Source: Vulcanimicrobiota bacterium (GTDB lineage Bacteria > Vulcanimicrobiota > SpSt-956 > JAKJGF01). Taken from it: a stretch of DNA of 41,593 nucleotides. A program made the position numbers and the translations under genes. This document shows positions 1 through 41,593 of this stretch, in pieces (position 1 is the first letter of the stretch; each line of letters opens with the position of its first letter). The stretch spans positions 1 through 41,593 of the forward strand of contig DAIOEN010000040.1 in assembly GCA_036746235.1 (NCBI GenBank), in the 5' to 3' direction. A model generated the notes under the pieces. That model was not told where the DNA came from. It made no database searches and worked only from the letters and a program-made list of their open reading frames with translations.

Positions 1-987
1 GGAGTCTTTTACCTGCCCATGTTGCATAGGCTTTTGCATCATTCCATGTAACATGTACTACAGGATGATCCATTTTCCCCTTTACAGAACTTCCGGGGCC
101 GAGAGGATGAGACCAGTCGGCACCTGAAACCTGTTTCCATTCGGCACCTTCCCATAAAACTGAGAAACCTTCTCTTTCGGCATCTGTCTTATAGCCGGTA
201 GAGTCAACAAATTTCTTAAATTTTTCATTTGTCACTTCACATTTATCTATATAAAATCCTTTCACATATATTTCATGGGCAGGTAATTCATCTGTAAACC
301 AGTTTCGTTCAACTTCTGTCCATCCTGCATCTTTCGACATATTGACTGCGTTCTGAATGTCTTTCTCACTGCTCCCCATAGTAAATTTACCGGCACCTAT
401 AAAAATCATATCGTCTGATTGTACCGGCGAAGGTGTTGGTTTTGGCGTAATCTTCTCTGGAGGCGATGGCTGCGGAGTAGAAGGAGGATGACCTGCATCA
501 AGTTCTTTTTCATAGGATTTTTTTACATCTCCTGCACTTATACTTATAAGTTTTTCAAGGGTTTTTTTATATTTTTCCATTTCCTTTTTACCGTAAAAGA
601 TTCCCTTTGCCTGGCCAAGCCATTTAATTGCCTGGTCAGTTTTTTTCATAGCTACATAGCAACTTCCTATATTATAGCAGACCTCACCCCAGCCTGGCTG
701 AAGTTCAAGGGCTTTTTTGTAATTCTTTATGGCCATTTCGTAACTGCTAAGAGCATGATAGGCTTTCCCCATTTGATAATAGGCCTGGCTGCAGGAAGGA
801 TCCTTTTTTATCGCCTTCTCAAGCCTGGAAATAGCATCATCATAAAGTCCTTTTTTTATGAGACCTTCCGCTTCATTTACAATCTTCTGGACTTCAGGCG
901 AAGTCTGAGCTTTTGTAAGATAAAAGCCTGAGAAAGATATTATCAGTAATATAAAAACAGTTATTTTAATAAATTTCATAATTTTCA
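1..987 (-). CDS. Secreted TPR-repeat protein with C-terminal formylglycine-generating-enzyme (FGE/sulfatase-modifying-factor-like) domain; 3' end lies outside the window
   Basis: Reverse-strand translation from ATG (977-979 or 985-987) is open to position 1: MK(IMK)FIKITVFILLIISFSGFYL (signal-like), TPR-like repeats (AYYQMGKAYHALSSYEMAIKNYKKALELQP), a Pro-rich linker, then ...DHPVVHVTWNDAKAYATWAGKRL, a classic FGE-family motif. The + strand ORF 419..931 in the track is antisense to this gene. Confidence 0.7.
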
Positions 988-1189
988 TGACCCGTGATGG
1001 TTGGTTTCGTAATGCGTGACCCGTGACGCGTAAAATTCACCACTCACCACTCACCTCTCACTAATTTATTTACTATAAAGCAAATTTATGATATATATAT
1101 AATAATATAACAGCGTTAGAAAAAAGTCGATAAGTTTTTATAAAAAATTCGGAATATACAGGATTAACCTTATACGGAGGTTCTAAAGA

Positions 1190-1867
1190 ATGAAAATTAT
1201 TCTTATAGATGATGATGAAAAACTTCTAAACCTTCTGGATGAATATCTTTCAACAAATGAAATGGAAATTTACAAAGCAAATTCAGGCATTAAAGGTCTT
1301 GAGATGATTAAAAAAGAAAAATTCGATATTGCAGTTCTGGATGTTATGATGCCGGGTCTTGACGGTATTGAGACTTTAAAGGAAATAATGAAGTCTCACA
1401 GTTATCTCCCTGTTATTATGCTGACGGCAAGAGGTGATGAAGCGGACAGGATAGTAGGTCTGGAAGTGGGAGCAGATGATTATATGGTAAAACCTTTCAG
1501 TCCCAGAGAATTACTGGCAAGAATAAAGGCTGTTACAAGAAGGAATAAAAAAGTTAATAGAGACAAAGAAATTACACATGATTTAATAGAACTGGATATA
1601 AATAAAAGAGAAGCCATATTCAACGGAAAGCCTGTGGAATTAACAGGCGCAGAATTCGACATACTCACTATTCTGGTTCAAAATAAAGGTATTGTCCTAT
1701 CAAGAGACAGAATAATGGACCTTGCAAGAGGCAAAGATTTTATGGCTTTTGATCGTTCTATAGATGTACATATAAGCCACTTAAGGCAGAAGCTTGAAAA
1801 AGATCCGAAAAATCCTGAAATTATAAAAACTATCTGGGGTATAGGTTATCTTTACAGCGGAGAATAA
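1190..1867 (+). CDS. OmpR-family two-component response regulator (receiver + winged-helix DNA-binding domain)
   Basis: Receiver motifs (LIDDDE, VLDVMMPGLDG, MLTARGDE); C-terminal winged-helix (LTGAEFDILTIL...IKTIWGIGY); GGAGG SD about 8 nt upstream. Confidence 0.85.
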   Translation: MKIILIDDDEKLLNLLDEYLSTNEMEIYKANSGIKGLEMIKKEKFDIAVLDVMMPGLDGIETLKEIMKSHSYLPVIMLTARGDEADRIVGLEVGADDYMVKPFSPRELLARIKAVTRRNKKVNRDKEITHDLIELDINKREAIFNGKPVELTGAEFDILTILVQNKGIVLSRDRIMDLARGKDFMAFDRSIDVHISHLRQKLEKDPKNPEIIKTIWGIGYLYSGE

Positions 1868-1869
1868 AT

Positions 1870-3219
1870 ATGAAAATCTCACGTTTATATATAAAACTCT
1901 ACTTTTATTTTCTGGCTGTATTACTCATTATACTCGTAATAATTCCTGTTATATTTTTCTTTTCCGTAGAAAAACCTCATAAAAATCTCTTTGAAAAAAG
2001 GATGTTTCTTTTTACTTCCATAGTGGCAGATTCCCTGTTTGAAAAAGATTTAAAGAAAGCGGTCAATCATATGGCAGAAGAAACAAAATCAGAGATAACA
2101 ATTTATGACCCTCATGGTAAAGTAATGATAAGTTCATCGGAGAAAACAGAAAATCTGACGGAAGAATTGATGAAAAAAGTAGAAAAACGTGGTTTTTACA
2201 GAGAAATATCCGGAAAAAAGAAGGGAATTTTTTTTCTTACTGCTGTTAAGAAACCTGACGGTCATTATATATCAATTTATGCAGAAGGAGATGATGACAG
2301 GAGACATCATTTTTTCCTGTGGGTTATTTCTTTATGTATCTTAATTTCTCTGTTAATATATCCCATGGCAATGCATATAACAAGACCCCTTGAAAGAATA
2401 ACGGAAAAGGCAATAAAATTCTCCAGGGGAGATTTCAGCGTTTTTGAAGGACATAATAAAAAACAGAATGGAGACGAAATTGCAAGACTCGATAATGCTT
2501 TCAACCACATGGCACAGGAGCTTATAGCCATGATAGAAACAAAAAAAGAACTTATGTCCGACATATCTCATGAACTGGGCTCCCCTCTCGCAAGAATGAA
2601 GGTTGCCCTGGAAATCATACAGGATAAAATAGAAAAAAATAAAATTCCTTCTATGGAAAATATAAAAAATCTATCCGATGATATAGATGAAATGACGGTT
2701 CTGGTAAAAGAATTGCTTGAATTCTCAAAGATGGATCTGAAAAATTATACATTGAACTTAAAACCTGTAAACATAGAAGAAATGGTTTCCATTTCCATGA
2801 AAAATTTCGAGAACCTGGCCTCTAAAAGAAATATCACAATGGAACTAAAAAAAGAAGGAGAAAACCATGAAATATCGGGAGATAGCGAAAAAATAAGCAG
2901 GGTTATTACAAATCTACTGTCAAATGCCATTAAATATTCTCCTGAGAGTGGTAAAATCACAGTAATCCTGAAAGGTGAAAAGGAATTTTATTCTCTTTCC
3001 GTAATAGATGAAGGGCCCGGCATAGGAGAAGAAAACAGTGAAAAAATATTCGAACCTTTTTTCAGAGAAGACCCGTCGAGAACAAGAGAAACAGGAGGAA
3101 CAGGACTGGGCCTTGCTATTGCTAAAAAGATAGTGGATCTGCACAGGGGAAAAATATGGGTGGAAAACCCGGGGAAAGAAGGAGCAATTATAACATTTAT
3201 CGTGACCCGTGACGCGTAA
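1870..3219 (+). CDS. Membrane sensor histidine kinase (HAMP-HisKA-HATPase_c), cognate to the upstream OmpR-type regulator
   Basis: N-terminal TM segment, second TM, H-box SHELGSPL, ATPase boxes (NAIKYS, DEGPGIG, GGTGLGLAI); start 3 nt after the RR stop. Confidence 0.85.
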   Translation: MKISRLYIKLYFYFLAVLLIILVIIPVIFFFSVEKPHKNLFEKRMFLFTSIVADSLFEKDLKKAVNHMAEETKSEITIYDPHGKVMISSSEKTENLTEELMKKVEKRGFYREISGKKKGIFFLTAVKKPDGHYISIYAEGDDDRRHHFFLWVISLCILISLLIYPMAMHITRPLERITEKAIKFSRGDFSVFEGHNKKQNGDEIARLDNAFNHMAQELIAMIETKKELMSDISHELGSPLARMKVALEIIQDKIEKNKIPSMENIKNLSDDIDEMTVLVKELLEFSKMDLKNYTLNLKPVNIEEMVSISMKNFENLASKRNITMELKKEGENHEISGDSEKISRVITNLLSNAIKYSPESGKITVILKGEKEFYSLSVIDEGPGIGEENSEKIFEPFFREDPSRTRETGGTGLGLAIAKKIVDLHRGKIWVENPGKEGAIITFIVTRDA

Positions 3220-3353
3220 GGGGAGAAAATCTGCAATACTCAGAATAATTTTCAAATTTCAAAAAAAATTATTATAAATACTATAAAATTAAAAAGGATT
3301 TTTCCATATTTGTAGAATAAAAAAATATATATGACGGGTACCAGGAGGAATTT

Positions 3354-3749
3354 ATGGATAAGAAAAAAAAGAAAAAACTTATACTAATAGTAGATGATGA
3401 CGAACATATAAACAAGGTTTTAAAACTCACCCTTGAAACCGAAGGTTATGATGTTATGTCTGCCATGAGTGCGGAAGAAGCTTTCGGTTATATTGCCTTT
3501 AGAAAACCTGATTTAATTATCTGTGATATAATGATGCCGGAAAAAGACGGTCATGCCTTTCTGAAAGAATTGAGAGAAAACCCTGAAAATAGCGATATAA
3601 TAGTTATAATGCTTACTGCTCTGAGTGATTTTGAGAATATAAGAAAAACTGTTTCTGCAGGGGTTTATGATTATCTGACAAAACCAATAGAAGCTCCCAA
3701 GTTAATAGGTATTGTGAGAAACGCCTTCAATGAATTCTACCAGTGGTGA
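3354..3749 (+). CDS. Stand-alone CheY-like receiver-domain response regulator
   Basis: LILIVDDDE..., ICDIMMPEKDG, IVIMLTA, K in LTKP; 131 aa with no output domain; AGGAGG SD upstream. Confidence 0.8.
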   Translation: MDKKKKKKLILIVDDDEHINKVLKLTLETEGYDVMSAMSAEEAFGYIAFRKPDLIICDIMMPEKDGHAFLKELRENPENSDIIVIMLTALSDFENIRKTVSAGVYDYLTKPIEAPKLIGIVRNAFNEFYQW

Positions 3750-3751
3750 TT

Positions 3752-3780
3752 GTAGAGACGCCCCAATGGGGCGTCTCTAC
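3752..3780. terminator. Bidirectional GC-rich hairpin between convergent genes
   Basis: gtagagacgcccc-aat-ggggcgtctctac: 13-bp perfect stem with 3-nt loop, 3 nt after the 3354..3749 stop and 12 nt after the 3792..5783 stop. Confidence 0.6.
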
Positions 3781-3791
3781 CCGTCAAAAAA

Positions 3792-5783
3792 CTAATTTTC
3801 ACCTAATTTGCCTGACATATAGGCCTGTATCTCTGACAATATAGTAGATCTCCAGTAATAACCGAGTGCTTCAATCTGTTCTTCAGAATTTCCCTGTCTT
3901 AAAAGAGATGCATTTTCATAATAACATATTGGCAGAACAGAATTTTCTTCTCCATTAAGCTGTATAAGAGACAGAGCCCTTTTATCCGCAAAGTTCAACA
4001 TATTTGCAAGAGCTCTTTCGTTCTTTATAGATACAACCTGTGTATAGTTTTTATCAAACTGGGGATCAAGGGAATAAAATTTTGCTATTAACTGTGCAGA
4101 TAATGTATAGGTAGACGAAGCTTCTCCTATAATCATAGGGGCAGATTCAGCCGTTTCCGAAAATTCCTTTTTCATTAATTCAACACCATAGGTACTTGCA
4201 AATGCCATCATATATCTGTTATCAAGCTTCATAAAATTATATTTCATAACATCCGAATGGACACCTGCAGATTTTGCATATTCATCTACAATAGTGCTTT
4301 CAAAATAAGACATATTTGCCTTTGCCGCTCCTGCCATTATTTCTCCCAGTTTTACAAGGTCATCATTATTTACAGTGGCAGGGCTTCCGAAATCTTTGGC
4401 AATATCGAGACAATCCTTTGCAATGGTAAGTAAAGCGCTGGCACAGCAATAATAATACCCTACATAATACAGTTCTTCCATAAGCTGAGATTCGTCATAA
4501 GAACTGATATTTTTCTGTATTGTACTGATTTTATCATCTGCAAGCAGAATGAATCCTTCTGCCATTGTGAGTTTACTGTAGGCTTCGAATAATGCCACAT
4601 AATCACTGGTAGATTCAACATCTTCTGCTTTAAGATTATCCATAGCCGCACTTAACTCGGTTTTAACAGATTCCTTGCTTTCAAGATAGGATATGGCACC
4701 GTCAAAACCGCTGTTCTGATAGCGCTGTATCATATTCATGGCAAGCACTATGGCATCCATTTGAACTGTAGCGCCTGTTGCCCTGTCATAGGCTACACTG
4801 GCCATACCCTGTGAAAGGGCATTATCGGCTTTCTGAGCCAGCTGATCAACCATACCGGCAAAACCGCTGAAATAGGTCTGATAGTCTTTAGGAAAAGATT
4901 TATACTCACCTTTTAACTTTTTGTATCTGCTGTACCATTCCTTTGCTCTTCCTTTAAATCTGTCGAAGGCTTTTGACGGCAGTTGAGGAGGCGTATCGGA
5001 AACTTCCATTTGAGGGAGACTGTCTCCTGTAAGAAGTTTATATGCTTCATATACATTGGAAACTTCCTTTACTTCCAGACCGAGTTTCTTCCCTTTCTCT
5101 ATTACATCGACAGATGCTTTTGTAGCCATATCAACTGAATATCTCTGTCCTGCAGGAATAAGAACAAGGGTTTTTCCTTTTTTCTGAGCACCGTAAAGTT
5201 TCTGAGGTATACCTCCTACAGGGCCTATTGTGCCATCAGGATTAATGGTTCCTGTCATAGTGGCATCTTCTCTTACCTGCTGCCCGCGGAGAGCGGCAAG
5301 AGTACCTACTGTCATAAGACAGCCGGCACTGGGGCCGTCAATTCTGCCTCCTGTATCGAAAGAAAATTCATAATCTGTGGCATCTTTACCAAGGAGCATG
5401 TTTGCAAGGACGACTGCCATCCAGCCCGATGAGCGCCACATATCCCCTGTTCCTCCCGCTTCACTTTCACCGAAGGAAACCTTCATCTTTTCACTGGTTT
5501 TCTTCTCTGCTTTTATTACAACCTCGCTGGAACCTCCGCTGGGAGGATCTCCGCCTAAATAATAAAGAGCATCTATTTTTACCTCTTTTTCTTCCCCTGT
5601 GTCGGGAATTGCCGGTGTTACTTCACCGGCGGAAGGGGTTTTTTGAGCTACATCCGTTCCGGGAGTCACATTACCTGATGGGGTCTGCTGTAGTAATTTA
5701 TTGCATGGAGGACAGCAGCAGGAAGAAAATAGTAGTATAGAAATAATTACTGAAATTGCAAGTATCCCTGTTGTTTTTTTCAT
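3792..5783 (-). CDS. Lipoprotein with N-terminal Lon-like S16 serine peptidase domain and long C-terminal helical domain
   Basis: Lipobox signal (MKKTTGILAISVIISILLFSSC); Lon proteolytic-domain signatures (RIDGPSAG, MTGTINPDGTIGPVGGIPQKL, KTLVLIP); no AAA+ module; AAGGAGG SD. Confidence 0.75.
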   Translation of the reverse strand: MKKTTGILAISVIISILLFSSCCCPPCNKLLQQTPSGNVTPGTDVAQKTPSAGEVTPAIPDTGEEKEVKIDALYYLGGDPPSGGSSEVVIKAEKKTSEKMKVSFGESEAGGTGDMWRSSGWMAVVLANMLLGKDATDYEFSFDTGGRIDGPSAGCLMTVGTLAALRGQQVREDATMTGTINPDGTIGPVGGIPQKLYGAQKKGKTLVLIPAGQRYSVDMATKASVDVIEKGKKLGLEVKEVSNVYEAYKLLTGDSLPQMEVSDTPPQLPSKAFDRFKGRAKEWYSRYKKLKGEYKSFPKDYQTYFSGFAGMVDQLAQKADNALSQGMASVAYDRATGATVQMDAIVLAMNMIQRYQNSGFDGAISYLESKESVKTELSAAMDNLKAEDVESTSDYVALFEAYSKLTMAEGFILLADDKISTIQKNISSYDESQLMEELYYVGYYYCCASALLTIAKDCLDIAKDFGSPATVNNDDLVKLGEIMAGAAKANMSYFESTIVDEYAKSAGVHSDVMKYNFMKLDNRYMMAFASTYGVELMKKEFSETAESAPMIIGEASSTYTLSAQLIAKFYSLDPQFDKNYTQVVSIKNERALANMLNFADKRALSLIQLNGEENSVLPICYYENASLLRQGNSEEQIEALGYYWRSTILSEIQAYMSGKLGEN

Positions 5784-5806
5784 TGTAATAACCTCCTTAA
5801 AAAAAT

Positions 5807-5839
5807 CGTTACGCGTTACGCGTTACGCGTTACGCGAGG
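5807..5839. repeat. Tandem heptamer array (CGTTACG)x4 ending in CGAGGC, in the 5' leader of the S16 lipoprotein gene
   Basis: Four perfect 7-bp units, directly visible; 23 nt from the start codon and adjacent to the SD. Confidence 0.9.
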
Positions 5840-5950
5840 CAAAACCTGAGATGTCAGAGAGAAAACATTCCCGGCGATACTTCCTGACAGATTATATTAC
5901 GGGCTTCCAGATATAAATTCTTCTAAAATCTATAAATTTCCTACATAAAT

Positions 5951-6026
5951 ATAAATTATTTAGATAAATTGCTTCTACTCATTTCCATCTAAAGCCTTAT
6001 TTTACGCTATTAAAAACGAAAATTCC
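5951..6026. promoter_or_regulatory. Copy A of a ~76-80 bp conserved intergenic element (copy B at 29513..29590)
   Basis: ataaattatttagataaAttgcttctac...catctaa..cttattttaCGCTattaaaaaCgaaaattcct aligns at about 85% identity with 29513-29590; both copies are on the + strand and 170-260 bp upstream of minus-strand genes (S16 lipoprotein, MVP). Confidence 0.5.
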
Positions 6027-6038
6027 TATACCAAAAAT

Positions 6039-6443
6039 TTATTTTTTTCCGCCTATGATACGGGAAATTTTTGTTTCCAGAAGAAGTGGAAATTCCGTAA
6101 AAAGCCTGTCATTCAGATATGCCTGAAACCATACAAGTCCCGGTCTGTAAAGAGGAAAATTCTTTAAAGGCGATAAAAATCTCTTAACGGCAAACTGCTG
6201 ATCACAGTGAAAATTCCTCTTTAAAATCTCAAAATAAAGCTGATCCTTCTGGGCTGTAAGTATTTTTATCTCTTCTTTATAATCACCTTCAGGAACTACC
6301 CATTCTGTAACTATACAGAAAGAAATATTCGAAGGATATGTCACAGCTTTGATTTTATTAAATATACCGCTCAATACAGGTCTTTCTGACATATCTTTGC
6401 CTATGGCATCACATAACATAAATGATTTTATAAACACTTCCAA
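6039..6443 (-). CDS. Hypothetical protein (134 aa); TTG start with strong SD
   Basis: The ORF starts at TTG preceded by TTAAGGAG at about 7-nt spacing; no recognisable motifs; an internal ATG (6417-6419) lacks an SD. A heptamer repeat array abuts the SD. Confidence 0.45.
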   Translation of the reverse strand: MEVFIKSFMLCDAIGKDMSERPVLSGIFNKIKAVTYPSNISFCIVTEWVVPEGDYKEEIKILTAQKDQLYFEILKRNFHCDQQFAVKRFLSPLKNFPLYRPGLVWFQAYLNDRLFTEFPLLLETKISRIIGGKK

Positions 6444-6462
6444 TACAGCTGACTCCTTAAAT

Positions 6463-6495
6463 CGTAACGCGTGACGCGTGACGCGTGGCGCGAGG
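6463..6495. repeat. Tandem heptamers CGTAACG-CGTGACG-CGTGACG-CGTGGCG ending in CGAGG
   Basis: Direct reading; same family and same terminal CGCGAGG as 5807-5839 and 20928-20952. Confidence 0.85.
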
Positions 6496-6575
6496 ATCGT
6501 TTATTATGAACAAAAATATAATATTGATTTATTCTATAAATATAAAAAAAATCCTACATAAGAGTTATCTTTACA

Positions 6576-6603
6576 GTGAACAGTTACCAGTGAACAGTTA
6601 CCA
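6576..6603. repeat. 14-bp perfect direct repeat x2 (GTGAACAGTTACCA) upstream of the HD-domain gene
   Basis: gtgaacagttacca gtgaacagttacca, about 140 bp upstream of the 6745 start; possible operator. Confidence 0.55.
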
Positions 6604-6744
6604 GGGAATGTATAAAATTACGTTTCACGTGTCATGTCCAACGCATCACGCATTACGCGTCATCCATCGCCCGCCACGCCGGTACAGTGTCATAAAAAAT
6701 TAAAAATGCAGGAAATTCAGGAGAAATTTAGAAATCTATTTATT

Positions 6745-8067
6745 ATGAAACAAAAAGTTATCAATGATCCTGTTCATGGATTTATACTTATAGATCCTCC
6801 GTTAATTCTGGAATTAATGGACAGCTATACCTTTCAGAGACTCAGAAGGATAAGACAGTTAGGAACTACCTTTATTACATATCCCGGGGCAGAACATACA
6901 AGGTTTGCCCATTCAATAGGTGTTTTTTATCTTGCCACAAAGATAATATCACACCTGTTAAATCTTTCGGGAAATCCTTTTTCTCATTTAAACAGAGAAG
7001 AAAAAGAAAGACTTCACCTGCTGGTTCAGGTAGCAGGTCTGCTCCATGATATAGGCCACGGCCCTCTTTCCCATGTATTTGAACGTATTTCCGGTCTCCC
7101 CCATGAAGAATGGACAAAAAAAATCATACTCGGCGATGAAAATTGTGATGAAATCCATACTATACTTACAGGAAAAAATAATCCTTTCGGTACAGATTTT
7201 CCTTCAGATCTTCTGGCAATACTCAATAATAAGTATATAGATCCGAAGGAAGGATACCTGTCATGTGTAAATCCCATCATATCAAGCCAGTTAGATGCAG
7301 ACAGACTCGATTATCTTCAGAGAGATGCCTACTATACGGGAGTAAGATCGGGTTTTATAGATGCAGACAGGATAATCTATACACTTGATCTTTATAAATC
7401 GGAAGAAGACGGCAAAATAAAAGAAAAAATCGTAGTATGGGATAAAAGCTTTTATAATGTGGAAGAATATATTTTTTCCAGATATTATATGTACTGGAAG
7501 GTCTATCACCACAGGACTACAAGATTTTTCGATTTGCTCTTTATGAATATAGTAAAAAGACTTAAAGAGAGTAAAGAACCTGATGATTTAAATATTGCCT
7601 CTAAAAATCTTTTAAACATACTCATAAAACCTTCTCCGTCTCTCCAGGACTGGCTTATGCTTGACGAATCCGATTTACTTTATTCAATCAAAATGTGGGC
7701 TTTCAACGGTAAGGATGCAATACTGAAAGATCTATGCGAAAGATTCATAAAAAGAAAGGTTTTTAAATCTATTCCCGATTCTTTTATAGTGAATGAAGAA
7801 AAAATAGAAGAAGTAAAATCTTTCCTTCTCGGGAAAGGTCTATCACCTGAATATTATTTCCTTCAGGATACGGCGTCTAAAGTGGCATATGATTTTTATA
7901 CGGAAGAACATGAACGTATCTATATAATGGACAAATATACCCATAAACCATGCCCCATATCAGACTTATCCGATAAAGTAAGAACACTGGCAAAGAAAAA
8001 TATAGAAAAAAGATTCTATGTACATCCCGATTTTCATGAACATATTCTTAAAATCTTAAAAGTTTAA
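6745..8067 (+). CDS. HD-domain phosphohydrolase of the dNTP triphosphohydrolase (dGTPase/SAMHD1-like) family
   Basis: HD motif LLHDIGHGPLSH, metal-binding H in FAHSIGV, and the characteristic DADRLDYLQRD motif. The ORF is open from 6634, but MKQKVINDPVHGF at 6745 is the likely start; the upstream part translates through repeat DNA. Confidence 0.75.
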   Translation: MKQKVINDPVHGFILIDPPLILELMDSYTFQRLRRIRQLGTTFITYPGAEHTRFAHSIGVFYLATKIISHLLNLSGNPFSHLNREEKERLHLLVQVAGLLHDIGHGPLSHVFERISGLPHEEWTKKIILGDENCDEIHTILTGKNNPFGTDFPSDLLAILNNKYIDPKEGYLSCVNPIISSQLDADRLDYLQRDAYYTGVRSGFIDADRIIYTLDLYKSEEDGKIKEKIVVWDKSFYNVEEYIFSRYYMYWKVYHHRTTRFFDLLFMNIVKRLKESKEPDDLNIASKNLLNILIKPSPSLQDWLMLDESDLLYSIKMWAFNGKDAILKDLCERFIKRKVFKSIPDSFIVNEEKIEEVKSFLLGKGLSPEYYFLQDTASKVAYDFYTEEHERIYIMDKYTHKPCPISDLSDKVRTLAKKNIEKRFYVHPDFHEHILKILKV

Positions 8068-8173
8068 AATTACCGGAGTGTAAACCTGTGTTAGAGCCTT
8101 ATAGAAACAAAAGATCTTACAATTTCGTTAAAAACCCTCGCGTCACGTGTGACGCGTCACGGGTCACGATTTT

Positions 8174-10504
8174 ATGAAACAAATAATTACAGGTGTCCAC
8201 ACATTACTGGATCTCATATTCAGAGAAAAAGACCTTTCTCTGTCAATAATGTCACAGACAAGGCTTACAGAAGGTATAGCAGGCCATATAGAAGTTCAGT
8301 CTTCAAGACCGGCACACTATGAAGCAGAAGTTCCTGTTCAATTCAGCTATATGGATGAACCATATGAAGTTATTGTAAGAGGACGTATTGACGGCATATA
8401 CAGATATGAAGATACCCTGAAGATTGAAGAAATAAAAACTACCTACATGGAGCTTGAAGCATTAAGGGCCGGTATTCATCCCTATTATGAAGCACAGCTT
8501 AAACTCTATATGTATTTCCTCAAAGAACAGAATAAAGATAAAAAGATTGAAGGAGTGCTAACATACTATTCATTGCAGACAGGTCAGACAAGGGAATTTA
8601 ATATAGATTTCAATGAAAAAGATTTCAGAGATTTTTTTGAATATCTTGCGAAAACCATTATAGATATAAAAAGAAAAGAAGATGAATGGAAGGAATTAAG
8701 AGATAATTCCATCCAGGAATTGACATTTCCCTTTGACATACTGAGAAAAGGCCAGAAGGAACTGGGAGAGAAAATTTCACAGATTATAGAAGAAGGGAAA
8801 AACCTTCTACTGGAAGCACCTACAGGGACAGGGAAAACTGTGGCAATACTGTTTCCTTCCATAAAACATCTACATTCATGTCTTTATGAGAAAATTTTTT
8901 TTCTCACTGCAAAGACTCCGGGACAGAATATAGTAAGGGAAACACTTCAGATATTTAAAGAAAAAGGACTTCATATGAGAAGCGTTTTTTTAAATGCAAA
9001 AGAAAAGATGTGTTTCATGGGTGATTGTAACTGTGATCCTTCCCTGTGTAAATACGCAGAGAGATATTATGAAAAACTTCCATCTGCCATCGAAGATATA
9101 ATGAAAGATGAAATTTTTACAAGAGAAAAAATTATTTCCCTATCAGAAACATTTAAGATATGTCCTTTTGAATTCTCTCTTGATCTGTCACTTTACTGTG
9201 ACATGATAGTCTGTGATTATAATTATGTCTTTGACCCTGCCGTATATTTAAGAAGATATTTTCTCGGGGGAAAAGAGAAATATCTGTTTCTCATAGATGA
9301 AGCCCATAATCTGGTAAACAGAGGAAGGGATATGTATTCTGCCTCTATAGATAAAAAGACAATACTCAATCTTAAAAGAGAAATGAAAAATAAAGACAAG
9401 AAATTATATAAATTCTTTGATGATATGAATAAACAGTTTATTTCGTGGAATAAAGAATTAAAAGAAGATAAAAAATCCATCCTTCTCTTAAATGACATAC
9501 CTGAATGTTTTAATATATGGAAAGAAGATTTTTTCAGCATGTCAGATGAATTTTTCGGTAGTAATAACCAGTCTCTGGAGCTAAAAAATTTTTATTATGA
9601 CTTTCAGCATTTTAAGAGAATAATGGATCTTTCTTCGGAAGATCACAGAATTTTTATAAAAACCGGACATCAAACTCTATTCTGGAAAATATTCTGCCTC
9701 AATCCCGGAAAAGAACTGGCAAAAAGATTTAAAAAAAGTCATGCTTCTATTTTATTTTCAGGTACTCTCACGCCGCCGGAATATTTCAGAGATCATACGG
9801 GTTTAAAAGAAGAAACTGAATATTTAAGCCTTCCCTCTCCTTTTCCGCCAGAGAATTCACTCTATCTCCATATCCCCGGTATTTCCACTACCTATAAAAG
9901 AAGAGAGGAATTCTATGAGAAGATTGCGGAACACATAAAAAGAATTATTTCGGTAAAAAAAGGAATTTATCTGTGCTTTTTTCCTTCCTATAAATTTCTG
10001 GACGAAGTTCTGGCAAGGTTTAATTTACCGGAAGACTGCTATATATTTATACAGTCAAAAAATATGACAGAAGCTGAAAGGGATGAATTTTTAAAAAATT
10101 TCATTCCTTCTGAAAAAACAAAAGTGGGATTTGTAGTCATGGGAGGCCTTTTCGGAGAAGGCATAGATCTTCCGGGAGAAAAACTCATAGGTGCCATTAT
10201 AGTCGGAGTCGGCCTTCCCATGGTAGATGAGGAGCAATCTCTCATAAGCGACTATTTCGAAGAAAAAGAAAAAGGCAGAGGTTTTCTTTACAGTTATATG
10301 ATCCCTGGTATGATAAGGGTCATACAGTCTGCCGGAAGGGTTTACAGGACTCCGTCTGATAAAGGGATTGTAGTGTTAATGGATAACCGGTTCAGACATG
10401 GAGGGTATCTGAAACTTATGCCGAAGCGGTGGTTTACAGAGAAAAGAGCCCTGTCATCGGGAGAATATGAAGGTATTTTAAGGGATTTCTGGCATGGTGA
10501 TTAG
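8174..10504 (+). CDS. Fusion protein: N-terminal PD-(D/E)xK (RecB/Cas4-like) nuclease domain plus SF2 DinG/XPD (Rad3)-family helicase
   Basis: Nuclease motifs GRIDGIY (D), IEEIKT (ExK) and QLKLY (QxxxY) within the first 110 aa. Helicase motifs APTGTGKT (Walker A), FLIDEAHNL (DEAH), GEGIDLPGEKLIGAIIVGVGLP, QSAGRVYRTPSDKG (motif VI). A Cys cluster CFMGDCNCDPSLC sits between motifs I and II where the XPD/DinG FeS domain lies. Confidence 0.8.
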   Translation: MKQIITGVHTLLDLIFREKDLSLSIMSQTRLTEGIAGHIEVQSSRPAHYEAEVPVQFSYMDEPYEVIVRGRIDGIYRYEDTLKIEEIKTTYMELEALRAGIHPYYEAQLKLYMYFLKEQNKDKKIEGVLTYYSLQTGQTREFNIDFNEKDFRDFFEYLAKTIIDIKRKEDEWKELRDNSIQELTFPFDILRKGQKELGEKISQIIEEGKNLLLEAPTGTGKTVAILFPSIKHLHSCLYEKIFFLTAKTPGQNIVRETLQIFKEKGLHMRSVFLNAKEKMCFMGDCNCDPSLCKYAERYYEKLPSAIEDIMKDEIFTREKIISLSETFKICPFEFSLDLSLYCDMIVCDYNYVFDPAVYLRRYFLGGKEKYLFLIDEAHNLVNRGRDMYSASIDKKTILNLKREMKNKDKKLYKFFDDMNKQFISWNKELKEDKKSILLLNDIPECFNIWKEDFFSMSDEFFGSNNQSLELKNFYYDFQHFKRIMDLSSEDHRIFIKTGHQTLFWKIFCLNPGKELAKRFKKSHASILFSGTLTPPEYFRDHTGLKEETEYLSLPSPFPPENSLYLHIPGISTTYKRREEFYEKIAEHIKRIISVKKGIYLCFFPSYKFLDEVLARFNLPEDCYIFIQSKNMTEAERDEFLKNFIPSEKTKVGFVVMGGLFGEGIDLPGEKLIGAIIVGVGLPMVDEEQSLISDYFEEKEKGRGFLYSYMIPGMIRVIQSAGRVYRTPSDKGIVVLMDNRFRHGGYLKLMPKRWFTEKRALSSGEYEGILRDFWHGD

Positions 10505-10528
10505 ATAAAAATTGTGATTTATGCTATA

Positions 10529-10571
10529 TTGACATACAACCAGTATGTTAGTAAAATATTAACATACTGGA
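10529..10571 (+). promoter_or_regulatory. Sigma-70-type promoter (TTGACA-N17-TAAAAT) overlapped by an 11-bp perfect inverted repeat (ccagtatgtta / taacatactgg), upstream of the AbiEi gene
   Basis: TTGACA at 10529-10534, 17-nt spacer, TAAAAT at 10552-10557. The inverted repeat at 10541-10551 and 10561-10571 brackets the -10 element; GGAGG SD at 10569-10573; TTG start at 10582. Confidence 0.55.
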
Positions 10572-10581
10572 GGTGTAACCA

Positions 10582-11208
10582 TTGTTTCTTACTCTGAGAG
10601 AATCGGCTTTAACAGAAGAATTTGATTACAATTTTATCAAGTATGCCCTTCGTGAATACAAACATCCCCGTGTAAAGATAAATGATCTTCTGAAAAAAAG
10701 TGAAATTATCCGTGTAAAAAAGGGACTTTACATATTTGGCGAAAAACTGGCACGAGAACCTTACTCAAAGGAGACTCTGGCAAATTTGATATATGGCCCG
10801 TCTTATATTTCTCTTGAATATGCTCTTTCTTTTTATGGTCTCTTCCCCGAGCATGTAGAAACTGTTACCAGTATAACAAATAAGAGAAAAAAATTTTTTC
10901 ACACACCGGTGGGAGATTTTTCCTACACATATATACCTCCTTCTATGTATCCATGGGGTATAACTCTTTATAATATAGATAAATATCATTCTATTTTAAT
11001 CGCTACAAAGGAAAAGGCTATTGCAGATATATTATATCTTTCTGACGATACTATCGATGAAGATGAAATAAAAACATATCTTTTTGAAGATATGAGACTG
11101 GACATAGAAGATTTTAGAAAATTTAATCTAAGAAAGCTAAAAAAACTAAGTGAGCTCTATGGAGATAAGGTAAAATCTTTATATAAATTTCTGGAGAAAG
11201 TAAAATGA
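10582..11208 (+). CDS. AbiEi-family antitoxin/transcriptional regulator (type IV TA / abortive infection)
   Basis: Two-domain 208-aa protein resembling AbiEi; its stop overlaps the start of the downstream AbiEii-like gene by 4 nt (ATGA). TTG start with GGAGG SD. Confidence 0.65.
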   Translation: MFLTLRESALTEEFDYNFIKYALREYKHPRVKINDLLKKSEIIRVKKGLYIFGEKLAREPYSKETLANLIYGPSYISLEYALSFYGLFPEHVETVTSITNKRKKFFHTPVGDFSYTYIPPSMYPWGITLYNIDKYHSILIATKEKAIADILYLSDDTIDEDEIKTYLFEDMRLDIEDFRKFNLRKLKKLSELYGDKVKSLYKFLEKVK

Positions 11209-12074
11209 ATGAAGCAGTCAAAATAATGCTTGCCCGTTACAGATGTAACAGTATAAATGATTATGAAAATGCTCTGAAGGAGATTATTCAGGAGATAGCA
11301 CTCCTGGGACTGTGGCGTTCAAAATTTTTTGAAAAAGCTGCTTTTTACGGAGGTTCTGCATTAAGAATTTTATATGGTCTGGAAAGGTTTTCTGAAGATC
11401 TGGATTTTACACTTTTAGAAAAAGATGAAACTTTTTGTTTTGAACATTACTGCAGGGCAGTTCAGGATGAATTGAATGGTTTTGGATTTTCTGTAACAGT
11501 TGAAAAGAAAGAGAAAAAGATTGACTCAAATATCAGTTCTGCTTTTATAAAGGCAGGAACGGTCAGGAATATGATTATTATCGATATGCAGACATCGGTT
11601 ATAAAAAAGATACATAGAGAAAAGACTATGAAAATAAAGCTGGAAGTCGATATAGATCCTCCAGGCGACTTTCTTACAGAAGTAAAGTACCTGTTTCAGC
11701 CTGTAGCTTTTTCTGTTAACACCTGCAGTTTACCCCATCTTTTTGCCGGGAAAATGCATGCCATTCTCTGCAGGTCCTGGGGGAAAAGAGTAAAAGGAAG
11801 AGACTGGTATGACCTTGTATGGTATATGGGAAGAGATATACCTGTCGGGTTGAAACATCTGGAAAACAGGATGAAACAAACAGGACATCTCAAAGAAAAA
11901 GAGGTGCTTACAGAAGAAATTCTGAAGGAAAAACTCCTGGAAAGGATTAAAACTGTAGACTTCAATAATGCCAGAAAAGATGTGGTTAATCTCCTGAAAG
12001 ACCCTTCTTCTCTGACCCTCTGGTCAGAGGAGTTTTTCAGTTTTATCTGTAAAAAAATCAGGACTGTTCAATAA
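11205..12074 (+). CDS. AbiEii/AbiGii-family nucleotidyltransferase toxin (DUF1814-like)
   Basis: FYGGSALRILYGLERFSEDLDFTL matches the hallmark GGTAL...R.S.DLDF nucleotidyltransferase motif of AbiEii; translationally coupled to AbiEi. Confidence 0.8.
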   Translation: MNEAVKIMLARYRCNSINDYENALKEIIQEIALLGLWRSKFFEKAAFYGGSALRILYGLERFSEDLDFTLLEKDETFCFEHYCRAVQDELNGFGFSVTVEKKEKKIDSNISSAFIKAGTVRNMIIIDMQTSVIKKIHREKTMKIKLEVDIDPPGDFLTEVKYLFQPVAFSVNTCSLPHLFAGKMHAILCRSWGKRVKGRDWYDLVWYMGRDIPVGLKHLENRMKQTGHLKEKEVLTEEILKEKLLERIKTVDFNNARKDVVNLLKDPSSLTLWSEEFFSFICKKIRTVQ

Positions 12075-12135
12075 AAATATAAAGAATTTATTACTTTGTT
12101 CGTAATAAATTCTATAATCTTTTTGATAATAACAC

Positions 12136-12351
12136 TTATCCATGATTTTGTTCAGCTTCTATCTGCGTGCCACATGTATCAAGATAATTTTTCCATAATC
12201 GTTTCTTACATTCAGGGCATACAGTATGACTTATGTCCTGAATAATATCTGAAGTTTCCGTCCATATACCTGTATCAATATCTTTTACTTTTCTGCACCA
12301 TGCACATTGTTTTAATTTATATTCATCTTTCTTTATGATATTTATTATAAT
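12136..12351 (-). CDS. Putative small zinc-ribbon protein (C-x2-C...C-x2-C) with a non-ATG (ATT/ATA) start; speculative
   Basis: Minus-strand ORF ...IIKKDEYKLKQCAWCRKVKDIDTGIWTETSDIIQDISHTVCPECKKRLWKNYLDTCGTQIEAEQNHG* preceded by a perfect AAGGAGG SD 6-9 nt before in-frame ATT/ATA codons; no in-frame ATG/GTG/TTG. Confidence 0.25.
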   Translation of the reverse strand: MIINIIKKDEYKLKQCAWCRKVKDIDTGIWTETSDIIQDISHTVCPECKKRLWKNYLDTCGTQIEAEQNHG

Positions 12352-12509
12352 AACGTCCCTCCTTCAGATTTCTGGTAAAAAAATATCCTTCTCACACTTT
12401 ACTGATGTAATCGTAAATAATATATATGCTTTTATAACACGTAACGCGTTACGGGATAAGAACCTTTATTACATGCTTACGCTCAGGTCAGTAACATGTA
12501 AAAGTAAAA

Positions 12510-13895
12510 TCAATATCCATAAGACCATGACCAGGTAATATTATTATTATCTATTCCATCAATAATCTTTGTTCCGGGAAGTTTTCCCAGAGCTTCATCA
12601 TAGTGAGTGCTTACTTTAGCACCATTTAAAGTAACAGTTTTACCTACAAATGAGCCCCATAAATCAGAATTGCTATTACCCATACCATGTAATGTAATAT
12701 TTGCATTAGGAGCATAAATAGCTCCGCATAAACTTCCTGCGCCTCCAAGGTTGACTTCAGTACAGGTACTGGTCCCATAAATCATCAGATGAGAAGCAGA
12801 AGCGAGAGGTGTAGTAACAGCATTTCTACCATTACCATTACCGGTTGTTATAGTATTAATATTAGCCTGCCCACTAAGGTTAATGGAACCGGTAACATAA
12901 ATAGTTACATTTCCATTAACCTTGAGACTGGTTTCTGCATTACCGCCGCCGGTGAGAGTTAAATTCTCAAATATATAAACCCCTTCATTCAGAGTTGTAG
13001 TGTTGTTACCACTTATACTGAGATTTCTGTATGCGCCACCACCGGACAGAGTAGAACCTGCATTAACATCAACAGTGCCTGCAACTTTATTAGGAACAGG
13101 AGGTAAGTCGAATGGCTCAGCAAGAGGAGTATAATTCTGTGCCGGCAACGTTACCTGTATACCATTTGGATCACGATAGGTTCCGCTTCCTGAAACATCT
13201 ACTCCTGATGGTACTTTTATCTGGCCATTTATATTCCTTCCTCCAAGAGCTAACGTATTTGGATCTGAAGAAAGACCACTATTAACTCCGATATCACCAT
13301 GACTGCCACCGGAATAAACATTCGGGTTAACAGAAGAATCATAACTATCACTCAGAAAACCCTGGCCTGCATTACCGCTCGTGTCAATCCCTTCATCAGC
13401 AAAAATTGAATATTGAAAAGGATTGGAATCTTTTATAAGTGCAGTCCCTATAGCAATAACCCTTGCTTTGGATTTATAATTTGCAGAACTGACATATCCG
13501 CAGTAACCTGTAGCAACAATTTCAATCTTTCCCGGAGGAATATTCGGTATAGCACCACTTATGGATGGTACAGATGTAGTTCCATTTATATTATTTTTTA
13601 TCTGAACCTCGTAATATCCACGGATTTTCTGGTCTGTAACAGTATAAGTAGTTAAAGGGGTAGGCGGTAATGGTGTATTACAATCAGGGTCCTGTTCCAC
13701 CATGTAAATAGCATAAGAAACACCGGCTTTGGCTGCTTCTACGGCTGTTATACTATAATTTTTCTTTGTTATTACATTTGCCAGAGTCATACCTCTTATA
13801 ACAAGAGCAGTACCCAGAATAGCAATCAAAACAAGGGACATAATCGTAATAGCTATTCCCATACCTTTCTGATTTTTAAATAACTTTTTCAACAT
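12510..13895 (-). CDS. PilX-like type IV pilus minor pilin / pseudopilin (large, Gly/Asn/Thr-rich)
   Basis: N-terminus MLKKLFKNQKGMGIAITIMSLVLIAILGTALVIRGMTLAN is typical of the PilX N-terminal domain; last gene of the minus-strand pilin cluster. Confidence 0.6.
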   Translation of the reverse strand: MLKKLFKNQKGMGIAITIMSLVLIAILGTALVIRGMTLANVITKKNYSITAVEAAKAGVSYAIYMVEQDPDCNTPLPPTPLTTYTVTDQKIRGYYEVQIKNNINGTTSVPSISGAIPNIPPGKIEIVATGYCGYVSSANYKSKARVIAIGTALIKDSNPFQYSIFADEGIDTSGNAGQGFLSDSYDSSVNPNVYSGGSHGDIGVNSGLSSDPNTLALGGRNINGQIKVPSGVDVSGSGTYRDPNGIQVTLPAQNYTPLAEPFDLPPVPNKVAGTVDVNAGSTLSGGGAYRNLSISGNNTTTLNEGVYIFENLTLTGGGNAETSLKVNGNVTIYVTGSINLSGQANINTITTGNGNGRNAVTTPLASASHLMIYGTSTCTEVNLGGAGSLCGAIYAPNANITLHGMGNSNSDLWGSFVGKTVTLNGAKVSTHYDEALGKLPGTKIIDGIDNNNITWSWSYGY

Positions 13896-13918
13896 ATTCT
13901 TTACCTCCTTAATTCATT

Positions 13919-14641
13919 TTAATTGCTCATATTCATAGTAAAAGAAACAATAATGGAATTATAAGATGTACTGGGATTATTAGGATCAAAATTAGTATTT
14001 GCTTTTTCAGATATTATTATATCTACTTTCAATGGTAATTTAGTTCCTATAACAGACGGAGGAATACCTGCAGGAGAAACACCTATCTCCGGGAAATTCA
14101 AATCTCTTACTCTATGGGCTATAATCATTTTTTGCAGCCACCCATCCCCGATTGAACCGCCTGTAATAAAACTGTTTACACCTAATCCATATGGAAGCGG
14201 TATAACACTACCAGTTGTGCCTCCGGCAGGATCCCGTAAAAATTCTCTTCTACACAGAGCCTTTTCATTTGACTTTTCATCTGTATCTATATAATAACAT
14301 ACATACTTATACCATATAGATTTTGCAGTATTGGGGTCAATCTGAAATTCATTATTCTGGTTAAAATCTCTGGCAGAAGCAAATATTATTCCCGTTGGTT
14401 GATTAACATCGGAAGGATTATATATAGTAGTAGTTTTATAAGATGATTCCATAAGTTCTCTTGAAAGTTTCGCTAAAGCTACCGATGCATCCTGCTGCAT
14501 GTTGGAAAGACTGGATTGAGAGAGATAACTTTTTTTTAGAAGCAGTCCTATACCTGCTATCATGGTAAACATAATCCCCATAACAGATATGGTTATAAGG
14601 AGTTCTACAGAAGTAACACCTCTCTTCTTTTTTATAGCCAT
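13919..14641 (-). CDS. Prepilin-type N-terminal cleavage/methylation-domain protein (PilW-like minor pilin)
   Basis: KRGVTSVELLITISVMGIMFTMIAG: class III signal peptide (G|VTSVE with E at +5) followed by a hydrophobic helix. Confidence 0.65.
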   Translation of the reverse strand: MAIKKKRGVTSVELLITISVMGIMFTMIAGIGLLLKKSYLSQSSLSNMQQDASVALAKLSRELMESSYKTTTIYNPSDVNQPTGIIFASARDFNQNNEFQIDPNTAKSIWYKYVCYYIDTDEKSNEKALCRREFLRDPAGGTTGSVIPLPYGLGVNSFITGGSIGDGWLQKMIIAHRVRDLNFPEIGVSPAGIPPSVIGTKLPLKVDIIISEKANTNFDPNNPSTSYNSIIVSFTMNMSN

Positions 14642-14654
14642 TTCAGCACCTCCT

Positions 14655-15113
14655 TTATATACCGGAATTCCCCGGATTAACTACAATAGTTACAAGTTCT
14701 ATCTGTCTGAGCCTTCCACCGCCTGTAGCTATGCCACGACCCATAGTATGTTCATTCCATGTAACTCTCACGTTCAGATTATAAATACTATTTAATTTTA
14801 TGGCAGAAGAAGATATATTAACCTGAAAATTTGTAGAACTAACAACTCTATTTACATTGGTTGTAACGACTACAGGTTCTGAATGGCCTGTAGAAGTAAG
14901 CTGGCCTTTAACCTGGTCCCATCTGACAGTGGTCGGAGTGGCATAAAGTTCCATATATGACTGGGCAATCTGCTGTGCAAGAAGTCTGTTCTGTGAACTT
15001 TTTATAAAAATTCCAGTACCGGGAACTACCTGTAATATGGAAAGAAATCCTATAGAAAGAACTATGATTGAAATCATTGCATCTATCAGTGTAATACCCT
15101 TTTCTCTGCTCAT
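14655..15113 (-). CDS. PilV-like type IV pilus minor pilin
   Basis: MSREKGITLIDAMISIIVLSIGFLSILQV: prepilin-like N-terminus (G|ITLID) plus hydrophobic helix. Confidence 0.6.
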   Translation of the reverse strand: MSREKGITLIDAMISIIVLSIGFLSILQVVPGTGIFIKSSQNRLLAQQIAQSYMELYATPTTVRWDQVKGQLTSTGHSEPVVVTTNVNRVVSSTNFQVNISSSAIKLNSIYNLNVRVTWNEHTMGRGIATGGGRLRQIELVTIVVNPGNSGI

Positions 15114-15161
15114 ATATCATACCCCCTTTTTTATTACATGAATACCTCATAATAAACCCTG

Positions 15162-17144
15162 TTATTTTAAATTGGAAGAAATAAATACAAGACTCATGGG
15201 AGTCACAACAGGGCTGGCAATTTTATTAGTATTTTTATTTTCTATATCACACATATAGATATAATTTAAGGCATGGTCAAAGGTAGTTGTGCCGACATAA
15301 AGCTGTTTTCCGTCTTTAGAAAAAGTAAGGCTACATGGTATATTTTGAAATTTCATTTTATCTACAACTTTGTCATCTATAAGTGATATAAGAAGGACTT
15401 CCTGAGGTTTCTGGCACATTACAGCAAGTAATTTCTTATCTTTAGAAAAAGCAATTTTACCGGGGCCATCACCTGTCTCTATTCTGGAAACAACCTGTTT
15501 TTTATCACCGTCTATAACAAGTATCTCATTTTTATCTATTATCGATAAATAGAGTTTATTATTAAGACCGGAATTAATTATATCTACAGGGGTACCATCA
15601 ATCTTTATGGAAGCGAGTAAATTTCCCGTAATTTCCATAACGTCTACAGTCATAGAATCTCTGTTAACTACGAAGAGTTCCTCACCTGTAGAAGAAAAAC
15701 AAACTGAAACAGGACCTTTGCCTCCACTCTTTAATGTAGCTACAGGATTATTATAATCTGTATCTACAAGGGTTATAGTATCTGAAGTTCTGCCGGTTAC
15801 TGCAAGATAATTCTGAACGGGGGAAAAGCTCAATCCCTTCGGATCATTACCTACTTTTATTTGTGTTACTATTTGATTTTTTCCTGAATCAAAACATTCC
15901 AGGAAATCGGAACCGGAAGTTACATAAACATATTTACCATTTCTACTCAAAATTGCATCTCCAGGCAGTTTGTATTTTGTCTTAAGAATTTGCATAGCAT
16001 CAGGTTTCTTTATATTCATTGAAGCTATTCCATTATTACCTATAATTATAATTTTCTCCTCTTTACCTGTTCTTGAAGTGGCAAACATTATAGCGACACC
16101 TATTAAACATAACACAAATATGGCACCAATGGCTATCAGCTGATTCATATGGGCATACCAGATTTTTTTCATATTCCACGAAATAGAGTTACAGATTTCC
16201 TCTATAAAAGATTTCGGCATGGCCTCCATCGTTTTCTCTGTTTCAATCTTCTGCTTCATTTTTATGGTAACAGATCTGCCCTGAGTTGTATCAAAAGAAA
16301 TTTTCTCAAGTAATTCTCTGACTTCGGATATCTTCTGTATTCTTTTATCCTGATTGAATTCTATACATTTAGTAGCAATCTCACCCAGTTCTTTTTTACC
16401 TCTCAGAGGAGAAAAATTAAGGGGATTATTTCTGGGATCTTCCTTTGTTAACATATAATATAATAAAGCTCCCACGCCAAAGATATCAGCCCTGGTATCA
16501 ACAGGCTTTAAGCCATATTGCTCAGGTGCCGAATAGCCGGGAGTTCCCATATATTTATTATGGGAAAATCCTTTATCTAACATTCTTGAAAGTCCGTAAT
16601 CTGTCAGTTTTATGTTACCATCACCGGTAAAAAGTATATTTTCAGGTTTGAGATCATAAAATATGACCGGCCCTCCGGCAGAATAATGGAGAGCAGAAAG
16701 GGCATCACATATCTGAAGAGTCCATTCTTTAATTTTATCAAAAGGTATATCTTCATTATATTCCTTCATAACATCAACAAGGTTTGTTCTTCCTGCATTC
16801 TCACATTCCGTAACAATATAAACCCTGTATTTCAAGAATTCCTTTTCGTCTTCCGTAAAGATATCATATACAGGGCTCAGGTTTTCATGAGTTATATTAA
16901 TAATATGCTTGATTCTGTCTTCAAGAGATTCTATAATTTCTTTTCTGAATTTATCATCAGATATGGAAAATACAAGCTCCCTTATTAATACATTTTTTTC
17001 AGGATTATAAATATCAAATGCTATGTATTTAAGATCATTTTCTTCACCTTCGTTTGATAAAACCTGAATAATTTTATATTTGTCTCCAAGAATAGTGTCT
17101 TTAGATAACCGGGTAGTTTCTCTCATAAGTTTCACCTTTTCCAC
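15162..17144 (-). CDS. Hanks-type Ser/Thr protein kinase with TM segment and C-terminal extracytoplasmic beta-propeller (YVTN/lactonase-like repeats)
   Basis: Catalytic loop YDLKPENILF, DYGLS (DFG-like), GTPGYSAPE; TM helix LIAIGAIFVLCLIGVAIMFA; C-terminal repeats (YVTSGS..., LAVTGRTSD..., LYVGTTT...). Confidence 0.85.
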   Translation of the reverse strand: MEKVKLMRETTRLSKDTILGDKYKIIQVLSNEGEENDLKYIAFDIYNPEKNVLIRELVFSISDDKFRKEIIESLEDRIKHIINITHENLSPVYDIFTEDEKEFLKYRVYIVTECENAGRTNLVDVMKEYNEDIPFDKIKEWTLQICDALSALHYSAGGPVIFYDLKPENILFTGDGNIKLTDYGLSRMLDKGFSHNKYMGTPGYSAPEQYGLKPVDTRADIFGVGALLYYMLTKEDPRNNPLNFSPLRGKKELGEIATKCIEFNQDKRIQKISEVRELLEKISFDTTQGRSVTIKMKQKIETEKTMEAMPKSFIEEICNSISWNMKKIWYAHMNQLIAIGAIFVLCLIGVAIMFATSRTGKEEKIIIIGNNGIASMNIKKPDAMQILKTKYKLPGDAILSRNGKYVYVTSGSDFLECFDSGKNQIVTQIKVGNDPKGLSFSPVQNYLAVTGRTSDTITLVDTDYNNPVATLKSGGKGPVSVCFSSTGEELFVVNRDSMTVDVMEITGNLLASIKIDGTPVDIINSGLNNKLYLSIIDKNEILVIDGDKKQVVSRIETGDGPGKIAFSKDKKLLAVMCQKPQEVLLISLIDDKVVDKMKFQNIPCSLTFSKDGKQLYVGTTTFDHALNYIYMCDIENKNTNKIASPVVTPMSLVFISSNLK

Positions 17145-17165
17145 ATCCTTTTCAGTTAAAATAGA

Positions 17166-17393
17166 TTATTCATTTTCTATATAATCACTACAGCGCCAGA
17201 TACCACCTTCTGCTCCGGCAAAAGCACAGGTATTACTTTTTATGCAATTAGAACATAAACCTCCGGTATAATCTCTTACTTTATTGTGAGGAAAAATAAT
17301 AGTATTTTCCTCTGTCATTACATAGCTATGGTTACCACATGAAGAAAGATAAAGATATTTATTATCGCAACTATACTCCCTGATTTTCAACAT
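17166..17393 (-). CDS. Cys-rich small protein (75 aa, 6 Cys); possibly FmdB-like zinc ribbon; first gene after a sigma-54 promoter
   Basis: MLKIREYSCDNKYLYLSSCGNHSY...GGLCSNCIKSNTCAFAGAEGGIWRCSDY; strong SD GTGAAGGAGAAATTCT-ATG; 22 nt before the STK gene on the same strand. Confidence 0.55.
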   Translation of the reverse strand: MLKIREYSCDNKYLYLSSCGNHSYVMTEENTIIFPHNKVRDYTGGLCSNCIKSNTCAFAGAEGGIWRCSDYIENE

Positions 17394-17453
17394 AGAATTT
17401 CTCCTTCACTACGAAGATTATATCGTTTATCTAACTTCATCAATTAATATAAT

Positions 17454-17469
17454 AGCAACTTCTGTACCA
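17454..17469 (-). promoter_or_regulatory. Candidate sigma-54 (-24/-12) promoter for the Cys-rich protein / STK / pilin transcription unit
   Basis: Minus-strand sequence TTGGTACAGAAGTTGCT = TGGTAC-N5-TTGC with exact GG-N10-GC spacing (consensus TGGCAC-N5-TTGCW, one mismatch), about 60 nt upstream of the 17393 start codon, immediately downstream of the sigma-54 activator gene. Confidence 0.5.
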
Positions 17470-17662
17470 ACAGGAATTTTACCGATATAAAGATGCAATT
17501 TTCTCTTTACGCTATAAGGAATTGAATGGGGAATAAAAAATTTTAAGAAAAAAAATGATGCGAAAAAAAACTTTTTTTGCCGGGGAAATATACCTCGGTG
17601 GGGAAATTTTACCCGTTTTTTTTAAATTATTCATTTTAGAGAGCGTAATGGATGATACTATA

Positions 17663-17780
17663 ATCGTGACGTGTAACGGGTAACACGGTTCGTGATGCGT
17701 GATACATGATATATGATGGGCGTTTATTCAAACGCCCCTACCGGTCACCCTTCACCCATCACGACTCACGACTCATCATC
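17663..17780. repeat. Composite repeat element: degenerate CGTGAYG heptamers + GC hairpin (gggcgtttattcaaacgccc) + CTCACYC/CGACTCA heptamers; overlaps the last codons of the sigma-54 activator gene
   Basis: Direct reading; same architecture as 32846-32997 and 1007-1062. The hairpin at 17718-17737 probably terminates the upstream minus-strand gene. Confidence 0.6.
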
Positions 17781-19118
17781 AAGCTTAAATTTTTTCAATT
17801 TTTCTCTGAGGGTTTTTCTATCAATACCAAGTATCTCTGCAGCCTGTGTTTTATTGCCTCCTACAGTTGACAGAACATTGGATATATATTCTAATTCCAC
17901 TTCTGCAAGGGGTCTGTTAAAGCCAGACGTTCTCAGTGCTGAAAAACGCATAAGAGAAGGTAAATCAGGGACTTCTATTAAGTCTCCGTCTGTCATAACT
18001 ACAAGGCGATTGATTACATTCTCAAGTTCTCTTATATTTCCGGGCCAGTGATAATTTTTAATAACCTGGAGGGCATTATCCGAAAAGGCCGGCACAGGTT
18101 TACCTGTTTCTCTGGCAAACTTTGCGGCAAAATGATATGTTAACAATACAATATCTTCTCCTCTTTCCCGAAGTGGCGGGAGATCAATAGTAATAACATT
18201 CAGGCGAAAATATAAATCTTCCCGGAATATACCTTTTTTAACAAGCATCTGAAGATCCTTATTGGTTGCAGCAAGAACCCTTACATCCACCGTTCTTGTT
18301 TTTGAAGAACCTACCATACAGACTTCTTTTTCCTGAAGGACACGAAGAAGTTTTGCCTGCATGGCAAGGCCTGTATCACTTATTTCATCAAGAAATATAG
18401 TCCCTCCGTCAGCAGTTTGAAAAAAACCTGCTCTTGTTTCTGTAGCACCGGTAAAAGAACCTTTTACATGTCCGAAAAGCTCACTTTCAAGTAAACTTTC
18501 CGGTATACCGCCGCAGTTTACCGGGACAAATGGAGAAGCTGCACGGGTTCCGGTATAATGTATTGCTCTGGCAACAAGTTCTTTTCCCGTACCACTTTCG
18601 CCGGAAATAAGAACAGTAGCAGAAGTGGAGGCTGCTTTCTCTATTTCGGAAAAAATCTTTTTAATAGCTACGGACTGGCCTATTATGCCATAAGGAGCAG
18701 GGGGAATATCACTTAATTTATTTCTTGCCCTCCTGAGCATAAGTTTATCCATTACCCGTCTTACAGCAGCAAAAAGTTCGTCAGATGTAAAGGGTTTGGC
18801 AAGATATTCCTCTGCGCCAATCTTTACGGCTTCGACAGCACTTTCAATAGATGCATAACCGGTAATCATCATAATTTCCGTATCTTTAAAATTTTCCCTT
18901 ACATGTCTTATCAGATCCATGCCGCTTACCTTTGGCATACGAAGATCTGTGATTACAAGATCAACCATCATGGTTTCAAGAATCTTAATGGCTTCTCCCA
19001 CACCTGAAGCAGTAAAAACCTCATATCCCTGAGATGTGAGATTTCTCTGGAAAACTTCAAGTGTATTAATTGAATCATCAACAATTAAGATGCGTCCTTT
19101 TTTAGGCACTTTATGCAC
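17766..19118 (-). CDS. Sigma-54-dependent response regulator (NtrC/PilR-type: receiver + AAA+ + HTH)
   Basis: Receiver (ILIVDD, ITDLRMPKVSG); AAA+ Walker A GESGTGKE; GSFTGA (GAFTGA variant, sigma-54 contact); arginine finger region; C-terminal HTH TQAAEILGIDRKTLREKLKK. Confidence 0.9.
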   Translation of the reverse strand: MHKVPKKGRILIVDDSINTLEVFQRNLTSQGYEVFTASGVGEAIKILETMMVDLVITDLRMPKVSGMDLIRHVRENFKDTEIMMITGYASIESAVEAVKIGAEEYLAKPFTSDELFAAVRRVMDKLMLRRARNKLSDIPPAPYGIIGQSVAIKKIFSEIEKAASTSATVLISGESGTGKELVARAIHYTGTRAASPFVPVNCGGIPESLLESELFGHVKGSFTGATETRAGFFQTADGGTIFLDEISDTGLAMQAKLLRVLQEKEVCMVGSSKTRTVDVRVLAATNKDLQMLVKKGIFREDLYFRLNVITIDLPPLRERGEDIVLLTYHFAAKFARETGKPVPAFSDNALQVIKNYHWPGNIRELENVINRLVVMTDGDLIEVPDLPSLMRFSALRTSGFNRPLAEVELEYISNVLSTVGGNKTQAAEILGIDRKTLREKLKKFKLDDES

Positions 19119-19195
19119 ACACCTTCCCTGTGTTCATGACGTGCTATGCGTCACATTAACGTTATTTCCTCCCGTAACGGGTCACGCGTTACCCG

Positions 19196-20923
19196 CTACG
19201 TTAAAGGTATCCGTATTTCAAACCTTGTTCCTTTACCTTCTTTACTGTCAATATTAATACTCCCTCCATGGGAAGACACTATGCCATGTACTACAGCAAG
19301 GCCCAGACCTGTTCCCTGATTAACATCTTTTGTAGTAAAGAAAGGATTGAATATATTTTTTTTAGTTTCTTCATTCATACCTTCTCCCGTATCCTCTACA
19401 GTAAGAGAAATACAATTTTCGGCTGAACAGGTTTTTATTTCAAGTCTTCCGCCGCCTGGCATAGCCTGAATGGCATTGGTTACAAGATTAATAAGAACCT
19501 GGGTCATCTGAGACGGATCTGCAGTAACAGAAGGAAGAGACTCTGATAGATTAATTACCACTTCTATACCGGACTGTTCGCATTTTCCTTCAAAAAAATA
19601 AAGACTGTCTTTAATTATATTATTAATATTCAGAGTAACCTTATTTGAAGGCACCTGTCTGGCAAAAAGGAGCAGTTTTTTTACTATTTCTCTGGCATAA
19701 AGAGAAGATTTTTCTATTTTTTCCAGATCAGATACCGTCTGTTCAGGGAGAGACGGACATTGTTTGGCAAGCTGAGCGAAACCAAGTATATTTCCCAGTG
19801 GTTCATTTAATTCATGGGCTATGCCTGAAGCAAATTTTCCTATAGTTGCAAGCCTGTCTGCATGTCTTATCTGTTCACTGGAAGCATCAACTCTTGCAAG
19901 CATACTGTCAATGGTACAGGCCAGAGAAGCAATTTCGTCTTCTCCGGGAAGTAACTTCTTTAACGAAAGATCCTTTATAAGACCTATATTATCAACACTG
20001 TTACTCAGGAGATAAAGACGGGAAAGAACTATCATATCAAGAAGCAGCATATTTACTATTCCAATTACAATGGCAACTACCAGAAAGGAGAGTATAAAAT
20101 AATAGAGACTCCTCTTTCCTTCAAGATAAATCTCTCTTATCATGTCTACCTTTAATATAAGAGCAGGATTTCCATAGATATCTTTTAACATAATATAACC
20201 TGCCGTATAATCTTTATTAAGAGGTCTTATAAAAATACCTGTTTCTTTTAAGAAATGTTCCTTTACCTGCAGGACATCATCAGGCATATCAATGGCACTG
20301 AATTTATATATATTAATGGAAAGAGACGTAATCTCCCTGAGTCTGTTAATCTCTGGCTCATCAATAAATCTGCCCATAATCAATGTACCTCTTGAAGGTC
20401 CTTCCCATTCATTTGTAAGAATGGGGCGGGATGAAACAATCATAGGTTTTCCCTGAAACATAATAATACCTTCGACACTGCTGGTAGTACTCTGATGATT
20501 TAAAAGGGGAGAATTATTCAGAAACTTATTCAGGCTTTCAGTAACATGTATATCTTTACCGGTATCAAGATCAACTGCTTTAGAACAAACTACTTTCCCT
20601 GAAGAATTAGTAAAAATTACAATATTGACCCTTAAATTCACAAGAGTAGTATTCTGAAGATTGGCTTCAGAATAGGATTTATTCAAATCTTTAACAAAAC
20701 GATAAGTATCATCCCAAGGAGCCCAGTCTCCTGTAACGGCAGCAAGAGATAAATACTCATCCTGCAATGCATTTACAGCTCTTTCTACATTCCTTGTGAC
20801 AGTTTTTTTTTCTAAATCAATAAATCCTCCCAGAAGTATTACTCTTGAAATAATGTAAAGTAATATAATTAAAAATATAAAGGTAATAATTATAACAACA
20901 AGCGTTTTTTTACGTATATTCAT
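19196..20923 (-). CDS. Membrane sensor histidine kinase with extracytoplasmic sensing domain, cognate to the NtrC-type regulator
   Basis: The true start is probably MNIRKKTLVVIIITFIF (ATG 20921-20923). The ORF-track N-terminal extension to 21043 is translation of repeat DNA. H-box AHELNEPLGNI, G-boxes GTGLGLAVV, two TM segments. Confidence 0.85.
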   Translation of the reverse strand: MNIRKKTLVVIIITFIFLIILLYIISRVILLGGFIDLEKKTVTRNVERAVNALQDEYLSLAAVTGDWAPWDDTYRFVKDLNKSYSEANLQNTTLVNLRVNIVIFTNSSGKVVCSKAVDLDTGKDIHVTESLNKFLNNSPLLNHQSTTSSVEGIIMFQGKPMIVSSRPILTNEWEGPSRGTLIMGRFIDEPEINRLREITSLSINIYKFSAIDMPDDVLQVKEHFLKETGIFIRPLNKDYTAGYIMLKDIYGNPALILKVDMIREIYLEGKRSLYYFILSFLVVAIVIGIVNMLLLDMIVLSRLYLLSNSVDNIGLIKDLSLKKLLPGEDEIASLACTIDSMLARVDASSEQIRHADRLATIGKFASGIAHELNEPLGNILGFAQLAKQCPSLPEQTVSDLEKIEKSSLYAREIVKKLLLFARQVPSNKVTLNINNIIKDSLYFFEGKCEQSGIEVVINLSESLPSVTADPSQMTQVLINLVTNAIQAMPGGGRLEIKTCSAENCISLTVEDTGEGMNEETKKNIFNPFFTTKDVNQGTGLGLAVVHGIVSSHGGSINIDSKEGKGTRFEIRIPLT

Positions 20924-20927
20924 AATA

Positions 20928-21050
20928 ATTCGTGACGCGTCATGCGTGACGCGAGGATTTATTTTAATATAGTTAGTTTCATAACTATCTATATAATAAG
21001 TCGTAATGCGTGATGCGTGATGCGAAGGGATTAAACCCGTCACGCATTAC
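20928..21050. repeat. Two heptamer repeat blocks (cgtgacg cgtcatg cgtgacg cgagg; cgtaatg cgtgatg cgtgatg cg...gtcacgcattacg) followed by (TATATTA)x3
   Basis: Direct reading; contains the 10-bp palindrome tgacgcgtca; abuts the histidine-kinase start codon. Confidence 0.7.
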
Positions 21051-21173
21051 GATATATATATTATATATTATATATTATATTATTCCAGTTATCAAATAAT
21101 TTGACATTAATAACTTAAAAATATATAATATTTATAAATATAAATAAATACTAATGAAAGAAGGTTCAAATAA

Positions 21174-21821
21174 ATGGATAGTTTAAAGACAGCGTCTCCA
21201 TATAATCTTTCATATAATAACATCATAAATACACAGATCGCGCAACCTAAAGTTCCTTTTAAGTCCATTAATCCCCCTGCCGGCCAGGAGACAAATCCGA
21301 CAGCGCCGGGAGACAGCACCTTATCTAAAGAAGATCTGAAAAAAGCAAGATTGAAGTCACTTACAACTGCACAGGACAAGATGATGAAAAACAAAAGATT
21401 GAAGCCCCGTGACGGGAAAACCTTCTGTAACGAAGGATTGAACTCTACGTTAAAACAACTTGGAGTTCCTGTAGAAGAAGCAGGAGTAGCCCATAAAAGC
21501 GGATGTGCCCTTACGGCAAATGTTATAGCAAAAAATATGGCAGCTTCAGCCAAAGAAGAAAATGGTTACTGGACTGAAGTAGATCCGAAAAAAGCCCAGG
21601 AATATGCAAATAACGGACTTCCTGTAGTGGGTACACAGGTAAGTAAAAAAGGGCACGGACATGTGGCAACAGTTCGTCCCGGTTATGAACCATCTGAAAA
21701 TCCTATGATAAATAATATAGGCAAATCCAATAAAGTTATGAGAGAAAATTATTCTTTTAACAATGGCGTTCCTGTACATTATTATGTAGCAAGAAATGAA
21801 GCCAAAAGTACAGGCATATAA
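21174..21821 (+). CDS. Hypothetical protein with a possible Cys/His papain-like (amidase/peptidase, Tae4- or CHAP-like?) fold; no signal peptide
   Basis: Candidate catalytic Cys in KTFCNEGLNSTL and His in KKGHGHVATV; Lys-rich N-terminus; the assignment is tentative, from motif spacing only. Confidence 0.4.
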   Translation: MDSLKTASPYNLSYNNIINTQIAQPKVPFKSINPPAGQETNPTAPGDSTLSKEDLKKARLKSLTTAQDKMMKNKRLKPRDGKTFCNEGLNSTLKQLGVPVEEAGVAHKSGCALTANVIAKNMAASAKEENGYWTEVDPKKAQEYANNGLPVVGTQVSKKGHGHVATVRPGYEPSENPMINNIGKSNKVMRENYSFNNGVPVHYYVARNEAKSTGI

Positions 21822-21962
21822 GAAGTGAAGGATGAAGGATAAAAAGCAAATGATTTATATGAGAATCGTGATGTGTAACGCGTAACGCGTGACATGAGGA
21901 AAAAAATTCTCATACGTCGTTATAACCAAACAAATTATAGTTATTAGTTATTCACCTTTCAC

Positions 21963-23345
21963 ATGAATAAAATATTAATTTTAACAGATGAATTCTCCAA
22001 TACTATAAGTCCTGTTTCTTATCTAAACGGTTATCTTCACGAAACCGGTAAAAAAGCAGATGAATTTGTAACAGACGAAAATACTGATCTTAAAGAATTA
22101 TTTACACTGGCCGGTAGTTATGACATTATCGGTCTCAGCAGCTGGGGTCATGACAGAGAAGAAATACTGGATTTATTGTTTAACCTGAGAAAAAAGGGGA
22201 AAACCACTGTCATAGGCGGCCCCGGTATAATAGAAGAACAAAAACATTTTACCCATACAGTATCAGGCGCCGGAGAGTATTTTCTTCTTGACCTTTTAAA
22301 TGGGAAAAAACTTCCTCCTTTTTACAGAGAAACTAAAGAGCCACCTTATAAATTTAAACTTACAGATTTTTCACTCATGAAATTACCTTCAATGGATAAC
22401 AATATATCAGTTTCCGTGAGAACTTTTGATGGATGTTACTGGGGAAAATGTTATTTCTGCACCTATAATCACAATTATCCAAACAGATTAACTCTCCTTG
22501 ATGAAAACAAAGCCTCTTTAATAAGCAGGACCTTTGATAAGATAGTAAACGATATAAAAGAAGTAAAAAATCATGCCGAAGTCACATTCTACATGACCCA
22601 TGCAAGTATTAACAAAAAAAATCTTGAATATTTACTCGAAGCCATAAAAAAATCCGAGAAAAATTTCAAATGGGTAACCTTTATAAGACCTGAAGCGTGG
22701 GTAATAAAATACCTGAAAGATATTCATAACCTCAACGGAATTTTAGATACAGGGTATGAATTTATATGTAATAGAGATCCTGTCAATAAAGGCTGTATTC
22801 CTGAACATGAAATAAGACTATCTCTCGAAGCATTCAGAGAACAGGTTCCTGTTAAAGGAAATTTCCTTTATTGTATACCGGGAACAGAAGAGAGAGATCT
22901 TATAGAATGTGCTGTAAATACAGGCAGGATAAGACACTGTTTTTCTTCTTTCGTACTGGGCCAGTTATTTATAGAAAAGGAAACAGAATTTTATAGAAAA
23001 AAAGAAGATTTTCATATTATATGTCATGATGACATAATTAATTACGGAAGATCTGGCGGCGGAAATTATATGGCTCATTTCGAAGATTATTCAGGTTTTC
23101 GGACTGTAAAAGATTATAATCTCTTTATAGAACATAATAAAAAATTCGCTATGGCTGTAGCGGAAATTATGGAGACAGAAATTTCCTCCTGGGAAGATCC
23201 GATTGACATAGAAGTTCAGTTGCCTCCTCTGGATAAAGAAAAAGTCTATAATATTCTGACTGCATATTTTGACGATAAAAATTTTATAAAAAAATCTATT
23301 GATAATACCTGGCGTATTTCTTCCGATATAAAGCAAAAACAGTGA
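21963..23345 (+). CDS. B12-binding-domain radical SAM protein with non-canonical Cx4Cx2C cluster motif
   Basis: N-terminal Rossmann-like B12-binding region (KILILTDEF...DIIGLSS...GKTTVIGGPG) followed by GCYWGKCYFCTY (C-x4-C-x2-C) and a TIM-barrel-like remainder. Confidence 0.6.
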   Translation: MNKILILTDEFSNTISPVSYLNGYLHETGKKADEFVTDENTDLKELFTLAGSYDIIGLSSWGHDREEILDLLFNLRKKGKTTVIGGPGIIEEQKHFTHTVSGAGEYFLLDLLNGKKLPPFYRETKEPPYKFKLTDFSLMKLPSMDNNISVSVRTFDGCYWGKCYFCTYNHNYPNRLTLLDENKASLISRTFDKIVNDIKEVKNHAEVTFYMTHASINKKNLEYLLEAIKKSEKNFKWVTFIRPEAWVIKYLKDIHNLNGILDTGYEFICNRDPVNKGCIPEHEIRLSLEAFREQVPVKGNFLYCIPGTEERDLIECAVNTGRIRHCFSSFVLGQLFIEKETEFYRKKEDFHIICHDDIINYGRSGGGNYMAHFEDYSGFRTVKDYNLFIEHNKKFAMAVAEIMETEISSWEDPIDIEVQLPPLDKEKVYNILTAYFDDKNFIKKSIDNTWRISSDIKQKQ

Positions 23346-23395
23346 GTAGAATTTTTTCCACTCACCATTCACTCTTCACTCTTCACTTTTACCCA

Positions 23396-24004
23396 TTAAA
23401 ATCTCATTTTCTCACTTCTGGAAGCAACTGACGAACCGGGGAAGTAACTTGTAACCTTTGAAAGTGCTTCAGTCCTGTTAGTCGTGCCCAGGATTTTATA
23501 AACACATGTTTCAGGGCTGCCTCCGTTGGGATAAGAAATCATAATGTAACTGTTCTCATCATTAGAGTAAAGAAGGAGTACTACATGGTCGTAACTGGAT
23601 GCAGGCTGATATAAATATACAGACTCTCCGCCATAAACACTCAGAAGTAAAACAGTCATTCTATAACAATTCAATAATTTACTGGTATAAATCTGTTCCG
23701 CACTTGATGAATCCGGCCATACAAGCCCGTTCTGACCGTAAAGGGAAAAAGTCCATCCGTTATGTCTTTCACTGTCATTCCACCAGGTAACAAACTCTGT
23801 TGGTTTCATAGAAGCAACTTCAGATTTCCATTGAGTAAATTCACTCTGGGTACCGGTATCTACTACAGGAACTACAGATGTAGAAGTATCTACAGAATTT
23901 GAAATAGCAGATGAAGTAATACTTTCGCCGCCGCCACCTCCGCAGGAAGAGAAAAATAATATAACAATCATAAGAGCTATCAGTATAAATATTCTGAAAA
24001 CCAT
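23396..24004 (-). CDS. Lipoprotein of unknown function (possible Cys/His/Asp peptidase-like fold)
   Basis: MVFRIFILIALMIVILFFSSCGGGGG lipobox signal (start moved to the internal ATG at 24002-24004); Ser/Thr-rich linker; candidate triad residues (NCYRMT...YDHVV) are weak evidence. Confidence 0.5.
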   Translation of the reverse strand: MVFRIFILIALMIVILFFSSCGGGGGESITSSAISNSVDTSTSVVPVVDTGTQSEFTQWKSEVASMKPTEFVTWWNDSERHNGWTFSLYGQNGLVWPDSSSAEQIYTSKLLNCYRMTVLLLSVYGGESVYLYQPASSYDHVVLLLYSNDENSYIMISYPNGGSPETCVYKILGTTNRTEALSKVTSYFPGSSVASRSEKMRF

Positions 24005-24190
24005 AAATTCCACCCTTTCTTTAATTAATATGTTTCCAAAGGTTTATATCTTCAACTAATTATAAGATCGGCAGAATTTAAATACTTTAGAGGCTAAGAA
24101 TAATGGATAAAAGGAGTAAATTAATTTATTCTTCTATAGTTCTTAAGGTTTACAGAAATTGAACTTTTGCAATAAAGTAATGAGGGTAAA

Positions 24191-24234
24191 GTGGTACATT
24201 CCGGGACTGTTTTTTTTTCCATGGAATGTACCAC
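24191..24234. terminator. Hairpin with 12-bp perfect stem (gtggtacattcc ... ggaatgtaccac) downstream of the beta-helix lipoprotein gene
   Basis: The 12-bp inverted repeat is separated by a 20-nt T-rich loop, 17 nt after the 24251 stop on the minus strand. Confidence 0.4.
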
Positions 24235-24250
24235 TATTTATGCAAGGTTT

Positions 24251-26338
24251 CTAATATTTGACCGTAGAAAAAGGAGAAATAATAAGCCTGACAGATCCTC
24301 CCACAGTAGATTGATTATAAGCATTTGTATCGTCAGGGGTTGCAACATTCCAGTAATTATATCTTGCAGTTACATTATAATAAGGACTGGCATCATTATA
24401 GTACATATCTTTACCATTTCCGGCACCGGTATTGGAATAAATATTATTATATGTAATGGAAGGAACAGCAGCAGTAAGTCCCGGATCTATAAAAATACCT
24501 CCGCCGTTTGCAATGGCATTATTATATATTATATTATTGAAATTTCCCTGGGCCCCTCCTATTACAGGAACTCCTCTATAAAGATAAATGCCTCCTCCGT
24601 TGTTTGCAGTATTTGCCTGAATATTACAGAGACTTATGGAAGGATTTCCAAGGGCGATATAAATACCTCCTCCTCCGAAGGCTTCATTCTGTTCTATTTT
24701 ATTATTTATAATTACAGGGTTTCCTGCAGAATTGTAGATACCACCTCCAAGATTATTGACTGAACCTGAAGGGCCAAGAGCTTTATTACCAATTATAGTA
24801 GTAATAGAATTAATGCTTCCTATAACAGAACCGGCACTATCGGCATTATAAATGCCTCCTCCCTGTCCTGCCTGAGCAGTACTTCCTGCAATATTATCTT
24901 TAATAACAGAACCGTTTATAGACGTAGCACCTGTACCGCTGGCGCAATAAATACCTCCTCCTGAAGAAGTAGCAGTATTCCCTTCCACAGTAGATCCGCT
25001 TACTGTAACAGAACCTGTGCCATTGACACAGTAGATGCCTCCTCCTGAAGAGGTAGCACTGTTATTTTTTATAACGGAACTTATTAACATATTAACACTT
25101 CCGGAACTATTACTGTCACAGTAAATACCGCCACCGTTAACTGCAGTATTATCCTTTATTGTATTTGTACCGTCCAGAGTTACAACATTAATAGAATTAT
25201 TATATATACCCCCTCCGTTAAAGGCACTGTTATAATGAATAACAGAATTCTGTATTACAGGTCTGGACGAAGCAGAGATAAATATTCCTCCTCCATTGCC
25301 TGTGGCACTGTTCTTTAAAGTATCTGCTCCTCCTATGGTGCAGTTCTTTATAACAGGACTGGCACTGGAAATATAAATGGCTCCGCCACTGGTTGCAGAA
25401 CAGGAAGTAACAGTGGAATTCTCTATTAAAGGATTACTGTTAAACATATAAATACCTCCTCCGTTAGTGGCAGAAGAGGATGTTATTTTGCAGTTACTTA
25501 TTACAGGGCCGGCGTTTGCTATAGATATTCCGCTTCCGCTCTGATTCTGAACTGTAATATAAGAAAGAGTGGCAGAGGCATTAAAAACTACTCCTTTTTT
25601 TATTACAGGCTGAGAAGCTTTTGCGGATCTTACAGTAAGATGATTATCTGAATTAAAGGTTACAGTTTCATCATAATCTCCGGAACGAACAATAATTGTT
25701 TTTCCATAGGAAGCTACATCGACTGCTTTCTGCACGGTTTTATAAGGCTTATTCCATGATCCGTCTCCGGAGATATTATCACCTTTCAGAGTATCTACAT
25801 AAATATTATCACCTGCCGGTTCAAGCAGGGCAGGTACAGTTATGACTTCTCCATTTTTCGTTATACTTACAACAGTGCTGAATGTTTTAAATCCTTCTTT
25901 TTCTGCAGTAACTGTATAATCGCCCGGAGCAAGGTCTGTTATTACACTCTCCCCTGCAGCACTGCCTGTAATATCTGTACGGGAAACTTTAACAGTTGCA
26001 CCGATTGACGGCTGTTCAAGACCATTTTCTGTTTTTTCTGTTACAACTACCTTTACCGAGCCGGTAGAGATGCCGGGAGGTACAGGTGTTGAAGTGGCAG
26101 AAGAAGGAGTAGTGGTAGATGATGGAGGTGTTGAAGTTGGATTGCCGGGAGGTACAGTCTGACCTGGAATGGGTGTTGAAGCAGGGGTAGAAGGTAGAAC
26201 AGAAGGAGTTGAAAATGGAGTATCGGTGGGAACAGGTGTTATTATACCTGCCGGGACTCCTGTATAGGATGGGCCTGTCCCTCCTCCGCAGCCTGAGAGT
26301 ATAAATAAAATAATAAAAGGGAACAGAATTTTTTTCAT
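24251..26338 (-). CDS. Surface lipoprotein with Pro/Thr-rich linker, Ig/CarboxypepD_reg-like domain and right-handed parallel beta-helix repeats
   Basis: Start moved to MKKILFPFIILFILSGCGGG (ATG 26336-26338; SD AAAGGAGAA). PT-rich linker; more than 12 repeats of the NxxxxNGGGIY beta-helix signature; adhesin- or polysaccharide-lyase-like. Confidence 0.75.
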   Translation of the reverse strand: MKKILFPFIILFILSGCGGGTGPSYTGVPAGIITPVPTDTPFSTPSVLPSTPASTPIPGQTVPPGNPTSTPPSSTTTPSSATSTPVPPGISTGSVKVVVTEKTENGLEQPSIGATVKVSRTDITGSAAGESVITDLAPGDYTVTAEKEGFKTFSTVVSITKNGEVITVPALLEPAGDNIYVDTLKGDNISGDGSWNKPYKTVQKAVDVASYGKTIIVRSGDYDETVTFNSDNHLTVRSAKASQPVIKKGVVFNASATLSYITVQNQSGSGISIANAGPVISNCKITSSSATNGGGIYMFNSNPLIENSTVTSCSATSGGAIYISSASPVIKNCTIGGADTLKNSATGNGGGIFISASSRPVIQNSVIHYNSAFNGGGIYNNSINVVTLDGTNTIKDNTAVNGGGIYCDSNSSGSVNMLISSVIKNNSATSSGGGIYCVNGTGSVTVSGSTVEGNTATSSGGGIYCASGTGATSINGSVIKDNIAGSTAQAGQGGGIYNADSAGSVIGSINSITTIIGNKALGPSGSVNNLGGGIYNSAGNPVIINNKIEQNEAFGGGGIYIALGNPSISLCNIQANTANNGGGIYLYRGVPVIGGAQGNFNNIIYNNAIANGGGIFIDPGLTAAVPSITYNNIYSNTGAGNGKDMYYNDASPYYNVTARYNYWNVATPDDTNAYNQSTVGGSVRLIISPFSTVKY

Positions 26339-34523: not shown

Positions 34524-36617
34524 ATGGCCGGTGACATAAATACCAGATATGGAAATCTCCTTACAAATATTAAAACAGGACAGCTTAACAAAAAAACCTC
34601 TGTTGCAGATACTAAAGAAATTACTTCCGGTAATCAAACTCAAGAAACTTTTTTATCTTCCAGTAAAGATAAGAGTGATACAGAAATTTTTGATCTTGGT
34701 AAAAAGTTTAAAACAGAAGGTGCCGGTCAGGAAATTAAAATTTCAGACATTGCTGAAGAAACAAAAACTGATGGAGTAAAGCCGAAAAATATTCAGAAAC
34801 TGGAAGAATTACTTTCAAAGTCAGACCTGAACAATAACCATATAGGAGCTATGGGTGTCGGTATGGCAGGCATGGGAGCAGTGGCAGGAGCCTTAATGAG
34901 TTCTACAGGTATGCTCACCCCGGCAGGTGCAGGTGCTCTCCTGGGTGCTGCAGCAGGAATAGCAGCAGGATCACTGTTAAATAGACCGAATGACGGACAT
35001 TATGAAAACAGTAAAATAACAAAAAGCGGTGTGGAAGAGAAATTTACCCAGGACCGTCATAACGGTGCAGTAGATTATACAACAGACTATAATCTCCCTG
35101 ACGGAACAAAAATACATAAAGAATATCATGCTAAACCAAAAGAAAATAAACCTGTAACAGATATGGCTTCTCCACAGGGACTACAAAACTTTATTTTCGG
35201 AGGGCCAAAAGATATTTCCCAGTCCATAAGTGCAGTGGATAAAGAAGGAAATAAGCTGGATGCAAAAGTCGTAAAAGACGAAAAAACAGGTTCAGACCGT
35301 ATTCAGGTTGCAAACAGTAACGGCACCATTACAATGCTCGATCCATCCAATCTTGGATTTACTGTAACCTCCCAGACAACTCACAGCAACCTGTGGGATT
35401 TTCAGCAACCCACTAAACTTGAAAAAGCTATAGACTTTTTGACATCACCGGGTGCAGCAGTGGGAGGCCCTCTATCACAGATAGGACAAAAATCAGCATT
35501 AAATGGAATGTTTGGTGATAATAGAGTCTCTCTTCCAAGAGAAACGGAAAATACAGCTATGATAGAAACTGTTAATCCTGACGGAAGTATAGAACTCATA
35601 TTAAATGAAAGTTCAATTGCCGTTAAACACCGGGCAGATGACCCCTTGCATGCTGGTAAAAAAGTAGAAGAAAAAGCTCCTCAATATCATTCCTATACAA
35701 AAGTGAACATTTCTCCTGATGGAGAGACGAAAGTTGAGAAGGTTGAAGAGAATTATAATGTCAGGGTAAAAGACGGGCACCTGGTAAGTAAGAGAACCAA
35801 ATTTGCCGATGCACTCAACTCTTTAACTCAGGGTTCACTGGCTACTTCATTAAATACTGAAGGTGACTTTACTATTTCCAATACCAGTAAACCAGGTATA
35901 TTTGAAAAAATGGATCCCCTGGGAAGCCATATGAATAGATTACTGGATAACAGGGAGGTTAAACCTTTCGTAACACGCAGTCAGATGAAAGAAGCCCATA
36001 ATAATGCATTAGAAAGAAGAATCGAAGATGCCAGGAAAGATCTTTTAAACAATGAATATGTTCCTACATGGTCAGATTTTGCACAGGGTATGAAAGATGC
36101 AGAGAAAATGACAGGTAAAAAGATTGATGTAATTGGCTTCGATGCATGTCTTATGGCAGATGGAGAGAAAAAACCTGAAATTTTAGAGGCAAAAGGCTCT
36201 GATGGAACAATATATCTTGCAAGTACAGACGGGAAATTGAGAGCCCTTACGCCGGAAGGTGAGAAAAAGTGGTATTCTGATAAGAATTTCTTCGGAGGAA
36301 TAAGTGCCACACCTCTTCCGGACAAAGAAAATCTCTATGTTCTGGATAAAAAGAATACCCTTCACTGCCTGAAAGCAGGCAGCCACAGCGGTCTTGATGT
36401 ATGGGATACAGATATAAAAGGTGAAATAATAGGAGATCCTTCTATTGATAAAGACGGAAATATCAATATCCCTGTAAAAATGGAAGGTAAAACTGTTCAG
36501 AGAACAATCAACCCGAAAAACGGTATGGAAGTTAAATCAAGAATAGTTCACACTTCTGCTTCTGACAGACCGGAGAAAAAGTGGACTATGATGAATTATA
36601 TTTCTGATATAAGTTAG
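34524..36617 (+). CDS. Hypothetical large protein: Lys/Thr-rich N-terminus, glycine-zipper hydrophobic segment, central region with FDAC motif, C-terminal PQQ/BamB-like beta-propeller repeats
   Basis: GAMGVGMAGMGAVAGALMSSTGMLTPAGAGALLGAAAGIAAGSLL (glycine zipper); KIDVIGFDACLMADG (resembles the clan-CD Cys-peptidase catalytic motif; the His partner is not identified); repeats GTIYLASTDGKLRAL / NLYVLDKKNTLHCL. ATG at 34524 is preferred over GTG at 34515 on SD spacing. Confidence 0.55.
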   Translation: MAGDINTRYGNLLTNIKTGQLNKKTSVADTKEITSGNQTQETFLSSSKDKSDTEIFDLGKKFKTEGAGQEIKISDIAEETKTDGVKPKNIQKLEELLSKSDLNNNHIGAMGVGMAGMGAVAGALMSSTGMLTPAGAGALLGAAAGIAAGSLLNRPNDGHYENSKITKSGVEEKFTQDRHNGAVDYTTDYNLPDGTKIHKEYHAKPKENKPVTDMASPQGLQNFIFGGPKDISQSISAVDKEGNKLDAKVVKDEKTGSDRIQVANSNGTITMLDPSNLGFTVTSQTTHSNLWDFQQPTKLEKAIDFLTSPGAAVGGPLSQIGQKSALNGMFGDNRVSLPRETENTAMIETVNPDGSIELILNESSIAVKHRADDPLHAGKKVEEKAPQYHSYTKVNISPDGETKVEKVEENYNVRVKDGHLVSKRTKFADALNSLTQGSLATSLNTEGDFTISNTSKPGIFEKMDPLGSHMNRLLDNREVKPFVTRSQMKEAHNNALERRIEDARKDLLNNEYVPTWSDFAQGMKDAEKMTGKKIDVIGFDACLMADGEKKPEILEAKGSDGTIYLASTDGKLRALTPEGEKKWYSDKNFFGGISATPLPDKENLYVLDKKNTLHCLKAGSHSGLDVWDTDIKGEIIGDPSIDKDGNINIPVKMEGKTVQRTINPKNGMEVKSRIVHTSASDRPEKKWTMMNYISDIS

Positions 36618-36650
36618 ATAAATTAATATCGAATAGCTGTATTTAAAGAA

Positions 36651-36680
36651 AAATCTATGGTATTTCCATAGATTTTTTTT
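36651..36680 (+). terminator. Rho-independent terminator
   Basis: aaatctatgg-tattt-ccatagattt followed by TTTTT, 34 nt after the 36617 stop. Confidence 0.7.
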
Positions 36681-36761
36681 CTTCAAGAAGGAGTTACCCA
36701 TGAATTAGAGAAAACTTATAATAATTTTTTATAAAACAAAGGAAAGGAGTTTTATCTAATT

Positions 36762-39700
36762 ATGGTTAAACAAAAAATGGAGCCCTTTGACGGTAATACT
36801 GCAGCCAGTTATGTTGCTTATGCATTCAGTGAAGTGGCAGCAATATATCCGATTACGCCGTCATCTGTAATGGGCGAACTGGCAGACGAATGGGCTGCCC
36901 AGGGCAGAAAAAATATGTTCGAACAGGTTTTAAAGGTCGTTCAGATGCAGTCAGAAGGAGGAGCAGCAGGAGCAGTTCATGGTTCCCTCAGCGCAGGTGC
37001 CATGACTACAACCTATACAGCATCACAGGGACTGTTACTTATGTTCCCCAATATGTTCAAAATCGCAGGAGAAATGCTTCCCACAGTATTTCATGTATCT
37101 GCCCGTTCTCTTGCATGTCAATCACTGTCCATATTCGGAGATCATTCTGATGTTATGGCAGCAAGAGGTACAGGCTTTGCTTTAATGGCAGCAGGTTCTG
37201 TCCAGGAAACACTGGATCTTGCCATTGTGTCACATCTTGCCACTCTTAAATCAAAAGTGCCGTTTGTAAATTTCTTTGATGGTTTCAGAACATCTCATGA
37301 GATTATGAAGATTCATGTGCCGGAATATAAAGATATAAAAGATCTTTTAGAAATGGATTATATACTGGAATTCCGTGACAGAGCATTGAGACCTGACAAA
37401 CCCTATGCAAAAACAGGCGCACAGAATCCCGACGTTTATTTCCAGGGAAGAGAAACAAGCAATAAATATTATGAAGTTACACCTGCTATAGTCCAGGAAT
37501 ATATGGATAAAGTAGCTGAAAAATTCGGTCGTCACTATCACCTCTTTGATTATATAGGAGCAAAAGATGCAGAAAAGATAATTATTGCCATGGGCAGCGG
37601 CTGTGAAGCCATTGAAGAATGTGTAAATTATCTCACTAAAAAAGGAGAAAAGGTCGGTGCCATAAAAGTCAGACTCTACAGACCATTCTCCGTAGAAGCT
37701 CTTAAGAAAGCCATACCGGAAAGTGTAAAGAAAATAGCAGTCCTCGACAGAACAAAAGAACCGGGTTCCATAGGAGAACCTCTCTATCTTGACGTTAAAA
37801 CTGCTCTTTCTGATAAAAACCTTGTTATCATAGGAGGCCGTTACGGTCTTTCTTCAAAAGAATTTACACCGACTATGGTAAAAGCAGTATACGATCATCT
37901 CGACAATGAATGTTTCCATGACTTTACAGTAGGTATTACTGATGATGTAACACACAGATCCGTAAAGATAAGAGAAGAGATATCTGCGGAGCAAAAAGGA
38001 ATAGTAAGATGTAAATTCTGGGGTCTCGGTTCAGACGGAACTGTGAGTGCCAATAAAAACTCCATAAAAATTATCTGCGATCATACAGATATGTTCGGCC
38101 AGGCCTATTTCTCTTATGATTCAAAGAAATCAGGAGGCATTACAGTATCACATCTCCGTTTCGGGAAAGAGCCAATTCAGTCTACCTATTTACTTAAAGA
38201 AGTAGATTTTGTGGCATGTCATAACCCTGCCTATATAGGAAGATATGACCTTCTGGAAGGTATTGTTGAAGGAGGAACATTCCTTCTCAATTCCCCCTGG
38301 AAATCAGAAGAAGTATTTGACCATCTTACGGAAGATCTGCAGAAAACTATTATAGACAAAAAACTTAAGTTCTATAATATCGATGCCCTTAAGATTGCAG
38401 AAGAAGTAGGACTCGGCAACCGTATCAGTACTGTTATGCAGGCTGCCTTCTTCAAGATTTCAGGCGTTCTGGATGAAAAAGAAGCCATAGACCTTGTAAA
38501 AGGTGCCATCAAGAAAACCTTCAGCAAAAAAGGTGAAAATATTGTAAAAATGAACTGGGACTGTGTGGATAAAACATCAGAAGCCCTTGTTCAGGTTAAA
38601 GTTCCAGGAACTATTACAAAATCTGCAAAAGCACCAAAATTAATCCCTGATGATGCCATAGCTTTTGCCCATGATGTGATAGAACCGATTATGAGACTCA
38701 AGGGAGACGATATACCGGTATCTAAAATGCCTCTTGACGGGTATACTCCTACCGGCACAACCAGGCTGGAAAAAAGAGGTGTTGCACCTTTCGTGCCTCA
38801 CTGGATAGCAGAAAACTGTATACAGTGCAACCAGTGTTCCTATGTATGTCCTCACGCTACCATAAGGGCAAAACAGATTGATCCGGCAGATCTGAAAGAT
38901 GCTCCGGAAACGTTCAATACACTGAAATCTAACACCAAAAACACCAGAGATCTGAAATACAAAGTTCAGATCTATATAGAAGACTGTGTGGGATGCGGTT
39001 CCTGTGTCAATACATGTCCTGCAAAGACAAAAGCTCTTGAGCTGAAACTTCTTTCGGAAGAAAGAGAAAAAGGAGAAGCAAAGAATGCAGAATTCTTTGA
39101 CAGGCTCCCTGACAATGTAGTAGACGGTATTGATCCCGGTACACTTAAAGGCAGTCAGTTCCTGCAGCCACTCTTTGAATTTTCCGGAGCATGTGCCGGA
39201 TGTGGTGAAACTCCATATGTAAAACTTGTAACACAGTTATTCGGAGACAGAATGATTATCGCCAACGCAACAGGTTGTTCTTCCATTTACGGAGGAACCT
39301 TCCCGACCATTCCGTACTCTGTAACAAAATCCGGTAAAGGCCCTGCATGGGCAAATTCTCTCTTTGAAGACAATGCAGAATATGGCTTTGGTTTCCGTCT
39401 TGCTGTAAATGCAAACAGAAAACAGCTTGCCTTTAATGTGGATAAATTACTGGAAATCGGTACAACTCCTGCCCTTGAAGAAGTTCTAAAGAAGGGTAAA
39501 GAATTGTGGAAATCTGTAAATACTGAAGCAAAAGACAATGCTGAAAAGATAAAAGCATTACTTCCTGAAGCTTTAAAATCTGCAAAAAGCGAAAGTCTTC
39601 CTTTTATAAAGAAGGTTATAGAACTTCAGGATTATTTCGTTGACAAGAGTATCTGGGCTTTCGGCGGAGACGGATGGGCATATGATATAGGTTACGGCGG

Positions 39701-40292
39701 ACTTGACCATGTCCTGGCCTGTAATGAGAATGTAAATGTTCTCGTACTTGATACGGAAGTATATTCCAACACAGGCGGACAATCTTCCAAAGCAACACCT
39801 CTTGCATCGACGGCAAAATTTGCCACAGCAGGAAAGCGTACAGGCAAAAAAGATTTAGGTCTTATGGCAATGGCCTATGGTTATGTATATGTGGCTTCAA
39901 TTTCTATGGGAGCAAACAAAAACCAGACACTCAAGGCATTACTTGAGGCAGAATCCTATAACGGCCCGTCACTTGTTATTGCTTATTCGCCCTGTATCAA
40001 TCATGGCATTAATATGAGTAAACCACAGGAAGAACAGAGAATTGCCGTAGAATGCGGATACTGGCCACTTTACCGTTATGATCCCAGACTTGCCGCAGAG
40101 GGTAAAAATCCTCTTACATTCGAGTCAAAAGAACCAAAAGAAGCTTTCAGCACTTATCTAAAAAATGAAAACAGATACCAGACCCTGAAACGTATCTGCC
40201 CCGGGGAAGCTGACAGTCTCTTTGAAGCAGCAGAAAAAGATGCAAAGCGAAGATATGAATATTATAAAAAGCTTGCAGGGCTGCAGTATTAA
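36762..40292 (+). CDS. nifJ: Pyruvate:ferredoxin (flavodoxin) oxidoreductase, single-polypeptide form
   Basis: 1176 aa; two 4Fe-4S ferredoxin motifs (CIQCNQCSYVCP, CVGCGSCVNTCP); TPP-binding GDGWAYDIGYGGLDH; AGGAG SD. Confidence 0.95.
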   Translation: MVKQKMEPFDGNTAASYVAYAFSEVAAIYPITPSSVMGELADEWAAQGRKNMFEQVLKVVQMQSEGGAAGAVHGSLSAGAMTTTYTASQGLLLMFPNMFKIAGEMLPTVFHVSARSLACQSLSIFGDHSDVMAARGTGFALMAAGSVQETLDLAIVSHLATLKSKVPFVNFFDGFRTSHEIMKIHVPEYKDIKDLLEMDYILEFRDRALRPDKPYAKTGAQNPDVYFQGRETSNKYYEVTPAIVQEYMDKVAEKFGRHYHLFDYIGAKDAEKIIIAMGSGCEAIEECVNYLTKKGEKVGAIKVRLYRPFSVEALKKAIPESVKKIAVLDRTKEPGSIGEPLYLDVKTALSDKNLVIIGGRYGLSSKEFTPTMVKAVYDHLDNECFHDFTVGITDDVTHRSVKIREEISAEQKGIVRCKFWGLGSDGTVSANKNSIKIICDHTDMFGQAYFSYDSKKSGGITVSHLRFGKEPIQSTYLLKEVDFVACHNPAYIGRYDLLEGIVEGGTFLLNSPWKSEEVFDHLTEDLQKTIIDKKLKFYNIDALKIAEEVGLGNRISTVMQAAFFKISGVLDEKEAIDLVKGAIKKTFSKKGENIVKMNWDCVDKTSEALVQVKVPGTITKSAKAPKLIPDDAIAFAHDVIEPIMRLKGDDIPVSKMPLDGYTPTGTTRLEKRGVAPFVPHWIAENCIQCNQCSYVCPHATIRAKQIDPADLKDAPETFNTLKSNTKNTRDLKYKVQIYIEDCVGCGSCVNTCPAKTKALELKLLSEEREKGEAKNAEFFDRLPDNVVDGIDPGTLKGSQFLQPLFEFSGACAGCGETPYVKLVTQLFGDRMIIANATGCSSIYGGTFPTIPYSVTKSGKGPAWANSLFEDNAEYGFGFRLAVNANRKQLAFNVDKLLEIGTTPALEEVLKKGKELWKSVNTEAKDNAEKIKALLPEALKSAKSESLPFIKKVIELQDYFVDKSIWAFGGDGWAYDIGYGGLDHVLACNENVNVLVLDTEVYSNTGGQSSKATPLASTAKFATAGKRTGKKDLGLMAMAYGYVYVASISMGANKNQTLKALLEAESYNGPSLVIAYSPCINHGINMSKPQEEQRIAVECGYWPLYRYDPRLAAEGKNPLTFESKEPKEAFSTYLKNENRYQTLKRICPGEADSLFEAAEKDAKRRYEYYKKLAGLQY

Positions 40293-40388
40293 TCAGTAAT
40301 CAGTAACCAGTGATCAGTGACCAGTAAAATTCATTTACCGGTCACTGGTCACTGGTCACTGGTCACTGGTCACCGGTCACCGGTCACT
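40284..40388. repeat. Inverted heptamer arrays: (CAGTRAY)x6 - 11-nt spacer - (GGTCACY)x7, forming a long imperfect hairpin between PFOR and the dehydratase gene
   Basis: cagtatt..cagtaat cagtaac cagtgat cagtgac cagtaaa | attcatttacc | ggtcact x4 ggtcacc x2 ggtcact. The PFOR stop codon lies within the first unit; the false N-terminal extension of ORF 40317.. (…VTGHWSLVTGH…) comes from this array. Confidence 0.85.
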
Positions 40389-40394
40389 GATATT

Positions 40395-41534
40395 ATGATA
40401 AACAAAAACTTCTGGAAAAAAAAGAAAATTTTCTTAACAGGCCATACAGGTTTTAAAGGTTCATGGCTTTCTCTCTGGCTTTCTTCCCTTGGCGCAGAAA
40501 TAACAGGTTATGCTCTCAATCCTCCGACAGAACCGGCTTTATTCAATCTATGCCGGATTGATAAACTCGTTAATTCTATAATCTCTGATATAAGAGACAG
40601 AGATACATTGAAGGAAAAAATGATTGAATCAGAGCCTGATATAGTTATACACATGGCAGCACAGCCAATCGTGAGAGAATCCTATATAAATCCGGTTGAA
40701 ACCTATGAAATAAATGTCATGGGTACAGTAAATATGCTGGAAGCAGTAAGAGCCTGTAAGACTGTGAGAGCAGTCATAAATGTGACTACAGATAAATGCT
40801 ATGAAAATAAAGAATGGCCCTGGGGTTACAGAGAACATGACCCTTTATGCGGTTATGACCCCTATTCAAACAGCAAGTCCTGTTCGGAACTTGTAACAGT
40901 TTCCTACAGGAATTCCTTTTTCAATCAAAAAGATTATAAGTCTCATAAAGTAGGACTTGCTTCGGCAAGATCGGGGAATGTCATAGGCGGAGGAGACTGG
41001 GCTAAAGACAGACTCATACCTGATTGCATCAGAGCAATACTTGAGGGGAAAAAAATAATCATAAGAAATCCTGACTCTATAAGGCCATGGCAGCATGTGC
41101 TGGAACCTCTGAGCGGTTATATGGTAATGGCAGAAAAACTTTATAAAAATGGCTCTAAATATTCGGAAGGATGGAATTTCGGCCCTGATGATAATGATGC
41201 AAAATCTGTAGAGTGGATTGTAAAAAAAATATGTGAGAAATGGGGTCATGGAGCAACCTACCAGATAGACAAAGGTAAACATCCTCATGAAGCCCATTAT
41301 CTTAAACTGGACTGTTCAAAAGTAAAATCTCGCATCCGGTGGTATCCGCAATGGCATCTGGAAGAGGCTATAGACAGAATCATTGAATGGACACTGGCCT
41401 ATAAAGATAAAAAAGATTTAAGAGAAATATGCCTGAAACAGATAAAGGAATATTCTGATAATAAAAGAAAAAAGCAATATATGTTCAGTGGTTTTTTGAA
41501 AAGCATAGTAAATTCTAAGTACCGTAACAGATAA
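40395..41534 (+). CDS. rfbG: CDP-glucose 4,6-dehydratase (NAD-dependent epimerase/dehydratase family)
   Basis: True start MINKNFWKKKKIFLTGHTGFKGSWL (GxxGxxG at the N-terminus); catalytic YxxxK region; close similarity to RfbG/DdhB-type CDP-glucose dehydratases. Confidence 0.8.
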   Translation: MINKNFWKKKKIFLTGHTGFKGSWLSLWLSSLGAEITGYALNPPTEPALFNLCRIDKLVNSIISDIRDRDTLKEKMIESEPDIVIHMAAQPIVRESYINPVETYEINVMGTVNMLEAVRACKTVRAVINVTTDKCYENKEWPWGYREHDPLCGYDPYSNSKSCSELVTVSYRNSFFNQKDYKSHKVGLASARSGNVIGGGDWAKDRLIPDCIRAILEGKKIIIRNPDSIRPWQHVLEPLSGYMVMAEKLYKNGSKYSEGWNFGPDDNDAKSVEWIVKKICEKWGHGATYQIDKGKHPHEAHYLKLDCSKVKSRIRWYPQWHLEEAIDRIIEWTLAYKDKKDLREICLKQIKEYSDNKRKKQYMFSGFLKSIVNSKYRNR

Positions 41535-41593
41535 AATTGTATCCGTAAAAAGCTTCTGCCTGGCAGGCTCTGGAGAAGAAAAATTAGTTTTTT

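Follow-up and report, generated by a model that had tools for sequence, protein, structure and literature searches.

Two similar intergenic stretches of a Vulcanimicrobiota contig are probably copies of a ~92-nt mobile repeat without terminal inverted repeats

Two similar intergenic stretches of a Vulcanimicrobiota contig (GCA_036746235.1, DAIOEN010000040.1, positions 1 to 41,593; this whole stretch of 41,593 nt is referred to as the window) probably belong to a family of mobile repeats specific to this lineage, with units of ~92 nt that are non-coding and non-autonomous and resemble MITEs but lack terminal inverted repeats. We put the probability of this reading at roughly 70%. A preliminary description of the window had named the remnant of a common mobile carrier as one of several candidates for the pair, and this candidate turned out to be essentially right, as the stretches fall into a dispersed, insertion-competent repeat family. 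Full-text literature, searched by text and not by sequence, held no description of the ~92-nt repeat. The family is a previously undescribed small repeat in a little-studied, uncultured lineage.

The two stretches had been reported to be ~85% identical. In the family alignment their pairwise identity is 0.855, which is far above chance. Positions 5951-6027 and 29513-29590 of the window align on the plus strand with long identical blocks. The 23-mer TTATTTAGATAANTTGCTTCTAC, with up to three mismatches allowed, occurs exactly twice in the 41.6-kb window and was absent from 100 dinucleotide shuffles. Against the family profile, nhmmer yielded E-values of 3e-21 for the first stretch (copy A) and 3e-19 for the second (copy B). 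The positions given previously for both copies were correct, but the extent of copy A had been drawn too short and copy B is in fact a 3'-truncated element. Copy A spans positions 5952-6042 (+) and is full length (nhmmer profile positions 2-93), with a decayed 3' terminus and a 1-nt deletion in the middle of the element. Read directly from the sequence, its left terminal 7-mer is TAAATTA (5952-5958, +); the right one (6035-6041, +) has decayed to AAATTTA in place of TAAATTA. Positions 6039-6041 are also the TAA stop codon (minus strand) of a DUF6941 gene (6039-6443, -), which in gene direction lies immediately upstream of copy A. Copy B (29514-29590, +) covers profile positions 2-78 in the nhmmer alignment. 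It starts with the left terminal 7-mer TAAATTA (29514-29520, +) and is missing the final ~14 nt, the right 7-mer included.

The copies had been placed on the plus strand, 170-260 bp upstream of minus-strand genes, which is in line with the measured distances of 168 nt for copy A and 262 nt for copy B. The former separates copy A from the start codon of the gene at 3792-5783 (-), which encodes a 663-aa protein with a Lon_C domain. The latter separates copy B from the start codon of the gene at 26786-29251 (-), which encodes an 821-aa protein with MVP_shoulder and Vault_3 domains. The spacer harbouring copy B also belongs to the divergent lepA gene (29784-31589, +). An orthologue of copy A was found in the MAG ER1, within the corresponding spacer between the DUF6941 and Lon-like genes (locus L005). 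Copy A is best explained as a full-length element that inserted long ago between the DUF6941 and Lon-like lipoprotein genes, and copy B as another old insertion, later shortened at its 3' end, in the divergent MVP/lepA spacer.

A profile built with 14 full copies detected ~50 copies (nhmmer) in 355 kb of related loci and window sequence, two of them in the window. The neighbouring genes are unrelated. A copy count across the genome had been proposed previously, with many copies scattered without gene association taken to speak against co-regulation, and this is essentially the situation encountered. The median pairwise identity within the family is 0.874, and the window pair (0.855) is typical. 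Scanning one genome per species with the seed TTTAGATAANTTGCTTCTAC (match at 19 of 20 nt) yielded 22 loci, 18 of which are true copies from three related MAGs: 'Vulcanimicrobiota bacterium' ER1 (10 loci) and ER2 (4 loci) and a MAG labelled 'uncultured Synergistia' (4 loci). The remaining four were rejected as chance matches in unrelated genomes, in which the similarity ends at the seed. When metagenomes were scanned with ATTAAAAATGAAAATTCCTATAC, a seed taken from the opposite end of the element, 36 further loci were obtained, one of which is an activated-sludge contig. Copies were found in sister MAGs and in sludge or digester metagenomes, and a single Candidatus Eremiobacterota (Vulcanimicrobiota) MAG contains at least 11 of them. 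The element has no match in the phage collection. Plasmid and viral origins were rejected: the sole plasmid match is a 52-nt chance alignment in Borrelia, and the one IMG/VR match is a chance 21-mer within a coding region.

The full unit of ~92 nt can be written as TAAATTA-TTTAGATAAAYTGCYTCTACWTAATTTTCATCTAAAGCYTTATTTTACGMCATTAAAAATGAAAATTCCTATACYYT-TAAATTA, and the counted G+C content of the consensus is ~25%. When conservation was scored for each half on copies that were not seeded in that half, the termini were best conserved, with 0.92 for the 5' 17 nt compared to 0.74-0.75 at columns 18-45. The segment regarded earlier as the conserved core (TTGCTTCTAC/GTAGAAGCAA) is among the least conserved parts of the element (0.74). 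The left 7-mer is TAAATTA in 33 of the 36 near-full copies and the right one in 21. Terminal inverted repeats were not detected beyond the near-palindromic 7-mer itself (TAAATTA vs TAATTTA): the terminal inverted-repeat local score of 5 was equalled by 1759 of 2000 shuffles and, once the 7-mers were removed, by 1966 of 2000. The element is non-coding, with stops in five of the six frames including every antisense frame. One plus-strand frame is open (NYLDKLLL...MKIPIPLN), but a coding or peptide reading was rejected, since this frame is broken in several copies. In L017 and L018 its ATG is directly followed by a TAA stop, in L016 the ATG is deleted, indels shift the frame, and it is not preceded by a Shine-Dalgarno sequence. 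A template/variable pair of a DGR was rejected as well, because the sequence encodes no protein and its copies do not differ specifically at adenines. Apart from near-full copies, we observed a 3'-only sub-family (L025 3652-3687, L048 866-899, L053 1636-1678, L045 467-528), which retains just ~35-45 nt of the 3' part of the element (ATTAAAAATGAAAATTCCTATACTATKAAATTA); in L048 the fragment directly follows a TAAATTA. This sub-family consists either of internally deleted derivatives or of a separable 3' module.

Filled and empty versions of the same site provide insertion footprints. The filled site in L030 reads ...CTGTAAAA TAAATTA (element) TAAATTA TATAAGGC... and, in a second reading of the flanks, ...GTCTGTAAAA-TAAATTA-(element)-TAAATTA-TATAAGGCAAAT.... 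In L062, a longer contig from the same organism as the window, which extends past window position 41593, the empty site reads ...CTGTAAAA CAAATTA TATAAGGC... and likewise ...GTCTGTAAAA-CAAATTA-TATAAGGCAAAT.... L056 is also empty at the L030-type site, with CAACTTA. A filled site has exactly one element and one 7-mer more than an empty one; the empty sites read CAAATTA and CAACTTA instead of TAAATTA and stem from related, not identical, genomes. A third copy just past the end of the window, suspected because the repeat found there adjoins the element at another locus, was rejected, as L062 has an empty site there. In L021 the element lies upstream of an orthologous Ser/Thr kinase gene, directly after a heptamer block; the kinase-upstream site of L039 is without the element and features a copy ~270 nt further on instead. 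TAAATTA is present at both ends in 21 of the 36 near-full copies, L004 has the variant TTAATTA at both ends, and in L010 one TAAATTA is common to two tandem copies. Nesting occurs in both directions: the element of L030 sits in the loop of another hairpin-type repeat, and the element of L006 (ER1) has itself received a different repeat of ~145 nt, whereas the orthologous copies in L003 and L017 are intact. Several copies are located at contig ends, as expected of assembly-breaking repeats.

Taken together, the loci show that the element inserts at TAAATTA-like sites of AT-rich intergenic DNA, leaving two flanking 7-mers where the empty site has one, and that inserted copies are subsequently eroded by point mutations, deletions and new insertions. 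The conserved termini may be recognised by an enzyme acting in trans, either a transposase or a recombinase. The second 7-mer either arose by duplication of the target site or belongs to the element as its right end. By analogy with IS200/IS605-type or IS110-type elements, insertion 3' of the target motif would be an alternative to duplication. The asymmetry between left and right 7-mers (33/36 vs 21/36) is not predicted by a simple duplication model, and insertion 3' of a fixed motif explains it no worse than a classic duplication does. In the 355 kb examined, we found neither a longer or autonomous element with the ends TTTAGATAAAYTGC... and ...GAAAATTCCTATACYYT nor a transposase gene. A parent IS composed of split fragments was rejected, since 5'-only (L007, L024, L012) and 3'-only fragments (L025, L040/L050, L048, L053) never pair around a longer insert. 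The neighbours of terminal fragments are an HlyD-family gene, located downstream of the 5'-only fragment in L007, and a hybrid kinase gene, neither of which encodes a transposase.

All 36 non-redundant copies are intergenic. Their neighbours encode a Uma2 nuclease, a sigma-54-dependent response regulator, an acyltransferase, a radical SAM protein, a Ser/Thr kinase, a LOG-family protein and a hybrid histidine kinase, and no transposase was present among the neighbouring genes scanned. Start codons are ~1 to ~400 nt away, and both orientations relative to the downstream gene occur, including copies between convergent genes (L013/L023) and copies in sense orientation directly upstream of genes (L003/L017, L018, L012). 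The orientation is nevertheless biased. In 23 of 31 copies, both window copies among them, the gene on the 5' side is antisense to the element, so that its start faces the 5' end of the element. This is a point in favour of the preliminary description: the end facing its two genes is the one that faces a gene start in most copies of the family. The 3'-side flanking gene is antisense in 19 of 29 copies, and in tandem spacers the antisense strand is co-directional with the flanking genes in 12 of 14. Many copies occupy short spacers of the operon type, in which the TAA stop of the upstream gene falls within one terminal 7-mer and the Shine-Dalgarno sequence of the next gene follows 3-15 nt past the other end of the element. 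Such a placement is explained by a target that contains TAA, together with selection against gene disruption. Selection could have caused the orientation bias, through polarity effects or through an outward promoter that was exapted; a strand-specific insertion mechanism combined with gene-strand bias is an equally good explanation. The position of both window copies upstream of minus-strand genes is best explained by this general pattern of insertion or retention and not by co-regulation. In a separate case (L012 2656-2724), the 5' 70 nt of the element lie immediately upstream of an ORF (2721-6125) for a 1134-aa hybrid histidine kinase, which seemingly starts at the element's ATG (CATTAAATATG...) without a Shine-Dalgarno sequence. 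It is possible that this kinase captured its start codon and 5' region from the repeat.

Correia elements in Neisseria are portable, outward-facing regulatory cassettes. An analogous role of the element, whose antisense strand would carry an outward promoter or a 5'-UTR module and thereby give the Lon-like and MVP genes a shared input, is unlikely in our view, but it has several observations on its side. Besides the 23 of 31 copies with the 5' end towards a gene start and the ratio of 12 to 2 in tandem spacers, at least eight independent copies have a Shine-Dalgarno sequence and ATG within 3-15 nt past their antisense end ...TTTATCTAAATAATTTA, and the hexamer AATAAT (5/6 matches to TATAAT) is located 3 nt from this end. 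MITEs carrying sigma-70-like promoters have been documented (PMC10969869). The promoter analyses, however, did not single out the element: the best -35/-10 matches throughout the family score ~8 of 12 on either strand compared to 8.4 in composition-matched shuffles, and a consensus promoter scan found nothing inside either window copy. The -10 element TTTATAWT proposed earlier straddles the junction of element and flank and is not conserved in other family members. A sigma-54 promoter on the plus strand was also rejected, as TTGC is present but the GG at -24 is missing. Start-codon distances ranging from ~1 to ~400 nt and the existence of sense-orientation and convergent copies argue against a cassette, and many of the short-distance cases are operon-type spacers, where no promoter is needed because the upstream stop lies within the other terminal 7-mer. 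Since the 3'-side gene is also mostly antisense (19 to 10), a general strand bias fits the data as well as a promoter does. Since orientation is biased ~3:1 towards copies whose antisense strand runs in the direction of the flanking genes, some copies could have an exapted regulatory role. More doubtful still is the wider proposal that an inverted-repeat-free 85-nt unit, integrating at TAAATTA with its antisense end preferentially upstream of Shine-Dalgarno sequences, constitutes a promoter or operon-spacer cassette that is mobile in this uncultured Eremiobacterota lineage, perhaps through a site-specific and not a cut-and-paste enzyme.

The idea of a shared cis-regulatory module for the Lon-like lipoprotein and MVP genes was not borne out, as the neighbours of the family are unrelated in function, both orientations and variable distances occur, the supposed core is poorly conserved, promoter-like scores are no higher than in shuffles, and the MVP copy is decayed or absent in relatives. 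For the latter, orthologous lepA-MVP spacers of the three closest relatives examined (L066, L067 and L068) were compared. In L066 (95% aa identity of MVP), the flanks are close to those of the window, but the element region is heavily diverged, contains a ~75-nt interruption and gives only a marginal profile match (E=0.86). L067 (MVP 91%) has traces of the element only. In L068 (MVP 86%), the spacer is 222 nt long and the element region is absent, with a promoter-like TTGACA box of lepA being kept. The copy upstream of MVP is therefore not maintained by selection in the nearest relatives, which again speaks against a regulatory cassette. The copy upstream of the Lon-like gene is kept in ER1 (L005), the sole orthologue examined. 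L066 still has a diverged right end (…TTAATTA), which shows that the 3' end of copy B was deleted in the window lineage. The synteny of lepA and MVP is conserved in the three closest relatives. The bacterial MVP homologue itself (26786-29251, -) is far from rare: among 8000 candidates scored, at least 6801 proteins matched with E<=1e-30, with sources including Eremiobacterota/Xenobiia, Riflebacteria, Desulfobacterales, Magnetoovum, Wallbacteria and others. The nearest relatives of the window protein are annotated as Candidatus Eremiobacterota or Xenobiia, which assigns the organism of the window to this lineage.

Comparison of window positions 29514-29590 with L066 2600-2800 revealed that the orthologous copies differ far more than their flanks, and that copy B is much nearer to the family consensus than its L066 orthologue. 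As judged from these sequences, this suggests either conversion of copy B from another dispersed copy or accelerated decay in L066. The former hints at a spread without transposition machinery, in which intergenic segments would have been duplicated or converted, or the copies would be relics of an ancient tandem array; the loci examined, having no transposase or parent element, agree with this. Such a spread is nonetheless very unlikely, as it does not account for sharp, identical boundaries at the 7-mers in dozens of unrelated contexts, for filled and empty sites differing by precisely the element and one 7-mer, for nested insertions, or for the stronger conservation of the termini relative to the interior.

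A small RNA or a cis-acting structured leader, which had also been among the early candidates, is extremely improbable: the element is a conserved ~90-nt non-coding intergenic unit with a 7-bp inverted repeat (TTTAGAT...ATCTAAA), but folds of single sequences are no better than shuffles on both strands (z +0.4 to +0.8), substitutions in the arms of the repeat are uncompensated, RNAalifold on 36 copies returned 0 pairs for the plus strand and 5 weak pairs for the minus strand, Rfam gave nothing at gathering score and one chance-level match (E=0.5), no terminator was found in or beside either window copy, and the element occurs in both orientations relative to genes. The covariance check suggested for this candidate revealed no compensatory change across the 36 copies, and the candidate is left without structural support from folds, RNAalifold or Rfam.

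Repeats crowd the intergenic DNA of the lineage: besides the ~92-nt family there are at least two more small mobile repeats, and tandem heptamers are pervasive. The window ends (41527-41593, continued in L062 7454-7596) inside a hairpin-type repeat of ~143 nt downstream of an epimerase gene. This repeat has inverted termini of ~20 bp (GCTTCTGCCTGGCAGGCTCT ... AGAGCCTGTCAGGCAGAAGC), with further copies in L030 (where the 92-nt element is in its loop), L056 and L010, and looks like a classical MITE with terminal inverted repeats. Rfam yielded only sub-threshold matches to long hairpins (plant miRNA precursor) for it. A second family of ~145 nt (window 20968-21051, L006 2169-2307, L021 6929-7072) has short inverted ends (TTTCATAAC ... 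GTTATGAAA) around a palindromic block that consists of tandem heptamers (CGTAATG/CGTGATG ... CATTACG). As a copy of this repeat is inserted inside the L006 element, at least some heptamer blocks travel on a mobile unit. Tandem heptamers of 3-7 units (CGTTACG, CGTGACG, CAGTGAC, GGTCACT, TCACCAC and others) were observed at window positions 5807-5836, 6463-6492, 8139-8168, 29277-29305, 31599-31646, 40290-40389 and elsewhere. Most of those inspected are in gene-flanking spacers, several of them 10-15 nt upstream of a Shine-Dalgarno sequence, and the same architecture was found in loci of related MAGs.

For annotation, these results remove a false lead, as there is no evidence that the Lon-like lipoprotein and the bacterial vault-protein homologue have a regulator in common. 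What genome biology gains is modest: a family whose insertions leave clear footprints and whose 7-bp target is unusually specific. As a marker it is of practical use, since it accounts for contig breaks in these MAGs and could serve for strain typing. It also provides a clean case for studying how repeats without inverted termini mobilise and why strand bias arises.

Among known systems, REP/BIME sequences mobilised by RAYT share with the element that they are short, intergenic, highly repeated and often located between co-directional genes. REPs are, however, G+C-rich imperfect palindromes of 20-40 nt, whereas the element is 92 nt long, has a G+C content of ~25%, is not palindromic and forms no significant hairpin. 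The bcr1 repeat of the Bacillus cereus group is a dispersed repeat of ~155 bp with directly repeated TTTAT target flanks, and has been reported to form a stable RNA structure. As a small mobile repeat of intergenic DNA whose two ends carry a fixed, AT-rich direct repeat, the element would be analogous to bcr1, but it differs in sequence, length, host phylum and the lack of a stable RNA fold.

PATEs derived from IS200/IS605 and elements of the IS110/IS492 type are target-specific and devoid of terminal inverted repeats, and single-strand transposons show an orientation bias relative to gene or replication direction. The element would resemble these systems in lacking terminal inverted repeats and in the fixed motif that abuts its left end (33/36), and its strand bias recalls that of single-strand transposons. 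On the other side, no subterminal hairpins were found in it, and no TnpA, TnpB or DEDD transposase is encoded among the neighbours scanned. A unit of 85 nt is, in addition, very small for a circular intermediate.

MITEs are small, AT-rich and intergenic, with flanking direct repeats and nested clusters (PMC10969869). In contrast to them, the element has neither terminal inverted repeats nor a stable hairpin, no parent IS was found in 355 kb, and its flanking repeat is a nearly invariant TAAATTA and not a variable duplication or a simple TA. Like prokaryotic MITEs, such as Correia/NEMIS of Neisseria, RUP of pneumococcus and ERIC, it is shorter than 500 bp, AT-rich, non-coding and present in many dispersed copies. 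Further common features are insertion into AT-rich intergenic DNA, often beside genes, nested clusters, and flanking direct repeats that fade with age, although the near-invariance of the 7-mer means that one of its copies may be the element's own. Lacking the defining inverted repeats, the element is not a canonical MITE, but it behaves like one.

Follow-up and report, generated by a model that had tools for sequence, protein, structure and literature searches.

The gene at positions 8174 to 10504 of the analyzed DNA (the window, a stretch of 41,593 nucleotides) most probably codes for a typical EndoDinG protein, a single-chain helicase-nuclease similar to FmaDinG of Finegoldia magna, with a role in chromosomal genome maintenance rather than in defense (estimated probability of about 0.88). 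The fusion of an N-terminal RecB-fold nuclease to an FeS XPD/DinG helicase is already known, and the window copy is an ordinary new member carried by a Candidatus Eremiobacterota-like host chromosome.

EndoDinG was named as a subgroup of DinG-like proteins in a 2025 review, which also includes the protein of Bdellovibrio bacteriovorus HD100 (PMC11981726), and the structure (PDB 9KQH) and assays of FmaDinG were published in July 2026 (PMC13650095). An earlier note on this DNA had presented the arrangement as unusual, with bacterial DinG proteins being either nuclease-free or fused to a DnaQ-like domain. The existence of EndoDinG makes that division out of date and the arrangement a common one. 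The claim of novelty falls as well, since the note itself had named a common, characterized DinG subfamily as the finding that would speak against it, and EndoDinG is such a subfamily. As a discovery, the fusion carries little weight: the family has a name, a structure and published assays, and its public members number in the thousands.

Gene organization and domain layout

The helicase-nuclease is encoded by a single unbroken ORF in which every motif quoted in the earlier note was located, the nuclease motifs GRIDGIY, IEEIKT and QLKLY starting at residues 70, 84 and 108 of the 776-aa product. The gene and its surroundings comprise the following features:

6634..8067, + strand: HD-domain gene for an EF1143/SAMHD1-type dNTP triphosphohydrolase (Pfam HD and HD_assoc_2)
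8139..8166, unstranded: heptad repeats CGCGTCA CGTGTGA CGCGTCA CGGGTCA, hairpin-capable, 8 nt 5' of the helicase start codon
8174..10504, + strand: EndoDinG-family helicase-nuclease gene, 776 aa, the ORF having exactly these ends
8174..8728, + strand: N-terminal PD-(D/E)XK nuclease domain, aa 1-185
8285..8509, + strand: nuclease catalytic core H38, E52, R71, D73, E86, K88, Q108, Y112 (alignment with FmaDinG)
8729..10504, + strand: XPD/DinG-type SF2 helicase core with MD1, FeS, Arch and MD2 (Pfam, TIGR00604 and structure matches)
8825..8839, + strand: Walker A GTGKT, aa 218-222 (motif and invariance)
9011..9163, + strand: predicted FeS-cluster segment, C280, C287, C292, C330 (alignment with FmaDinG)
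9296..9307, + strand: DEAH box, aa 375-378 (D375 corresponding to FmaDinG D378)
10325..10348, + strand: helicase motif VI QSAGRVYR, aa 718-725
10582..12074, + strand: AbiEi/AbiEii toxin-antitoxin pair, adjoining the helicase and not part of its system (PADLOC, AbiEi 205 bits, AbiEii 358 bits)

The Pfam search placed PDDEXK_1 at aa 41-169 (34.6 bits, cut-off 22), followed by DEAD_2 (274-396), HBB (481-575) and Helicase_C_2 (588-753), all above their cut-offs; DEAD was matched as well. The Pfam domains and the comparison of the AF2 model with 9KQH agreed in placing the nuclease N-terminal to the FeS XPD/DinG helicase, as had been proposed.

The closest characterized protein is FmaDinG

The chain 9kqh_A was matched with an E value of 2.1e-122 over aa 29-753 of the window protein (36.1% identity, 709 columns), and the family profile matched 9kqh with an E value of 3.2e-223 over chain aa 2-747. 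The AF2 model (pLDDT 88.3) had 9kqh_A as its top Foldseek match (E 6.3e-66, TM 0.79/0.83). The next best matches after 9kqh were archaeal and eukaryotic XPD structures (E 1e-31 to 1e-26), and S. aureus DinG structures matched at E ~1e-19. With the rad3, DinG and YoaA models, the window protein stayed under the curated cut-offs. For TIGR00604 (rad3), the score was 168 bits against a subfamily cut-off of 246.95, compatible with superfamily membership only and not with XPD/Rad3 sensu stricto. An assignment to ExoDinG was likewise rejected, the TIGR01407 and PRK08074 models covering only aa 464-751 with 105-125 bits (cut-offs 548-789).

Nuclease domain

The N-terminal domain has a PD-(D/E)XK fold. 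In the alignment, H38, E52, R71, D73, E86 and K88 of the window protein correspond to H40, E54, R73, D75, E88 and K90 of FmaDinG, whose alanine mutants have almost lost nuclease activity (PMC13650095). These six residues, together with Q108 and Y112, were all invariant (8/8) among 25 diverse homologues.

The nuclease had been described as Cas4/RecB-like. The fold part of this description stands, and the likeness to Cas4 is one of fold only. Both Cas4 profiles scored under their cut-offs (PF01930, 15 bits against 22.7; TIGR00372, 22.8 against 65), and neither cas1/cas2 genes nor a CRISPR array were found in the 41.6-kb window. The domain of aa 1-185 is free of cysteines, and since the first cysteine of the whole protein is C236, the Cas4-type FeS cluster is missing.

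Helicase core and FeS cysteines

The Walker A residues G218, G220, K221 and T222 were invariant in the 25 homologues, as were the DEAH box and Q718, G721, R722 and R725 of motif VI. The position aligned with D375, D378 in FmaDinG, is that of the ATPase-dead mutant (PMC13650095). The four-cysteine cluster that the earlier note had read at the XPD FeS position was borne out: C280, C287, C292 and C330 correspond to FmaDinG C282, C289, C294 and C333 and were all invariant in the 25 diverse homologues, unlike C285, which varied. The CCCC motif of the canonical FeS domain is thus present, and binding of a 4Fe-4S cluster is predicted from the sequence. In FmaDinG, the 9KQH crystal structure shows FeS density, and the C289A/C294A mutant was insoluble (PMC13650095).

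Predicted activities and proposed mechanism

FmaDinG is an Mn2+-preferring ssDNA endonuclease and a 5'-3' helicase that digests into duplex DNA in an ATP-dependent manner (PMC13650095). By homology, we infer activities of this type for the window protein. The earlier proposal of a 5'-3' helicase coupled to a nuclease, with a logic similar to that of Dna2 or AddAB, is now backed by the crystal structure and biochemistry of this homologue (PMC13650095).

Following the FmaDinG model, the two RecA-like motor domains, together with the 4Fe-4S domain and the Arch domain, would load onto single-stranded DNA at a 5' tail and move along it 5'-3' at the expense of ATP. The displaced 3'-ended strand would pass through a gate to reach the PD-(D/E)XK domain at the N terminus, which would prefer Mn2+ and cleave ssDNA endonucleolytically, with H38, E52, D73 and E86 as the putative metal site and K88 and R71 sitting on the substrate. 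Since translocation would feed the displaced strand to the nuclease, digestion deep into the duplex would need ATP.

Family size and spread

Clustering at 50% identity divides the EndoDinG family into at least 1,850 clusters, and members were found in at least 382 species genomes of many phyla. Its range now takes in an Eremiobacterota-like genome and, beyond the orders given in the literature, further phyla (Armatimonadota, Chloroflexota, Latescibacterota, Aminicenantes, Verrucomicrobia and Desulfobacterota).

We have also searched phage and plasmid collections. The 12 full-length matches in the phage collection were all on virome contigs that lack annotation and take their names from Listeria, Enterococcus or faecal samples; they probably represent host DNA. 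In the plasmid collection there were 15 full-length matches, mostly in chromosome-sized or megaplasmid records; in the one Listeria "plasmid" record inspected (569 kb), EndoDinG had housekeeping surroundings, and only three Legionella plasmids looked like genuine carriers. Carriage by mobile elements was rejected, the matches being few and mostly mislabeled host DNA.

A conserved HD-domain gene upstream of the helicase

The HD-domain gene lies directly 5' of the helicase gene, and its true start is probably the ATG at 6706. The HD protein matched PDB 2o6i with an E value of 2.5e-61 and SAMHD1 at ~1e-28. We have looked for neighbors by tblastn, with the HD, AbiEi, AbiEii, DUF6941 and Lon-like proteins of the window as queries, in 84 loci (80 reference-genome loci of other lineages plus the Eremiobacterota loci L001-L004). 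An HD homologue stood beside the helicase only in L001-L004 and in none of the 80 genomes of other lineages. The HD gene is the sole conserved partner of the helicase, and it is so in Eremiobacterota only.

The possibility that in Eremiobacterota the genes of the HD dNTPase and of EndoDinG make up an operon of two functionally coupled genes, for instance one tying control of the dNTP pool to the processing of DNA ends or forks, was weighed next to the reading as a plain EndoDinG member. Strand and order of the two genes are kept in the window and in five relative loci (L001-L004 and L085, with helicases of 61%, 66% and 91% identity). The HD stop overlaps the helicase start codon in L001, the spacing is 3 nt in L002, and no terminator-like site was found on the + strand in the 106-nt gap of the window. 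However, the pairing is missing from the 80 genomes of other lineages, the gap widens to 413 nt with an inserted inverted-repeat element in the 91% relative, and synteny within a single phylum could be explained by inherited gene order without functional coupling. Taken together, we regard the operon as an unlikely, tentative idea.

A stronger form of it, in which the Eremiobacterota EndoDinG was recruited into a translationally coupled module with the dNTPase and the two act jointly in replication-stress or foreign-DNA processing, is more doubtful still. Local dNTP hydrolysis would then be coordinated with resection by the helicase-nuclease, and such a module, if true, would offer the first physiological handle on the EndoDinG family. 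Coupling of the HD and EndoDinG genes would be a lineage-specific elaboration, in agreement with EndoDinG membership.

The intergenic region of the window carries four heptads ahead of the helicase start, and that of the 91% relative one fewer. These heptads belong to a genome-wide pattern of intergenic heptamer repeats. Promoter and terminator scans were uninformative, site counts being at the level of shuffled sequences.

Genomic context and the defense reading

The earlier note had placed the gene in a defense context. On a rival reading, the helicase-nuclease would act as an anti-phage or anti-plasmid effector of a defense island with AbiEi/AbiEii, the HD dNTPase, or both. The AbiEi/AbiEii pair is indeed directly 3' of the helicase gene, the HD protein is a member of the SAMHD1/dGTPase superfamily, in which some proteins serve defense by depleting dNTPs, a role against mobile elements is entertained for EndoDinG (PMC13650095), and the three Legionella plasmids carry homologues. 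Nevertheless, AbiE is a self-contained two-gene system, and the pair was found beside the helicase only in the window and its 91% relative, so that the proposed context is no family-wide property. In the syntenic relatives with 61-66% identity AbiE was not found 3' of the helicase, a P-type ATPase being there instead, and the tblastn search detected it near the helicase in none of the 84 loci.

The remaining neighbors did not favor defense either. Among the immediate neighbors, PADLOC matched only AbiEi/AbiEii and, weakly, the HD protein as dGTPase-like (27.7 bits); with the anti-phage dGTPase models (cut-offs 383-400), the HD protein reached just 17-20 bits. No PADLOC defense model matched any of the ten large ORFs located downstream of 19 kb, and ten other flanking ORFs, covered by the Pfam scan only, appear to have housekeeping functions, among them two-component regulators, a Lon-like protease and a Ser/Thr kinase. 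Considering also the scarcity and mislabeling of the phage and plasmid matches, a defense effector appears very unlikely.

The neighborhoods of the helicase in other phyla are housekeeping. Unbiased clustering of neighbors (four genes on each side, 81 loci) revealed no universal partner: the commonest clusters were an 82-aa protein with no NCBIfam match (14 loci) and a LysR-like regulator (9 loci). The TIGR03916/TIGR03915 pair was near the helicase in 9 of the 81 loci, with linkage in some Clostridia. From such context clues, which are few, weak and lineage-specific, we infer a genome-maintenance role for EndoDinG. The housekeeping neighborhoods, the Clostridia TIGR03916/TIGR03915 linkage and the Eremiobacterota dNTPase partner constitute leads on its physiology.

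The last alternative, an accessory helicase of type IV CRISPR systems (CasDinG/Csf4), comes from the PADLOC profile PDLC01439 ("typeIV_DinG, CAS-IV-A associated"; 403 bits, aa 178-756) and is effectively refuted, given that csf and cas genes and a CRISPR array are all missing from the 41.6 kb, that other typeIV_DinG/Csf4 profiles reached at most 25 bits in the Walker A region alone (TIGR03117, 16 against a cut-off of 400), that CasDinG structures matched at E ~1e-17 and 15% identity compared with 6e-66 for EndoDinG, and that the window protein has four invariant cysteines whereas the FeS module of CasDinG is degenerate and cysteine-free (PMC13650095). A score of 403 bits on a non-CRISPR protein makes this profile an annotation trap.

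Comparison with known systems

The window protein shares with FmaDinG (9KQH) the order of PD-(D/E)XK NTD, MD1 with FeS and Arch inserts, and MD2, as well as all catalytic, ATPase and FeS residues. The two differ in that identity is only 36%, R10 of FmaDinG is replaced by H9, the host phylum (Eremiobacterota-like) lies outside the orders given for EndoDinG in the literature, and the window gene has the lineage-specific dNTPase gene upstream of it. Also shared is the disordered "gate" loop, at aa 20-24. The Arch DNA contacts D475, F478 and K482 of FmaDinG correspond to N472, Y475 and H479, with two of the three changed (D475 to N472 and K482 to H479), the three columns being variable among family members (D/E/N, F/Y and A/H/T, respectively).

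Archaeal and eukaryotic XPD (Rad3) and E. coli DinG/YoaA have in common with the window protein the SF2 5'-3' FeS helicase core, the four-cysteine cluster and the Arch domain, but lack its nuclease domain. CasDinG belongs to the same DinG-like helicase superfamily; it is devoid of a PD-(D/E)XK domain and encoded with csf genes, the opposite of what is seen here. ExoDinG (the DinG of Staphylococcus aureus and Bacillus) also combines a DinG helicase with a nuclease at its N terminus and couples degradation to 5'-3' translocation; however, its nuclease is a DEDD/DnaQ-like 3'-5' exonuclease, whereas that of the window protein has the unrelated PD-(D/E)XK fold and is predicted to be an endonuclease. 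Compared with Cas4 and the RecB-family nucleases (SSO0001, MGME1, EXO5, RecE, AddA/AddB, AdnAB, Dna2), the window nuclease is without a cysteine cluster and without a CRISPR link. Finally, Dna2, AddAB and AdnAB are driven by SF1 motors, whereas the motor of the window protein is of the SF2 XPD type.

Identification of an EndoDinG protein

8174-10504, + strand: EndoDinG-family gene, uninterrupted ORF of 776 aa

The earlier note had described a nuclease-helicase fusion, and its ORF and quoted motifs were all recovered, with exact coordinates and in the same order: GRIDGIY (aa 70), IEEIKT (84), QLKLY (108), GTGKT (218), DEAH (375) and QSAGRVYR (718). A profile check confirmed the proposed domain make-up, with Pfam PDDEXK_1 at aa 41-169 (34.6 bits against a cut-off of 22) and DEAD, DEAD_2, HBB and Helicase_C_2 spanning aa 202-753, each above its cut-off. 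Of the NCBIfam models, rad3 scored best, with 168 bits, short of its subfamily cut-off; next came the YoaA and DinG models, whose alignments are limited to the helicase part of the protein.

The single standout sequence match in the PDB was chain 9kqh_A, a "DNA 5'-3' helicase" (E 2.1e-122; aa 29-753 versus chain residues 31-747), which residues 1-189 alone still matched (E 5e-10). By a text search, the PDB entry was traced to a paper by Li et al. (Cell Mol Life Sci, 15 July 2026; PMC13650095) on the crystal structure and biochemistry of the Finegoldia magna protein (FmaDinG). According to this paper, FmaDinG is the first protein to be characterised from "EndoDinG", a subgroup of DinG-like helicases in which a PD-(D/E)XK nuclease forms the N-terminus and the FeS domain is canonical (PMC13650095). 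The subgroup name dates from a 2025 review (section 3.7), which also mentions an unpublished endonuclease activity of a Bdellovibrio bacteriovorus HD100 protein (PMC11981726). By sequence and structure criteria the window protein is an EndoDinG, with two Arch-domain DNA contacts differing. Cas4, CasDinG, ExoDinG and XPD/Rad3 sensu stricto were also considered, and the protein fails the defining tests of each.

Residue-level comparison with FmaDinG

Residues were mapped from the parsed HMMER alignment of the two proteins (36.1% identity across 709 columns). Alanine mutants of FmaDinG H40, E54, R73, D75, E88 and K90 have nearly no nuclease activity (PMC13650095); these residues correspond to H38, E52, R71, D73, E86 and K88 of the window protein. 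The ATPase-dead position D378 corresponds to D375, the DNA-binding residues K249, K278, K280, R578, F698 and R733 to K247, K276, K278, R577, F704 and R739, and the FeS cysteines C282, C289, C294 and C333 to C280, C287, C292 and C330. Two Arch-domain DNA contacts are changed (D475 to N472 and K482 to H479), and a third is conservatively replaced (F478 to Y475). The equivalent of FmaDinG R10 is H9, in a family column occupied by R, K or H.

In an alignment of 25 homologues from several phyla (39-91% identity), the six nuclease residues, Q108, Y112, the four FeS cysteines and the entire DEAH motif were invariant, as were G218, G220, K221 and T222 of Walker A, with T219 being variable.

Distribution of the family

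A word-indexed search gave 7,781 significant hits, a set covering DinG-like proteins at large. Nearly all of the best 120 were ~780 aa long (query coverage 93-100%, identity ~40%), many with precomputed PF12705, PF06733 and PF13307; they belong to Bacillota, Armatimonadota, Bacteroidota, Deltaproteobacteria and Eremiobacterota. The closest relative among the matches listed (91% identity) came from a Candidatus Eremiobacterota MAG. When a profile of the nuclease domain only was searched against 1.84 billion cluster representatives, it matched 2,832 at E <= 1e-3, 1,850 at <= 1e-10 and 383 at <= 1e-30. Among the best 150 matches, 86 were at least 740 aa long with the domain N-terminal, and most of the shorter proteins look like fragments cut at contig ends.

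A scan of species-representative genomes confirmed EndoDinG in at least 382 genomes. Carriers among the matches listed included cultured Clostridium, Paraclostridium, Bacillus infantis, Enterococcus, Paenibacillus, Halobacillus, Blautia, Fusicatenibacter and Levilinea, and MAGs of Aminicenantes, Latescibacterota, Verrucomicrobia and Desulfobacterales. Listeria monocytogenes has a full-length copy annotated merely as "ATP-dependent DNA helicase". The arrangement, which had been thought unusual, is thus widespread and typical of a DinG subfamily that has already been characterised; the fusion is already known and there is little novelty in the window copy. The remaining value lies in a taxonomic range wider than the literature lists, in an annotation trap in PADLOC and in a dNTPase linkage in Eremiobacterota.

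Upstream dNTPase and other recurrent neighbours

6634-8067 (nominal), + strand: EF1143/SAMHD1-type HD dNTP triphosphohydrolase (2o6i, E 2.5e-61; SAMHD1, ~1e-28)

The true start of this HD gene is probably ATG 6706, since relatives align from about residue 23-35 only. Every Eremiobacterota relative has this gene directly before the helicase and on its strand; in L001 the stop codon of the HD gene overlaps the helicase start codon, and in L002 the two are 3 nt apart. It was absent near the helicase in 80 of 80 genomes of other lineages (tblastn). This operon-like pairing is specific to the lineage, and the two proteins could be functionally coupled.

The two genes lie ~300 bp further apart in L085, the locus of the 91% relative, than in the window. 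The spacer there holds an element (4720-4935) with outer inverted repeats GAGCCTATCCGAAAAGT ... ACTTTTCGGATAGGCTC and an inner inverted repeat CACCCTCCGGAGGGTGAG / CTCACCCTCCGGAAGG, which is absent from the window and looks like a MITE-like insertion.

The most interesting recurrent EndoDinG neighbours are TIGR03916 (radical-SAM "DNA modification/repair", 682 bits) and TIGR03915 ("putative DNA repair", 183 bits), encoded on the strand of EndoDinG, two to three genes ahead of it, in 9 of 81 loci (L054, L061 and seven other Lachnospiraceae-type loci). A conserved 82-aa ORF without family match occurred in 14 of the 81 loci, at position -1 in 12.

Defence context

10582-12074, + strand: complete AbiEi/AbiEii type IV toxin-antitoxin/abortive-infection pair, genes overlapping at 11205-11208, downstream of EndoDinG

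The 66% and 61% relatives keep the upstream synteny (response regulator, Lon-like protease, DUF6941, HD protein, helicase), have a P-type ATPase after the helicase and lack AbiE. Among syntenic relatives only the 91% one carries AbiE, with an extra gene between it and the helicase, and tblastn with AbiEi and AbiEii gave no match in 84 homologue loci. Because the more distant syntenic relatives lack it, the AbiE pair appears to be a recent insertion. Clustering of four genes on each side in 81 loci showed that no partner is universal and that none of the recurrent neighbours has an evident defence function, and three further homologues and the Listeria copy lie in housekeeping neighbourhoods. 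Elsewhere the window has genes for two-component regulators, sigma-54 activators, LepA, PFOR, GlgC and other functions of a housekeeping kind, and PADLOC defence models matched none of the ten large ORFs lying beyond 19 kb. Phage and plasmid collections contained few full-length matches, most of which can be put down to host DNA or to chromosomes carrying the wrong label; three Legionella plasmids are the exception. The defence context that the earlier note had proposed was therefore not upheld, with AbiE present, among the loci compared, in the window and the 91% relative only.

The FeS-containing window protein also matched PADLOC PDLC01439 ("typeIV_DinG, CAS-IV-A associated") at 403 bits. 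Since neither cas genes nor a CRISPR array were found in the 41.6-kb window and the contexts are housekeeping ones, the best reading of this match is that a broad DinG profile cross-hits, and it carries no weight for a CRISPR association. Defence-annotation pipelines may thus wrongly assign EndoDinG proteins to the CRISPR type IV helicases.

Other features of the window

5807-5836, 6462-6490, 6574-6608, 6623-6665, 8139-8166, 31592-31647, 40290-40327, 40340-40389: heptad repeats
12510-13895, - strand: 461-aa protein, N-terminal hydrophobic segment, DUF7305
15162-17144, - strand: Ser/Thr kinase fused to beta-propeller repeats, near the DUF7305 protein
26786-29251, - strand: bacterial major-vault-protein-like ORF, 821 aa, Pfam MVP_shoulder (101 bits) and Vault_3

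Short tandem heptanucleotide repeats occur in intergenic regions and gene 5' ends, with units such as (CGTTACG)4, CGTGACG runs, (CAGTGAA CAGTTAC)n and (CAGTGAC)7; (GGTCACT)7, the reverse-complement register of the last, lies inside the start of ORF 40317. The start codon of EndoDinG has a CGCGTCA CGTGTGA CGCGTCA CGGGTCA run 8 nt upstream of it, which is one heptad shorter in L085 (5100-5124). The heptad repeats resemble the cyanobacterial STRR heptamer repeats. Two small ORFs with no family match come after the DUF7305 protein, and L001 has a far larger kinase/WD40 protein (1,712 aa) near the helicase.

Proposed mechanism and comparison with known systems

Based on FmaDinG (PMC13650095), the motor domains of the window protein would load on a single-stranded 5' tail and move along it 5'-3' with ATP, with the FeS and Arch domains aiding strand separation. 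The 3'-ended strand would pass into the gated N-terminal nuclease and be cut endonucleolytically as ssDNA, with a preference for Mn2+ and dA/dC. Without ATP only a few 3' nucleotides would be lost, and with ATP digestion would proceed into the duplex. We have high confidence in assigning this biochemistry, because the residues shown to matter in FmaDinG are conserved, the Arch contacts D475/K482 excepted. As to cellular role (repair, fork processing or defence), the context leans weakly towards chromosomal genome maintenance.

The working logic resembles that of Dna2, AddAB and AdnAB, but the window protein uses an SF2 XPD chassis instead. The earlier note had anticipated such Dna2/Add-type logic on another helicase chassis, and this agrees with the EndoDinG papers, which describe exactly a helicase-nuclease logic on the SF2 XPD chassis (PMC11981726, PMC13650095).
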